From: a virus
Taxonomy: Duplodnaviria > Heunggongvirae > Uroviricota > Caudoviricetes
IMG/VR virus record: IMGVR_UViG_2529293148_000011
Reading direction: 5' to 3' (one strand)
Length of the DNA stretch: 9,637 nt
Shown: in pieces, positions 1 to 9,637 of the stretch
How the letters are laid out: each line of letters opens with the position of its first letter
Position numbering within the stretch: the first letter of the stretch is position 1
Made by a program: the position numbers and the translations under genes
Notes under the pieces: model-generated
The model's database searches: none
What the model saw: the letters and a program-made list of their open reading frames with translations, nothing else
What the model was told of the DNA's origin: nothing

Positions 1-54
1 CCGTCGCCAGTTGTCGTTGGTATTCTGCAACTGGCGCGTTCCGGAGTGATAGCC

Positions 55-324
55 ATGAGCGAACAGTACCTGATAACGCTCGACGAGTGGAAACCAAAAC
101 GGTTCAGTCTCCCAATAACAAACACTACCCTGGTGAAATACGGAAAACTAGGATACATCGTTCCAAGACCACAAAAAATTCGTGGGCGTTGGCTGATAGA
201 TCGCCGGGCAGTATTTGTTGGACCTGGTGAAACGGGAATTGCGCCGGAAATTCATACTGGCGATGATGATGCACTGAAGGAGATTTTAACTCATGTCACC
301 GAGGCCACGAAAAAACAGCACTGA
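55..324 (+). CDS. xis: Excisionase (Xis-like, lambda/e14 type)
   Basis: ATG at 55 preceded by GGAG at 43-46. N-terminus MSEQYLITLDEW resembles lambda Xis MYLTLQEW. Small basic protein directly upstream of int, overlapping it by 32 nt as in lambda. The frame is open back to the window edge, so a longer upstream start (track uses GTG at 46) cannot be excluded. Confidence 0.75.
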   Translation: MSEQYLITLDEWKPKRFSLPITNTTLVKYGKLGYIVPRPQKIRGRWLIDRRAVFVGPGETGIAPEIHTGDDDALKEILTHVTEATKKQH

Positions 325-1411
325 CGTAACCGGTCTTTACGAAAAGTTTGATCGCAGAACTGGCAGGGTTTACTACCAGTATAAAAACCCTGTGACTGGA
401 AAATTTCACGGTCTCGGAACAGACAAAGGCAAAGCAGAAAAAATCGCTTCCACAGCCAATCAGCGAATAGCTGCAGCAGAAGCTGAATATTTCATGCGCA
501 AAATTGATGAAAGTCCGTCAGCAACAAAACGTCGGGGCATCAGATTAAAGGCATGGGTTGATCGATATCTGAAAATACAGGACGCGCGACTGAAAAATGG
601 AGATATTGCAGCTACAACTCACAAAGAAAAAACTCGAATGGCTGCATACCTGGTTTCCCGTCTGGGAAACCACCCATTGAAAGAACTGGAAGTAAGAGAC
701 TTTGCATTAATACTGGATGAGTGGCTGGATAAAGACATGGTCAGCACAGCGAGAGTAAATCGTGGATTATGGGTTGATATTTATAAAGAAGCACAGCATG
801 CAGGGGAAGTTCCTCCTGGATGGAATCCTCCGGAGGCTACCCGTAAACCGATCCCTAAAGTAACCAGAGCCAGGCTCACCATGGAAGACTGGCAAAAAAT
901 TTACAATGCAACGCCTGAAAAACACTTTATCCGTAACGCAATGCTTCTTGCGATTGTTACTGGTCAGCGCCGTGATGACATTTGCCACATGCGTTTTTCA
1001 GATGTGTGGAACGAACACTTGCATATCACCCAGGGAAAAACCGGAATGCGTCTGGCGTTACCGCTTACACTACGCTGTGATGCCATTGGGATAACGTTAA
1101 AAGAAGTTATTGATGGGTGCCGAGACAGAATATTAAGTCCATATCTAATCCATAGTCGGCACCAGAAACAACCGAAGCCGATGAGTAAAGACAACCTGAG
1201 CGACTACTTTGCCAAAGCACGGGATCTGGCTGGGATAATTCCACCAGCAGGAAAAACTCCGCCAACATTTCATGAACAACGCTCTCTATCAGAACGGCTG
1301 TACCGTGCACAGGGTATCGATACAAAAACATTACTAGGGCATAAAGTCCAGGCAACCACCGATCGCTATAACGATACTCGAGGTCAGGAATGGGTTAAGT
1401 TGGTTATTTGA
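293..1411 (+). CDS. int: Tyrosine site-specific integrase, lambda Int family
   Basis: 372 aa. C-terminus HEQRSLSERLYRAQGIDTKTLLGHKVQATTDRYNDTRGQEWVKLVI parallels the lambda Int catalytic region (H-x-x-R, LLGH, Y) as recalled. AAGGAG lies upstream of the ATG at 293. Resembles e14 IntE from memory. Confidence 0.95.
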   Translation: MSPRPRKNSTDVTGLYEKFDRRTGRVYYQYKNPVTGKFHGLGTDKGKAEKIASTANQRIAAAEAEYFMRKIDESPSATKRRGIRLKAWVDRYLKIQDARLKNGDIAATTHKEKTRMAAYLVSRLGNHPLKELEVRDFALILDEWLDKDMVSTARVNRGLWVDIYKEAQHAGEVPPGWNPPEATRKPIPKVTRARLTMEDWQKIYNATPEKHFIRNAMLLAIVTGQRRDDICHMRFSDVWNEHLHITQGKTGMRLALPLTLRCDAIGITLKEVIDGCRDRILSPYLIHSRHQKQPKPMSKDNLSDYFAKARDLAGIIPPAGKTPPTFHEQRSLSERLYRAQGIDTKTLLGHKVQATTDRYNDTRGQEWVKLVI

Positions 1412-1474
1412 CAAACACCATATGGAATATCCGTCACCATCTCAGGAAAAAAGTGTTGTAAAATGCGTGGCCTA

Positions 1475-1510
1475 GTTTTGGGGAAACGTTTTGGAGAGAT
1501 TTTGGAGAAA
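1475..1510 (+). repeat. Three tandem direct repeats of GTTTTGGRGA (1475-1484, 1488-1497, 1500-1510); candidate integrase arm-type sites
   Basis: Read directly from the sequence, period 12-13 bp, non-coding, about 65 bp downstream of the int stop. Confidence 0.4.
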
Positions 1511-1629
1511 GGAAAAAATTGAATAAATTCAAAATCCTGAAAGTGTCCCGCCTTATGAATAAGAAGGTGAGCGAATTAGATGATTAATCCTTTATATTCA
1601 ATGCATTAAGTTTGTTTTTGAGTGGTTTT

Positions 1630-1647
1630 GCCGTTTAATGTAACGGC
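1630..1647. other. Inverted repeat GCCGTT-TAATGT-AACGGC; candidate att core
   Basis: Perfect 6-bp arms around a 6-bp AT-rich spacer, in an AT-rich region between the two clusters of GTTTTGGAGA motifs. The geometry resembles tyrosine-recombinase core sites. Confidence 0.3.
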
Positions 1648-1683
1648 GTTATAGATCCTATCAAAATCAATCAATTCCGTTCT

Positions 1684-1710
1684 GGTTTTGGAGAAAGATT
1701 TTTCGAGAGC
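1684..1710 (+). repeat. Fourth GTTTTGGAGAAAG motif copy plus a degenerate copy; candidate arm-type site on the other side of the core
   Basis: GGTTTTGGAGAAAG at 1684-1697 is identical to the third unit of the 1475-1510 cluster, in the same orientation. Confidence 0.35.
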
Positions 1711-1752
1711 TTCGGTCTTTAACTAAAACTGATTGCGTATAATCCCAATACC

Positions 1753-1782
1753 CCTCCCCGACTATCTGAATGGTCGGGGAGG
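1753..1782 (-). terminator. GC-rich hairpin (10-bp perfect stem CCTCCCCGAC/GTCGGGGAGG, 10-nt loop) downstream of the tfa remnant
   Basis: Lies 37 nt 3' of the tfa-remnant stop on the - strand. No clean U-tract follows, so it may be a decayed terminator or an RNA processing site. Confidence 0.35.
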
Positions 1783-1818
1783 CACTTCAAGCACAAAATA
1801 TCATCCCTGCGCCGTTGA

Positions 1819-2049
1819 TTACTCTGCAGGTGAAGTCGGCCACTCAATATCAGGTGCAGTTGATGTATCAACACGATTCAACAATACCCGATATTTATTC
1901 CATGCCTCCAGCAACGATCTTTCTTCCTCCTTTGCGATTTCCAGATCTACAGCATCCTGCAGTGGCGCAATATACTCACTGAATTCCTGGGTGTAGAACT
2001 GTGTGGTGACGGTCTTCCAGCCATTCGGCTCCTGCTGTATCGAAGCATA
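1819..2049 (-). pseudogene. tfa: Tail fibre assembly protein (lambda Tfa type), 3' fragment without a start
   Basis: The - strand translates as ...[53 protein letters not shown]-stop, matching the conserved lambda/e14 Tfa C-terminus. The frame is closed by TAG at 2050-2052 with no ATG or GTG, so only about 77 codons remain. Not in the ORF track because it has no start. Confidence 0.7.
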
Positions 2050-2141
2050 CTAGGCTATTTCAATATCGCTATGCTGCGGCAGCATTTAACCCCTTGTAAT
2101 TCATCGCCATAATTGATTTAATTCACAAACAAAACTATAAC

Positions 2142-2810
2142 ATGGTGAAATTAATGAAAAAAAACACAGATGATGGGGCTAAAATTTACACACCACTTAC
2201 CCTAAAGCTTTATGACTGGTGGGTTTTGGGAGTATCAAATCGGCTTGCATGGGGATGTCCTACAAAGGAATACCTTCTTCCACACTTTCTGGAACATTTA
2301 GGTAACAACCATCTGGATATTGGTGTTGGAACTGGGTTTTACCTTACTCACGTACCTGAGAGTAGTCTGATATCTTTAATGGATTTGAACGAAGCTAGCC
2401 TGAACGCGGCATCTACAAGGGCTGGGGAATCAAAAATTAAACATAAAATTAGCCATGATGTTTTTGAACCTTATCCCGCGGCGTTACATGGTCAATTTGA
2501 TTCCATTTCCATGTTTTACCTTCTTCACTGCCTGCCTGGAAATATATCTACAAAAAGCTGTGTAATACGCAATGCGGCGCAGGCCTTAACTGACGATGGA
2601 ACTCTATACGGAGCCACAATTCTTGGCGATGGAGTTGTGCACAATAGCTTCGGTCAAAAACTGATGCGCATTTACAATCAGAAAGGCATCTTTTCAAACA
2701 CAAAAGATTCCGAAGAAGGCTTAACGCATATACTCTCAGAGCATTTCGAGAATGTTAAAACCAAGGTTCAAGGTACTGTAGTAATGTTTTCCGCTTCAGG
2801 GAAAAAATAG
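2142..2810 (+). CDS. Class I SAM-dependent methyltransferase (small-molecule type), likely cargo/moron gene
   Basis: Motif I LDIGVGTG and a post-II-like FDSISMFYLLHCLP. No DPPY/NPPY or PCQ DNA-methyltransferase motifs. The ATG at 2154 has a better SD (GGTGA at 2144-2148) than the ATG at 2142. May correspond to e14 YmfD, but that is an unverified recollection. Confidence 0.8.
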   Translation: MVKLMKKNTDDGAKIYTPLTLKLYDWWVLGVSNRLAWGCPTKEYLLPHFLEHLGNNHLDIGVGTGFYLTHVPESSLISLMDLNEASLNAASTRAGESKIKHKISHDVFEPYPAALHGQFDSISMFYLLHCLPGNISTKSCVIRNAAQALTDDGTLYGATILGDGVVHNSFGQKLMRIYNQKGIFSNTKDSEEGLTHILSEHFENVKTKVQGTVVMFSASGKK

Positions 2811-2817
2811 CATCCAA

Positions 2818-2850
2818 CCGCAGCACGTTCTTGCTTAAGACGTGCTGCGG
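2818..2850 (-). terminator. Hairpin (10-bp stem CCGCAGCACG/CGTGCTGCGG, 13-nt loop) between the convergent methyltransferase gene and the pin/tfa remnant
   Basis: Lies 15 nt 3' of the - strand remnant stop. On the - strand a T-run follows after 10 nt (TTGGATGCTATTTTTT). Confidence 0.4.
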
Positions 2851-2864
2851 CATAATCCCAATGA

Positions 2865-3191
2865 TTACTCCATGACAGGGTTCGTAGGCCACTCAATATC
2901 AGGTGCAGTTGATGTATCAACACGATTCAGCAACACCCGATACTTTTTCCAGGCTTCCACCACCAGCACGACAAGATGCCGCATACAGTGACCCAGTCAG
3001 TCCAGTTTCCAGACAACCAGTGCGTCACCTTTTTGAAGGCGCTTTAAAGCACGTTTTAATCCAGGTCGGCCTGTCCTTGTTCCGCTTTATTTATCTTCAA
3101 ATATTTGTTCACATCCTGCACAAACAAGAGCGTTTCGTTGCAGGTCTGTATTCTGGTCATTTGTTGATACCCTTACATAACCAATCAGCAC
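2865..3191 (-). pseudogene. pin: Serine DNA invertase (Pin/Gin/Hin/Cin family) N-terminal remnant fused to a tfa 3' end; two in-frame stops
   Basis: From GTG at 3191..3189 (SD GGGAGA upstream) the - strand reads VLIGYVRVSTNDQNTDLQRNALVCAGCEQIFEDK[84 protein letters not shown]. The first ~77 codons match the invertase N-terminus including the catalytic-serine region. Stops are TAA at 3089..3087 and TGA at 2999..2997. The last ~31 codons are a Tfa C-terminus. Confidence 0.75.
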
Positions 3192-3245
3192 ACTGAATCT
3201 CCCGTCCAAAAGCGCAAATCATGCCATGCAGGCCGGATACGGCCA

Positions 3246-3271
3246 TTATCTAAAACCTCGGTTTACAGGAA
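3246..3271. other. Din-family invertase crossover site (gix/pix/hix-like): TTATCTAAAACC TC GGTTTACAGGAA
   Basis: Two 12-bp half-sites, TTATCnAAAACC and GGTTTACAGGAA (reverse complement TTCCTGTAAACC), around a 2-bp core; this fits gix as recalled. It sits 55 bp upstream of the pin start and abuts the orphan fibre segment. Confidence 0.6.
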
Positions 3272-3649
3272 ACGGTAAATCAGGCTTCTGGCGCATTACA
3301 GAAAAACCAGAACGGTGCAGATATTCCGGTAAAAGATACCTTCACCAAAAATATTGGTGCCTGCCGCGCATATAGAGCATGGCTGAATATTGGTGGCGAT
3401 AGTCAGATCTGGACAACCGCGCAATTTATTTCGTGGCTGGAGAGTCAGGGGGCATTTAACCATCCTTACTGGATGTGCAAAGGCTCATGGGCTTATGCAA
3501 ATAATAAGGTTATTACAGATACAGGTTGCGGAAATATTTGTCTTGCAGGTGCTGTGGTGGAAGTTATTGGCACTCGCGGCGCAATGACCATACGCGTTAC
3601 TACTCCGAGTACGTCCTGCGGCGTCTGTCGCCCATTTTTCCGAAAATAA
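3254..3649 (+). pseudogene. Orphan variable C-terminal segment of a tail fibre protein (Sv-type, Mu/P1/e14-like), no start codon
   Basis: A 132-codon open frame starts inside the crossover site: NLGLQETVNQASGALQKNQNGADIPVKDTFTKNIGACRAYRAWLNIGGDSQIWTTAQFISWLESQGAFNHPYWMCKGSWAYANNKVITDTGCGNICLAGAVVEVIGTRGAMTIRVTTPSTSCGV... This Gly/Trp/Cys-rich sequence is characteristic of invertible-segment fibre tips as recalled. A TAA at 3251-3253 inside the site closes the frame upstream. Confidence 0.5.
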
Positions 3650-3788
3650 ATGCTCCGACAATACGTGCCACATAACCTGCACCGTAGGTTCCCATTGCCA
3701 GAATTAACGCCATTGCCGTTGATGATTCAGGAAAAAATATTTCATGAAACACTAACGCTGCGCCGAGCGAATATAACTGGAAACCCAT
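3600..3788 (-). pseudogene. N-terminal fragment (TM1-TM2) of an MFS metabolite:H+ symporter-type transporter
   Basis: 62-aa ORF MGFQLYSLGAALVFHEIFFPESSTAMALILAMGTYGAGYVARIVGAFIFGKMGDRRRR... resembles the N-terminus of ShiA/ProP-type MFS proteins (ALVFNREFFP...FGHFGDRLGRKR in ShiA as recalled). An in-frame TGA lies immediately upstream of the Met, and the ORF ends inside the fibre-tip segment, so only about 60 codons of a roughly 430-codon gene remain. Confidence 0.45.
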
Positions 3789-4008
3789 GATTCATAGATA
3801 TTTTTTACCATCCTGTGGATTTCTGGGCGTTTTCTAAGTTTTTTTAAGATGGTTGTATTTTTTCTAAAAACTCCTGAACTCGATTTTGCTGTTTGTCTGA
3901 GGCCTTTTTATGTCCCATATATGCCCCAAGGTGCCCCATGTAAATCCAATTCAACTCAAAGCGTCCATGTTCAATATTTTTACAAGGGGCTGGCATATCA
4001 ATGTTTTT

Positions 4009-4584
4009 TTATTGCGTAACGTCAAACGCTCGGATTGAGCGTAAATCATCAAGATTATTCAGTTCTTCCTTCATCTCCCGCTGACGCTGATAAATCTCGT
4101 TATTGCGATCGACCTGTGCCTGCGCCATTGCTGTCGCCAGTTCTTCCAGTTCCGGCATTGACAGTTTCACCTGTTGATTATCGGCATCACCCCATGCAAG
4201 GGCGGTTAGTGCCGTATCAGATTTCGCCGCCATTACTACCGGATAAAGACGGGCCATTGAGTCGGGGCCAGCGTTCCAGGTGCGACCGTTCCATTCAAAG
4301 GTGAACGGCAGTGCTTCCTGTTCTGTGCGCCATGCCTCGATTTCCTGCTTTTTGGCATCCTTCGCCGCGGCGATAAGTTCCGGCGTGACAGTGAAAGGGG
4401 CGATTTCGCCCCATTTGCCGTTCTGCAACTCTTCCCAGATGCGCTGGCCTGTCGGTGCGGTATCATCCTGCATGGCGGTATACGGGACGAATTCCGTTTC
4501 ACCTTCAAATAACACCTCGCAGTCAACCGCACCATTTTCAAGATAATGGGCGTTTCTGATGCCCTTTACCGCTCTGATTTTCAT
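4009..4584 (-). CDS. tfa: Tail fibre assembly protein / chaperone
   Basis: 191-aa ORF starting 13 nt after the stf stop, with SD GGGGAA. Size and position immediately 3' of the side tail fibre gene match Tfa-type chaperones. The C-terminus lacks the [16 protein letters not shown] motif, so it is a different Tfa subfamily from the two remnants. Confidence 0.7.
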   Translation of the reverse strand: MKIRAVKGIRNAHYLENGAVDCEVLFEGETEFVPYTAMQDDTAPTGQRIWEELQNGKWGEIAPFTVTPELIAAAKDAKKQEIEAWRTEQEALPFTFEWNGRTWNAGPDSMARLYPVVMAAKSDTALTALAWGDADNQQVKLSMPELEELATAMAQAQVDRNNEIYQRQREMKEELNNLDDLRSIRAFDVTQ

Positions 4585-4597
4585 GTTTTATTCCCCG

Positions 4598-6721
4598 TTA
4601 CTCGATGCGCACAAACAGGCAGATACGACCGGTTATTCCTTTAGAGTCCCTGACCCCGGATAGCGCCATATAACGCCCCGGGAAAGTGTACCCTGTAGCT
4701 CCTGCACTCGGTGCGGAATTGTAGGAGCCAACCCCAGGAGAAGATATTAAGCACGAAAGATTAACTCCGCCCAGTTGTGACCCCTGCACCACATCACCCA
4801 GGCCAATATTGATTTCTTTATCCCCGAAAGTTGTTCCGCGATAAACAGCCAGCACTGGAACACCCACTGCCGGGTATTTGAAATATGAGCCTGAGCCCGC
4901 CGTCCTGGACAGCAGGAAGGCCAGCGAATCGCCGTCGTAAATAATGGGGCTTACTGTTGCATTCCAGTTGTTTCCACTAAAGCGGTAAGTCAGGAAATGA
5001 ATACTATGCTCACCTTCGTAATACTGGTTAAAACACAGCAGTGTTTTGAATTTGCGTATTGTGTCCGACTCATCGTTATCAAAGGGCGACCACATCACAT
5101 CAATGATGCCGTTAAATTTCTTGGTGCCTACCAGCAGCATGGAAGAATCCGCAAGACTGACCGCATAACGCCCCGGCGTGGCCACTTTCAGCCATTCAAC
5201 AAAATCGGCCTGCCCGTTAAATGTCAGGGCTTCGGTGCTGGCAAATGCCTGACCGAACCCATGCATACCGGACAGTGCCAGCCTGCCCGGTGCGCGGTCG
5301 CGGATATAGCTCTGGGGTTCCATCGTAGCAGCAGCTTTCAGTCCAAGCTCCGTGCGCATGTCTCCAGGCGTGTTTCGTGACAGTAATAAGCGAGCCTTGT
5401 TGCTGCATGGAATTGCTTTTGCCTCAAAGTTATCACCAAAATAAAGGAGAGAGTTTTGTCCCACCCCTACCTTGCTGATATTGGTTAACGTATTGTTAAG
5501 CGGCTGTTTACCTGCCAGTGCTTTAGTAACCGTTGTCGCAAAGTTCGGGTCATTGCCCAGCGCTGCTGCCAGCTCGTTCAGCGTGTCCAGGGCTTCCGGT
5601 GACGAGTCAACCAGCGCAGCAAGCAGTTTGCGAACAAATGCCGCGTTCGCTGTTTCCAGACCGGCAGCATCGTCCGGTGGGGTTGGTGTGGTGGGTGTGC
5701 CGGTGAATGCCGGGCTGTCCAGCGGCGCTTTTGTTTTCGTCTCGTCCATGACGGTTTTGACGGCTTTTGGTGTGGCTGCCAGTTCCTCGCTGTCGTTGTC
5801 TGTATCACTACAGAGTTGCACCAGGCCTTTTTCTGTTGTGGAAGCATTGCTTCCCTTCAGGTCATCAACAATCCGTTGCGCCTCGTCCCTGTGCTGTTTC
5901 GCTTCCTGCGCATTGCCTGCGCTCGCATCCTGGCTGGCCTTCGCCTGCCGGGCGTATTCGGCAGCGTTATTTTCATGGCCCAGCGCAACATTTGCCGCAT
6001 TTTCTGCACTGGTCGCAGCCAAAGATGCTGCTTCCTTATACTGACTGGCGCGTCCGGCTGCATCAACCGATTCATTCCGCGCTGCCCCTGATGCCTGAGC
6101 ACTGTTTTCTGCCTCATTCGCAAAACGCTCTGCGTCATCACGGGCCGTTTCGGTTGCTGTCACATCCTGTGCAGTCTGTTGTGCGCTTCCGGCTGCATTA
6201 TCAGCGTGACTTTTTGCGTTCTGCTCGCTTTTTGCAGCCGCTTCGGCGCTCTGCTGTGCCTGATTTTTCAGCTCTTCTGCCTTATTTTTACTGTCAAGAG
6301 CAGAGGTCGCTGCGTTTGTTGCTGTATCCGCTGCCGACTCTGCTCTTTTACGGTCATCAGTGACCTGCTCTGACTGCCGGGTAACTGCATCCACCATTTC
6401 CTCAAAACGCTTCATCACCTCCGGACGTAAATCACCATCCTTTGGTGCATCCAGAAACGCGTTCAGTGTCCCAGGTGTGTCAGTCGGTGCCACATAAATA
6501 TCCCCGACACGGGTTGGCTGCCAGCCGTTACGGTTAAGCGCAACCTCGTAATACCCCGGCTCAGCCTCAATCACATAAGCACCGTTATTGTCCGTCACAC
6601 AAGTGGCGACAACGTGTGCCACAACGGTCGGACTGGTTCTTCTGGCCCGCAGTTCAATCGCACAATTTACGACAGGCTTACCCGCCCCGTCTTTCAGCAC
6701 ACCTGAAATCTTTACTGCCAT
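4598..6721 (-). CDS. stf: Side tail fibre protein (lambda Stf-like)
   Basis: N-terminus MAVKISGVLKDGAGKPV matches lambda Stf. A long Ala/Ser/Gln/Glu-rich shaft is followed by LAATPKAVKTVMDETKTKAPLDSPAFTGTP...LNELAAALGNDPNFATTVTKALAGKQP, a conserved Stf region. The likely start is ATG 6721..6719 (GGGG SD); the track's GTG at 6727 is two codons upstream. Confidence 0.9.
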   Translation of the reverse strand: MAVKISGVLKDGAGKPVVNCAIELRARRTSPTVVAHVVATCVTDNNGAYVIEAEPGYYEVALNRNGWQPTRVGDIYVAPTDTPGTLNAFLDAPKDGDLRPEVMKRFEEMVDAVTRQSEQVTDDRKRAESAADTATNAATSALDSKNKAEELKNQAQQSAEAAAKSEQNAKSHADNAAGSAQQTAQDVTATETARDDAERFANEAENSAQASGAARNESVDAAGRASQYKEAASLAATSAENAANVALGHENNAAEYARQAKASQDASAGNAQEAKQHRDEAQRIVDDLKGSNASTTEKGLVQLCSDTDNDSEELAATPKAVKTVMDETKTKAPLDSPAFTGTPTTPTPPDDAAGLETANAAFVRKLLAALVDSSPEALDTLNELAAALGNDPNFATTVTKALAGKQPLNNTLTNISKVGVGQNSLLYFGDNFEAKAIPCSNKARLLLSRNTPGDMRTELGLKAAATMEPQSYIRDRAPGRLALSGMHGFGQAFASTEALTFNGQADFVEWLKVATPGRYAVSLADSSMLLVGTKKFNGIIDVMWSPFDNDESDTIRKFKTLLCFNQYYEGEHSIHFLTYRFSGNNWNATVSPIIYDGDSLAFLLSRTAGSGSYFKYPAVGVPVLAVYRGTTFGDKEINIGLGDVVQGSQLGGVNLSCLISSPGVGSYNSAPSAGATGYTFPGRYMALSGVRDSKGITGRICLFVRIE

Positions 6722-6732
6722 ATTCACCCCAC

Positions 6733-6758
6733 AAAAAAGCCCGCCTGAACCGGCGGGC
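6733..6758 (-). terminator. Rho-independent terminator downstream of lom
   Basis: On the - strand: GCCCGCC-GGTTCA-GGCGGGC followed by TTTTTT, between the lom stop (6786) and the stf start (6721). Confidence 0.65.
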
Positions 6759-6785
6759 TGTCATAACACTGTGTTACCTGGCTAA

Positions 6786-7397
6786 TCAGAACTTATAACC
6801 GACACCCACGATGAAACCGTCAGTGCGCCAGTCACCACTGCCGGAGCCTTCATAAGCAAGGTCAATAGTCACCGTTTCTGCCGGGCTGAACTGAAGACCC
6901 GCACCCCATGCCAGCGACAGGTGTCGTGCGGTATAGCCATCACTGGCGGTGGTCGTCTCCTTCACATACCCCGGTTTCAATTCATCACGTCGGTAATCCT
7001 GAACACTGTCAGACCAGCGGGTGTAAGCCATCCCAGCCGTGCCATAGAGACTGACCTGCTCACTGACCTGCCAGACAGGGCCGGCCATCAGACTCACATA
7101 ACGACCGCGCAGGCTTTCATAATGGAGCGTATTTTCACCCGTCTTCATCGTGTCGCTTTTTTTCGCCGACGCATAACTCAGCGAAACAATACCACCCGCA
7201 TGGTCCGTGAATTCATAACGGTATTTCACGTTAATCCCTTTTAAATCACCTGTACGGGCACCGGTACCGGACAATGCCGGCACGCCGCCCGGGTGAACCT
7301 GAGCATATCCCACGGAAAACGCACCGTGTCCGACTTCAGCCTGCGCAGGAAGGGCCATTCCTGCCAGAAAAGCGACAAAAAATAAAATATGGCGCAT
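6786..7397 (-). CDS. lom: Lom-like outer membrane protein (Ail/Lom/PagC family)
   Basis: 203 aa with a signal peptide (MRHILFFVAFLAGMALPAQA). The body and C-terminus (LAYEGSGSGDWRTDGFIVGVGYKF) closely match lambda Lom as recalled. SD GAGAGG precedes the ATG. Confidence 0.9.
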   Translation of the reverse strand: MRHILFFVAFLAGMALPAQAEVGHGAFSVGYAQVHPGGVPALSGTGARTGDLKGINVKYRYEFTDHAGGIVSLSYASAKKSDTMKTGENTLHYESLRGRYVSLMAGPVWQVSEQVSLYGTAGMAYTRWSDSVQDYRRDELKPGYVKETTTASDGYTARHLSLAWGAGLQFSPAETVTIDLAYEGSGSGDWRTDGFIVGVGYKF

Positions 7398-7421
7398 GAT
7401 TACCTCTCGTTTTCAGTCAAT

Positions 7422-7445
7422 AAAAAAGGCACCGCTTCGGGTGCC
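7422..7445 (-). terminator. Rho-independent terminator between J and lom
   Basis: On the - strand: GGCACC-CGAAGC-GGTGCC stem-loop followed by TTTTTT, 20 nt 3' of the J stop. Confidence 0.55.
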
Positions 7446-7464
7446 CCTCCGGGTTAATAAATCG

Positions 7465-9637
7465 TCAGCTGATACTGATTCCTGCCGTGGATTTTTTCAT
7501 GACCACCACCAGTAAATCGCTGATGTACGTTGTCGGCGTCCATTTGTTCGCGCCGGTCGACGACACATTAAACGTCAGGGTGACATGACCCCGTCCTGCC
7601 GGCATATCTATCACCGATGAGAACACCCGGCTGACATCCGTTGCCGGTTCATGGAAAATCTCAGCCCCGTTTTTAAACACCTGCAGCTTGCAGGTGGAAT
7701 ACCAGTATGACTGTTGGTTATGACTGTTGAAATTCTGGTGTTTCGTACCACGAAATAATACCGGCGGAATGATAATCTGCCGGTCGAATCCCTGATCATC
7801 ATAAACCGTGACGGTTATAGTGCCACTGGCATAACTTCCATTTCGCGGGAAAGCCTTACCCACCGTTTTGACAATATCGCCTTCAATCTGGCTGGCTGAC
7901 AGTTTTCCAAGGATCCGGCAGTTCTGATTAATCGTGACGTTGTTGAGCGTCCCGGAATTCGCATTCACGTTACCGCTGATATCAGCATTTCTCGCCGTCA
8001 GCCGCCCGTCCGGTGTCATGGAGAATGCCGGAGGATTACCGGATGACGTGATGCTCACCGCAAATAGTCGCTTCAGGAACACGTCGTTCATGAACAGCTG
8101 ATTCCCCTGCGCCACAAACAGCGGCGTGGTGTTACCGTTCTCCGGGGTAATCATCGCAATGCGATCGGCCTGCAGCAGAATGTTACTCAGGGTCTGACCA
8201 TCAACATCCTCAATCCCTGCACCAATACCGGCCACATAGGGAATACCGTTTTTTGTTTTCTGCACCTTCAGCATATACATGGCATTCAGCTCATTGCGCG
8301 TGTCTGACTGAACCCGCTGGATTTGCTGTATGGTCACGGCCTGGTCACCCAGCTTTTTATCCGTGGTCGAGGTAATTTCACTCCCTTTTTTATCCACGTA
8401 CTGGCGGACCTGTGCTATCTGTCGGGCGTTTTCTGACTGCCCCTGGCTGACAGTCTGTGAGATTTCACTGCTCACCCGGTCCACTTTCTGGTTCACCTGC
8501 GCGATGGCCAGTGCCTGGTCCTCATTCTTTTTCGCAACCAGCTGCGTGAGAGTGTTTTCCGCCTTCCCGATTTTCCGGGTCACTTCTGCGATATCCGTGT
8601 CCATCCGCTGACGGATGTCTTCTTCCAGTTGCGTGACCTCCGTACGCAGCGCTGAAGCATCAATGCGCTCTTTCAGTGCCTGACCAAGAAGCGTCTCATC
8701 TATCAGCCCCCGGAAAATTTCCAGATACCCTTCACCATCATTGCTGGGCTGCCCGCTGGCTTCCACAAAAGCAGATTTTCCCACCAGGTTGACGCTTCGC
8801 ACGTAAAACCAGAAATCCGTCCCCGGCTTAATCCGGCTCCCCTGGACAGTCCACTGACTGCCGGCCCCCAGATAACGGGCAGATTTTTCCACCTGTGCTG
8901 TGTTCGTGATGCGTTTTTCTGAGAACCAGAATTCAAACTGTACCGTCGGGTCATACACCGCAAGACGCGGGACCGCCGTTATCTGAAAATACCCCGGCGT
9001 CAGCTCAATGGTGGCGGGTTTTGCAGGTGCGTTAATCCGGAAGGTGGTGGTGGCAGGATCGCCCTGCTGTCCCCACGCATTTACCGCCCGGACTGTCAGC
9101 CTGTAGTTCCCCAGCGCCAGTTGTGTGAAGCGGTAAGTGGTTTCCGTCGTCCGGGCCGTGCTGACCAGCCGCTCACTGCCGTCATCCGCTGTTACAGTCA
9201 GGCGAAGCAGGAAGCTCACGCCCTTCACCACCTTCGGCGTGTCCCAGCGGGCCAGTACCTGATACTCCCCGCTGTCTGCAGTGACTTCGGCAGTCAGGTG
9301 CTGCACCGCTGGCGGCGTGACACCATTCACCGTGCCGCTCTGGTCGCCGTCAAAGTGCGCCCCGTTATCCACGATGGCTTCTTTTTCCGGTACATGCTGC
9401 ACGGCAGTGATGGCATGCGTGCCGTCATCGTTCTCACGAATACTCACACAGCGGAACAGGCGCTGGCGCAACGTCGGCAGCTTCAGCCCCCATACGCTGT
9501 ATTCAGCAACACCGTCAGGAACACGGCTCACTTTTACCTTCACGCCGTCGGTGACGGACTGAACCTCCACGCTGACCGGATTGCCACTTCCGTCAACCAG
9601 GCTTATCAGCGTGGTACCGGAGGATGGCAGCGTGATT
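7465..9637 (-). CDS. J: Host specificity / central tail fibre protein J (C-terminal ~720 codons; 5' end lies beyond the window)
   Basis: The frame is open from the window edge (9637) to the stop at 7465. A long beta-rich protein immediately upstream of lom-stf-tfa, as in lambda. The C-terminus ...[14 protein letters not shown] is in the receptor-binding region. Confidence 0.9.

Follow-up and report, generated by a model that had tools for sequence, protein, structure and literature searches.

Probably unintegrated attP junction of an Escherichia coli lambda-like temperate phage that integrates between potB and potC

Introduction

Sp6, a lambda-like prophage of E. coli O157:H7 Sakai, has its integration site between potC and potB (PMC8190617). 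Sp6 spontaneously excises into circles, as detected by PCR and sequencing of attP, and it transfers to K-12, where it integrates at the same locus (PMC2669165). Prophages may also lie next to one another: Sp10 is found beside Rac, a case of tandem integration via the att site of a resident prophage (PMC2669165). The cryptic prophage Qin of E. coli K-12, which is defective, resides at a different site, ydfJ.

Here, we examined a 9,637-bp stretch of an IMG/VR caudovirus record (IMGVR_UViG_2529293148_000011), referred to below as the window. It carries xis and int on the plus strand, followed by an intact attP and an accessory region; the minus-strand genes tfa, stf, lom, and J, the last represented by its 3′ part, come next in that order. 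The original prediction had read the order J-lom-stf-tfa-accessory region-att-int-xis as that of a phage genome rather than a prophage; every gene that it named was found, and the order holds. We compared this locus with Sp6, lambda, Qin, and known tandem arrays.

Results

The left end of the window encodes a lambda-type integration module. The int gene (293-1411, plus strand) encodes a lambda-family tyrosine integrase of 372 aa in which both an N-terminal arm-type DNA-binding domain (Arm-DNA-bind_1, PF09003; residues 1-64, E = 4e-21) and a tyrosine-recombinase catalytic domain (Phage_integrase, PF00589; residues 194-363, E = 1.6e-18) were detected. Int matches the lambda Int structures 1z1b, 1z1g, and 5j0n over its full length (residues 26-371, E = 4e-54), and the active-site R, K, HxxR, H, and Y align identically with those of 1z1b (window Int/lambda Int: TGQRRDD/TGQRVGD, QGKTG/QSKTG, FHEQRS/FHELRS, LLGHK/LLGHK, and DRY/SQY). 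We take the numbering of the catalytic residues to be R212, K235, H308, R311, H333, and Y342. Immediately upstream lies xis (55-324, plus strand), a gene for an excisionase of 89 aa whose 3′ end overlaps the start of int. Homology evidence for Xis is thin: it scored 23.2 bits against a cutoff of 23 in a profile search with Pfam Exc, barely enough to pass, and a search of solved structures gave no match. RefSeq calls an identical protein excisionase, and the gene has the same position and size as genes annotated as excisionase in RefSeq loci. Gene calls across the window revealed no second integrase.

The site that the original prediction had called att-like proved to be a genuine attP. Similarity to attL-side loci runs up to position 1569, and similarity to attR-side loci starts at position 1556, leaving a 14-bp core, or overlap region, TGAATAAGAAGGTG (1556-1569; no strand assigned). 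On alignment, this is the only sequence common to the window and to the prophage junctions on the potB and potC sides. It is identical in the window, in the potB-side locus L013, in the potC-side locus L020, and in the attB rebuilt by joining the host flanks, where it occupies the last codons of potB just ahead of the potC start. Judging from the outermost arm-type repeats and the junction alignment, the whole attP, comprising an int-proximal P′ arm, the core, and a P arm, appears to span about 245 bp (about 1466-1710, likewise strandless), similar in size to the lambda attP of about 240 bp. The motif TTTTGGRGARA, which was chosen post hoc, occurs in four exact copies in the window, all of them within attP and on the plus strand. 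Three tandem candidate arm-type sites lie on the int side, 46 to 80 bp from the core (1476-1486, 1489-1499, and 1500-1510), and one lies 117 bp from the core in the P arm, on the distal side (1686-1696); their role as Int-binding sites is putative. The lambda attP has a similar layout: three arm-type repeats stand in tandem on the int side, and the far side has fewer.

Each half of the window corresponds to one end of a true prophage at potB/potC. Window positions 1-1569 match L020 at 100% identity and nine other loci at 99.6% or more, in each case with potC directly after; positions 1556-9637 match L013 at 100% and six others at 99.9% or more, with potB directly before. Among 5,426 complete E. 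coli genomes, the rebuilt attB was contiguous in 3,800 and split at the core in 1,626, in agreement with the 1,627-1,641 complete genomes that carry xis-int; the site is occupied in about 30% of complete genomes. The premise that int-xis and the J/tail-fiber end lie at opposite ends of an integrated prophage also holds in simple lysogens. In the draft contig GCA_045077245.1, the exact Stf and the exact Int are 46.8 kb apart within one prophage that lies between potB and potC, and the order there, as in Sakai Sp6, is potB, tail end ... int, potC.

These identities and the intact attB in 3,800 genomes overturn one part of the original prediction, which had offered an orphan int/att module as a second reading. 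We consider it highly improbable that the module is orphaned or decayed, with the real integration taking place elsewhere via another recombinase. Int has its full length and retains every catalytic residue, xis is intact, the core equals attB, both arms are 100% identical to real prophage ends in many genomes, and the window encodes no other integrase; moreover, Sp6, whose module is 99% identical, integrates at the potB/potC site in experiments. Nothing specific speaks for an orphan, although the accessory region does hold relics of recombination modules, namely, a dead invertase fragment and a fossil ydfJ junction. As a lambda-Int homologue, Int would instead bind the core TGAATAAGAAGGTG and the TTTTGGRGARA repeats of both arms (three int-proximal, one distal) and would recombine this attP of roughly 245 bp with potB, whose 3′ end has the identical 14 bp. 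Integration would split the map to give potB, accessory region-tfa-stf-lom-J ... xis-int, potC, and excision by Int and Xis would rebuild exactly the junction found in the window.

No host potB or potC DNA is present in the window beyond the 14-bp core, whereas a simple prophage has host DNA at its hybrid att sites. Hence, int-xis is joined to the J/tail-fiber end as in the phage map and not as in a simple prophage. We therefore regard the window as probably the attP region of a lambda-like temperate E. coli phage that integrates at potB/potC, in unintegrated configuration. The DNA most likely came from an excised circle or from virions, or else from a phage contig that was assembled as a circle. 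The first part of the original interpretation, a phage, episomal, or permuted assembly, is thus the best-supported reading, backed by a near-identical circular contig, a metagenome junction contig, and the published Sp6 circles.

Circular and junction-form copies were observed directly elsewhere. The IMG/VR contig UViG_2534681703_000014 (45,442 bp) departs from the window sequence at 2 positions. Its two termini share an exact overlap of 123 bp, corresponding to window 1575-1697, which marks it as a circular assembly; across the 37 kb that were read, it holds phage genes only. This self-closure without host DNA belongs to a sibling contig, not to the window's own source. A human-gut metagenome contig has the same P′-core-P junction at 97.9% identity. 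A collapsed tandem of identical prophages would likewise assemble as a "circle."

We searched for the window as a whole as well. It was not matched as such in the collections searched, no phage record or complete genome there covered at least 80% of it, and an exact match to the junction was absent from the GTDB representative genomes. This absence of the exact window, together with the 14 identical bases that the two prophage ends have in common, is what might suggest an assembly chimera in which two prophage ends were linked via the shared core. We give that explanation very little credence, because 14 bases are far under assembler k-mer sizes and the junction occurs independently in the IMG/VR contig, in the metagenome contig, and in 11 closed chromosomes. 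The corresponding Sp6 junction has also been amplified and sequenced (PMC2669165).

The closed chromosomes raise a different possibility, which we rate as unlikely but which the original prediction had missed. The window could be the inner junction of two lambdoid prophages in tandem at potB/potC of a bacterial chromosome, with xis-int from one prophage and the accessory region and tfa-stf-lom-J from the next; a second phage would have entered the att site of the first, leaving a P′-core-P junction between them. Such an array gives an identical 10-kb picture, and Sp10 beside Rac provides a precedent (PMC2669165). The junction order is indeed seen in closed chromosomes: UTME-9 holds a pair of complete, equally oriented lambdoid prophages linked by the junction; O26 strain 97-3250, eight similar genomes, and JB2 also have the junction; and in CD45 and RM10809-3, int is followed by the tail fibers of another prophage. 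Arrays of this kind are rare, however (11 of about 1,630 occupied complete E. coli genomes). All 11 chromosomal junctions are at most 96% identical to the window, and those examined join different prophages. In UTME-9, O26 97-3250, and JB2, the P′-core-P junction likewise lies between an int end and a tail-fiber end, but there it is 95-96% identical to the window and flanked by full prophages on closed chromosomes, and the downstream tail-end modules are effector loci. Both halves of the window, in contrast, match a single 45-47-kb phage at 99.9-100%, and the junction is found without host DNA on the 45.4-kb contig with terminal overlap and on a low-coverage metagenome contig. The fit of both halves to one phage is itself weak evidence for a single element, since the int half, with 99% or higher conservation across about 950 genomes, is too widely conserved to bind it to the tail half. 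An unintegrated phage is the reading that we carry forward, with the caution that phage order in a 10-kb window alone is no proof of a free phage, as tandem prophage arrays look alike.

The right part of the window carries the tfa-like gene, stf, lom, and J, all on the minus strand. The tfa-like gene (4009-4584) encodes a tail-fiber assembly or chaperone-like protein of 191 aa (Pfam DUF4376, E = 2e-17). stf (4598-6721) encodes a side tail fiber of 707 aa (Pfam phage_tail_N, E = 7e-43, and Phage_fiber_2); the exact Stf protein was found in 89 blocks of public assemblies. lom (6786-7397) encodes an Ail/Lom outer-membrane protein of 203 aa (Pfam Ail_Lom, E = 3e-49). The 3′ part of J, the tail tip and host specificity gene, occupies 7465-9637 and encodes the C-terminal 723 residues (Ig_J, Ig_J_second, Phage_Tail_Tip, and Ig_GpJ_C); its 5′ part lies past the window end, and full-length J is 1233 aa in related loci.

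Between attP and the tail genes, the accessory region contains one gene and several fragments. The gene, on the plus strand and thus opposite to the tail genes, encodes a class I SAM-dependent methyltransferase (2142-2810; Pfam Methyltransf_12/23/25 and RefSeq annotation) and adjoins potB in all long integrated contigs. It is bordered by two minus-strand tfa′ fragments, both annotated as incomplete tfa in E1433. The first (1819-1992) is the C-terminal part of a lambda-type tail-fiber assembly gene (Caudo_TAP, E = 3e-24, profile positions 78-131 of 131), and the second (2865-2969), found by repeat search, forms with 1835-1913 a 79-nt direct repeat of 90% identity on both sides of the methyltransferase. 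Further along, the remnant of a Pin/Gin-type serine invertase (3087-3209, minus strand; Pfam Resolvase, E = 1.4e-6) retains only the N-terminal 40 or so residues; at this spot, close relatives keep a "recombinase family protein" of 64 aa. The adjoining noncoding segment (3210-3623, no strand) resembles the tail-fiber segments of other prophages, with matches of 89-97% that fall under the annotations "prophage tail fiber" and "phage tail protein."

Discussion

The window resembles lambda in gene order and strands, in the transcription of int toward attP, in the overlap of xis with int, and in an Int that is homologous over its full length, has an arm-binding domain, and matches lambda Int at the catalytic residues. 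It differs from lambda in its core and host site (the 3′ end of potB versus the gal-bio attB) and in its arm repeat sequence, and a search beyond the core for a sib/tI-like hairpin or terminator found none. Nor is its accessory region related to the lambda b region, and the intact tfa is of the DUF4376 type, whereas lambda-type tfa is present in the window as fragments only. A phage-map order across an intact att site is normal for a phage that is not simply inserted in a chromosome; here it belongs to a common lambda-like phage of E. coli and represents nothing new in kind.

Sp6 resembles the window in the integration module alone. Over window 1-1569, its xis-int-attL end shows 99.0% identity, its Int (ECs_1501) is identical at 369 of 372 residues, and both phages have the 3′ end of potB as integration site. 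When the window was compared with Sakai 1540001-1590000 (50 kb, which includes all of the annotated Sp6 but its last 33 bp), only window 1-1569 matched at the megablast level, so collinearity does not extend across the genome. The tail end of Sp6 is defective and carries the type III secretion effectors espX7, espN, espK, and espO along with IS elements, whereas the window has an intact J-lom-stf-tfa set and a methyltransferase. On this comparison, the window phage shares the Sp6 integration module but is a different phage. A suitable annotation label is the attP region of an Sp6-type, potB/potC-integrating lambdoid phage, of small biological weight; the precise core and both junctions permit read-level typing of attP, attL, attR, and attB.

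One further feature points to the history of the tail end. A minus-strand segment at 3624-3937 is a fossil prophage/host junction, composed of a piece of ydfJ and the arm of ydfJ-integrating prophages. The ydfJ piece (about 170 bp, 3624 to about 3794) matches intact chromosomal ydfJ genes at 97%, and genomes with a prophage at ydfJ match onward to 3929-3937, with such junctions seen in CV261 and in K-12 Qin. We suggest, very tentatively and as a joint proposal that we doubt is right in full, that this segment may mark the whole J-lom-stf-tfa module as captured from a ydfJ-resident prophage by aberrant excision, as in specialized transduction, and later transferred to a backbone that integrates at potB; and, separately, that in the source strain the Sp6-type phage may persist as an extrachromosomal circle, or may form a homologous tandem dilysogen, rather than being a transient excision product. 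Qin itself sits at ydfJ, whereas the ydfJ junction of the window is a fossil in its interior, with the potB site as the active one. The two are nonetheless alike in that a ydfJ fragment and a pin remnant occur in the window as they do at the Qin/ydfJ boundary, and in relatives, the early genes beside this int are Qin-like (dicB, ydfB, ydfC, ydfD, an exonuclease, and DUF968).

The window joins the two ends of a prophage inserted between potB and potC

Six-frame open reading frames and Pfam scans of the window bore out the gene list of the original prediction. The plus strand carries xis (55-324; a marginal match to Pfam Exc) and int (293-1411; a lambda arm-binding domain and a tyrosine-recombinase domain); beyond an accessory region at 1.4-4.0 kb, the minus strand carries a tfa-like gene (4009-4584; DUF4376), stf (4598-6721), lom (6786-7397), and the C-terminal 723 codons of J (7465-9637), which is cut by the window end. 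The integrase aligned with lambda Int structures over its whole length (E = 4e-54), with all catalytic residues identical. Stf is 707 amino acids long in the window versus 662 in close relatives, whose alignment to the window is interrupted between 6063 and 6183, apparently indicating an indel or a difference in repeat number within the central, alanine-rich portion of the fibre.

When the window was compared by megablast with loci from public assemblies, a clean break was found. Positions 1-1569 were 100% identical to a potC-side prophage junction (L020) and at least 99.6% identical to nine more loci, with potC following directly, and positions 1556-9637 were 100% identical to a potB-side junction (L013) and at least 99.9% identical to six more, with potB directly before. 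Common to both matching halves is the 14-base att core, TGAATAAGAAGGTG (1556-1569). We rebuilt the native potB-potC junction by joining the potB flank and the potC flank of the two junctions. This 214-nt attB was contiguous in 3,800 of 5,426 complete Escherichia coli genomes and interrupted precisely at the core in the remaining 1,626, so that some 30% of these genomes are occupied at this site. The number of genomes carrying the window's xis-int (1,627-1,641) agrees with this count.

The motif TTTTGGRGARA occurs in four exact copies in the window, all around the core: three in tandem on the int side, 46-80 bp from the core, and one on the far side, 117 bp from it. These are candidate arm-type Int sites. 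The attP of lambda has arm sites P'1-3 and P1/P2, a layout that the candidate three-plus-one repeats parallel. Unlike in lambda, no sib-like retroregulation hairpin or terminator was found past the core (0 terminator-like sites; fold z-score, −0.92). Elsewhere, in JB2 (L002, 13488-14136), CD45 (L004, 9488-10136), and UTME-9 (L207, 49129-49777), a DUF2335 gene and a small open reading frame have been inserted after the int stop codon, ahead of the att region; these are accessory genes at a place that is normally compact in lambda-type phages.

The integrated form and its effect on the host locus

The window's exact Stf and exact Int were both found within one prophage on a 426-kb draft contig of GCA_045077245.1. 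There the order is potA-potB / methyltransferase ... tfa-stf-lom-J ... xis-int / potC, the arrangement that the original prediction expected of an integrated element, and the prophage measures 46.8 kb from core to core. The window is thus this prophage map closed through attP. Protein look-ups, for which the longest contigs were listed, returned integrated forms in all cases.

Integration parts potAB from potCD and changes the C terminus of PotB from ...KKVELE* to ...KKVSELDD* (window 1556-1592; L013 15100-15260; L020 11180-11340); the duplicated core preserves the bases that immediately precede the potC start. This places potCD right after int and in the same orientation, so it may depend on phage transcription.

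The integration module is shared with Sp6

At its xis-int-attL end, the window shares 99.0% identity with the end of Sp6, a prophage of O157:H7 Sakai annotated as a "lambda-like phage" and located between potC and potB; the two integrases are identical at 369 of 372 residues. Circular Sp6 has been detected by attP PCR without induction, its attP has been sequenced, and the phage has been shown to pass into K-12 and integrate there at the same locus (Asadulghani et al., PMC2669165). The integration module is thus a known one, and it is active. Nothing else in the window matches Sp6, so the two have this module in common without being the same phage. These experiments, together with the identity of both halves to true prophage ends, the intact catalytic residues in the lambda Int alignment, and the rebuilt attB, split where occupied, refute the suggestion that the int/att module is an orphan. 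Gene order, integrase family, att site, and host site were all known already, and experiments with the same module had demonstrated excision to the attP form; the observation is correct but ordinary.

Two GenBank "phages" with the same int, vB_EcoS-813R8 and vB_EcoS-640R1, were considered as sources of attP and rejected, their matches ending at the core (window 1569). Past the core, vB_EcoS-813R8 (L039; ON470619.1, 9578-17079) runs into host potC, potD, cobB, nagK, and lolCDE, which makes this record a predicted prophage region rather than the genome of a virion.

The attP junction recurs in a circular contig and a gut metagenome

Among phage records and complete E. coli genomes, none covered at least 80% of the window. 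An exact 44-mer across the P'-core-P junction was found in one IMG/VR contig, which has two differences from the window and so is not its source, and in one 3.7-kb metagenome contig; GTDB representative genomes gave zero exact matches. The IMG/VR contig (UViG_2534681703_000014; 45,442 bp) is 99.94-99.99% identical to the window, differing in one poly-A length and one substitution at 5891, and its ends share an exact 123-bp overlap that corresponds to window 1575-1697, which marks it as a circular assembly. The scanned part of this contig, 37 kb lying outside roughly 17,388-25,431, contains early genes, Q, a protease-capsid fusion, head-tail genes, and tail genes, and no host genes. The metagenome contig, from human gut, has the same junction at 97.9% identity. 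Given the circular sibling contig and the metagenome junction, the best-supported reading is that the window probably derives from a phage, episomal, or permuted assembly, the first of the two alternatives in the original prediction. That the junction is instead a chimeric assembly is unlikely, because the repeat shared by the two halves is only 14 bp long and the junction recurs independently in the IMG/VR contig, the metagenome contig, and 11 chromosomes.

The early region of the IMG/VR contig also encodes a homologue of the epoxyqueuosine reductase QueH (L176, 2106-2792; Pfam E = 1.6e-65), as do two other loci (L015 and L016, both at 1065-1730). Lambdoid phages do not usually carry such an accessory gene.

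Tandem prophage arrays contain similar junctions

Those 11 chromosomal junctions bear on a reading absent from the original prediction, in which the window spans the boundary between two prophages in tandem. The chromosomal junctions examined were tandem arrays. In UTME-9, two complete lambdoid prophages lie head to tail across the junction, and in JB2, CD45, and RM10809-3, int is followed by the tail fibres of another prophage. O26 97-3250 (L006 and L202; NZ_CP027599.1, about 3.286-3.345 Mb) carries a chain of at least three prophage units with repeated int-to-tfa' junctions, in which two kinds of integrase are each followed by a tfa fragment and type III secretion system effector genes (espM2, espW, nleG, and espK); junctions in phage order therefore recur within one chromosome region. 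The window by itself has no flanking context, and identical prophages in tandem, if collapsed, would likewise assemble as a circle. We also gave less weight to the argument that both halves fit one phage and hence do not come from a tandem, because about 950 genomes carry the int half at 99% identity or more, a degree of conservation too high to prove a link to the tail half. Set against this, the full junction is rare in complete chromosomes, where all 11 examples are at most 96% identical to the window, and we regard a tandem origin as a serious but less probable rival.

The accessory region appears to consist of recombination relics

The accessory region seems to be composed of recombination relics. 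A gene for a SAM-dependent methyltransferase (2142-2810), on the strand opposite to the tail genes, lies between the two copies of a 79-nt direct repeat of tfa C-terminal fragments (1835-1913 and 2884-2962; 90% identical), and a dead 40-residue stub of a Pin/Gin-type invertase (3087-3209) adjoins this block. The whole segment (1819-3209) is probably what remains of an invertible tail-fibre segment with an inserted methyltransferase. After scraps of tail-fibre genes (3210-3623) comes a fragment of ydfJ of about 170 bp, 97% identical to intact chromosomal ydfJ, joined to an arm of ydfJ-integrating prophages (3624-3937); the adjoining arm sequence is the prophage arm found at ydfJ in other genomes (K-12 Qin and CV261). 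This stretch resembles the fossil of a prophage/host junction, and the joining of ydfJ to such an arm suggests that the tail-fibre end formerly belonged to a ydfJ-resident prophage.

Follow-up and report, generated by a model that had tools for sequence, protein, structure and literature searches.

A probable attP of a lambdoid phage and its crossover core in the 3' end of Escherichia coli potB

Genes and repeats around the attachment region

The window, by which we mean the whole stretch of viral DNA analysed here (9637 nucleotides), carries two plus-strand genes near its 5' end. The first, xis (positions 55–324), encodes an excisionase whose match to the Exc family (PF07825, E 7.8e-5) scores 23.0 bits, exactly at the curated cutoff; in RefSeq lysogens the excisionase WP_000003742.1 is annotated at the xis position. 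The second, int (293–1411), the start of which is overlapped by xis, encodes a heterobivalent tyrosine integrase of the lambda family with 372 residues. Residues 1–64 of this protein match the Arm-DNA-bind_1 domain (PF09003) with an E-value of 4e-21 and a score of 75 bits (cutoff 22), and the Phage_integrase catalytic domain (PF00589) is present as well. Aligned over its full length (351 aligned residues), the protein is 35% identical to lambda Int (E 5e-61). On the 3' side of the att region, the minus strand carries a C-terminal fragment of a tail-fibre-assembly gene (1822–1995) and the genes for a DUF4376 tail-fibre assembly protein, the side tail fibre, Lom and the C-terminal part of J, and a SAM methyltransferase gene lies on the plus strand. 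The gene order of the window is the circular (vegetative) lambdoid order read across attP.

The motif TTTTGGRGA occurs four times on the two strands of the 9637-base window, where 0.26 occurrences are expected. All four copies fall within 1476–1694, and at least four matches were reached in none of 200 shuffles of the window. The repeat finder placed the copies in one family with start-to-start distances of 13, 11 and 186 bp. Three of them form a tandem array on the plus strand that starts 64 bp past the int stop codon, namely GTTTTGGGGA (1475–1484), GTTTTGGAGA (1488–1497) and ATTTTGGAGA (1499–1508). The fourth, again GTTTTGGAGA, lies at 1685–1694 in the same orientation. Between them are an AT-rich spacer (1511–1629, 30% G+C against 50% for the whole window) and the inverted repeat GCCGTT-TAATGT-AACGGC (1630–1647, with stems at 1630–1635 and 1642–1647). 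The initial annotation had noted the repeats, the spacer and the inverted repeat, and all of them are present in the sequence. Its three tandem GTTTTGGRGA units are likewise there, except that the third begins with A instead of G, and the distal unit, which it had begun at 1684, reads GTTTTGGAGAAAG from 1685 to 1697 and so starts one position later.

The core and its exchange limits in the 3' end of potB

When the att region (1412–1720) was used as the query, 1633 of the 5426 complete E. coli genomes matched, at a median of two places each. These genomes carry the region in two halves; it was contiguous in 11. Nearly all of the matches listed fell into two classes, 1412–1569 and 1556–1720, the latter annotated as potB, and a subset of the int-side matches, from diverged int regions, started at 1448. 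A megablast search of positions 1–2200 against the same 5426 genomes had most of its matches end at 1569, adjoining potC, and the same potC-adjacent end was found in a record deposited as a phage that is really a prophage with its flanks. The tail-side half, as seen in the whole-window matches, begins at 1556 and adjoins potB. An uninterrupted potB-potC junction was present in 3800 E. coli genomes.

We aligned four sequences: the attP of the window, the int-side junction of strain 700481, the tail-side junction of strain E1433 and the empty site of K-12. The alignment gave a common core of 14 bp, TGAATAAGAAGGTG (1556–1569), which is identical in attP, in the empty attB and in both prophage junctions, and which lies in the 3' end of potB. 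The third tandem repeat precedes the core by 45 bp, and the inverted repeat follows it at a distance of about 75 bp.

Polymorphic positions on either side of the core's first seven bases narrowed the exchange further. Position 1555 is A in attP and C in attB. Position 1563 is G in every attP copy seen (the window, FORC_028, SMN152SH1 and three IMG/VR contigs). In two lysogens, 700481 and O157:H7 SS52, the two junctions differ at 1563, with A next to potC (the int side) and G next to potB. Many genomes, that of ATCC 8739 among them, contain a 112-bp sequence with 100% identity to the empty site rebuilt from the flanks of 700481, which bears the A allele; since A at 1563 occurs in empty sites, it is a host allele. 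The two lysogens differ in their P arms. That of 700481 is of the window type, and that of O157:H7 SS52 is of another type, here called type 2, which forms the potB-side junction in this strain and is intact in SMN152SH1, a hybrid of a window-type P' arm and a type-2 P arm. The same partition of A and G in two independent lysogens places 1563 on the P-arm side and confines the exchange to TGAATAA (1556–1562), a putative 7-bp overlap region delimited by the alleles at 1555 and 1563. The overlap used by lambda Int is also 7 bp long.

The heptamer is embedded in the sequence CGCCTT-A-TGAATAA-G-AAGGTG, in which the flanking hexamers are candidate core-type Int sites. CGCCTT on the int side (1549–1554, plus strand) would be the analogue of C', and AAGGTG on the P-arm side (1564–1569, plus strand), which is invariant in an alignment of six sequences, the analogue of C. 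The arrangement CGCCTT-N9-AAGGTG becomes a perfect inverted repeat, CACCTT-N9-AAGGTG, in the viral contig L087. The B half-site in attB (CGTTTG) is a poor match to the proposed core-type consensus, and we count this against the layout model presented below.

The exchange point lies inside potB, with the start codon of potC 16–22 bp downstream, so that the label 'potC' for this insertion site names the neighbour and not the gene that is cut. potC is a listed insertion site of Stx phages, and the phages found there share one integrase type (PMC8065619, PMC9453080). The lambdoid and Stx prophages of that locus thus agree with the element studied here in insertion locus and integrase type; the two reports name only the locus, whereas the base-level core mapped here is in potB. 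Prophages with this int occupy the pot site in O157:H7, O26 and many commensal strains. A literature search of incomplete coverage with the core and repeat strings returned no relevant paper; the main text of Steyert 2012 contains no potC or att detail, and a paper on prophages within prophages (PMC8112680) does not treat the pot locus.

The junction sequences show that the phage brings its own potB 3' end, AGC GAA TTA GAT GAT TAA (1570–1587, plus strand). In lysogens PotB therefore ends in ...LNKKVSELDD*, compared with ...LNKKVELE* at the empty site, and potB is annotated as intact. After integration potC keeps its own start codon and the bases immediately upstream of it, and the prophage separates it from the operon promoter. 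As int is co-oriented with potC, read-through from int could in principle feed potCD.

In the window, P' arm, core and P arm are contiguous and lie directly downstream of xis and of the gene for a lambda-type Int with an arm-binding domain. The conclusions of the initial annotation that this is an intact attP, and that the element as represented in this sequence is not integrated through the site, are thus both borne out. An intact POP' is nevertheless no proof of a free phage, because the contiguous region occurs in 11 complete E. coli chromosomes, for example in the prophage cluster of FORC_028. The contiguous P'-core-P of the window might accordingly stem not from a free or circular attP but from a junction within an array of prophages on a chromosome (a tandem lysogen or a recombinant cluster), and we give this reading a minor but appreciable probability. 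The 11 chromosomes themselves speak for it, as do FORC_028, where the region is flanked by the tail/effector end of one prophage module and by the int end of the following one, and SMN152SH1, where this P' arm is joined to a type-2 P arm. However, the 11 genomes with a contiguous region stand against 1633 in which it is split, and both sides of the window fit one coherent lambdoid circular order, xis-int-attP-tfa'-methyltransferase-tfa-stf-lom-J. The single prophage of strain E1433 has a collinear order when its ends are joined, which favours a phage or a circular form as the state represented by the window. Moreover, among the relatives in IMG/VR (80 loci, nearly all of which end 3 bp past int, leaving five informative ones), attP is intact in three of the five contigs that extend past int.

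Candidate arm-type repeats, IHF-like elements and the variable P arm

To relate the repeats to the known arm-type sites of lambda, we measured distances from the centre of the overlap, which is position 1559 in the window and position 333 of the lambda record (locus L006). The three tandem units lie 79.5, 66.5 and 55.5 bp from the centre, in positions that correspond to lambda P'3 (+78), P'2 (+67.5) and P'1 (+57), respectively. The unit at 1685–1694 lies at 130.5 bp on the other arm and would be the analogue of P1 (−138.5); it is oriented like the P' sites, and this relative orientation is that of lambda P1. The P' arm thus has three copies and the P arm one, and the repeat sequence differs from that of the core hexamers. 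A possible degenerate second P-arm unit, ATTTTTCGAGA (1698–1708, plus strand), starts 13 bp past the preceding one, as in the P' array; the candidate is weak, and its T run alone is kept in the type-2 arm.

The conservation of the array was assessed with a scan of genome contigs, which yielded five Citrobacter and Pantoea loci that are informative for the P' arm only. Their Int proteins are 68–76% identical to that of the window (44% for a truncated copy in Citrobacter pasteurii), and int adjoins potC. Across E. coli, Citrobacter and Pantoea, the units at 1488–1497 and 1499–1508 are invariant in all six aligned sequences, and in the outer unit (1475–1484) TTTTGG is invariant. The units start 13 and 11 bp apart in the three species of Citrobacter and in Pantoea alike. 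Among these relatives, indels and substitutions are found in the DNA that leads from the int stop codon to the array. For the P arm, the 2.85-kb remnant in C. pasteurii is truncated before any arm site, and the comparison was made with the type-2 arm. The latter keeps TTTTGGAGAA at the same distance as the distal unit, and the segment 1681–1705 is 80% identical between the two arm types, against 32% next door (1610–1659).

These observations make it plausible that the TTTTGGRGA repeats are arm-type sites of Int, as the initial annotation had proposed from their likeness to lambda: their number, spacing, orientation and conservation are as expected. Binding of Int to them is predicted from the sequence, and the repeats might alternatively be recognised by another protein, such as Xis, a host factor or a repressor, or serve as signals in the integrated state, for instance in potCD expression, with the core remaining as mapped. 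We regard this as quite improbable. It would agree with the location of the three-repeat array, which in all lysogens adjoins potC and shares its direction of transcription, with the conserved block TTGTAAAAT.CG at 1455–1467 just upstream of the array, and with the dissimilarity of TTTTGGRGA to the lambda arm consensus. On the other hand, the arm-binding domain of Int scores well and must have a target, and the repeats agree with the lambda Int arm sites to within a few base pairs in how many copies there are, how these are spaced and oriented and how far they lie from the core, the P-arm copy included. The P-arm copy is also conserved, although it would not be needed for a signal directed at potC. 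We therefore retain the assignment of the repeats to Int as the preferred reading.

No clear inverted arm-type site comparable with lambda P2 was found in the P arm, which counts against the layout model. Within 1610–1684, the best matches found by eye, GGTTTTGCCG (1625–1634) and CTATCAAAA (approximately 1658–1666), agree at 5–7 of 9–10 positions, and we do not claim either of them.

Three IHF-like elements were located between the arm-type sites and the core or within the P arm. The first (1514–1532, minus strand) contains the conserved palindrome TTGAATAAATTCAA (1519–1532) and reads ATTCAATTTTTTC on the minus strand, with two mismatches to WATCAANNNNTTR; the equivalent sequence in Citrobacter, AATCAACTTTTTC, has one. 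The block AAAA.TTGA.TA..TTCAA is invariant across the three genera. This candidate H' lies about 39 bp from the overlap centre, and its position and strand match those of lambda H' (+38). The second, ATTCAATGCATTA (1596–1608, plus strand), has one mismatch to WATCAANNNNTTR and lies 43 bp from the centre, where the lambda counterpart H2 is at −42 on the equivalent strand. Its block is 77% conserved in the type-2 P arm, in which the match also has one mismatch. The third, AATCAATCAATTC (1665–1677, plus strand), has one mismatch to the consensus and lies 112 bp from the centre; lambda H1 is at −120, again on the equivalent strand, and the type-2 arm has a perfect IHF consensus, AATCAAACAGTTG, aligned with it. 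Matches to the IHF consensus, which is weak, occur across the window at chance frequency, a further point against the layout model, so that the candidate at 1596–1608 rests on its position and conservation. The three elements are thus no more than candidates, at which binding of IHF is predicted.

The segment between the second and third of these elements is the variable part of the P arm. Over 1610–1659 the two arm types are only 32% identical. Unrelated sequence replaces the inverted repeat of the window in the type-2 arm, where another, longer inverted repeat, GGCATGC-N20-GCATGCC, occupies the same place; the latter is also found in the related arm of the C. pasteurii remnant. Perfect 6-bp inverted repeats with a loop of 3–10 nt appeared in 55% of the dinucleotide shuffles of 1470–1710, but those with at least four G/C pairs in only 1.6%, and the RNA fold of 1615–1665 has a z-score of −3.3. 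The initial annotation had taken GCCGTT-TAATGT-AACGGC as the strand-exchange core, flanked on both sides by the repeats as arms. The inverted repeat does exist, its G+C-rich stems are rare for such an AT-rich stretch and it does lie between the repeat copies, but this proposal is almost certainly wrong: both junction types in the 1633 E. coli genomes break at 1556–1569 and none at 1630–1647, the inverted repeat is found undivided in the phage-derived portion of the potB-side junction, the empty attB has nothing similar to it, and the prophages of O157:H7 carry unrelated sequence in its place while using the same attB. The search for attB and for split copies in lysogens that the initial annotation had suggested did find both, with attB in the 3' end of potB and the split at the core mapped above. 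Junctions away from the inverted repeat, which it had named as evidence against its proposal, thus overturn the choice of core and leave the attP as a whole standing.

An intrinsic terminator was considered for the inverted repeat and rejected, as a scan of both strands of 1350–2200 revealed no terminator-like site and, by eye, no T run follows the repeat on either strand. An Rfam search of the same interval (E ≤ 1) gave nothing in the att region; its sole match was IS009 at 1859–2062 on the minus strand. Neither a Xis nor a Fis site was identifiable in the att region. Lysogens of both arm types encode an identical Xis (WP_000003742.1), despite the unrelated sequences of the segments equivalent to the Xis/Fis region of lambda, and the layout model does not account for this. 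In each of the two P-arm variants, an inverted repeat peculiar to it and able to form a hairpin lies equally far past the crossover, and both variants are used with the identical Xis and a near-identical Int. It is conceivable, though unlikely, that the middle of the P arm (approximately 1610–1660) holds an element specified by structure and not by sequence. This could be a retroregulatory hairpin inside attP that resembles sib, since the segment would form the 3' end of the int transcript and is severed from int by integration, or else a site for a dimeric accessory factor that is read by its shape.

Proposed attP layout and its relation to lambda

Taken together, the data make it highly probable that an intact lambdoid attP occupies 1475–1710 and that the lambda-type Int encoded at 293–1411 inserts the phage into the last codons of potB. 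In this model, the plus strand of the window would run from P' to P. The int-proximal P' arm would comprise the three tandem (G/A)TTTTGGRGA arm sites (1475–1508) and, after them, the IHF-like element at about 1514–1532. The core CGCCTT-A-TGAATAA-G-AAGGTG (1549–1569) would come next, then the substitute potB 3' end (1570–1587), the IHF-like element at 1596–1608, the variable segment with the inverted repeat (1630–1647), the IHF-like element at 1665–1677 and the arm site at 1685–1694. The N-terminal domain of Int (residues 1–64) would bind the arm repeats TTTTGGAGA while its core-binding and catalytic domains occupy the core, so that the protein forms a bridge between the two, and IHF would bend the arms. 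Within the 7-bp overlap TGAATAA, strands would be swapped with the identical sequence of potB. Of the two resulting junctions, the one on the int side would adjoin potC, and the one on the tail side would restore potB, with a C-terminus that differs slightly from the original.

The proposed layout appears to match the architecture of lambda attP almost point for point, with different recognition sequences, and in this respect it is an ordinary representative of the lambda type. Besides the distances and strands of the arm-type and IHF-like sites given above (arm sites at 55.5, 66.5, 79.5 and 130.5 bp, compared with 57, 67.5, 78 and 138.5 bp in lambda; IHF-like elements at about 39, 43 and 112 bp, compared with 38, 42 and 120 bp), the two systems share an Int with the same two Pfam domains, a xis that overlaps the start of int, and an int that is transcribed towards attP. 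Hexamer inverted repeats 9 bp apart surround the putative 7-bp overlap here and the 7-bp overlap of lambda, the lambda sequence being CAGCTT-T-TTTATAC-T-AAGTTG. The recognition sequences differ: the arm motif is TTTTGGRGA here and (C/A)AGTCACTAT in lambda, and the core is TGAATAAGAAGGTG here and GCTTTTTTATACTAA in lambda. The attB studied here lies in the 3' end of potB, within an operon, and the phage carries a replacement gene end, whereas lambda attB is located between gal and bio. The P' array begins 64 bp past the int stop codon, whereas in lambda it overlaps the stop codon. Finally, a clear inverted arm site of the P2 type was not found here, and the place of the lambda P2/X1/X2/F segment is taken by the inverted repeat, which is not conserved between the arm variants.

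Conceptually, the map adds nothing beyond the lambda paradigm, and its main value lies in the corrected core and in the base-level detail. The site is occupied by a prophage in about 30% of complete E. coli genomes, among them those of O157:H7 and further Shiga-toxin strains. Since this int/att system is among the commonest in E. coli, a base-precise map is of practical use: it could serve in delimiting prophages, in PCR assays for occupied and empty sites and for excised circles, and in integration vectors. The map also corrects the label of the site, which lies inside potB: the phage repairs potB upon integration, and potCD is cut off from the operon promoter.

Target gene and PotB terminus after integration

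We compared the potB ends in the window (1570-1587) and at loci L004, L094 and L095. As read from the sequences, the last three residues of PotB, ELE, are replaced by SELDD, which is supplied by the phage (window 1570-1587). With the type-2 P arm, the second and diverged variant of this arm, the protein ends in ...KKGNRNR*, and at the remnant element of Citrobacter pasteurii in ...KKVSDIDS*. The gene entered by the phage is potB, and not potC as the label in the literature suggests.

In the deposited phage record ON470612.1 (L003; Escherichia phage vB_EcoS-640R1, 'partial genome'), potC, potD, ymfA and ycfZ adjoin int, so that the record includes bacterial flank past the int-side junction. It is therefore an excerpt of a prophage rather than a packaged genome.

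Layout of the attachment region in relatives

The distance between int and attP is not constant. In E. coli SMN152SH1 (L092, 1673-2321), the stretch from the int stop codon to the arm repeats holds two extra genes, one for a DUF2335 protein and one for a hypothetical protein, and the same arrangement was found in H10 and H11, which are matches to window 1-2200 among complete E. coli genomes. In such relatives attP is thus shifted by about 900 bp from int. A reduced form is present in C. pasteurii CIP 55.13 (L011, 137-3010), where a remnant of about 2.85 kb between potB and potC keeps both junctions, the three P' repeats and a truncated int; an arm-type site is absent from its P arm.

In E. coli FORC_028 (L002/L093; NZ_CP012693.1, about 2,797,000-2,854,600), a chromosomal prophage cluster encloses an intact copy of attP. 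On one side it is flanked by the tail end of a prophage whose opposite end carries a different integrase; this tail end is rich in effectors (espM2, espW, nleG) and is disrupted by IS600. The other flank is formed by the int-xis-exo end of the neighbouring prophage. In strain 97-3250, which is related to FORC_028, the corresponding intact-attP locus is the sole att-related place in the genome.

Sequence elements bordering attP

Upstream of the arm repeats, the block TTGTAAAAT.CG (1455-1467) was invariant across E. coli, Citrobacter and Pantoea in the six-sequence alignment of the P' arm region, amid variable neighbouring DNA. In other E. coli prophages with diverged int regions, the match to the window starts at 1448. 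Within the block lies a -10-like hexamer, TAAAAT, which in lysogens faces potC; it was not called in the promoter scan.

At the opposite end, about 210 bp beyond the core and immediately outside the P arm, the window contains a hairpin (1753-1782) with a perfect 13-bp G+C-rich stem, CCTCCCCGACTAT-CTGA-ATGGTCGGGGAGG (-24.2 kcal/mol, z = -5.2, folded as plus-strand RNA). In lambda, this position is occupied by sib/tI. No T run follows the hairpin on either strand, and it was not called in the terminator scan of 1350-2200 on both strands. The hairpin may serve int as a sib-like element, or it may mark where the minus-strand tail-fibre transcript ends.

A tail fibre assembly protein is represented beside attP by a stranded C-terminal fragment (1822-1995, minus strand; Caudo_TAP profile positions 77-131), and in several lysogens the same fragment, annotated as a pseudogene, adjoins the att site. 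The fragment is overlapped by a full-length minus-strand match to Rfam RF02111 (IS009) at 1859-2062 (E 3e-27); at 113.5 bits, this match falls slightly short of the gathering score, which is 117. A plus-strand cargo gene (2142-2810), situated between attP and the genes for the tail fibre, encodes a SAM-dependent methyltransferase of class I (Pfam Methyltransf_12/23/25), which is common to phages ev243 and 2G7b and to the prophages of E. coli strains E1433 and 700481.

Follow-up and report, generated by a model that had tools for sequence, protein, structure and literature searches.

How does a methyltransferase gene come to lie between two copies of the end of a tail-fibre assembly gene? The question is raised by a stretch of caudoviral DNA of 9,637 nucleotides (IMG/VR record IMGVR_UViG_2529293148_000011), which we analysed as a whole and refer to as the window. 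A sequence-only reading of it had proposed that the gene either was inserted by recombination at the conserved 3' end of tfa or can be looped out between the two repeats. Lambdoid phages are known for such cargo, the so-called morons or b-region genes found between the tail-fibre genes and the attachment site, which belong to the modular and mosaic genome model of Hendrix and colleagues. The methyltransferase of the window resembles this cargo in several respects: it stands alone with a promoter-like site and a hairpin of its own, runs antisense to the late operon, is of bacterial ancestry and sits at the boundary between tail fibre and att. It differs in being placed between two coding-sequence ends that supply homology for exchange.

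We propose, with a probability of roughly 0.8, that positions 1819-2962 represent a widespread lambdoid cargo cassette, in which the junction between tfaX and ybcY was formed a single time and which was later moved, converted or lost by homologous recombination within the tfa ends. The features on which this proposal is built are collected in Table 1.

Table 1 Features of the cassette and its surroundings in the window.
Feature	Position	Strand	Remarks
Copy of the last 32 nt of potB (att core)	1556..1587		bounds the cassette on the integrase side; potB ends at position 6032 of the ETEC locus L003
tfaX-type remnant (copy 1)	1819..2085	-	stop codon 1819-1821; 89-codon ORF in relatives
Exact 43-nt repeat, copy 1	1838..1880		also where the window passes from a potB-att-type flank into the cassette
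Sigma-70-like promoter match upstream of the methyltransferase	2086..2113	+	consensus match only
Class I SAM-dependent methyltransferase, YbcY family (phrog_2132)	2142..2810	+	intact, 222-codon ORF
Strong hairpin between the convergent methyltransferase and tfa ends	2818..2850		-23 and -27.9 kcal/mol, z -6.2 and -5.4
lambda-type tfa stub (copy 2)	2865..2962	-	last 32 codons and stop; Caudo_TAP E=4e-12; no upstream tfa sequence
Exact 43-nt repeat, copy 2	2887..2929		in other loci copy 2 differs from the 43-mer by at least 1 nt
gin' pseudogene	2963..3191	-	first ~76 codons of a Mu-type serine invertase, two in-frame stops; Resolvase E=3.7e-21

The direct repeat is a pair of tail-fibre gene ends

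Ungapped realignment at an offset of 1049 nt bears out the reported 43-bp identity: 1838-1880 and 2887-2929 agree in all 43 nucleotides, for which the chance expectation of an exact pair in 9.6 kb is 6e-19. The identity of about 90 percent claimed for the surroundings is likewise found, over the 79 nt of 1835-1913 and 2884-2962, and this pair is the sole long repeat when the window is searched against itself. If a 3-nt indel is allowed, the similarity widens to 1816-1913 and 2862-2962 (~85% over 101 columns), extending past both tfa stop codons.

The assignment of both copies to the Tfa C-terminus on the minus strand, 1049 nt apart and with the methyltransferase ORF (2142-2810, plus strand) between them, also stands. 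Each matches the C-terminal end of Caudo_TAP (PF02413) above the cut-off of 22.1 bits, copy 1 with 82.6 bits over profile positions 77-128 of 131 (E=3.7e-23) and copy 2 with 46.8 bits over positions 104-130 (E=4e-12). The direct repeat is simply two tfa ends. What the sequence-only reading had missed is that no live tfa gene ends in either of them.

Copy 1, which matches phrog_2341 with E=1.7e-45, is not a complete tfa gene. Its codons 27-88 are 75% identical to lambda orf-194 (Tfa), and in tblastn searches the similarity to true Tfa proteins starts no earlier than residue 27; we take this part to correspond to about the last 60 residues of lambda Tfa. The N-terminal ~130 residues of Tfa are missing, and codons 1-26 are unrelated to the protein. 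Matches to these codons come solely from 18 phage records, those with a coverage of the ORF of 80% or more, and the records inspected carry the cassette. In the window itself the reading frame is closed by a nonsense codon at 2050-2052, where TGG has become TAG.

Copy 2 is no complete tfa either, as its 32 codons are fused in frame to gin' at 2962/2963. The same fusion is seen in ETEC prophages at potB, and a gin fusion of this kind occurs in 9 of the 80 loci surveyed below. The right-hand tfa was thus cut down to its last 32 codons through illegitimate fusion to a Mu-type gin that is now dead. The apparent working tail-fibre accessory gene of the window lies elsewhere, at 4009-4584, and belongs to a different family from both copies (DUF4376, phrog_1141).

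How special is the perfect core? The exact 43-mer is present in 75 IMG/VR stretches and occurs twice only in the window's own contig (L008/L093, 100% identity). In other loci the identity between the two copies is 85-91% across 132-227 nt, and a flank of ~70 nt with the hairpin is often included in the repeat. Judged from these alignments, the copies are diverged paralogues.

A known lambdoid cassette in decayed form

The arrangement has long been annotated. In prophage DLP12 of E. coli K-12 MG1655 the order tfaD-ybcY-tfaX-appY-ompT is given, with ybcY as a pseudogene on the opposite strand. Gene order, orientation and the tfaX-ybcY junction are those of the window, and nucleotide identity is 96.7% over 1839-2962. 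The two loci differ in what has decayed: DLP12 has a nearly full-length tfaD next to its ybcY pseudogene, whereas the window combines an intact ybcY with a tfaX interrupted by the nonsense codon and with an upstream tfa reduced to the stub fused to gin'. They also differ in the outer flank, which is appY-ompT in DLP12 and the potB att site with an integrase in the window. What we see in the window is a decayed version of the annotated tfaD-ybcY-tfaX cassette, fused to gin.

The cassette gene order is also found in the inducible phages PhiR26_1, 2G7b and PhiR68_2. PhiR26_1 and 2G7b carry a full tfa, the methyltransferase and a partial tfa, followed further on by ompT, and the bracket of PhiR68_2 holds an intact pin together with ynaE and ybcY. 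With the methyltransferase protein as query, 80 IMG/VR loci were collected, and in 79 of them the same spacing separates the methyltransferase gene from the inner part of tfaX. As this junction is alike in nearly all surveyed loci and in DLP12, the two parts were probably joined once, in an old cassette. The second tfa end is more variable: in 58 of the 80 loci it lies 77 nt beyond the stop codon of the methyltransferase, in 10 it is 1.7-2.9 kb off, and 12 loci have none. Where copy 2 is absent (loci of the L009 type), the hairpin forms the right-hand limit of the conserved cassette and homology stops at 2850.

The sequence-only reading had named an ancestral and invariant arrangement among related genomes as grounds for its refutation. 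Constancy is indeed found at the inner tfaX-ybcY junction, yet the outer flanks of the cassette vary from locus to locus.

Mosaic joints within the tfa ends

Can the points at which the cassette was exchanged be located? On the left, positions 1556-1837 are 99.3% identical to L006, a prophage integrated at potB that has one full tfa and lacks the methyltransferase, and they do not align with the cassette locus L055. Positions 1881-2141 are 98-99% identical to copy 1 of L055 and of PhiR26_1 (L001), and either 84% identical or unalignable to L006. By these comparisons the window is demonstrably a mosaic, with its left crossover placed within the 43-nt core.

A different joint is found in an ETEC prophage (L003) that shares the outer flank of the window, where functional-type tfa bases continue to ~1975 and tfaX-type bases begin at ~1976-1985. 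Several further copy-1 alleles are likewise chimeric, with functional-type tfa joined to tfaX-type sequence. Since the switch points are scattered along the homology, they fit homologous exchange or conversion and not a fixed-site recombinase.

Such exchange has been observed experimentally: homology in stf/tfa lets lambda take over markers from the prophages Rac and Qin, with a frequency of ~2e-6 (De Paepe et al. 2014, PMC3945230). The joints of the window are of the same kind as these Red- or RecA-dependent, divergence-tolerant exchanges between phage and prophage. The reported events are intermolecular and extend over the identity regions of stf and tfa, whereas the window presents two short direct repeats within one genome.

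Taken together, the proposed history would run as follows. To one side of the methyltransferase lies a tail-fibre assembly gene, represented by its 3' end with the terminator hairpin; to the other lie ~180 nt from the 3' part of another, distinct tfa of lambda type, namely tfaX. Between them a methyltransferase of the ybcY family, of bacterial chromosomal ancestry, runs against the late operon. The tfaX-ybcY junction, identical everywhere, would have formed once, and the cassette would then have been transferred between phages, partly converted and sometimes lost by RecA- or Red-mediated homologous recombination inside the conserved tfa ends.

Empty and filled alleles

If cargo can be lost in this way, alleles with one tfa and no methyltransferase should be found in relatives, as the sequence-only reading had envisaged. 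Three synthetic junctions of this form were searched in 5,426 complete E. coli genomes. The deletion product expected from the window (gin'-tfa stub-att) was found in 0 of the 5,426 genomes, and so was that of the PhiR26_1 type. The third search met a sister family of prophages, flanked by a DUF4376 remnant and adjoining ompW in 6 of 7 inspected loci. The flanks of this family are present in 381 genomes, with 20 contiguous empty alleles and ~361 filled ones. Strain NMBU-W13E19, with an empty allele (L162), and strain 600055, with a filled one (L163), share the chromosomal site as well as the neighbours to its left and right. In NMBU-W13E19 the empty allele is of copy-1 type up to the core and of functional type beyond, with the switch in the core itself. 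The existence of empty and filled alleles with identical flanks, and of a switch within the core, therefore indicates that recombination at the tfa ends adds or removes the cargo.

The proposal of insertion or loop-out at the repeats thus survives at the level of the family, with breakpoints in the tfa ends. It does not extend to a fresh insertion in this lineage, given the junction shared by 79 of 80 loci, and for the window-specific product the genomes gave no example. For the window itself, a perfect core of 43 nt within ~100 nt of homology would be enough for a rare loop-out of the 1049-nt segment by RecA or Red, which would shed the methyltransferase as a non-replicating circle.

Which of the two states came first? 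One could suppose that the single-tfa allele is ancestral, that a circular tfa'-ybcY molecule brings the cassette in by a Campbell-type single crossover, or another prophage does so by a double one, and that loss is negligible. A full tfa with hairpin, the cargo and a truncated tfa with hairpin are exactly what a single crossover of a circle with a truncated tfa would leave behind, and single-tfa prophages with the same att flank do occur. The chimera in NMBU-W13E19 is expected from a crossover between the repeats, and equally from the gain of a cassette from a filled donor; the diagnostic SNPs for polarity lie in copy-1 alleles that are themselves chimeric. Against gain as the only direction speaks that loss needs no donor and is mechanistically simpler. 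The 20 empty alleles, moreover, carry several tfa haplotypes, each resembling copy-2 haplotypes of filled alleles. In NMBU-W13E19 two tfaX-type bases within the functional-type tfa hint at descent from a filled allele. We therefore consider one-way gain a possible but unlikely account, and favour a cassette that has been both moved and lost.

Could the remnant be functional?

A second alternative sees copy 1 as a functional gene retained next to the methyltransferase, either a candidate small RNA or an 89-residue mini-Tfa, and the repeat as a by-product of that function. The Rfam family IS009 (RF02111), a candidate E. coli sRNA tied to phage sequences, covers the tfaX remnant, with a match at 1859-2062 on the minus strand across the whole model (113.5 bits, E=1e-26). 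This score stays below the gathering threshold of 117 bits, and copy 2 reaches 45.2 bits. The predicted RNA fold of copy 1 is no better than that of shuffled sequence (z=+0.85), and the sequence is homologous to coding tfa. On the protein side, the 89-codon ORF has a PHROG of its own, the phrog_2341 mentioned above, is open in 85 of 121 related loci and shows a pN/pS of 0.34. This low ratio is confounded, because functional tfa genes have served as a source of conversion, and the nonsense codon in the window as well as lesions elsewhere in the ORF in other loci speak against a conserved product. We judge a functional copy 1 to be improbable.

A more far-reaching form of our proposal would regard the tfa 3' end as a portable docking sequence for reversible, Campbell-like gain and loss of cargo, be it ybcY or pin-ynaE-ybcY, at the boundary of tail fibre and att, with a TfaX ORF of 89 residues or an IS009 transcript that might be functional and co-selected with the methyltransferase. 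This is a speculative extension to which we give little credence. If true, it would imply a standing presence/absence polymorphism, with ~5% empty alleles in one prophage family.

Invertase and transposon

The gin remnant next to copy 2, the intact pin inside the PhiR68_2 bracket and a near-palindrome, GTTGATGTATCAAC, within the repeat core might suggest that an invertase of the Gin/Pin type made or resolves the arrangement at a pseudo-gix in the tfa end. At up to 3 mismatches, the sole gix-like site of the window is at 3246-3271, with no second match and none within the repeats, and the switch points of relatives are spread along the homology (1838-1880, ~1976-1985). The gin of the window is not an intact recombinase: it retains only the N-terminal Resolvase domain, is truncated at about codon 76 and carries two in-frame stops. 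Positions 3001-3623 are ~95% identical to gin and the S' end of Mu and D108. The window thus keeps gin and S' homology and one gix-like site of the Mu G segment, and departs from it in the broken gin, the single gix and the fragmentary S'. This gin is a dead relic outside the repeat mechanism, and an invertase origin is very unlikely.

Cargo between direct repeats superficially resembles a transposon insertion, and yet a target-site duplication by a mobile element that carried the methyltransferase into tfa in this lineage is hardly credible and can be excluded, given that there is no transposase ORF, that terminal inverted repeats are missing at the cassette ends, that the repeats (79-227 nt, 9-15% diverged, from two tfa lineages) are unlike a short identical target duplication, and that the junction shared with K-12 and with 79 of 80 phage loci is old and not local.

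For a lambdoid phage, cargo between direct repeats is then the long-annotated ybcY cassette, and its mosaicism is routine, adding little beyond a good annotation. The tfa ends provide a clean natural example of crossover points for the gain and loss of a gene that is probably expressed by the lysogen.

The cargo: a methyltransferase of the YbcY family

The product of the cargo gene matches phrog_2132 over 218 of 218 profile positions (E=3.5e-156), and four Pfam families (Methyltransf_12, _23, _25 and _11) are all above their cut-offs. The true start is probably the fifth codon, an invariant methionine (M5) at 2154, which would yield a protein of 218 residues like its homologues. In the glycine-rich SAM motif LDIGVGTG, the residues D59, G61, G63, T64 and G65 are invariant. 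An AlphaFold2 model (pLDDT 89.8) predicts the alternating strands and helices of a Rossmann fold.

What might the enzyme methylate? The top structural matches in the PDB are all class I methyltransferases. The best is a bacterial phosphatidylethanolamine N-methyltransferase, followed by the juvenile hormone acid methyltransferase JHAMT and phosphoethanolamine methyltransferases, and natural-product methyltransferases appear as well. A sequence search of the PDB gave only marginal matches, to UbiG and JHAMT. A DNA methyltransferase with a role in restriction-modification or anti-restriction was considered and rejected: DNA methylases are absent among the listed top 50 structural matches, no DNA methylase family of Pfam or NCBIfam matches the protein, NCBIfam as a whole gives nothing above cut-off, PADLOC returns no match, and the nearest structures act on lipids and small molecules. 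Judged by predicted fold and family, the protein is most likely a small-molecule or lipid methyltransferase expressed by the lysogen, and not a DNA methylase. A literature search on ybcY and tfaX retrieved no functional study, only mentions of context and work on the tfaX/appY promoter region.

As to its origin, homologues of 56-66% identity are found in Salmonella and Enterobacter as stand-alone chromosomal genes in a non-prophage context, and the phage gene is therefore a captured bacterial one. Its own expression signals are of unequal weight. The promoter upstream is a match to the consensus from a scan for promoters and terminators whose number of sites was not above that in shuffled sequence. 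The same scan missed the strong hairpin downstream because it has no T-run.

Among E. coli prophages the gene is very common, and of the 145 loci examined 144 have it intact. A pooled pN/pS of 0.62 was set aside, as it included a frameshifted allele; over the 39 intact alleles the value is 0.22, in line with a conserved protein. With a predicted fold like that of lipid and small-molecule methyltransferases, it is the one part of the locus that merits experimental follow-up.

The gin-tfa fusion and the neighbouring Mu relic

The last 32 codons of tfa are joined in frame to a pseudogene of the Mu-type invertase gin, and the joint at 2962/2963 shows microhomology of only about 4 nt. This fusion is not restricted to the window, as it also occurs in ETEC prophages at potB, in nine IMG/VR loci, and in AR434, where it lies within a prfC-adjacent remnant.

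Next to the fusion we find a gix-like site that agrees at 25 of 26 nucleotides with the Mu gixL sequence; 0 such matches are expected by chance. A second, partner gix site was not found in the window at up to 3 mismatches. Together with the truncated S' fragment, the site is left over, as a frozen relic, from an invertible tail-fibre segment.

Features of the integration module and the tail-fibre end
Feature	Position	Strand	Remarks
xis	46-324
int	293-1411
Copy of the potB 3' end (32 nt)	1556-1587
gin pseudogene, Mu-type invertase	2963-3191	-	about 76 codons, two in-frame stops
gix-like site	3246-3271		single copy in window
Mu S' fragment	3259-3623		truncated
ydfJ 5' fragment and adjoining stretch	3603-3788 (-) and 3624-4010		host transporter gene (MHS family) inside the phage

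From the tail fibre to the attachment site

The ydfJ fragment is adjoined by a putative DinI-like gene, so named by annotation in related E. coli records, followed by a DUF4376 gene. In 29 E. coli genomes this same stretch marks one end of a prophage integrated in ydfJ; the region between tail fibre and att is thus pieced together from the ends of several different phages. The cargo distal to the tail fibre is directly adjoined by xis, int and the copy of the potB 3' end. The gene order in the window is vegetative or circular rather than that of a prophage; the corresponding IMG/VR contig terminates at window position 1575.

The two tfa ends

Copy 2 of the tfa 3' end carries an A at window position 2925, the base typical of tfaX, where copy 2 of other loci has a G. 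This A lengthens the perfect match between the two copies from 38 to 43 nt, and could stem from a short conversion tract between them or from a point change. In copy 1, the tfaX remnant, a TGG to TAG nonsense codon (2050-2052) interrupts the 89-codon ORF (phrog_2341), which is unbroken in 85 of 121 related loci. The candidate sRNA family IS009 (Rfam RF02111) matches the remnant at 1859-2062 (-) with 113.5 bits, slightly short of its threshold (117 bits); for copy 2, at 2908-2987 (-), the score is 45 bits. The fold predicted for the match shows no improvement over shuffled sequence. What the family models seems to be the coding sequence of tfa.

Cargo between the tfa ends

Homologues of the methyltransferase with 56-66% identity are found in Salmonella and Enterobacter loci (L171-L175) as single chromosomal genes. 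Their neighbours are ABC transporter, cytochrome b561 and hrpA-type genes, and the surroundings contain no phage genes. In the inducible phage PhiR68_2 (L176) the stretch from tfa to tfaX (2994-6265) contains ybcY together with a ynaE-family gene and an intact recombinase gene of the PinQ/PinR type, so the cargo that the tfa ends enclose varies in size. One IMG/VR locus (L032), which is without tfaX, is the sole exception to the conserved tfaX-ybcY junction; here gin fragments flank the methyltransferase on both sides (3661-3946 and 4822 onward). In AR434 the methyltransferase is deleted, with the equivalent of window 2116-2774 missing, and this loss is a different deletion, of a non-repeat type.

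Follow-up and report, generated by a model that had tools for sequence, protein, structure and literature searches.

Known fibre loci and the window

Several described systems resemble parts of the locus analyzed here, which lies in a stretch of 9,637 nucleotides (the window). Among the closest is the tfaD-ybcY-tfaX cluster at one end of the cryptic prophage DLP12 in E. coli K-12, whose three elements occur in the same order and orientation as in the window, with 96.7% nucleotide identity over 1,124 bp (window positions 1839-2962). By sequence, tfaX is the counterpart of the first tfa remnant in the window, and the 3′ end of tfaD corresponds to the second. However, ybcY is a pseudogene in DLP12 and an intact 222-aa gene in the window, and tfaD, which encodes 187 aa in K-12, is represented here by its last 32 codons fused to a truncated gin gene. 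A second relative is the invertible G segment of Mu with its Gin invertase, along with the C segment of P1 and P7 (Cin) and the P segment of e14 (Pin). For the 5′ part of gin, the gix site, and the 5′ part of S′, Mu order and orientation are preserved in the window at 94.7% nucleotide identity (positions 3001-3623). Unlike the Mu segment, this relic has a truncated invertase gene with stop codons and only one crossover site, and it lacks Sv, U, and U′. Furthermore, it resides in the b-region of a lambdoid siphovirus and not in a myovirus.

The current fibre genes are most readily compared with Stf/Tfa of lambda (Ur-lambda), StfR/TfaR of Rac, and StfQ/TfaQ of Qin, which likewise follow J-lom and have a small helper gene directly downstream. 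These fibres share with the window Stf a PF08400 N-terminal domain and Phage_fiber_2 repeats, but the window protein differs from lambda Stf in having an unrelated tip (its last ~290 aa), and its helper carries DUF4376 rather than Caudo_TAP. In Alteromonas phage V22, DUF4376 proteins are demonstrated fibre chaperones (PMC7289586, PMC10579305). V22 gp27 and A5 gp9 have DUF4376 in their C-terminal half and are encoded directly downstream of a fibre gene, as in the window. Their hosts and phage types are distant from those considered here, and the chaperone function of the window protein, an E. coli lambdoid version also present in Rac-SA53 and phiP27, is assigned from family membership and gene position.

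There is also precedent for the acquisition of fibre genes from resident prophages. Lambda gains stf/tfa DNA from Qin and Rac at about 2 × 10⁻⁶ (De Paepe et al. 2014, PMC3945230), and the Qin site is implicated as a donor location there as it is here. Both crossovers were homologous in those recombinants, whereas the distal junction in the window is illegitimate and brought only 165 bp of host DNA. Entry of att-flanking host DNA into a phage genome, as seen in the window, also has a parallel in lambda-bio-type pick-up next to att.

The best explanation for the locus, which we judge as a whole to be likely, is serial fibre-module replacement that left inactivated remnants. The window would come from a live temperate phage of the lambdoid type and hold its non-essential b-region in the attP configuration, the present side tail fibre would be made by stf and the downstream DUF4376 gene only, and the DNA between the DUF4376 gene and attP would be a stack of inactivated earlier modules. 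Such remnants record past fibre swaps, which are part of the well-known and well-documented mosaicism of phages and invoke no new mechanism.

Gene content and integration site

The window covers the segment J–lom–stf–chaperone–b-region–attP–int–xis from a lambdoid E. coli phage (Table 1). The four elements listed in a preliminary description of this DNA (two tfa remnants, an orphan fibre tip, and an intact fibre pair) are all present at or near the positions given there, with match statistics far beyond chance. The gin pseudogene, the gix site, the ybcY-like methyltransferase gene, and the ydfJ fragment are additional to that description.

Table 1. Features identified in the 9,637-nt window
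Feature	Coordinates	Strand	Evidence or remarks
xis (excisionase)	55..324	+	Pfam Exc PF07825, E 7.8e-5; GTG at 46 is an alternative start
Lambda-type tyrosine integrase	293..1411	+	PF09003 E 4e-21; PF00589 E 1.6e-18
attP common core TGAATAAGAAGGTG	1556..1569		Overlap of the matches on the int|potC side and on the potB|tfaX side
tfa remnant 1 (C-terminal 76 aa, lambda-type)	1819..2049	-	Caudo_TAP profile positions 77-131, E 4.6e-24
ybcY-like class I SAM-dependent methyltransferase, intact, 222 aa	2142..2810	+	Pfam Methyltransf_12/23/25/11
Strong hairpin	2818..2850		Lies where the methyltransferase gene and tfa remnant 2 converge; -23 kcal/mol, z -4.9
tfa remnant 2 (last 32 codons, lambda/DLP12 tfaD-type)	2865..2962	-	Caudo_TAP profile positions 104-130, E 5.1e-13
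gin/pin-type serine invertase pseudogene	2957..3191	-	Resolvase PF00239, E 6.5e-21
Single gix-type crossover site TTATCTAAAACCTCGGTTTACAGGAA	3246..3271		One mismatch from both Mu gix copies
Mu S′-type variable fibre segment fragment	3254..3623	+	Residues 9-131 of 328; proximal part, tip deleted
Host gene ydfJ fragment	3624..3788	-	First 55 codons of a K-12 style ydfJ ORF; 165 bp
Right end of ydfJ (Qin)-site prophage	3789..4008		RefSeq DinI-like remnant annotated here in E423
DUF4376-type tail-fibre chaperone (putative), intact, 191 aa	4009..4584	-	PF14301 E 2.1e-17; phrog_1141 E 8e-90
stf (side tail fibre gene), intact, 707 aa	4598..6721	-	PF08400 E 6.8e-43; PF03406 E 1.6e-15
Conserved island, lom 3′ end and stf 5′ end	6687..6918		~92% to E1433, Rac, PhiR29_2, PhiR30_1; 88% to 2G7b
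lom (Ail/Lom outer-membrane protein)	6786..7397	-	ORF; Pfam Ail_Lom matches identical genes in L140-L147
J (tail-tip gene), 3′ part	7465..9637	-	Gene runs past the window end

The phage integrates between potB and potC. A protein identical to its integrase adjoins potC-potD in all 10 contexts shown, and the comparison sequences L148, L150, and L154 match window positions 1-1569 at 99.6-99.9%. On the other side, L140-L147 match positions 1556-9637, a stretch that is collinear in eight draft genomes (97.9-99.96%) beside potB-potA-pepT, and window bases 1556-1587 are identical to the 3′ end of E1433 potB. The two sets of matches overlap in a 14-bp core, and the int-att-tfaX adjacency is the attP layout expected of a potB/potC phage. 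Homologues of xis in JB2 and RM10809-3 are annotated in RefSeq as excisionase. The J protein is 1233 aa long in L140-L147, and lambda J is 85.7% identical to window bases 8713-9637.

The int end and the tail end, which are joined in the window, lie ~45 kb apart in an integrated single prophage, and the junction between S′ and ydfJ is found in none of 5,426 complete E. coli genomes. On these grounds, one could argue for a chimeric assembly at the ydfJ junction or for a window that joins two neighbouring prophages. We regard such an artefact as very unlikely. The S′|ydfJ junction lies within an 8-kb collinear match in eight independent NCBI draft assemblies as well as in two IMG/VR contigs, and its carriers include a lineage that differs by ~2%. 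Moreover, the whole block resides in one potB-flanked prophage in the draft genomes, and the int-att-tfaX adjacency with its overlap core fits attP.

Remnants between attP and the present fibre genes

The tfa remnants were previously described as lambda/e14-type. Both indeed match Caudo_TAP and share the same 15-residue C-terminal end, and their nearest relatives are in lambda, Rac, Qin, and DLP12 (75-90% aa identity), but those of e14 are more distant (55-57%). Remnant 1, probably the oldest layer of the stack, has 75% aa identity with lambda Tfa (60 aa aligned) and 81% with TfaQ/TfaR (54 aa aligned). Remnant 2 is fused in frame to the gin remnant, is 90% identical to the lambda Tfa C-terminus, and has a full-length gene at its position in PhiR29_2; lambda tfa and its downstream region match bases 2816-2962 at 86% nucleotide identity.

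Because the two tfa remnants are 90% identical over 79 nt, a simple internal duplication might be considered, in which the remnants would have arisen from the phage's current stf and chaperone genes by copying and decay. However, neither remnant resembles the intact DUF4376 gene, and the DLP12 counterpart of each (96.7%) is a nearer relative than the other remnant. The S′ fragment, 96% identical to Mu S′, reaches only ~35% identity locally when compared with the current Stf region. BLASTP comparison with the genes of lambda, Rac, Qin, e14, Mu, and DLP12 indicated that no fragment is a copy of another or of the intact pair, and we rejected this explanation as having almost no chance of being correct.

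The ybcY-like methyltransferase gene is a moron flanked by the two tfa remnants, which lie on the other strand. Morons are accessory genes that are dispensable for phage growth. Its product matches phrog_2132 over its full length (E 3.5e-156). The hairpin that follows the gene has the same element 3′ of tfa in lambda and is present in Rac and Qin, and none of 200 shuffled sequences folds as well.

Beyond the second tfa remnant lies the Mu-type relic. The gin pseudogene keeps codons 1 to ~77 of roughly 190, with two in-frame stops, and matches residues 2-77 of Mu Gin at 88% aa identity; its junction with tfa (at about 2956-2962) shows microhomology of ~4-5 bp. For the gix site, none of 200 shuffles gives a match. 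No second gix site was found in the window, where the next-best match has at least 9 mismatches, whereas E1433 has both copies. The S′ fragment is most similar in aa sequence (tblastn) to P88 (96.7%) and Mu (95.9%), followed by P7 Sv (91%) and P1 (71.5%). This agrees with the earlier assignment of an orphan tip at 3254-3649 to the invertible-segment type, but S′ homology ends at 3623, bases 3624-3649 being the antisense strand of the ydfJ fragment, and what survives is the proximal portion and not the receptor-binding end.

A Gin-like coding sequence, a near-consensus gix site, and an S′-type frame that has no start codon of its own, all in a Mu-like arrangement, are what might be expected of a still-working DNA-inversion switch that alternates two fibre tips to alter host range, as do the Mu G, P1 C, and e14 P segments. 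Yet, gin breaks off at codon ~77, the segment has lost U, U′, and two thirds of S′, and no gix site lies in the current stf. Given the two stops in gin and the single gix site, the inversion system cannot work, and we rejected a functional switch in the window as having virtually no prospect of being right.

Perhaps some remnants are instead retained by selection, with the tfa 3′ ends, gix, and the hairpin serving as landing pads for exchange or as terminators or regulators of ybcY and the late operon. The tfa 3′ ends around ybcY are 97-99% conserved across phages, there is a strong hairpin, also conserved, past the tfa end, and invertase-driven tail-fibre exchange has been proposed (PMC3945230). 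However, the gin remnant is still decaying, with one more stop codon in the window than in E1433, a promoter and terminator scan performed no better than on shuffled sequence, and the high identity may also reflect recent spread. We therefore consider retention by selection improbable.

The current fibre pair and the proposed order of replacements

The stf product covers phrog_2636 end to end. After a lambda-type N-terminal domain (residues 1-134) come an Ala-rich shaft, a Phage_fiber_2 repeat (295-334), and a tip that begins at about residue 420 and matched no known domain. A36 Stf is 76% identical to the C-terminal 381 aa, and among GenBank phages the tip has only 28-35% matches. Its structure model is poor (pLDDT 68) and yielded no confident structural match.

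The gene directly 3′ of stf was initially taken for a tfa with a divergent C-terminus (...LRSIRAFDVTQ), forming an intact stf-tfa pair at 4009-6721. Although stf is intact and a helper gene does follow it, the helper does not match Caudo_TAP, and BLASTP finds no similarity between it and the Tfa/U proteins of lambda, Rac, Qin, e14, or Mu. It thus belongs to a different family (DUF4376, PF14301) and is not a variant Tfa. The pairing of a fibre tip with DUF4376 also occurs in Rac-SA53, phiP27, and A36. By analogy with the V22 chaperone, the protein may aid folding and trimerisation of the fibre tip.

The likely origin of this pair is indicated by the host DNA beside it. The ydfJ fragment is identical to K-12 ydfJ at 162 of 165 nt (54 of 55 aa), ydfJ directly flanks the Qin attachment site, and the window match carries on beyond ydfJ into the Qin end. 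The S′ and ydfJ fragments meet at 3623|3624 without homology or microhomology, which suggests that the current pair came from a prophage at ydfJ. Bases 3624-4347 match E423 at 96% nucleotide identity, in the order ydfJ, DinI-like, DUF4376. It is these positions that point to a ydfJ-site donor, as no donor at least 95% identical was found for 4347-6700, where the best match is A36 (~85% nt) and several lambdoid prophages reach ~80%. At the other end of the pair, the flanks of the conserved island at 6687-6918 diverge on both sides, and the island is a likely site of homologous crossover.

Comparison loci form a nested series. PhiR29_2 carries a full lambda-type stf-tfa followed by ybcY and a tfa remnant (tfaX). 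E1433 has potB, tfaX, ybcY, the tfa′::gin′ fusion, gix, and then Sv′, U′, U, and Sv-stf, a whole Mu-type segment, and is collinear with window positions 1556-3621 at 97.7%. In the window, the DUF4376 pair stands in front of a truncated S′. From this nesting we infer that lambda-type modules were succeeded by Mu-type and then by DUF4376-type modules. First, an stf-tfa-ybcY block would have arrived and the lambda-type tfa would have been cut down to tfaX. The fibre end would then have been replaced by a Mu-type invertible segment (Sv-U-U′-Sv′-gin), and a later deletion fusing gin codon ~77 to the last 32 tfa codons would have frozen the switch. Finally, an stf/DUF4376 block from a ydfJ prophage would have replaced the Mu-type module through one homologous crossover upstream in the tail genes, perhaps at the lom-stf island and/or inside the conserved DUF4376 domain, and one illegitimate crossover joining ydfJ to S′. 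The latter would have brought in the host DNA and removed Sv, U, and U′ along with two thirds of Sv′. Recombination at conserved fibre linkers, proposed in the preliminary description, is not what the visible junctions (gin′|tfa, S′|ydfJ, and the tfaX 5′ edge) show, since all are illegitimate, with 0-5 bp of microhomology. Its suggestion of at least three former receptor-binding modules holds insofar as three unrelated module types are represented (lambda-type Caudo_TAP, Mu-type invertible G segment, and DUF4376-type pair), but none of the remnants contains a receptor-binding domain.

The nested states also agree with the idea of stacked generations, although the oldest layers may be one inherited block. 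Although they are otherwise different phages, DLP12, PhiR29_2, PhiR30_1, and 2G7b share the tfaX-ybcY-tfa block at 96.7-99% identity. Because a block 97-99% identical in unrelated lambdoids (DLP12, PhiR29_2, 2G7b) moves between phages, the two oldest layers (tfaX-ybcY-tfaD′) may have come down as a unit instead of accumulating one at a time at this locus. It is conceivable, if doubtful, that all of the older layers (tfaX-ybcY-tfa′::gin′-gix-S′) were built in other phages and arrived ready-made, with only the DUF4376/ydfJ replacement occurring locally. The gin′::tfa junction is present in 536 of the 5,426 complete E. coli genomes, and E1433, at the same integration site, already holds all of the older layers. 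However, successive replacements would still be needed somewhere, and this proposal changes the place and not the kind of events. The potB site and the 97.7% identity over 1556-3621 that E1433 and the window have in common also fit vertical descent of the b-region in a single phage lineage.

Layout of the tail-fibre locus and its attP form

The region from 1819 to 6721 comprises stf, its helper gene, and a lambda-style non-essential b-region, and it offers a clean, datable case of a temperate phage changing its receptor-binding equipment. Four layers of three unrelated module types can be recognized, and intermediate states survive in other genomes. A preliminary description, made from the sequence alone, had read this stretch as stacked generations of tail-fibre modules. 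That observation holds up, and the reading is right in outline; three labels, however (the Tfa family of the intact pair, the "tip", and the "fibre linker" junctions), proved wrong. In the evolution of lambdoid and Mu/P1/P2 fibres this is textbook material, and K-12 and RefSeq annotations already include the older layers. Nor is the mechanism new: mosaic tail fibres, exchange linked to invertases, and the acquisition of DNA from cryptic prophages have all been established before.

Features of the tail-fibre locus and its surroundings (window coordinates)
Feature	Coordinates	Strand	Basis or remark
xis	55-324	+	ORF listing and Pfam
lambda-type integrase	293-1411	+	ORF listing and Pfam
tfa remnant 1 (tfaX counterpart)	1819-2049	-	
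ybcY-like class I SAM methyltransferase, intact, 222 aa	2142-2810		full-length phrog_2132; moron between remnants
strong hairpin	2818-2850		-23 kcal/mol, z -4.9; between convergent methyltransferase gene and tfa remnant 2
tfa remnant 2 (3' end, tfaD type)	2865-2962	-	
gin' (truncated invertase pseudogene)	2957-3191	-	
gix site, 26 bp	3246-3271		one base off Mu gix
S' fragment	3254-3623	+	
ydfJ fragment	3624-3788	-	
191-aa ORF (DUF4376)	4009-4584	-	ORF listing and Pfam
stf, side tail fibre, 707 aa	4598-6721	-	ORF listing and Pfam
lom	6786-7397	-	ORF listing and Pfam
J, 3' part	7465-9637	-	ORF listing and Pfam

The exact integrase protein adjoins potC-potD in 10 of 10 genomic contexts shown, and in all eight contexts shown for the exact 191-aa protein the prophage tail end abuts potB-potA-pepT. 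Matches from the int-potC side cover window 1-1569 (99.6-99.9% identity) and those from the potB side cover 1556-9637 (97.9-99.96%). Because the two overlap at 1556-1569, the 14-bp sequence TGAATAAGAAGGTG is assigned as the att core; the 3' end of potB is replaced by window bases 1556-1587. Window 1-1609 links the int and tail-fibre ends of a prophage whose usual place is between potB and potC. The window therefore represents the attP form, whether the phage genome was excised, circular, or in a tandem lysogen. No complete E. coli genome holds 80% or more of the window. Two complete genomes, E. coli JB2 (comparison locus L008, 4055-6946) and RM10809-3 (L009, 4055-6350), have the same xis-int directly adjoining a tail-fibre end, as in the window, so prophages at this site may be in tandem or rearranged in those strains.

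Remnants of lambda-type and Mu-type modules

The two tfa remnants match the Caudo_TAP profile (PF02413) at positions 77-131 (remnant 1, E 4.6e-24) and 104-130 (remnant 2, E 5.1e-13), and the conserved C-terminal motif can be read directly in both. With 76 and 32 codons left, they are far from full-length proteins of ~175-200 aa with an N-terminal domain; full-length counterparts occur in PhiR29_2 and DLP12. Their nearest kin are in lambda, Rac, and Qin (75-90% amino acid identity). Thus, of the "lambda/e14-type" ends first described, the lambda part stands, as these are genuine lambda-type Tfa C-termini, but e14 TfaP reaches only 55-57%. A simple internal duplication, which had been named as the alternative to check, is excluded by BLASTP comparison of the fragments, the intact pair, and reference proteins: the fragments are copies neither of each other nor of that pair.

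Window 1839-2962 is 96.7% identical to tfaX-ybcY-tfaD (3' end) of K-12 DLP12 and 98.5-99% identical to PhiR29_2, PhiR30_1, and 2G7b. In PhiR29_2, a full-length tfa occupies the position of remnant 2 and is preceded by a 2.9-kb lambda-type stf. The near identity of the tfaX-ybcY-tfa block in otherwise different phages indicates that the oldest layers may have come into this lineage together, as a single block, instead of building up in it step by step. The ybcY copy in the window is intact, whereas that of K-12 DLP12 is a pseudogene; a literature search on tfaX and ybcY returned nothing relevant. The hairpin beside it may be a bidirectional terminator, and the same element is found 3' of lambda tfa and in Rac and Qin. 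A promoter and terminator scan of 1400-4700 performed no better than shuffled sequence, and a promoter-like site at 2086-2113 did not rise above chance.

The next layer derives from a Mu-type module. Window 3001-3623 is 94.7% identical in nucleotides to phage Mu, from within gin across the G-segment boundary into S'. The gin frame starts at 3191 and retains codons 1 to ~77 of an invertase of ~185-195 aa, with two in-frame stops. At ~2956-2962 it runs in frame into the final 32 tfa codons. Of 5426 complete E. coli genomes, 536 have this gin'::tfa junction. Exchange at conserved fibre linkers had been proposed for such joints, and this is wrong, given ~4-5 bp of microhomology here and none visible where S' meets ydfJ at 3623/3624. 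The preliminary description had also placed an orphan fibre tip of invertible-segment type at 3254-3649. The type is correct, as the fragment shares 96% amino acid identity with Mu S' (96.7% with P88, 91% with P7 Sv, 71.5% with P1, and 66% with P2 H). However, it is not a tip: only residues 9-131 of the 328-residue S' are present, the receptor-binding end is absent, and homology ends at 3623 rather than 3649.

E. coli E1433 preserves the earlier state. Its potB-side sequence is 97.7% identical to window 1556-3621, and its Mu-type segment is still complete, with Sv', U', U, and an Sv joined to a lambda-type stf. Two gix copies are there too, and gin is truncated in the same way as in the window. 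The window has neither U nor U' of the two alternative fibre ends, all of which E1433 keeps, and a search of the window for a second crossover site with three or fewer mismatches found none, the next best having at least nine. An active inversion switch is excluded by the dead invertase, the single gix site, and the lack of U and U'. The window copy of gin' has an extra nonsense codon (codon 34, TAA) absent from E1433 (window 3087-3191 against 4442-4636 of comparison locus L001), so decay went on after the shared truncation.

The ydfJ fragment and the probable order of replacement

What is new at the locus is the ydfJ fragment, a mark that a DUF4376-type cassette was probably captured from a prophage at the Qin attachment site. 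Its 165 bp match K-12 at 162 of 165 nucleotides and 54 of 55 amino acids, and the match runs on past ydfJ into the right end of the prophage at the Qin site (89.6% identity to K-12 over window 3624-3929). E. coli E423 matches 3624-4347 at 96%, in the order ydfJ, DinI-like remnant, DUF4376. This scrap of host gene points to the chromosomal site of the last donor. The phage that carries the junction resides ~450 kb from ydfJ.

The S'-ydfJ junction was found in none of 5426 complete E. coli genomes and in none of the GTDB species-representative genomes. It is present in two IMG/VR contigs and at least eight NCBI draft genomes, and 215 blocks of an assembly collection index the exact DUF4376 protein. 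Among the carriers is a lineage that is ~2% divergent and also has a 45-aa indel in the Stf shaft. With this spread of carriers the junction is real. The independent assemblies, together with the single-prophage context, rule out both a chimeric assembly and a juxtaposition of prophages.

Because nested states are seen in PhiR29_2, E1433, and the window, the layers would have been laid down in the order lambda-type (tfaX, then the tfaD type), Mu-type, and DUF4376-type. The last replacement would have taken two crossovers, an illegitimate join of ydfJ to S' and a homologous one upstream. A 232-bp island at 6687-6918, which covers the 3' end of lom and the 5' end of stf, is ~92% identical to E1433, Rac, and PhiR29_2 and 88% identical to 2G7b. 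Conserved while both flanks diverge, it is the obvious candidate for the upstream crossover and has the look of a boundary between modules or a hot spot of recombination. We infer the event order, the donor, and the crossover site alike. No donor at least 95% identical over 4347-6700 (stf and the 5' half of the DUF4376 gene) was found. Lambda has been observed experimentally to gain stf/tfa DNA from Qin and Rac at ~2e-6 per phage (PMC3945230).

It could be asked whether the remnants are selected as recombination pads. We found no positive support for this, and gin', with one more stop codon than in E1433, is still decaying. A related speculation, which we regard as improbable, is that the conserved tfa 3' ends, the lone gix, and the conserved lom-stf island are more than neutral debris and have been retained as landing pads for recombination that raise the rate at which fibre-plus-chaperone cassettes are captured from resident prophages. 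Were it true, the captured cassettes would include another chaperone class along with flanking host DNA, and the b-region would be both a cassette acceptor and an archive.

The present stf gene and its DUF4376 partner

The working fibre genes at present are stf and the DUF4376 gene only. The stf reading frame is uninterrupted, carries the prophage tail-fibre N-terminal domain (PF08400, E 6.8e-43) and a Phage_fiber_2 repeat, and its match to phrog_2636 spans the full length. It sits after J-lom, the position of a lambda-type Stf, according to the ORF listing and related prophages. Beyond residue ~462 there is no similarity to lambda orf314, StfR, or StfQ, and the lambda/Rac/Qin-type tip (ending ...NIAFNYIVRLA) is absent; the Stf tip belongs to a different family. 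A PDB sequence search gave no match past residue 422.

The protein first described as an intact Tfa does end in ...LRSIRAFDVTQ as stated, but its family is DUF4376. The 191-aa ORF matches PF14301 at 63.9 bits against a Pfam gathering cut-off of 25. At E <= 0.01 it had no match to Caudo_TAP, for which control Tfa proteins gave E values of 1e-36 to 1e-43, and no BLASTP match to any Tfa or U protein from lambda, Rac, Qin, e14, or Mu. The start of the gene lies 14 bp past the stf stop codon, and the same pairing with a fibre gene occurs in Rac-SA53, phiP27, A36, and 06-00048. In Alteromonas phages V22 and A5, DUF4376 proteins encoded just after fibre genes make up a chaperone class of their own, with experimental support (PMC7289586, PMC10579305). 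Experiments showing that such a protein is needed for folding or trimerisation of its cognate fibre concern Alteromonas phage V22 gp27 alone (PMC7289586). By family and gene position, the protein encoded here is probably a chaperone as well. A PDB sequence search for DUF4376 found nothing.

The DUF4376 protein is itself a mosaic, its N-terminus going with the tip, its middle conserved, and its C-terminus going with the flank. The N-terminal 78 aa are 95-100% identical to those of A36, whose tip is 76% identical, and just 45-47% identical to those of E423, which has a different fibre. Residues 79-160 are 85-95% conserved among all relatives compared, and the last ~30 aa track the ydfJ-site flank downstream. 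Because the N-terminal 78 aa co-vary with the fibre tip, this part may recognize and contact the tip. The pattern also suggests a homologous crossover within the conserved DUF4376 domain.

Here a lambda-type fibre stem is combined with a tip that would depend on a DUF4376 helper, which matters for fibre annotation and engineering, since public records name helper and tip "DUF4376 protein", "tail fiber protein", or even "shikimate transporter". Homologues of the Stf tip (window 4598-5467; also comparison locus L003, 4070-6160) are very often called "shikimate transporter, partial" in NCBI and RefSeq, apparently a wrong name for a phage fibre tip that has spread from record to record. The Ala-rich Stf shaft is polymorphic for a 135-bp (45-aa) indel at window 6064-6182, and this stretch is missing in four of eight related prophages, giving an Stf of 662 aa instead of 707 aa.

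Follow-up and report, generated by a model that had tools for sequence, protein, structure and literature searches.

Within the window, by which we mean the whole 9,637-nucleotide stretch of viral DNA analysed here, a single methyltransferase gene has kept its reading frame among broken neighbours, which raises the question of whether it is a functional cargo gene, what its product might act on and whom it might benefit. It is the sole intact gene between the end of int (position 1411) and the start of the tail-fibre assembly gene (position 4009), and the ORF listing gives no internal stop in its frame (coordinates of this and all other features are collected in Table 1). An earlier note on this DNA had described the ORF as intact and as carrying the SAM-binding motif I, LDIGVGTG, and both the clean frame and the motif are borne out. 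The ORF is not a chance frame, as judged by its match to the PHROG_2132 profile over the full profile length (E=3.5e-156, positions 1-218 of 218), by the number of its homologues (2296 in the database at E 1e-3 or better, with 193 cluster representatives at an E of 1e-30 or better in the exhaustive search) and by its dN/dS ratios. The latter are 0.18 for the window copy against a Citrobacter copy (dS 0.23), 0.16 against a Salmonella copy (dS 0.41) and 0.22 between the Citrobacter and Salmonella copies; ratios in this range of 0.16-0.22 indicate that the gene is under purifying selection.

The plausible Shine-Dalgarno sequence with which the gene had been credited does exist, as GGTGA, but it belongs to an internal in-frame ATG at 2154 (Met5), and inspection of the sequence found none ahead of the annotated ATG at 2142 (ACTATAAC ATG). 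Met5 is also the start in nearly all of the aligned homologues from other genera and in the PHROG_2132 profile. Because GGTGA precedes ATG 2154 and both the homologues and the profile begin at Met5, the true start is probably this codon, giving a protein of 218 residues encoded from 2154 to 2810.

Table 1 Positions of the methyltransferase gene, its signals and its surroundings in the window.
Feature	Position	Strand	Remarks
int	293..1411		
3' end of host potB; att core between int and the cargo end	1556..1587	+	includes TAA stop, 1585-1587
tfa' copy 1, C-terminal 76-aa fragment	1819..2049	-	pseudogene; carries left direct repeat 1835-1913
Single-gene unit (promoter and CDS) common to non-phage copies	1999..2822	+	blastn
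Promoter-like region, TTAACC-16-CATAAT (2086-2113) and TTGATT-17-TATAAC (2113-2141)	2086..2141	+	promoter scan, hexamers located
ybcY-type class I SAM-dependent methyltransferase ORF	2142..2810	+	222 aa as annotated, ATG start
Shine-Dalgarno-like GGTGA	2144..2148	+	5 nt upstream of ATG 2154; read from sequence
Codons of SAM-binding motif I, LDIGVGTG, residues 58-65	2313..2336	+	36-sequence alignment
Hairpin, 8 nt after the methyltransferase stop codon	2818..2850	.	dG -25.2 kcal/mol, z -4.46, 0/200 shuffles as stable
tfa' copy 2, C-terminal 30-aa fragment	2865..2957	-	fused in frame to the dead invertase
Pin-type (Pin/Gin) serine invertase remnant	2997..3209	-	N-terminal part only; in-frame stops 3087-3089 and 2997-2999
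gix/pix-type invertase crossover site, TTATCTAAAACCTCGGTTTACAGGAA	3246..3271	+	sole match in the window; 0/200 shuffles matched
Truncated alternative tail-fibre tip (Sv'-like)	3252..3623	+	open frame, cut at 3623
Host ydfJ (MFS transporter) 5' fragment	3624..3790	-	match to ydfJ pseudogene, Stx2_499 record end
Intact tail-fibre assembly gene	4009..4584	-	

Sequence comparison identifies the gene as orthologous to E. coli K-12 ybcY and PHROG_2132, with its frame intact. Its DNA is 99% identical to the K-12 ybcY locus, and the match in K-12 MG1655 is a gene of the DLP12 prophage that lies between the tfaD' and tfaX' fragments and adjoins appY-ompT. The K-12 and window copies have in common, besides this identity, the flanking tfa' fragments (tfaD' - ybcY - tfaX' in K-12), the promoter hexamers and the full-length profile match, whereas they differ in that the K-12 gene is a pseudogene, marked as frameshifted by RefSeq, and the window gene is intact. 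The further surroundings differ as well: the downstream cargo in K-12 is appY-ompT-envY, whereas in the window the gene is accompanied by a dead invertase and by another prophage's att and int. Genes of the ybcY type are already known and are annotated as 'class I SAM-dependent methyltransferase' in thousands of genomes, the UniProt name of the K-12 product being 'putative uncharacterized protein YbcY'. The proposal that this ORF is the best candidate for an accessory function in the region holds in so far as it is a cargo gene, but it is not a new one, since most E. coli genomes already have it annotated, as ybcY.

The gene is widely distributed in this species. Of 5426 complete E. coli genomes, 3832 carry methyltransferase DNA of at least 95% identity, some in as many as four copies, and the 222-aa form is the dominant protein cluster (P0002, 6589 members). 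In E. coli prophages and lambdoid phages it is always flanked on both sides by a 3' fragment of a tail-fibre-assembly gene. An ETEC prophage at potB carries the same tfa'-methyltransferase-tfa' block, as do plaque-forming lambdoid phages (e.g., 2G7b, ev243 and the PhiR series), and in DLP12, the ETEC prophage and the lambdoid phages the homology with the window spans about 1838 to 2962, i.e., from one tfa 3' end to the other. The location of cargo beside the tail-fibre genes, as the earlier note had it, is thus correct and recurrent (DLP12, phage 2G7b, ETEC prophage). The window as a whole was absent from every complete E. coli genome or phage record checked, with a best coverage of about 43%. 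Shortened variants are common in the protein database (e.g., P0030, 161 aa, 445 members), and because of these truncations and the frameshift of the K-12 copy, the gene is dispensable in at least some lineages.

The surroundings of the gene had been described as pseudogenes in a region between the tail-fibre genes and int. The decay is real and comprises the two tfa' fragments, the stop-bearing invertase, the cut fibre tip and the ydfJ fragment, but the stretch from 1412 to 4008 does not represent the b region of one phage: at least two prophage ends are joined in it with a piece of host ydfJ and the potB att core. From position 1556 onward the window aligns with an ETEC chromosome from inside potB, and its xis-int-att-tfa' junction is also present in EHEC O26 chromosomes. 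The two tfa ends constitute direct repeats that are 90% identical (1835-1913 and 2884-2962), and the second tfa' fragment overlaps most of the right repeat. The invertase remnant passes into this second fragment at a fusion point near 2957, and the crossover site that follows the remnant (TTATCTAAAACCTCGGTTTACAGGAA) has one mismatch to the gix sequence of Mu. RefSeq annotates the equivalent of the first tfa' fragment as 'tail fiber assembly protein, missing N-terminus' and that of the invertase remnant as a 'recombinase family protein' of 73 aa. The DNA at 3210-3623 is 97% identical to DNA annotated as 'tail fiber protein' in many E. coli genomes, and gene J, at the window edge, is unbroken and leaves the end in frame. 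The ydfJ fragment, as read from its match to the Stx2_499 record, marks the end of a different prophage.

Such a graveyard of pseudogenes around the window copy would be expected if the gene were a hitchhiking relic without current function, frequent only through the recombining tfa homology blocks of lambdoid prophages. The K-12 frameshift and the many truncated variants, P0030 among them, favour this reading, as do two literature reports, one in which deletion of ybcY left Hha toxicity unchanged and one on a laboratory strain evolved for ethanol tolerance, whose mutations included a deletion that removed 12 genes, ybcY among them. However, a relic would not be expected to hold dN/dS ratios of 0.16-0.22 among E. 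coli, Citrobacter and Salmonella copies, nor to retain an intact frame where every neighbour is broken. The dominance of the 222-aa form (P0002), the upkeep of the unit on a plasmid and on chromosomes that lack tfa flanks, and the ancient chromosomal orthologues in many phyla likewise speak against it, and we consider this reading very unlikely.

In the copies outside phages, the homology comprises a single gene with its promoter region. A Citrobacter chromosome copy matches window positions 1999-2822 at 91.5%, and copies on a Salmonella plasmid and in an IS context match positions 2085-2816 at 87.4% (blastn). The GC content of the unit at 1999-2822 is 41%, against 52-55% in the tail genes, and the promoter-like region upstream of the coding sequence is kept in the non-phage Salmonella and Citrobacter copies. 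A genomic SELEX study gives the downstream one of the two hexamer pairs, TTGATT-17-TATAAC, for the constitutive RpoD promoter of K-12 ybcY and adds an H-NS mark (PMC3946193), so that the putative promoter combines a consensus match in the window with an in vitro SELEX report on another allele. On the other side of the gene, the hairpin separates the methyltransferase from the convergent tfa' 3' end; it carries no canonical T-run on the plus strand and is a probable transcription stop or barrier. Carriers of the unit include lambdoid phages, decayed prophages (e.g., DLP12), a plasmid and chromosomes. A lone gene equipped with its own signals and exchanged en bloc, it has the makings of a one-gene moron of about 0.82 kb (1999-2822), consisting of its own promoter-like region and the coding sequence. 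It resembles in this respect lom, bor and the ompT/appY block of DLP12, which are single genes with their own promoter-like regions and a lower GC content than their phage surroundings, lie beyond the tail-fibre genes and are swapped among phages as units. However, the products of these are envelope proteins or regulators, with known phenotypes in the lysogen, whereas ybcY encodes a cytoplasmic enzyme. A search of the literature on methyltransferase morons adjoining tail-fibre assembly genes found nothing relevant.

The family extends well beyond phages. Homologues of 56-70% identity occur throughout Enterobacterales, and homologues of 43-55% identity occur in Pseudomonas, Xanthomonas, Dyella, Burkholderiaceae, Vibrio, Nostoc, Pseudarthrobacter, Oceanobacillus and myxobacteria; across 36 homologues, 59 alignment columns are invariant. 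The source names of ten distant cluster representatives were generic only. In Enterobacter, Salmonella and Erwinia, the orthologues (56-66% identity) stand singly on the chromosome, in neighbourhoods unrelated to one another, and the same solitary chromosomal setting is seen for relatives of 45-66% identity in Proteobacteria and beyond. Using the ORFs around 75 chromosomal loci from other genera, which we clustered, we surveyed the neighbours of the gene, and those that recur are generic (SDR, LysR, GST and a chemoreceptor, the last limited to a few related lineages) and set at variable distances. No neighbour is conserved across the phages, the plasmid copy, the E. coli prophages and these 75 loci, which upholds the earlier view that the gene has no partner and forms no multi-gene system. 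One family member (P0250) is a fusion with a cytochrome P450, an arrangement suggestive of small-molecule chemistry.

This distribution also bears on a possible service to the phage itself, in which the enzyme would methylate a tail-fibre component or the host receptor, or act in counter-defence during infection. Such a role would explain the siting of the gene beside the tail-fibre genes, and its constant place adjoining tfa and stf in many lambdoid phages, plaque-forming ones included, is in line with it, the tail-fibre region being a known site for host-range and anti-defence cargo. The gene is, however, oriented against the tail operon, has its own promoter-like region and is parted from tfa by the hairpin. 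Moreover, its orthologues of 56-66% identity stand alone on the chromosomes of Enterobacter, Salmonella and Erwinia, its relatives of 43-55% identity occur in Pseudomonas, Vibrio, Nostoc and others, and no phage genes lie near any of the loci whose surroundings were examined. No PADLOC model and no phage structural family matches the protein, the PADLOC search returning only a chance-level match to mad2 (E=0.015, 12 bits). We consider a phage-serving role highly improbable.

To place the protein among methyltransferases, we combined profile searches with structure prediction, both of which the earlier note had named as checks. The Pfam search gave generic families only (Methyltransf_12, 23, 25 and 11, all above cut-offs) and no DNA-methyltransferase family, and no NCBIfam family scored above its cut-off, the best being CpaM, RquA and PmtA at 13-17 bits. 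The AlphaFold2 model, built with 36 homologues as input, has a mean pLDDT of 90 and predicts a class I fold of seven strands, with two helices at the N-terminus. Its nearest solved structures are all small-molecule methyltransferases, the top Foldseek matches in the PDB being PmtA, JHAMT, phosphoethanolamine methyltransferases (PfPMT), SgvM and NodS. A PDB search with the single protein sequence found only JHAMT and UbiG, at E of about 1e-3, and a search with a 60-sequence profile found NodS, CysG/BelI, XrdM and JHAMT, with the matches covering the SAM core only.

The SAM site is well preserved in the alignment of 36 homologues. In motif I, Asp59, Gly61, Gly63, Thr64 and Gly65 are invariant, and Leu58 and Val62 are nearly so; the acidic residues at the end of strand 2 and after strand 3, Asp81 and Asp106, are invariant, as is His129, with Cys130 nearly invariant. 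In the hhalign alignment, LDIGVGTG lies opposite LDLGAGTG of CysG, and Asp81 and Asp106 lie opposite the Asp residues of the CysG segments LLLQDRS and IRVADHL. In CysG, Asp77 binds the ribose and Asp102 the adenine of SAM (PMC11408123), and by their position in the alignment Asp81 and Asp106 would correspond to these two ligands. Taken together, these data point to a probable SAM-dependent methyltransferase of class I (Rossmann fold) that works alone and belongs to the small-molecule type.

An orphan DNA methyltransferase was rejected for the lack of motif IV and of any DNA-methyltransferase Pfam match. The protein contains neither (D/N/S)PP(Y/F/W) nor PC(Q/H), its single ENV, at residue 203, has no PC partner, and the ORF listing of the window has no nuclease ORF adjoining the gene. 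The earlier reading of the motifs as small-molecule in type, and of a restriction-modification orphan as unlikely, is supported by these observations. An RNA or protein methyltransferase, for instance a tRNA- or rRNA-modifying enzyme that alters translation or antibiotic susceptibility in the lysogen, is an alternative reading, but the 218 residues offer only a short aromatic helical cap and no RNA-binding extension. No NCBIfam RNA-methyltransferase model matches, and the fusion of a family member to a P450 also argues against an RNA or protein methyltransferase, which we regard as quite improbable.

Among characterised enzymes, CysG and BelI appear from the profile comparison to be the closest relatives of the window protein. 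Both are carboxyl O-methyltransferases of beta-lactone biosynthesis that hold a catalytic metal through His122-His123-Asp191, and their own closest PDB relative is 3dtn (PMC11408123); this structure, of the uncharacterised MM_2633, is grouped with them as a His-His-Asp relative. Using the CysG protein sequence translated from Table S1 of PMC11408123, hhalign with the 60-sequence profile gave a probability of 96.8%. Like the window protein, CysG and BelI have a class I fold, about 220 residues, aligned SAM contacts and an N-terminal helix with Tyr-Asp. However, identity is only about 21% over the SAM core, and whereas His129 lies opposite His122 of CysG, Cys130 lies opposite His123 and replaces the second His. 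The alignment ends before Asp191, for which the window candidates are Asn186 or Asp189. At the N-terminus, which is outside the hhalign alignment, the Tyr-Asp-x-x-Arg register of CysG set by eye against Y24-D25-W-W-V28 places the nearly invariant Val28 at Arg22, the residue of the N-terminal helix that binds the substrate carboxylate in CysG (PMC11408123). The window gene is also not part of a biosynthetic cluster. Membership of the CysG/BelI family was rejected, as the full His-His-Asp motif (H122, H123, D191) is not present, and because of these differences it is unlikely that the window protein shares their malate-type substrate.

PmtA (PDB 8ys9) is the best Foldseek match (E 5e-12, TM 0.62-0.66) and is of similar size, with an N-terminal helix over the active site and a His after strand 4, as in the window protein; PfPMT also has a His at this place, His132. 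However, identity is 16%, and nothing points to membrane association or to phosphatidylcholine in E. coli lysogens. Membership of the PmtA family was likewise rejected, with NCBIfam NF045882 scoring 15.6 bits against a cut-off of 390 over the SAM core only. By analogy with CysG and BelI, His129-Cys130 may form part of the catalytic centre beneath the aromatic cap and may bind a metal there; this metal-site idea derives from the sequence alignment of these two residues. A bolder extension, that the YbcY family constitutes an unrecognised and widespread group of metal-assisted (His-Cys-Asp/Asn) small-molecule methyltransferases whose phage copy gives lysogens a selectable trait, we consider unlikely. 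If true, the trait might be, e.g., a methylation that inactivates a toxic heterocycle, a thiol-reactive compound or an antibiotic, and it would explain both the presence of the cassette in about 70% of E. coli genomes and its movement between phages, plasmids and chromosomes.

As a whole, the locus is best explained as an intact ybcY orthologue that encodes a stand-alone small-molecule methyltransferase and is carried as a moron, a reading to which we assign a probability of roughly 0.7. In the corresponding model, the gene would be transcribed in the lysogen from a sigma-70 promoter, independently of the phage late genes and in a manner that H-NS could silence. The enzyme would bind SAM via Gly61, Gly63 and Gly65 together with Asp81 and Asp106, and would hold its substrate beneath the aromatic N-terminal helical cap formed by Y24-D25-W26-W27, W37 and C39. 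By analogy with the His-His-Asp site of CysG/BelI, His129-Cys130, possibly with Asn186 or Asp189, could serve either to bind a metal or as a general base. The reaction would be methylation of O, N or S (or of an activated C) on a small, probably hydrophobic or aromatic metabolite or xenobiotic, and the benefit, through modification or detoxification of a compound, would fall to the host and not to virion assembly.

In the literature that mentions ybcY, we found no functional study, substrate, activity or phenotype; in one study the gene is used as a landmark near ompT, and in another it is an entry in a microarray table. The window leaves this existing picture of ybcY unchanged. Nevertheless, with its presence in about 70% of complete genomes, its purifying selection and its one-gene mobility, ybcY is among the commonest prophage cargo of E. 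coli, and the intact allele described here, unlike the frameshifted allele of K-12, is the right starting material for biochemical and genetic tests.

The interval between int and the intact tail-fibre assembly gene is a composite of several prophage ends, since it holds, with prophage pieces on either side, the 5′ part of ydfJ, a host gene for an MFS transporter and a known target of prophage insertion. Near int, the placement of the 3′ end of host potB is reminiscent of an attP or of the junction in a tandem lysogen, and EHEC O26 chromosomes carry the same potB-end junction as the window.

Features in and around the int–tfa interval, in window coordinates
Feature	Position	Strand	Remarks
Last 32 nt of host potB	1556-1587	+	Stop codon at 1585-1587; between int and the cargo end
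Direct repeat, first copy	1835-1913		
45-aa ORF	2755-2892	-	Overlaps the methyltransferase 3′ end
Hairpin	2818-2850		Perfect 11 bp stem; z -4.5
Direct repeat, second copy	2884-2962		
Pin-type invertase remnant	2997-3209	-	Two nonsense codons and a deletion
gix/pix-type crossover site	3246-3271	+	Single site
Truncated alternative tail-fibre tip	3252-3623	+	
Host ydfJ 5′ fragment	3624-3790	-	Prophage pieces on both sides

Within the same interval, the stretch 2997-3623 has the look of a fossil host-range switch that once worked by inverting tail-fibre DNA, with no second crossover site remaining within the window. Its parts are the crossover site, the dead Pin-type invertase and the cut tail-fibre tip.

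The ybcY-type methyltransferase gene itself is mobile outside phages too: one copy, 88% identical, sits on L017, a plasmid-like Salmonella contig (AAEOTI010000059.1; CcdAB, KfrA), and a further copy at the Salmonella locus L016 is surrounded by IS elements; the gene therefore travels outside phages as well. Immediately 3′ of the gene, the start of a very stable hairpin coincides almost exactly with the point at which the non-phage copies cease to be homologous; the hairpin thus seems to belong to the phage tfa gene, as its terminator, rather than to the imported gene. The small antisense ORF overlapping the methyltransferase is probably a spurious call; RefSeq labels it in E. coli genomes as ‘hypothetical protein’ and even as ‘nucleocapsid protein’.

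At the protein level, there is a hint that YbcY-family enzymes have a metal site: the conserved His129-Cys130 (codons 2526-2531) aligns with the metal-binding His-His of the CysG/BelI O-methyltransferases, and the family also has invariant H57 and D189 and a nearly invariant C39. Fusions occur among family members: the metagenomic homologue P0250 (719 aa) naturally joins a YbcY-family methyltransferase domain (residues 11-222) to a cytochrome P450 domain (265-689), and in another member, P0167, the fusion partner is a set of RCC1 repeats.

The methyltransferase gene lies between two direct repeats, 90% identical, each formed by the 3′ end of a fragmentary tail-fibre-assembly gene. Recombination between these flanking repeats would remove the methyltransferase gene, and they could also serve as a vehicle for its transfer among lambdoid phages.

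Follow-up and report, generated by a model that had tools for sequence, protein, structure and literature searches.

The window, by which we mean the whole 9,637-nt stretch of phage DNA analysed here, contains the 5' part of a Gin-type invertase gene, a single gix crossover site, the beginning of a Mu-type fibre segment reading out of that site on the opposite strand, and a piece of the host gene ydfJ, with a methyltransferase gene on one side and a set of side-fibre genes on the other (Table 1). A sequence-only reading had recognized three parts of a Din-type inversion module at this place, namely an invertase gene (3191 down to 2865), a gix-like site (3246-3271) and a fibre C-terminal segment (3254-3649). 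All three exist, far beyond what chance would give, but two of the three ranges turned out to be wrong at one end, and in both cases the misread end belongs to a different gene.

Table 1. Features of the window that bear on the inversion module and its setting
Feature	Position	Strand	Description and basis
xis-int	46-1411		On one side of the att core, with the b region on the other
att core (end of potB)	1556-1569		14 bp, TGAATAAGAAGGTG; attL/attR comparison
Second tfa 3' fragment	1816-1992	-	
Class I SAM methyltransferase gene	2142-2810	+	
tfa 3' end (TfaQ/lambda-Tfa-type)	2865-2962	-	Last ~27 codons and stop; Pfam Caudo_TAP
Gin/Pin-type serine DNA invertase stub	2957-3191	-	Codons 1-~79, GTG start; Pfam Resolvase, Mu gin identity
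Nonsense codon 65 (CGx to TGA)	2997-2999	-	Common to the RefSeq-annotated gin'-tfa copies examined
Nonsense codon 35 (TTA to TAA)	3087-3089	-	Private to the window's sub-lineage
Equivalent of the Fis-dependent recombinational enhancer	3102-3173		Invertase nt 19-90; 72/72 identical to Mu gin
Spacer, invertase start to site (former gin promoter region)	3192-3245		13/54 positions differ from Mu
gix crossover site	3246-3271	+	TTATCTAAAACCTCGGTTTACAGGAA; 25/26 against Mu gixL and gixR
S' (Sv') variable fibre part	3254-3623	+	First 123 codons; tblastn, Mu alignment
Captured host ydfJ	3624-3788	-	First 55 codons of the truncated gene, 165 bp; K-12 ydfJ match
DUF4376 chaperone	4009-4584	-	Pfam DUF4376
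stf side-fibre gene	4598-6727	-	Pfam phage_tail_N, Phage_fiber_2

The window is arranged as an attP, being attL-like up to the core and attR-like from the core onward. Its integrase is the one that adjoins potC-potD in hundreds of assemblies, and the sequence from 1556 onward is found as a potB prophage, 99.99% identical, in several draft E. coli genomes; an IMG/VR contig of 45.4 kb (IMGVR_UViG_2534681703_000014) matches the window at 99.9-99.99%. In one piece, the whole window occurs in 0 of 5,426 complete E. coli genomes and in no deposited phage. The fossil sits in the non-essential b region of a lambdoid (lambda-like) temperate E. coli phage that integrates at potB/potC. To the left of the stub, the methyltransferase gene is flanked by two tfa 3' ends (1816-1992 and 2865-2962), an arrangement that we take to be that of tfaD-ybcY-tfaX in DLP12, and in phage PhiR29_2 a whole tfa and stf adjoin the same methyltransferase gene. 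To the right of the ydfJ fragment lies a prophage end of the Qin-site type, made up of a dinI-like fragment, the DUF4376 chaperone, stf, lom and J. The genes at 4009-6727 are the phage's working side-fibre set, which is of a different type and stands outside the module.

The frame from 3191 down to 2865, previously taken as one invertase gene, is a chimera of two genes in which an invertase N-terminus is joined in frame to a tail-fibre-assembly C-terminus. The invertase assignment holds from 3191 to about 2957: the translation matches Pfam Resolvase through its residues 3-84 (E=3.8e-21; profile positions 2-92 of 145) and the PHROG family 'DNA invertase' (E=1e-33), confirming the similarity to serine invertases, and Mu gin is identical to the stub at 185 of 191 nt, or 96.9% over codons 1-64. 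The remainder, 2962-2865, which amounts to the last third of the supposed invertase gene, is tfa. Its residues 79-105 match Caudo_TAP (E=4e-12) at profile positions 104-130 of 131, which is the C-terminal end only, the C-terminus of TfaQ aligns with the 27 residues of the translation, and in relatives the corresponding DNA bears the RefSeq name 'tail fiber assembly protein, missing N-terminus'; it is a fragment and not a gene. A direct repeat of this tfa end, 90% identical, lies at 1835-1913, and about 4-5 nt of microhomology are found at the join between gin and tfa. Within the stub, codons 1-64 are Mu-gin-like and codons ~65-79 are identical in DNA to e14 pinE and unlike Mu gin, indicating that gin and pin sequence had already been combined in the parent invertase gene. 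A complete serine invertase comprises about 185-196 aa, of which only residues 1-~79 are encoded here; they retain the active-site motif YVRVSTNDQ, and the frame encodes neither the remaining catalytic domain nor the E helix nor the C-terminal helix-turn-helix/DNA-binding domain. The invertase had been called inactivated, and it carries TAA at codon 35 and TGA at codon 65 and is cut at codon ~79.

The stub also contains the stretch that corresponds to the recombinational enhancer, an element with two Fis sites in Din-family systems, whose coordinates we transferred from the P1 record, where the Cin enhancer is annotated at cin nt 19-90. The enhancer-equivalent sequence is intact, and judged by its sequence it may have kept enhancer function; together, the surviving gix and the enhancer-equivalent would be predicted still to bind Gin and Fis. 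Among dead copies of the gene, 1 of 72 positions varies in the enhancer-equivalent stretch as compared with 4 of 145 elsewhere in the stub. Counts as small as these give no sign of selection on the enhancer, the sparing being short of significance.

The site itself is a 26-bp imperfect-dyad crossover site of the gix/cix/pix/hix type, as had been proposed. In phage Mu, gixL and gixR each match it at all positions but one, and it aligns with gix, P1 cix and e14 pix on the pattern TTATC.AAAACC..GGTTT...GAA. It is the sole copy in the window, where 0 are expected by chance at up to 3 mismatches (200 shuffles). The distance of 55 bp to the invertase start, given correctly by the sequence-only reading, is the same as that from pix to pinE in e14. 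By homology with the P1 cix annotation, the putative crossover point is the TC dinucleotide in the centre of the site (3258-3259). The spacer between site and invertase start is 75.9% identical to Mu, as against 96-97% on both of its flanks. That a single site is visible is borne out as well, since no further one occurs in the window at up to 7 mismatches; none was found in the 20-kb loci of near-identical prophages or in the 21 kb scanned of the 45-kb contig IMGVR_UViG_2534681703_000014. The queries were the window site, the stf-side site, pix and cix (each at up to 7 mismatches) and a degenerate core pattern. A core-like 12-mer in lom (6966) was dismissed as a second site on account of its unrelated flanks. 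The window's own stf was similarly rejected as the missing constant part, as it is of another fibre type and carries no site at the homologous boundary; with 12 of 26 positions mismatched in the best alignment, the neighbouring stf has no pairing site, in line with the earlier statement that the fibre segment has no constant part to join.

Reading out of the site, the fibre fragment matches parts of known invertible segments, with protein identities by tblastn over 3254-3623 of 96.7% to P88, 95.9% to D108 S', 91% to P7 Sv and 71.5% to P1 Sv'. In Mu, S' residues 9-131 of 329 align with the 123 codons of the window, 118 of the 123 residues being identical, and the DNA identity between the two is 96.3%. 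The fibre segment inferred earlier is accordingly real up to 3623 (about 96% to the S' of D108, P88 and Mu) and ends there: identity to both Mu and the prophage relative L001 described below breaks off at this position, and from 3624 to 3649 the 'fibre' frame, its stop codon included, runs through antisense ydfJ DNA. Nor does the segment reach the C-terminus. It represents the first 123 of about 319 variable-part codons (~38%), at the site-proximal end, and the distal ~196 S' codons, which hold receptor specificity, are absent, as are U', U, Sv, the second gix and the constant part. What had been called a 'fibre tip' is a site-proximal part without the receptor-binding C-terminus, and no tip. 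The first start codon of the S' frame does not come before 3473. Beyond the junction, K-12 ydfJ is identical to the window fragment at 170 of 177 nt, and the encoded peptide is the N-terminus of YdfJ. The gene ydfJ codes for an MFS transporter and is the attachment gene of Qin-type prophages; the junction at 3623/3624 shows no microhomology, and the open reading frame that spans S' and ydfJ is indexed in 60 blocks of assemblies. The presence of a ydfJ piece in a potB-integrating phage is the footprint of an earlier exchange with, or of aberrant excision from, a ydfJ-site prophage.

Complete versions with two inverted sites, which the sequence-only reading had suggested looking for, were found in related genomes. 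Four lambdoid prophages of ETEC, integrated at ompW or potB, carry the gin'-tfa chimera with TGA65 and two sites (L001, in E. coli 504239 at ompW; L002, in E. coli 504838 at potB; L021 and L022), and they keep the full 3.0-3.2-kb segment Sv'-U'-U-Sv. Their second, inverted site (TTATCGAATACC...) lies in frame inside an stf that is different from, and longer than, that of the window. A P2-like prophage of E. coli 99-3165 (L024) has the same two sites and an intact 196-aa invertase, and a remnant at the lambda att site (L023) has the same chimera and one site. In L001, L021, L022 and L023 the RefSeq annotation shows a 'recombinase family protein' of 64 aa, and the CDS of L002 stops at the same position. 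The chimera with its TGA65 is present at three att sites, these being ompW, potB and lambda att. Both orientations of the segment occur among the two-site relatives, as seen between L001 and L022 and in counts of 133 versus 5 genomes.

The prophages L001 and L022 deserve separate description, as they are near-clonal, their two flanks, of 6,928 and 2,931 bp, showing a single mismatch each. Their 3,241-bp segment lies in opposite orientations, and both have the same 64-aa dead stub, so that the segment appears to have been flipped after the invertase had died. The outer half-sites have not moved, and the exchange accordingly falls within 6856-6907 (L001 coordinates), from site position 9 to the first internal difference. 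An invertase acting in trans could be responsible for this flip, as could RecA-dependent exchange in the 89-bp inverted repeat. Inside the segment, a 1.2-kb patch with 53 mismatches indicates that recombination with another copy also took place. L002 and L021 were considered as a second clean inversion pair and rejected, the prophages having diverged (92-95%) and one cassette being different.

In the G segment of Mu, the C segment of P1 and the P segment of e14, Gin dimers bind two inverted 26-bp gix sites and are activated there by a Fis-bound enhancer that lies inside the 5' end of gin; after inversion the constant fibre part is followed by either Sv-U or Sv'-U', and host range is thereby switched. 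This mechanism is supported by Kahmann et al. (1985) and by Johnson and Simon (1985), both as listed in PMC3798978, and by the P1 record. Over 3001-3623 (623 bp), the window and Mu gin(5')-gixR-S' share 94.7% DNA identity. The Mu G segment (gin, gixL/gixR, S/U and S'/U', including D108, P88 and SfMu) shares ~95% DNA identity with it over gin codons 1-64, the site and S' codons 1-123, and the order and orientation of Mu are kept, the invertase reading away from the site and S' out of it. The Pin/Gin type assigned earlier can be narrowed to Gin/gix, that is, to the Mu type specifically, and Pin can be dropped. Of a Mu module of roughly 3.7 kb, however, the window retains ~620 bp: there is one site instead of two, U', U, Sv and Sc are lacking, two stops and a break at codon ~79 interrupt the invertase, identity falls to 76% in the gin-gix spacer, and the module sits in a lambdoid phage whereas Mu is a transposable one.

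The ETEC prophages L001 and L002 have in common with it the TGA65 chimera, the gin-proximal site, the start of S' (97.5% identical) and, alongside, the methyltransferase gene between tfa 3' ends; the window lacks everything past S' codon 123 and has ydfJ DNA instead. L024 has an identical pair of site sequences and a Gin-type gene that is identical over the enhancer-equivalent stretch, but unlike the window it encodes an invertase of the full length of 196 aa, its fibre gene is of the P2 type and its two cassettes come with chaperones; its module is presumably functional. E. coli K-12 carries pinE, pinQ and pinR modules. The e14 P segment of K-12 (pinE, pix, stfE/stfP, tfaE/tfaP) has the same architecture and the same 55-bp spacing as the window, yet its pix sites differ from the window site at 8-10 of 26 positions, its fibre cassettes are unrelated at the DNA level and pinE is intact, unlike the stub; this segment still inverts (PMC4272514). 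The C segment of P1 and P7 (cin, cixL/cixR, Sv/Sv') offers a homologous site, enhancer and fibre part (91% for P7 Sv and 71.5% for P1 Sv'), although the position of the site differs, as it is upstream of the invertase gene in the window and overlaps the 3' end of cin in P1. Compared with the Din family, in which two inverted sites, two cassettes each with a chaperone and a constant fibre part (Sc) with the second site at its end are present, we find one site in the window, the 20-kb loci and 21 kb of the contig, 123 of ~319 codons of one cassette with no U'/U, and a resident stf without a gix-like site. Most defining features of the family are missing. The sequence of the site is the one that is preserved, accompanied by an intact enhancer-equivalent sequence that may still be functional, and the module should be classed as the decayed remains of a known system rather than with the functional Din family.

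We consider it highly probable that the stretch is what is left, without function, of an invertible tail-fibre segment of the Mu type (Gin/gix) in a lambdoid b region. Each of the checks put forward with the sequence-only reading came out in favour of its core. The earlier suggestion of a frozen former host-range switch is supported by the dead invertase, the single site, the lack of a constant part and the existence of two-site relatives. With no invertase, chaperone, complete cassette or constant part, and no partner site in the sequence scanned, the switch is inoperable on the evidence of its sequence, and no functional protein is expected from the remnant.

The order of decay can be proposed from shared versus private changes in a handful of loci, as distinct from a phylogeny. 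In a first step, gin would have been cut at codon ~79 by an illegitimate join, with 4-5 nt of microhomology, to the tfa 3' end near the methyltransferase gene, and TGA would have been gained at codon 65; we place these two changes earliest because both are present at three att sites, and the two-site relatives would stand at this stage. In a second step, confined to the window's lineage, an illegitimate join without microhomology would have connected S' codon 123 to 165 bp of host ydfJ. The ydfJ fragment would have brought in the tail-gene end of a ydfJ-site prophage, and the rest of S', U', U, Sv, the second gix and the gix-bearing stf would have been lost. The missing half was removed by this one illegitimate junction to captured ydfJ and not by gradual erosion. 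In the third step, TAA would have arisen at codon 35 in a sub-lineage; codon 35 is TTA in Mu, L001 and L024, and we place this change last because it is the sole difference between the window and the relative L010 across 2865-3623.

Three other explanations were weighed against that of a dead remnant. The one that survives best, although it is very unlikely, is that the switch still works, with an invertase elsewhere in the cell (PinE, PinQ or a Gin/Cin of P2-, P1- or Mu-type) acting in trans and a second site located outside the window. The elements required in cis are undamaged, at 25/26 for gix and 72/72 for the enhancer-equivalent relative to Mu, and the portion of Din-type invertase genes that is missing here is found in 3151 of 5426 E. 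coli genomes. PinQ of Qin has been reported to invert the e14 P segment in trans (PMC12529663), and L001 and L022 differ by a site-bounded inversion despite having the same dead stub. However, the search through the window, the flanking loci and 21 kb of the 45-kb contig yielded no second site, and the resident stf has none. Moreover, the sole cassette is a 123-codon fragment that ends in host DNA and has no chaperone gene, so that a flip could not give a functional fibre.

Less probable still is that the stretch is debris of a Mu-like transposable prophage that was inserted and then deleted and was never a lambdoid fibre module. Such an origin would account for the ~95% DNA identity to Mu over gin-gix-S', but in the relatives the stub, the site and S' are held in a complete segment whose other site is in frame inside a lambdoid stf, and this stf has the prophage-tail-fibre N-terminal domain. 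No Mu end, com or mom sequence is present, and invertase codons ~65-79 are of the pinE type and not of the Mu type. The same pair of sites is also found in a P2-like prophage, which argues that the cassette moves between phage types by recombination and not by Mu transposition. Least probable of all is retention of the remnant for a new role, be it as a small gin' or S' peptide or as an enhancer/gix serving as a Fis or regulatory site for neighbouring genes, since the little change seen in stub and site in prophages at three or more chromosomal sites is outweighed by the absence of significant sparing of the cis elements in dead copies (1/72 versus 4/145), an S' frame without a start codon before 3473, Rfam and promoter/terminator scans with no signal above chance, and a lineage that tolerated an extra nonsense codon and the loss of two thirds of the segment.

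Returning to the interpretation as a dead Gin/gix remnant, this is an ordinary find in so far as the system is of an already known kind; lambdoid prophages are well known to hold such pieces of invertase and fibre genes, and in the relatives their counterparts already bear RefSeq labels as fragments of a recombinase and of a tail fibre. The analysis is nonetheless of use for annotation, as it shows gin::tfa to be fused in the 'recombinase' frame and the end of the 'fibre' frame to be made of host DNA.

The near-clonal pair in opposite orientations fits recent evidence of prophage invertases acting in trans on other prophages. A further idea, which we hold to be unlikely, is that dead gin' stubs persist as a cis enhancer beside an intact gix, keeping invertase-less segments switchable by a resident Pin/Gin-type invertase, and that an unpaired gix with its enhancer could recombine with gix-like sites of other prophages. 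If this were true, an unpaired gix and enhancer could drive larger rearrangements of phages or of the chromosome. With regard to the mosaicism of phages, the locus offers a case in which two illegitimate joins and two point mutations can be placed in order from relatives, one of the two joins having carried a piece of host ydfJ into a phage genome.

Comparison of the truncated invertase gene with its relatives indicated that the dead remnant is itself composite. Codons 1-64 of the invertase are of the Mu gin type, while window positions 2957-3000 (codons ~65-79) match the DNA of pinE, the invertase gene of the K-12 prophage e14, exactly (26/26 over TATGCGGCATCTTGTCGTGCTGGTGG); truncation therefore struck a parent gene that was already a gin/pin mosaic. 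The spacer that separates the gix crossover site from the start of the invertase is the most variable stretch among the dead copies (5/54 sites), and in comparison with Mu it is only 76% identical, as opposed to 96-97% in both flanks. The same chimera of invertase stub and tfa 3' end occurs in another single-site fossil, a remnant in E. coli YSP8-1 on the bioA-ybhB side of the lambda att site (L023), where the constant fibre part has been lost beside an inserted IS1, with terminase genes directly after.

Features of the window discussed here
Feature	Position	Length	Remarks
xis-int	46-1411
att core TGAATAAGAAGGTG	1556-1569		overlaps potB end
tfa 3' fragments	1816-1992 and 2865-2962		either side of the methyltransferase gene
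Class I SAM methyltransferase gene	2142-2810
Spacer, invertase start to gix site	3192-3245	54 bp	former gin promoter region
Chromosomal ydfJ fragment	3624-3788	165 bp	junction 3623/3624 with the S' fragment (Mu-type variable fibre part)
Extra stf DNA	6064-6182	~135 bp	Ala/Gln-rich repeat region, inside stf (4598-6727)

The genes of the window stand in attP order (int-attP-b region-tail genes), and a 45.4-kb IMG/VR contig, IMGVR_UViG_2534681703_000014, matches it; near-identical copies in draft genomes, by contrast, are integrated between potB and potC. A phage genome now integrating at that site carries a piece of ydfJ, a chromosomal gene that serves as a Qin-type attachment gene. This piece joins the S' fragment without microhomology, its far side runs on into the end of a ydfJ-site prophage, and it is the footprint of host-DNA capture or of inter-prophage recombination. 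The open reading frame across the S'/ydfJ junction turns up in 60 indexed blocks of E. coli assemblies, but none of 5,426 complete genomes contains the arrangement as a whole.

The two tfa 3' fragments are direct repeats (79 nt, 90% identical), and together with the methyltransferase gene between them they form a layout that we take to be the tfaD-ybcY-tfaX arrangement of DLP12. Phage PhiR29_2 differs in that its distal tfa copy is whole and adjoins stf. The fibre gene itself also varies, as several prophages otherwise 97-99% identical to the window (e.g. L010) have a shorter stf that lacks the extra DNA, the called Stf products being 662 aa long there, as against 707 aa in the prophages nearly identical to the window, whose own ORF list gives 709 aa. 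Direct repeats of 16 nt at 6048 and 6183 bound the extra DNA, a sign that the fibre shaft is polymorphic in repeat number.

Two near-clonal ETEC strains, E. coli 504239 (L001) and WS1933D (L022), carry a prophage at ompW with flanks 99.97-99.99% identical. Both have the same inactive gin' stub of 64 aa, but the 3.2-kb fibre segment with its two sites (6847-10087 in both) points one way in the first strain and the opposite way in the second. The inversion breakpoints fall inside a 52-bp interval that includes the gix core. When the segment of 504239 is compared with the inverted one of WS1933D, the 53 mismatches are concentrated in a patch of 1.2 kb (6987-8194 in 504239) that spans U' and the distal part of S'; the segment is otherwise near-identical, and its other half has 0 mismatches. 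In one of the two genomes, this patch appears to have arisen by gene conversion with a further copy of a fibre cassette. As for the inversion, the comparison suggests that the segment was flipped after its own invertase had died, by another invertase acting in trans or by RecA exchange within the 89-bp inverted repeat.

Follow-up and report, generated by a model that had tools for sequence, protein, structure and literature searches.

The window, a stretch of 9,637 nucleotides from a Caudoviricetes record in IMG/VR (IMGVR_UViG_2529293148_000011), carries on its minus strand a frame that resembles a DNA invertase gene and is interrupted by two nonsense codons. This raises the question of whether the interruptions are errors in the sequence of a working gene, point mutations that silenced an otherwise complete gene, or decay in a gene that had already been lost. 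We conclude with high confidence that the locus is a non-functional relic of a prophage tail-fibre host-range switch of the Mu G-segment or e14 P-segment type. In the ancestral switch, an invertible segment offering alternative tail-fibre ends lay between two gix sites in inverted orientation, with a serine-recombinase invertase gene next to it. Four parts survive in the window: the first third of one variable segment, one gix site, the ribosome-binding site and the first 79 invertase codons. The features of the window are listed in Table 1.

Table 1. Positions of the relic and of neighbouring features in the window.
Feature	Position	Strand	Evidence or remark
Excisionase-like ORF	46-324	+	Pfam Exc, E = 8e-5; score equal to the curated cut-off (23 bits)
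Lambda-type integrase	293-1411	+	Pfam; start overlapped by the excisionase-like ORF
Methyltransferase gene	2142-2810		Between the tfa scraps and the relic
tfa 3' end	2865..2962	-	Last ~30 codons and stop TAA (2867..2865), in-frame fusion; Pfam, junction alignment
Invertase stump, codons 1-79 from GTG 3191	2955..3191	-	Codons 1-64 gin-like, 65-79 pin-like; Pfam, nucleotide identity
Nonsense codon 65, TGA	2997..2999	-	Arg in intact genes; common to all remnant alleles
Nonsense codon 35, TAA	3087..3089	-	TTA (Leu) in all other alleles; lineage-specific
Shine-Dalgarno-like motif GGGAGA	3198..3203	-	Direct sequence reading
Single gix-type crossover site, TTCCTGTAAACCGAGGTTTTAGATAA	3246..3271	-	Consensus match
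S'-like variable tail-fibre segment, 5' third	3254..3623	+	Reads away from gix; truncated at 3623
ydfJ fragment (MHS-family MFS transporter, chromosomal)	3624..3794	-	97% identity to the gene as annotated in thousands of E. coli genomes
DUF4376 assembly-like gene	4009-4584	-	
Tail fibre gene	4598-6727	-	
Ail/Lom gene	6786-7397	-	
J, 3' part	7465-9570	-	

We first consider the reading frame itself. Translated with the codon table from the GTG at 3191, the minus strand has TAA as codon 35 (3089..3087) and TGA as codon 65 (2999..2997), and a GGGAGA Shine-Dalgarno-like motif at 3203..3198 precedes the GTG by six bases, all in agreement with a preliminary description of this DNA. The translation contains the nucleophilic-serine motif YVRVS, here VRVST with Ser9. 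The arginine that had been expected at codon 65 of an intact gene is indeed found there, within RLGRSM (CGG in pinE). Beside the stop stand two further replacements, R68H and S69C, which turn RLGRSM into *LGHCM (asterisk, stop), and the conserved-arginine motif DRLGRS of Gin and Pin thus reads D*LGHC in the stump. We take the arginines of DRLGR to be catalytic, by comparison with R68 and R71 of the Tn3/gamma-delta resolvase. An uninterrupted invertase frame of ~184-195 codons was not found, given the stops at codons 35 and 65 and the end of homology at codon 79. The predicted product is 34 residues long, and we infer that recombinase activity is impossible, even if the chimera described below were read through.

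The residues around the stops had been described as invertase-like throughout; this holds up to about codon 79, but the frame then continues into the C-terminus of a tail-fibre assembly protein. On the read-through frame, Pfam Resolvase matched residues 3-84 (profile positions 2-92 of 145, E = 3.8e-21), so that the second half of the catalytic domain is missing, and Caudo_TAP matched residues 79-105 (profile positions 104-130 of 131, E = 4.1e-12). No C-terminal helix-turn-helix DNA-binding domain was detected in the Pfam scan of this frame. About 105-115 invertase codons are gone, among them those for the DNA-binding domain and for the remainder of the catalytic domain; neither the C-terminal half of the latter nor the dimerisation helix would be encoded. 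The missing ~320-350 nt of invertase coding sequence were not found downstream of 2955 in the window by six-frame inspection and Pfam, and their place is taken by the tfa 3' end and, on the opposite strand, by the methyltransferase gene.

A base-by-base comparison with pinE, Mu gin and the tfa gene of E. coli strain 789 placed the join between invertase and tfa at ~2955-2965, in the short shared stretch CTGGTGGTGGAAGCC; pin-type sequence runs up to ...GTGCTGGTGG, and the lambdoid tfa 3' end follows from ...TGGAAGCCTGGAAAAAG onward. In strain 789, stf, tfa (intact) and a methyltransferase gene have the order that the window shows downstream of the junction; the last of these, of the class I SAM-dependent type, follows tfa on the opposite strand, in a position that matches 2142-2810. 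The simplest explanation for the fusion being in frame is chance, at odds of one in three. Because only ~79 of 184-195 codons are left and these are fused to tfa, the stump would be dead even without either stop.

The stump is also a hybrid. Its codons 1-64 share 96.9% nucleotide identity with Mu gin over 3191..3001 and are nearly identical to an intact E. coli gin-type gene (L006), but only 138 of 192 nt (~72%) are shared with pin. Codons 65-79 agree with intact pin alleles in 39 of 45 nt, with codons 70-77 equal to pinE at every base, and the changeover from gin to pin falls within the conserved block CTGGTTGTCTGGAAACTGGA. Because the 5' part is gin-like, the leucine in EDKLSG that had been attributed to Pin describes Gin; residue 35 of Pin is isoleucine, and PinE reads EDKISG. 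The preliminary description regarded the locus as a complete pin gene killed purely by two point mutations rather than by a frame error. Both stops are indeed gapless single-codon changes in well-conserved invertase sequence when aligned to intact genes, and to this extent the description stands, but the gene is truncated and chimeric rather than otherwise intact. With invertase sequence confined to codons 1-79 and a 5' part that is 97% gin against ~72% pin, we consider inactivation by point mutations alone very unlikely.

Comparison with intact systems shows how much has been lost. Gin, the G-segment invertase of Mu (NC_000929, 35092-35673), has the same GTG start as the stump, and Mu and two E. 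coli P2/Mu-like prophages (L006 and L007) have the same upstream layout, in which the S' segment is followed by gix and the invertase gene. Mu gin has 193 codons and the L006 and L007 genes 195, whereas the window keeps 79, with stops at 35 and 65 as well as R68H and S69C. Unlike these gin systems, the window has neither the DNA-binding domain nor a partner gix. Pin, represented by pinE of the K-12 element e14 and by pin alleles in IMG/VR, has 184 residues and occurs in lambdoid and defective E. coli prophages, and the IMG/VR pin alleles read GAC CGA where the window has GAC TGA. We found 74 pin-type loci in IMG/VR with GAC CGA CTG GG at codons 64-67, and the 184-codon frame was uninterrupted in 53 of them. 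The other 21 of these 74 loci (L030-L103) mostly stop early, for example after 26, 104, 112 or 142 codons, and some of the short frames may end at contig edges. Invertase decay looks common in E. coli prophages.

The same relic is found in RefSeq strains of E. coli, where a 64-residue "recombinase family protein" (WP_071598134.1, WP_001378636.1) is followed by "tail fiber assembly protein, partial". These loci share with the window the junction, TGA-65 and the downstream position of a class I SAM-dependent methyltransferase gene, at 97.5-98.3% nucleotide identity over ~1.4-1.8 kb. They differ in that their codon 35 is TTA (Leu) where the window has TAA, and several of them keep a complete invertible segment with both gix sites, while the segment in the window is truncated. 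This kind of object is therefore already known, annotated in those strains as a small recombinase and a partial tfa pseudogene.

We then examined the distribution of each stop. A 61-mer centred on TGA-65 was matched exactly in 149 complete E. coli genome records (166 genomes matched at all) and in 18 IMG/VR contigs, indicating that TGA-65 is old and inherited. In all 23 other remnant copies long enough to include this region, TGA-65 is accompanied by the tfa junction; these copies comprise three E. coli chromosomes retrieved by similarity alone (L001, L004 and L005), a 2.5-kb MAG contig (L011) and 19 IMG/VR contigs, and every allele examined has both the truncation and TGA-65. A broader search with a 408-nt query spanning gix, stump and tfa gave 531 genomes that covered at least 80% of it, a figure that joins separate pieces, may include an intact invertase near a tfa end and is not a prevalence; the 61-mer search is more specific. 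The MAG contig (JAEWTL010000008.1, 2.5 kb) is labelled "MAG: Bacillota bacterium". At ~97% identity it has an E. coli-type stump that includes TGA-65 and the tfa junction, and most likely the contig derives from Escherichia and reached a Bacillota MAG through a binning error.

The distribution of TAA-35 is far narrower. Codon 35 is TTA in Mu gin, L006, L007 and every other remnant allele, and TAA-35 is accordingly a single T-to-A change; the proposed alignment to intact genes gave the predicted one-base difference, TTA to TAA, against every other allele examined. A 61-mer centred on the TAA codon was not matched exactly in any of 5,426 complete E. coli genomes, where the best match (60/61) was the TTA allele, and an exact search of a one-genome-per-species collection with a 41-mer also gave no match. 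The 41-mer was found in two other assemblies only, the IMG/VR contigs L002 and L003. Over 8,063 bases, L002 and the window are 99.99% identical. Between L003 and the window there are 18 differences among 6,493 bases, so that L003 represents a separate strain.

These distributions bear directly on the suggestion that errors of sequencing or assembly put the stops into a gene that is otherwise functional; the preliminary description had left sequencing errors as an alternative. The rarity of TAA-35, absent as an exact match from both genome collections, is what such an error would look like, but the codon recurs in two other assemblies, one of them from a separate strain. For TGA-65 the exact match in 149 complete records, together with the 18 IMG/VR contigs, refutes an error. 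Even with both stops corrected, the frame would still leave invertase sequence at codon 79. We therefore regard the error explanation as extremely unlikely. From these comparisons, TAA-35 is a later, lineage-specific change, and neither stop is a sequencing error.

The step that produced TGA-65 can be traced less directly. Mu gin and L006 have CGC as codon 65 and pinE has CGG, and a single C-to-T step is plausible because the 74 IMG/VR pin-type loci have CGA. A pattern search in which codon 65 was left free in the HC context (GGT CAC TGT) retrieved TGA alleles only and no CGA intermediate. The change from CGA to TGA that had been proposed is thus plausible from pin alleles, but with no CGA in the exact HC context it is deduced from alleles that differ at three nearby bases.

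A further explanation is that TGA is recoded as selenocysteine or read through to give a functional product. Apart from the in-frame position of the stop, nothing points to this, and TAA-35 lies upstream of TGA-65, the downstream frame is a chimera without a DNA-binding domain, and other lineages carry independent extra stops. Recoding has practically no chance of being correct, and we dismissed it on anatomy alone.

The additional stops in other lineages are W61* in L004 and L029 and W81* in L004. Among nine distinct remnant alleles we counted 8 synonymous, 8 replacement and 2 nonsense variants, compared with 38 synonymous, 12 replacement and no nonsense variants in the same 237 nt of intact pin alleles (Fisher p = 0.02; counts from a substitutions-only alignment). 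The gin-type TKTD motif is present in the remnants L021, L025 and L028, and gene conversion from intact gin genes has probably raised the synonymous count of the remnants. The substitution pattern indicates that the stump is under relaxed constraint.

The switch around the stump is as incomplete as the gene. The gix site at 3246-3271, TTCCTGTAAACCGAGGTTTTAGATAA, has one mismatch to the gix consensus, with 0 chance matches expected. Its G-to-A variant is normal rather than a sign of decay, because the same variant also stands beside intact invertase genes (L006). No second gix was found in the window at up to three mismatches to either site variant, nor was a matching inverted repeat for 3246-3271; in relatives with a full segment, the partner gix lies 3.0-3.3 kb away. 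The translation of 3254-3623, ~123 residues, matches residues ~9-131 of Mu S' almost exactly and then diverges. Similarity of the window to L001 and L006 stops at 3621-3623, and the segment is cut at 3623/3624 by the ydfJ fragment. Neither the pair of inverted crossover sites nor the alternative C-terminal segments with their assembly genes that belong to such a switch were found in the window, and since only one gix site is present, no local inversion should be possible. The ydfJ fragment comprises ~57 codons between the S' scrap and the tail-fibre end of the neighbouring prophage, and it is probably the trace of an old junction at the ydfJ locus, left by prophage attachment or by a deletion.

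Gin, Pin, Cin and Hin cross-complement. A stump without an invertase could have been kept for use in cis, with gix and a Fis-dependent enhancer letting the invertase of a co-resident prophage flip the segment in trans, in which case the stops would not matter. The 5' 191 nt of the stump are ~97% identical to Mu gin, and the enhancer of Hin and Gin lies within the invertase gene, ~100 bp from the crossover site, according to a passage in PMC3798978 that cites Kahmann et al. 1985. Given this identity and this spacing, the stump should still carry the enhancer. Two relatives, L019 and L027, share the dead allele and have collinear flanks, and each keeps the whole 3.1-kb segment, which in one is inverted relative to the other. 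The segments lie at ~9838-12951 in L019 and ~3595-6708 in L027, with the stump oriented to the plus strand in both.

However, the segments of L019 and L027 are 95.4% identical, with the differences evenly spread along the whole length, while their flanks are 99.1-99.6% identical. With 4.6% divergence in the segment against less than 1% in the flanks, recombinational replacement of the segment explains the orientations equally well. In addition, the substitutions in the stump look unconstrained, and the window has no second gix and a segment cut at 3623. We consider it quite improbable that the stump was retained for use in cis. As a lead for relatives, the idea that gix and an enhancer-bearing stump form the retained cis half of an orphan switch, flipped in trans by co-resident invertases, is unlikely but conceivable. 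If it were true, a tail-fibre cassette would go on flipping long after the death of its resident invertase in strains with a complete segment, and the opposite orientations of L019 and L027 would be a trace of such a switch. Because the partner gix is absent from the window, this lead does not apply there; the lone gix of the window could at most recombine with distant gix sites.

A dead host-range switch remains the reading that we prefer, and none of the observations contradicts it. A gin/pin hybrid stump is joined, at a few shared bases, to the lambdoid tfa end that precedes the methyltransferase gene, and the comparisons show that the ancestral stump already carried TGA-65, R68H and S69C. 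TTA later changed to TAA at codon 35 in this lineage, and W61* and W81* arose elsewhere. Both stops would then represent neutral decay in a gene that would be dead without them. Decay of this ordinary kind is found in prophages of many E. coli genomes, and the relic offers an example of stepwise decay in which a shared ancient lesion (the truncation and TGA-65) was followed by lineage-specific nonsense mutations. TAA-35 can be used as a lineage marker. The locus is properly annotated as a chimeric invertase/tfa pseudogene, neither a gene with two errors nor a small recombinase ORF, and the tail-fibre switch of the remnant is unable to operate on its own.

Finally, we surveyed the rest of the window. 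A tRNA scan of the whole window found no gene, a promoter and terminator scan of 2800-3400 found none, and the small ORFs at 3600-4019 and 1719-1996 had no Pfam match. Because the excisionase-like ORF and the integrase read toward the relic, an attachment site should lie just after 1411. We infer that the relic is what is left of an older prophage, hemmed in by two others on an Escherichia chromosome. Two copies of the tfa 3' end, at 1838-1913 and 2887-2962, are ~90% identical and flank the methyltransferase gene, and related loci have the same tfa scraps together with a DUF4376 scrap. The paired scraps suggest repeated recombination at the conserved tfa terminus. A 45-codon ORF on the minus strand (2755-2892) overlaps both the 3' end of the methyltransferase gene, which is on the opposite strand, and the tfa scrap. 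An ORF of the same size at the matching position in related strains is the RefSeq hypothetical protein WP_001309429.1, and the 45-codon ORF looks like an annotation artefact.

Follow-up and report, generated by a model that had tools for sequence, protein, structure and literature searches.

The reading frame at positions 2,865 to 3,191 of the 9,637-nucleotide stretch of DNA analysed here (the window) joins the 5′ part of a serine DNA invertase gene to the 3′ end of a lambda-type tfa gene. We regard it as an inherited scar of illegitimate recombination, situated at the right-hand end of a lambdoid prophage whose integration site is the 3′ end of potB, and put the probability of this reading at roughly 85%. 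The feature is an ordinary, common and untranslatable pseudogene scar, which is of use in annotation and in lineage tracing. Two neighbouring annotations, “recombinase family protein” and “partial tail fiber assembly protein”, turn out to be the halves of one illegitimate join in hundreds of Escherichia coli genomes, and the junction itself provides a base-precise marker for following a prophage lineage. The features discussed below are collected in Table 1.

Table 1. Features of the window around the invertase-tfa junction, with strand and supporting evidence.
Feature	Positions	Strand	Evidence or remark
Second, distal tfa 3′ remnant, ~57 codons	1819..1992	-	Caudo_TAP profile 77-131, E 4.6e-24
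Class I SAM-dependent methyltransferase gene, ybcY-like	2142..2810	+	Pfam Methyltransf_12/23/25/11; RefSeq annotation of homologous loci
3′ remnant of lambda-type tfa	2865..2961	-	Caudo_TAP and lambda Tfa identity; ends with TAA 2867-2865
Breakpoint	2959..2962	-	Three-way ungapped alignments
Invertase stub, second block, codons 64-77, e14 pinE/P2/Chris1 type	2962..3000	-	Ungapped alignments
gin 5′ part, Mu/D108-type, codons 1-64	3001..3191	-	D108 identity and Pfam Resolvase
Sole remaining gix-type crossover site, TTCCTGTAAACCGAGGTTTTAGATAA	3246..3271	-	D108 match; 55 bp upstream of gin start
5′ fragment of alternative tail-fibre C-terminal cassette, D108 S′-like	3272..3621	+	Ends abruptly at 3621

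The chimeric frame and its breakpoint

On the minus strand the frame opens with GTG at 3191-3189 and closes with the TAA listed in Table 1, as read from the translation of 3209-2840; its invertase and tfa parts share strand and frame, the latter amounting to about 30 codons and a stop. In a Pfam scan for which the two internal stop codons were restored as L and R, the first 79 residues matched Resolvase (PF00239, E 1.4e-22, profile positions 2-86 of 145) and the last 31 residues matched Caudo_TAP (PF02413, E 3e-13, profile positions 104-130 of 131). By tblastn, the segment VVEAW...VME is 87.5% identical to the last 32 codons of lambda orf-194/tfa (J02459.1, 22459-22554), and at the DNA level 2865-2957 shares 98-99% identity with the tfa 3′ ends that precede a methyltransferase gene in many E. 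coli. A sequence-only reading of the window had placed a chimeric junction within 2930-2990, and these matches, with a switch at 2962-2955, bear it out at a level well above what chance would give. The opposite possibility, that 2865-2957 is the true C-terminus of an invertase, fails on the same tfa identity and on the lack of any similarity to invertases in this region.

The nucleophilic-serine motif that marks a serine DNA invertase, YVRVS9T (VLIGYVRVSTNDQ), is present, and the catalytic Ser9 lies in the upstream block of the stub. The DRLGRS motif has decayed to D*LGHC through the TGA at 2999-2997 and the replacement of Arg by His and of Ser by Cys. (The stub carries GACTGACTGGGTCACTGTATGCGGCATCTTGTCGTGCTGGT, for which an ancestral form with CGA is assumed.) Positions 87-145 of the Resolvase profile are missing, which leaves the catalytic core incomplete, and helix E and the helix-turn-helix (HTH) DNA-binding domain are missing as well, the sequence past codon 77 being tfa; the earlier claim that the DNA-binding domain had been removed is thus correct. 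The invertase frame is interrupted 5′ of the junction by nonsense at codon 35 (TAA, 3089-3087) and again at codon 65 (TGA, 2999-2997). Because both stops precede the junction, a fusion protein cannot be made; nor can the stub yield an invertase, since helix E, the HTH domain and the latter half of the catalytic domain are gone. The two genes had been described as fused in frame, and the reading frame is indeed continuous across the join; the “in-frame fusion” is a property of the DNA and of no protein. The tfa half is equally incomplete. The last 30-32 residues, conserved among lambda Tfa (orf-194), TfaQ, TfaR and TfaD, are retained, whereas a full-length Tfa of about 190 aa with its own start is absent: 30-32 codons are left, some 160 N-terminal codons are gone, and an invertase stub rather than a tail-fibre gene lies directly upstream.

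To locate the switch, the window was aligned without gaps to invertase references (D108 gin, Citrobacter phage Chris1, a P2-like phage, and the e14-type pinE genes of AH01 and Ecol_545) and to complete or longer tfa references (strain 25DN, K-12 tfaD and lambda), and the distal tfa remnants were aligned as well. Across the junction the minus strand of the window reads ...ATGCGGCATCTTGTCGTGCTGGT GG TGGAAGCCTGGAAAAAG..., where pinE-type genes have ...ATGCGGCATCTTGTCGTGCTGGT CGAAGAAATG... and tfa genes ...CTCATTGC TGGAAGCCTGGAAAAAG.... The window follows the invertases as far as 2962 and tfa without a break from 2959, in agreement with the earlier placement of the switch after about codon 77. The tfa parent also matches 2962-2961 and the invertase parent also matches 2960, and neither matches both 2961 and 2960; these two bases may be a 2-nt filler, a later substitution or the trace of a slightly different parent. 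The first clearly Tfa residue is the Glu encoded by GAA at 2957-2955 (LLEAW in tfa, LVEEM in the invertase), so that homology switches at codons 77-79. Intact E. coli tfa genes begin to match at window positions 2965-2959, which agrees with this placement. The pairwise comparison suggested by the earlier reading therefore fixes the breakpoint at 2962/2959, a precision of 2-3 bases, with microhomology of at most 1-2 nt.

Unambiguous microhomology at the join amounts to 0-2 nt, which fits illegitimate recombination and with it the earlier proposal that a deletion or illegitimate event had joined the middle of pin to the end of a tfa gene on the same strand. A microhomology-mediated deletion through the hexamer TGCTGG was considered and rejected: the hexamer occurs in both parents with an offset of 6 nt, and both copies have apparently been kept, side by side (TGCTGGTGGTGG). 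That the invertase itself made the join, by aberrant recombination between gix and a quasi-gix in tfa or gin, we consider highly improbable. Cin and Gin occasionally recombine at secondary quasi-sites, and an active invertase and gix sites once lay next to the junction, but the breakpoint falls inside the invertase coding sequence and not at gix. Moreover, the best gix-like match within 35 nt on either side of the junction scores 11 of 26, below the value of 12 that is commonest for random 71-nt stretches of the window. The absence of a gix-like site, together with the very short microhomology, argues that the join was illegitimate and non-homologous and was not the work of the invertase.

Origins of the two halves

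Our alignments divide the invertase stub into two blocks of different affinity. The upstream block, 3191-3001, is 96.3% identical to nt 1-191 of D108 gin, and the similarity continues beyond the gene: 3290-3001, comprising the start of S′, gix and gin nt 1-191, is 95.2% identical to D108 and 93% to Mu, and 3621-3001 is 95.7% identical to the S′-gix-gin′ region of D108. The window thus shares with the gin-gix-G segment of Mu and D108 both a DNA identity of 95-96% and the arrangement in which gin and S′ diverge from gix. Downstream of this block, identity over 3000-2955 (39 nt that end the stub and 7 nt that begin the tfa part) falls to 54% for D108 gin, as against 76-78% for the Chris1, P2-like and pinE-type invertases, and the 23-nt run ATGCGGCATCTTGTCGTGCTGGT within 3000-2962 is identical to the pinE-type genes of AH01 and Ecol_545. 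Codons 69-77 (MRHLVVLV) are likewise identical to those of the AH01 and Ecol_545 genes, whereas the 5′ 191 nt of the stub are only 71-74% identical to the e14 pinE and P2/Chris1-type genes, the remainder of which is missing here. Compared with gin of Mu and D108, the window keeps 77 codons, with two nonsense codons, and the last 13 belong to the other invertase type; it also lacks helix E, the HTH domain, the downstream com/mom genes and the partner gix, and its host element is lambdoid rather than Mu. In the ETEC relatives the D108-like DNA extends exactly from gixL to gin nt 191.

These comparisons indicate that the stub is a mosaic: its 5′ end is gin of the D108/Mu type, and the segment that follows is of e14 pinE/P2 type. 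The name pin given to it earlier has to be amended to a D108-gin/pinE mosaic. Such a mosaic could have formed when a D108-like G segment with the 5′ 191 nt of gin entered an older pinE-type invertase gene by homologous exchange running through the conserved 5′ end of invertase genes, before or after the truncation. The locus also exemplifies the grafting of Mu-type invertible tail-fibre modules onto lambdoid prophages. When E. coli genomes were searched for an intact parent with a synthetic query (the stub followed by the 3′ half of Chris1), only e14-type pinE genes at 85% identity were recovered; these match the block 2962-3000 and not the block 3001-3191. Nor did we see a lambdoid prophage with a full-length invertase of the 2962-3000 type followed by tfa. 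No intact parent was found, and the join may have been a deletion within one element or a crossover between two. Intact D108-like gin genes of E. coli, carried by a Mu-like (L006) and a P2-like (L016) prophage, were rejected as the ancestral arrangement, both prophages being non-lambdoid and without a downstream tfa.

The tfa half belongs to a prophage-end module that is found in several lambdoid prophages. The methyltransferase gene of this module is convergent with the tfa remnant and is followed by the distal remnant, which is annotated as a partial tfa in homologous loci; a direct repeat of 79 nt at 90% identity (1835-1913 and 2884-2962) brackets the methyltransferase gene. In strain 25DN, the potB locus has no invertase; its tail-fibre gene is complete, and the tfa that follows is full-length, though frameshifted, with the convergent methyltransferase gene, a tfa remnant and potB after it. 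This arrangement shows the tfa side as it was prior to the join. DLP12 of K-12 ends in the same module, the pseudogene cluster tfaD-ybcY-tfaX, in which a class I SAM methyltransferase gene stands between the 3′ part of one tfa gene, with which it is convergent, and the 3′ remnant of another. Unlike the window, DLP12 has a terminase remnant joined to its tfa fragment, which is 146 codons long, and a frameshift in the methyltransferase gene; the module lies beside appY rather than potB. In strain Sanji, 45 tfa codons are joined to a tail-fibre fragment, and in a further locus (L018) a fragment of about 41 codons is preceded by a different, heavily decayed invertase 5′ end. From remnants of 146, 45, about 41 and about 30 codons we conclude that the tfa gene 5′ of the methyltransferase gene was truncated independently several times, at no fewer than four points, and the gin′-′tfa join is one of these repeated truncations of the methyltransferase-adjacent tfa.

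Three smaller observations concern this module. L018, at 6760-7200, belongs to a potB prophage with Baseplate_J/GP46-type tail genes and the same methyltransferase module, ahead of which lie a gix-like site, what is left of the invertase 5′ end (YVMMSTFDQNMELQ...) and a longer remnant of tfa; this combination of stub and remnant is a separate version and looks older. Between the convergent stops of the methyltransferase gene and the tfa remnant lies a 9-bp inverted repeat (2820-2848, gcagcacgt ... acgtgctgc) that may act as a bidirectional terminator. A 45-codon open reading frame on the minus strand (2755-2892) overlaps the 3′ end of the methyltransferase gene and, out of frame, the tfa remnant; it is annotated in relatives as “hypothetical protein” or “nucleocapsid protein” in RefSeq (WP_001309429.1, WP_071592174.1) and is probably a spurious gene call.

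Distribution of the junction and inversion in relatives

An 81-nt query centred on the join found an unbroken match in 538 of 5,426 complete E. coli genomes (~10%), ST131 and many ETEC strains among them, and a 511-nt query that includes the methyltransferase side was covered to at least 80% in 453 genomes. Most copies lie at the potB end of a lambdoid prophage, usually in the order potB, tfa remnant, methyltransferase gene, tfa remnant, gin stub, gix, S′ U′ U S, stf, lom and J. In FMU073332, the junction lies instead at bioA/ybhB and is followed by a diguanylate cyclase gene rather than the methyltransferase gene, and its occurrence at both potB and bioA/ybhB shows that the scar has travelled with phage DNA. 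Among the copies that were read (L001, L002, L007, L013, L014 and L019-L023), the junction sequence and the TGA at codon 65 are common to all, and the TAA at codon 35 is restricted to the window's own lineage (L021 and L022). The join thus did not arise in the present genome; it is an inherited scar, present at two or more chromosomal sites.

DNA and protein searches found the junction in none of 50,697 phage records; every tblastn alignment to these records begins at query residue 6, and none reaches the HLVVL part. Among GTDB species representatives, the exact 32-mer of the junction had one match, on a 2.5-kb contig of a “Bacillota bacterium” metagenome-assembled genome (MAG; L014, JAEWTL010000008.1). 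This contig is 99.56% identical to the junction-bearing prophage end of E. coli FMU073332, and the match probably reflects contamination or mis-binning. A full-text search of the literature found no description of the junction.

The general risk that repeats mislead assemblers applies to the window, which has two copies of a tfa 3′ end, but an assembly artefact or chimeric contig can practically be dismissed as the source of the junction: identical copies occur in hundreds of independently finished genomes, and positions 1556-8810 of the window are 100.000% identical to a contig of the independent NCBI assembly GCA_045077245.1 (L021), in which potB follows immediately on the left. We also think it very unlikely that the locus is a functional gene, encoding a short invertase-Tfa fusion or a 64-residue regulatory fragment with, for instance, a dominant-negative effect on inversion. 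The frame is kept across the join, the stub is retained in 538 genomes, and RefSeq annotates it in relatives as a “recombinase family protein” of 64-72 aa; yet the TGA at codon 65 precedes the junction in every copy examined, so that no fusion is translated, and the additional TAA at codon 35 in the present lineage shows that even the 64-residue frame is unconstrained. Moreover, DRLGRS is destroyed, and neither the dimerisation helix E nor the DNA-binding domain is left.

The gix site of the window lies within the 95% D108-like block, is identical to the gin-adjacent site of D108 (L010), and differs from that of Mu by one mismatch. Two inverted 26-bp sites flanking alternative tail-fibre ends are not found in the window, which has one site and a 350-nt S′ fragment. 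In contrast, the ETEC relatives L001 and L002 keep both gix sites, about 2.9 kb apart. Between H10407 and ETEC-2264 the 2,953 bp between the gix sites are inverted at 99.83% identity (7691-10643 in L002, 4812-7764 in L013), and the flanks, including the junction, are collinear. Three genome records (H10407, SEC470 and 90-9280) match the H10407 arrangement over 824 nt at 100.0% identity, and a version flipped in silico was found at 100.0% over 824 nt in ETEC-2264 and one further genome record; the window has the “flipped” S′ beside gix. Since the two strains differ in orientation though both bear the dead stub, inversion must have continued after the truncation. The simplest explanation is that the segment in these relatives is presumably flipped in trans by a Pin-family invertase of another prophage; recombination by RecA on the inverted repeats of about 38 bp could also explain the ETEC inversion and is the weaker alternative.

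Gin, Pin, Cin and Hin are classically interchangeable. PinQ, in addition, acts in trans on the e14 segment (PMC12529663). Dependence of one prophage on another is therefore already known in principle, from the complementation among Gin, Pin, Cin and Hin and from PinQ on e14, and the relatives, whose segment inverts despite their own dead invertase, offer a natural example of it. The Hin enhancer is 65 bp long and lies about 100 bp from hix (PMC3798978). From this position and from the 96% identity of the 5′ 191 nt to D108 gin, a Fis-dependent enhancer would still lie within the stub; a hin-like placement needs ~165 bp past gix, and about 230 bp are retained.

These findings raise the possibility that in this prophage family, which about 10% of complete E. 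coli genomes carry (ETEC H10407 is one of them), the stub persists as a cis element for cross-prophage switching. The gixR site and the Fis-dependent enhancer would keep the segment switchable by invertases of other prophages, and the truncation would have been tolerated or even favoured. We hold this proposal only tentatively, as the less probable account of the stub's retention. Post-truncation inversion, as seen in the 824-nt flanks matched at 100.0% in each orientation and in the 2,953 bp at 99.83%, is consistent with it, as are the length of DNA kept past gix and the precedent of PinQ on e14 (PMC12529663). Against it, both the enhancer within the stub and the trans-acting invertase in the ETEC strains are putative, retention may be the neutral persistence of a short scar, and the proposal is inapplicable to the window itself, from which gixL and most of the segment have been deleted. 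If the stub does serve as such a cis element, host range or tail-fibre surface phenotypes of the PinQ/StfE2 kind may be controlled across prophages, and the present window would be a later, wholly decayed derivative.

Proposed history and surroundings of the window

For the inherited scar that we favour, the following history can be proposed. The ancestor would have carried a Mu-type invertible module (gixL, G segment, gixR and invertase gene) upstream of, and co-directional with, a terminal module of tfa, convergent methyltransferase gene, older tfa remnant and attR. One non-homologous join, by deletion or by a crossover between two elements, would then have connected invertase codon 77 to about codon 163 of tfa and removed helix E, the HTH domain and some of the catalytic core from the invertase and the first ~160 codons from tfa. 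The in-frame outcome is a coincidence, and the stub, which was a pseudogene already or became one, encodes nothing functional. A second illegitimate join, at 3621/3626, has deleted the remainder of the segment from the window and left 2865-3621 as a fossil. This order of events is the one we infer for the scar.

The second join is visible in the window at 3615-3630, where S′ ends at about 3621 and a fragment of the host gene ydfJ on the minus strand begins at about 3626, with 3-4 unassigned bases between them; this join, too, lacks homology. Up to 3621, the S′ fragment is 97.7% identical to ETEC strain 504838. As S′ is cut at this point, gixL and most of the invertible segment are gone, and nothing within 2865-3621 can function. 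Several NCBI assemblies (L019-L023) have the same 3621/3626 join at potB. Beyond the ydfJ piece follows the right end of a lambdoid prophage of the ydfJ site (Qin site), with a DUF4376-type tfa, stf, lom and J. At the other end of the region shared with L021, 1556-1587 represents the final 32 nt of potB. The place that potB occupies in L021 is taken, left of 1556, by a phage integrase gene (293-1411) and a short xis/AlpA-like open reading frame (46-324), an arrangement that looks like, and is consistent with, a second prophage in tandem at the same att site.

Follow-up and report, generated by a model that had tools for sequence, protein, structure and literature searches.

How does part of a host transporter gene come to lie inside the tail region of a phage? 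The question is raised by a 9,637-nt stretch of caudoviral DNA (IMG/VR record IMGVR_UViG_2529293148_000011; 'the window' below), in which a 62-codon open reading frame at 3600-3788 on the minus strand is wedged between a tail-fibre tip and a tail module. A first interpretation, made from the letters alone and referred to here as the sequence-only reading, had likened the translation to TM1-TM2 of ShiA/ProP-type MFS symporters, and had proposed either a captured scrap of host DNA or the footprint of an integration site. The features on which our analysis draws are collected in Table 1.

Table 1. Coordinates of annotated and newly assigned features in the window
Feature	Position	Strand	Basis or remark
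Excisionase	46..324	+	So annotated in colinear prophages; overlaps start of int
Lambda-type tyrosine integrase, 372 aa	293..1411	+	Pfam Arm-DNA-bind_1 (4e-21), Phage_integrase (1.6e-18)
att core of the potB/potC site, 14 bp	1556..1569		TGAATAAGAAGGTG; attP arrangement, int arm left, b-region arm right
Class I SAM-dependent methyltransferase, b-region cargo	2142..2810	+	Pfam Methyltransf_12/23/25
Truncated Pin/Gin-type serine invertase remnant	3087..3209	-	Pfam Resolvase N-terminal (1.4e-6)
Alternative (inverted) Mu S'/P1 Sv-type fibre-tip fragment	3257..3623	+	Colinear with TW10573; cut by the joint
Novel joint, fibre-tip DNA / ydfJ codon 83	3623..3624		Three-way alignment of window, TW10573 and E423 ydfJ locus; BLAST boundaries
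ydfJ fragment	3624..3788	-	Part of TM1, TM2, first half of MFS motif A (G-D-R)
Qin-type (ydfJ-site) att core	3780..3790		GAAACCCATGA, 9/11 matching canonical GAAATCCATAA
Phage arm typical of ydfJ-site prophages	3791..4008		Colinear with three ydfJ loci
DinI-like pseudogene piece	~3852-3938	+	Annotation in ydfJ-locus matches
Tail fibre assembly protein, DUF4376, 191 aa	4009..4584	-	Pfam DUF4376 (2.1e-17)
Side tail fibre, 709 aa	4598..6727	-	Pfam phage_tail_N, Phage_fiber_2
Lom outer membrane protein	6786..7397	-	Pfam Ail_Lom (2.6e-49)
Tail tip protein J, C-terminal part	7465..9637	-	Pfam Ig_J, Phage_Tail_Tip, Ig_GpJ_C

The ydfJ fragment and its two ends

The intact counterpart of the reading frame is ydfJ, for which the unoccupied gene of strain GF4-3 (455 aa) served as our reference. 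Positions 3624-3788 on the minus strand correspond to ydfJ codons 29-83, with 162 of 165 nt identical (98.2%, E = 6e-80), and the first 55 codons of the frame agree with YdfJ residues 29-83 at 54 of 55 amino acids, the single change being D30G. BLASTP against the GF4-3 protein gave 55/58 identities (E = 2e-35). When 3400-4000 was compared with 5,426 complete E. coli genomes, every match started at 3624 and was annotated as ydfJ, often with a fragment of a DinI-like family protein next to it. The intact protein is named MHS family MFS transporter YdfJ by PGAP and matches Pfam MFS_1 (2.2e-37, approximately residues 21-344) as well as Sugar_tr. ShiA and ProP are themselves members of the MHS family, and the sequence-only comparison with them was accurate, the frame covering TM2 and part of TM1 of ydfJ together with the first half of the motif G-x-x-x-D-R-x-G-R-R. 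Searched alone, the 62-aa product had no match in Pfam because the fragment is too short, and its identity was therefore decided by the DNA and BLASTP comparisons. A complete transporter has 12 helices and 455 aa, of which the window retains residues 29-83 only. Residues 1-28 are absent because the fragment begins at a Qin-type att core, and everything past Arg83 is absent because of a novel joint, so that the truncation at both ends that had been proposed is accounted for on either side. By these comparisons, 3624-3788 is a gene fragment and no transporter.

To describe the right end, the canonical 11-bp core GAAATCCATAA was defined from the K-12 attL and attR together with the GF4-3 attB. 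In K-12 both parts of ydfJ, the large b1543 and the small N-terminal ynfP, contain this core, which is located at Met29; the Qin feature (1632277-1652745) abuts b1543, after which come ydfK, pinQ, tfaQ and stfQ. Where the intact gene reads ...AACTG GAAATCCATAA ATTCAAGCG..., the window reads ...AACTG GAAACCCATGA TTCATAGAT..., giving the order ydfJ body, core with two substitutions, phage arm. The substitutions lie at 3784 (T to C, producing D30G) and 3789 (A to G), and both are found in 20 of 20 copies of the scrap (the window and 19 further loci). One native ydfJ-locus junction among the examined loci carries the A to G change alone, suggesting that part of the core variant may predate the capture.

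Beyond the core, the phage arm is colinear with the ydfJ-locus prophage of E423 up to 4398 (93.8%), with the ydfJ locus of UTAK-3 up to 4128 (95.2%) and with K-12 Qin up to 3929 (89.6%). The E423-colinear stretch takes in the 3' two-thirds of the DUF4376 tail-fibre-assembly gene. With nine of 11 core positions matching, a host side at 98% and a phage side colinear with ydfJ-locus prophages, the right end of the fragment (~3790) is a genuine ydfJ/prophage att junction, and the right half of the arrangement belongs to the Qin/ydfJ class of att junctions. Its likeness to K-12 Qin and other ydfJ prophages, Stx2a phages included, extends to the host gene, the core region GAAATCCATAA at Met29, the arm beside the large ydfJ piece and the presence of tail-fibre genes at that prophage end. 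Unlike in those prophages, the junction travels inside a potB/potC phage rather than occupying the chromosomal ydfJ, retains only 55 ydfJ codons and has a core with two substitutions.

At the left end, fibre-tip homology stops at 3623 and ydfJ homology begins at 3624. The joint is blunt in the three-way alignment, with 0 shared bases, fibre sequence ending in ...GCGGCG being followed directly by ydfJ sequence TCTGTCGCCC..., while in a normal chromosome this side of ydfJ runs on into the remaining ydfJ and then ydfI. We therefore place exactly, at 3623/3624, the sharp junction that had been estimated near 3617-3630. Both reading frames continue across it: the last seven codons of the minus-strand ORF (3600-3623) and the last nine codons of the plus-strand fibre-tip frame (3624-3649, with a stop at 3649) are read-through, and these two tails make up the overlap between the ORF and the 3' end of the fibre-tip frame that the sequence-only reading had noticed. 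The left end is an illegitimate joint inside ydfJ, and not an att junction.

The carrier phage and its integration site

The gene order in the window is xis, int, attP, b-region, tfa, stf, lom and J. An identical integrase protein lies directly upstream of potC in 10 of the 10 contexts listed, and 1,610 complete genomes have the integrase, together with the sequence up to 1569, in this position. Homology of the attR type covers 1-1569, homology of the attL type (potB side) starts from 1556, and in a four-way comparison the core TGAATAAGAAGGTG is common to the window, the K-12 attB, the TW10573 attL and the attR of strain 700481. The phage arm at 1570-1587 supplies potB with a replacement 18-bp 3' end. 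As the shared core is flanked by an int arm and a b-region arm, the window carries attP. The lambda-type integrase, the core in all four contexts and the position of int beside potC are those of a lambda-like phage with its integration site between potB and potC. Thus the window is not the ydfJ locus, and the phage uses potB/potC as its site.

These results bear on the proposals of the sequence-only reading. Its statement that Qin interrupts ydfJ in K-12, with pin-tfa-stf adjacent, is correct by the K-12 annotation; prophages are found at ydfJ in E423 and UTAK-3 as well, and the att core maps to 3780-3790 of the window. The pin and fibre-tip remnants to the left of the fragment are not Qin's; they belong to the b-region of potB-site prophages, for example that of ETEC TW10573. 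As for captured scrap or integration-site footprint, both descriptions hold, except that the footprint is that of a site which this phage does not use.

Every chromosomal context that we retrieved has the order potB-core-b-region or int-core-potC. Compared with these, the attP order of the window would correspond either to a lambda-like genome in excised or circular form, or to the join between tandem prophages. An 87-nt pattern spanning attP was absent from IMG/VR. Tandem prophages at potB do exist, as in the complete genome of O26 strain 97-3250 (locus L008), where window 1-1965 is found in one unbroken stretch (9001-10966) at 97.6% identity, and where a potB-type integrase and core are followed by the end of another prophage with the type III secretion effector genes espM2, espW and nleG. 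That prophage end also contains a YkgJ-family fragment, another scrap derived from the chromosome.

The region between the potB/potC core and the joint (1556-3623) is colinear, at 97.5%, with the end of the potB-integrated prophage of ETEC TW10573. Its last part, 2997-3623, is a dead inversion switch of the Pin/Gin type. Only the N-terminal 40 codons of the invertase are open in the window (relatives are annotated with a 64-65-aa 'recombinase family protein'), and only 122 codons are left of the inverted alternative fibre tip, whose last 124 bases (3500-3623) are 96.7-98.4% identical to Mu S', P7 Sv and JL22 S. The region resembles the Pin/Gin/Cin switches (Mu G, P1/P7 C, e14/Qin pin) in having a pin remnant, a crossover-site-like sequence and an inverted tip, the latter 97-98% identical to Mu S' and P7 Sv, and differs from them in being dead, with the invertase cut to 40-64 codons and the tip cut at the joint. 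The crossover-site-like sequence, TTATCTAAAACCTCGGTTTACAGGAAAC, is found at ~3245-3272.

Several further observations concern the genes on either side. The methyltransferase gene is bracketed by 79-nt direct repeats (1835-1913 and 2884-2962, 90% identical), both of which are 3' fragments of tail-fibre-assembly genes; it has the look of a cassette that either entered the end of a tfa gene or was duplicated along with it. The length of the side tail fibre in Table 1 is counted from the first start codon in the window, gene calls in relatives being 707 or 662 aa. The J frame has no stop up to 9636 and is open to the end of the window, and the full gene encodes 1233 aa in locus L006 and relatives.

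Occurrence and origin of the fragment

An identical 42-nt junction was found in two IMG/VR contigs and in 19 loci from independent NCBI draft assemblies (that is, at least 19), one of the IMG/VR contigs being 99.99% identical to window 1575-9637. The junction was not found in the complete RefSeq E. coli genomes (5,426 searched), and it was absent from the GTDB species representatives. Many draft assemblies contain the chimeric 62-aa ORF in exactly this form, and it lies inside a potB prophage in 10 of the 10 contexts listed, where the order is tail genes, J, lom, stf, tfa, 62-aa ORF, pin remnant, methyltransferase, potB, potA and pepT. All 19 of the other junction loci adjoin potB. In one assembly (GCA_045077245.1), a single contig, DBBYAO010000001.1, holds both ends of the element: the potB side (L047) matches window 1556-7810 at 100% identity, and the potC side (L026) matches window 1-1569 at 99.94%. 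Between them lies one prophage of ~46.8 kb, from potB to potC, at record positions 258,540-305,325. Being a single element of phage size, it leaves no room for a second phage nested at the scrap, nor for a chromosomal inversion by which potB and the ydfJ locus would now be linked. A present-day inversion between a potB and a ydfJ prophage was also rejected as a candidate because the far end of the prophage is a potB-type integrase beside potC.

Host flanks of the junction loci are E. coli sequence, 98.5-99.98% identical to K-12, and differ from those of a reference locus (L015) by up to 115 of 7861 nt (up to 1.5%). By comparison, the 3150 bp of b-region and scrap differ from L015 by 0-6 nt (at most 0.2%) in eight of nine comparisons, the remaining one giving 32 nt, and the breakpoint and the two-substitution core are the same in all copies. 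The near invariance of the scrap region against diverged host flanks suggests one capture followed by horizontal spread as the simplest reading, and a single capture event is what we infer. Indirectly, it would also fit a scrap that is packaged and passed on in virions.

Differences of another kind are seen in the tail region, which varies by 1-3% between scrap-bearing prophages (L014-L023) when the b-region varies by no more than 0.2% in all of them except one, a pattern which indicates that the tail genes kept recombining after the capture. In one of these prophages (L022, GCA_012252785.1, 7975-9205), the whole stretch that elsewhere separates the gene for the major tail protein from the DUF4376 tfa gene is gone, namely G/T, the tape measure gene, M, L, K, I, J, lom and stf, and we take it to be a grounded derivative of a scrap-bearing prophage.

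The reading that we favour, at a probability of about 0.82, is that the scrap is a fossil without function, left by illegitimate recombination with a ydfJ-site prophage. Over at least 775 bp (3624-4398) the arrangement is one found only at ydfJ::prophage junctions, and this block is joined, with no homology, to the region of a decayed Pin switch in a potB-type phage. In the proposed course of events, a lambda-like phage of the potB/potC site would have swapped the outer end of its tail-fibre region for DNA of a prophage integrated at the ydfJ (Qin) site. On the left, the crossover would have been illegitimate and have fallen 165 bp outside the donor prophage, within ydfJ, which is how ydfJ codons 29-83, a hybrid att, the phage arm and at least part of the tfa gene could be picked up together. 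Its partner would have been a part of the recipient's own Pin inversion switch, namely the decayed alternative fibre tip, and the right crossover was probably homologous, somewhere in the tail genes.

Two routes could lead to this product. By the first, aberrant excision of a ydfJ prophage, of the kind that gives lambda bio phages, may have been followed by recombination with a potB-type phage. By the second, two successive inversions may have taken place between potB and ydfJ prophages lying in opposite orientation. Both genes are on the minus strand in K-12, whereas in the window potB reads on the plus and ydfJ on the minus strand; the two prophages are thus oppositely oriented, which makes the inversion route plausible. 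Inversions between prophages involving the ydfJ locus have been documented (PMC8112680). A donor with the same tail fibre at ydfJ was not seen: none of the 5,426 complete E. coli genomes covers at least 80% of 3624-6800, and the best matches of the fibre gene in complete E. coli genomes are only 80-89% identical, so that colinearity with a ydfJ locus reaches only to 4398.

Exchange between the two sites has a second example. In locus L044 (GCA_037401115.1, 4415-10669), the same potB b-region (window 1556-2940, 99.4%) adjoins a tail-fibre module of the baseplate (Mu/P2-like) type, 99.1% identical to the module at the ydfJ locus of UTAK-3 (L002, 5418-9731). The breakpoint is a different one and neither ydfJ nor other host DNA is included, making this an independent second exchange, and one that shows exchange between potB-site and ydfJ-site prophages to recur. 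Both potB and ydfJ are known prophage loci with frequent replacement of segments (PMC9997748).

Two known systems invite comparison with the whole arrangement. Specialised transducing phages of the lambda bio type are products of aberrant prophage excision. Here as there, host DNA at the tail/b-region end is contiguous with phage DNA through a hybrid att and ends in a novel joint without homology. Unlike in lambda bio, the partner at the joint is the b-region of a different, potB-site type of phage rather than that prophage's own early region; the host piece, at only 165 bp, has no usable coding content; and the lineage keeps a complete attP and an integrase for another site. By this analogy, the architecture may be described as that of a lambda-bio-type transducing phage without a useful gene to transduce.

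The other comparison is with the chromosome-derived, att-bearing scraps of E. coli prophages, described from yecE, ykgJ/ecpE and ompW (Nakamura et al. 2021, PMC8112680), among which no scrap derived from ydfJ is described. They too are short host att loci, located close to the ends of lambda-like prophages and passed from one prophage to another. In those scraps the attB is still usable and has been seen occupied by other phages, whereas the scrap described here is a hybrid of the attL type and is unoccupied. Of the two bacterial arms that define an attB within a prophage, the N-terminal side of ydfJ (ATTCAAGCGCAG...) is absent, the phage arm standing in its place; and instead of a phage integrated at the site there is the single 46.8-kb prophage between potB and potC. 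The scrap resembles this class without sharing its defining properties.

Alternative readings and significance

We infer that the scrap is inert and non-functional. It encodes 12% of a transporter, and its core, a hybrid attL-type site with two substitutions, is without a partner site in the phage. The 62-aa ORF does keep its ATG and is intact and identical in every copy. As the whole region is too young, however, this conservation is not evidence of selection, and it is matched by that of neighbouring non-coding DNA. When 3200-4100 was scanned for promoters and terminators, no more was found than shuffled sequence would give (one promoter-like site against 1.9 expected), and the lone predicted 'terminator' spans the joint itself.

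There is a slim chance that the captured block at 3624-4398 is more than cargo, acting as portable homology to the ydfJ::prophage junctions of many E. coli genomes, or as a hybrid att recognised by ydfJ-type integrases. The block combines 165 bp of ydfJ with ~600 bp of ydfJ-site phage arm, and in a potB lysogen the scrap copy would be inverted and ~447 kb from the resident copy, judging from K-12 gene orientations. Such an inverted copy of ydfJ-junction homology could drive RecA-dependent inversions across the replication terminus, or repeated swaps of tail-fibre modules between potB-site and ydfJ-site prophages.

Somewhat less probable again is that the frame is expressed as a small membrane protein of 62 aa, a moron that might for instance interfere with the host YdfJ or with superinfection. 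An identical frame in all copies would agree with this, as would the Met29 start, which with the same upstream phage arm is annotated as the ydfJ start in K-12, and a weak promoter-like site upstream (4001-3973). However, the surrounding 3 kb are equally invariant, pointing to youth and not to selection, and promoter-like sites are no commoner than in shuffled sequence. The product itself would consist of half of TM1 plus TM2 of an MFS transporter, with seven C-terminal residues that are antisense fibre sequence made by the joint, and the fragment alone is without a Pfam match.

The remaining explanations concern the origin of the fragment. The potB phage could have carried a full ydfJ attB into which a ydfJ-targeting phage integrated, the tail module then being that of the nested phage. 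The genuine att junction of the scrap would fit such an arrangement, and published attB sites inside prophages are used in this way (PMC8112680). We nevertheless hold it to be very improbable, as the ~46.8-kb span from potB to potC in GCA_045077245.1 has the size of a single phage genome rather than two, the far end carries an integrase of the potB/potC type, and no copy with the site unoccupied was present in complete E. coli genomes, IMG/VR or the GTDB representatives. Still harder to credit is an in-situ footprint, with the window taken from the chromosomal ydfJ locus of a lysogen in which a later deletion removed the rest of ydfJ. Its right junction, core and arm, is exactly as at ydfJ loci, but to the left of the joint lie the b-region, attP core and integrase of a potB/potC phage in place of ydfJ and ydfI, 19 of the 19 other junction loci are beside potB, and the whole element is a single 46.8-kb prophage running from potB to potC. 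Finally, a chance ORF, the outcome that the sequence-only reading had named against itself together with a lack of MFS similarity, or else an assembly chimera, might be suspected from the short length and the lack of a Pfam match, but has a negligible probability with 54 of 55 residues those of YdfJ, 98.2% identity to ydfJ over 165 bp (E = 6e-80) and the identical junction in two IMG/VR contigs and 19 loci from independent assemblies.

The favoured reading, a fossil of illegitimate recombination, is an event of a known kind and reveals no new mechanism. For annotators, it means that a ydfJ match at this position marks neither a transporter gene nor the integration site of this phage, and the 42-nt junction can be used as a lineage marker for the phage. 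On this reading, a tail-fibre end would have moved from a ydfJ-site prophage to a potB/potC phage with a breakpoint that is precise to the base, and the product would have spread among divergent E. coli, so that the scrap may serve to trace cleanly, and to date, the flow of genes between prophages that occupy two different chromosomal sites.
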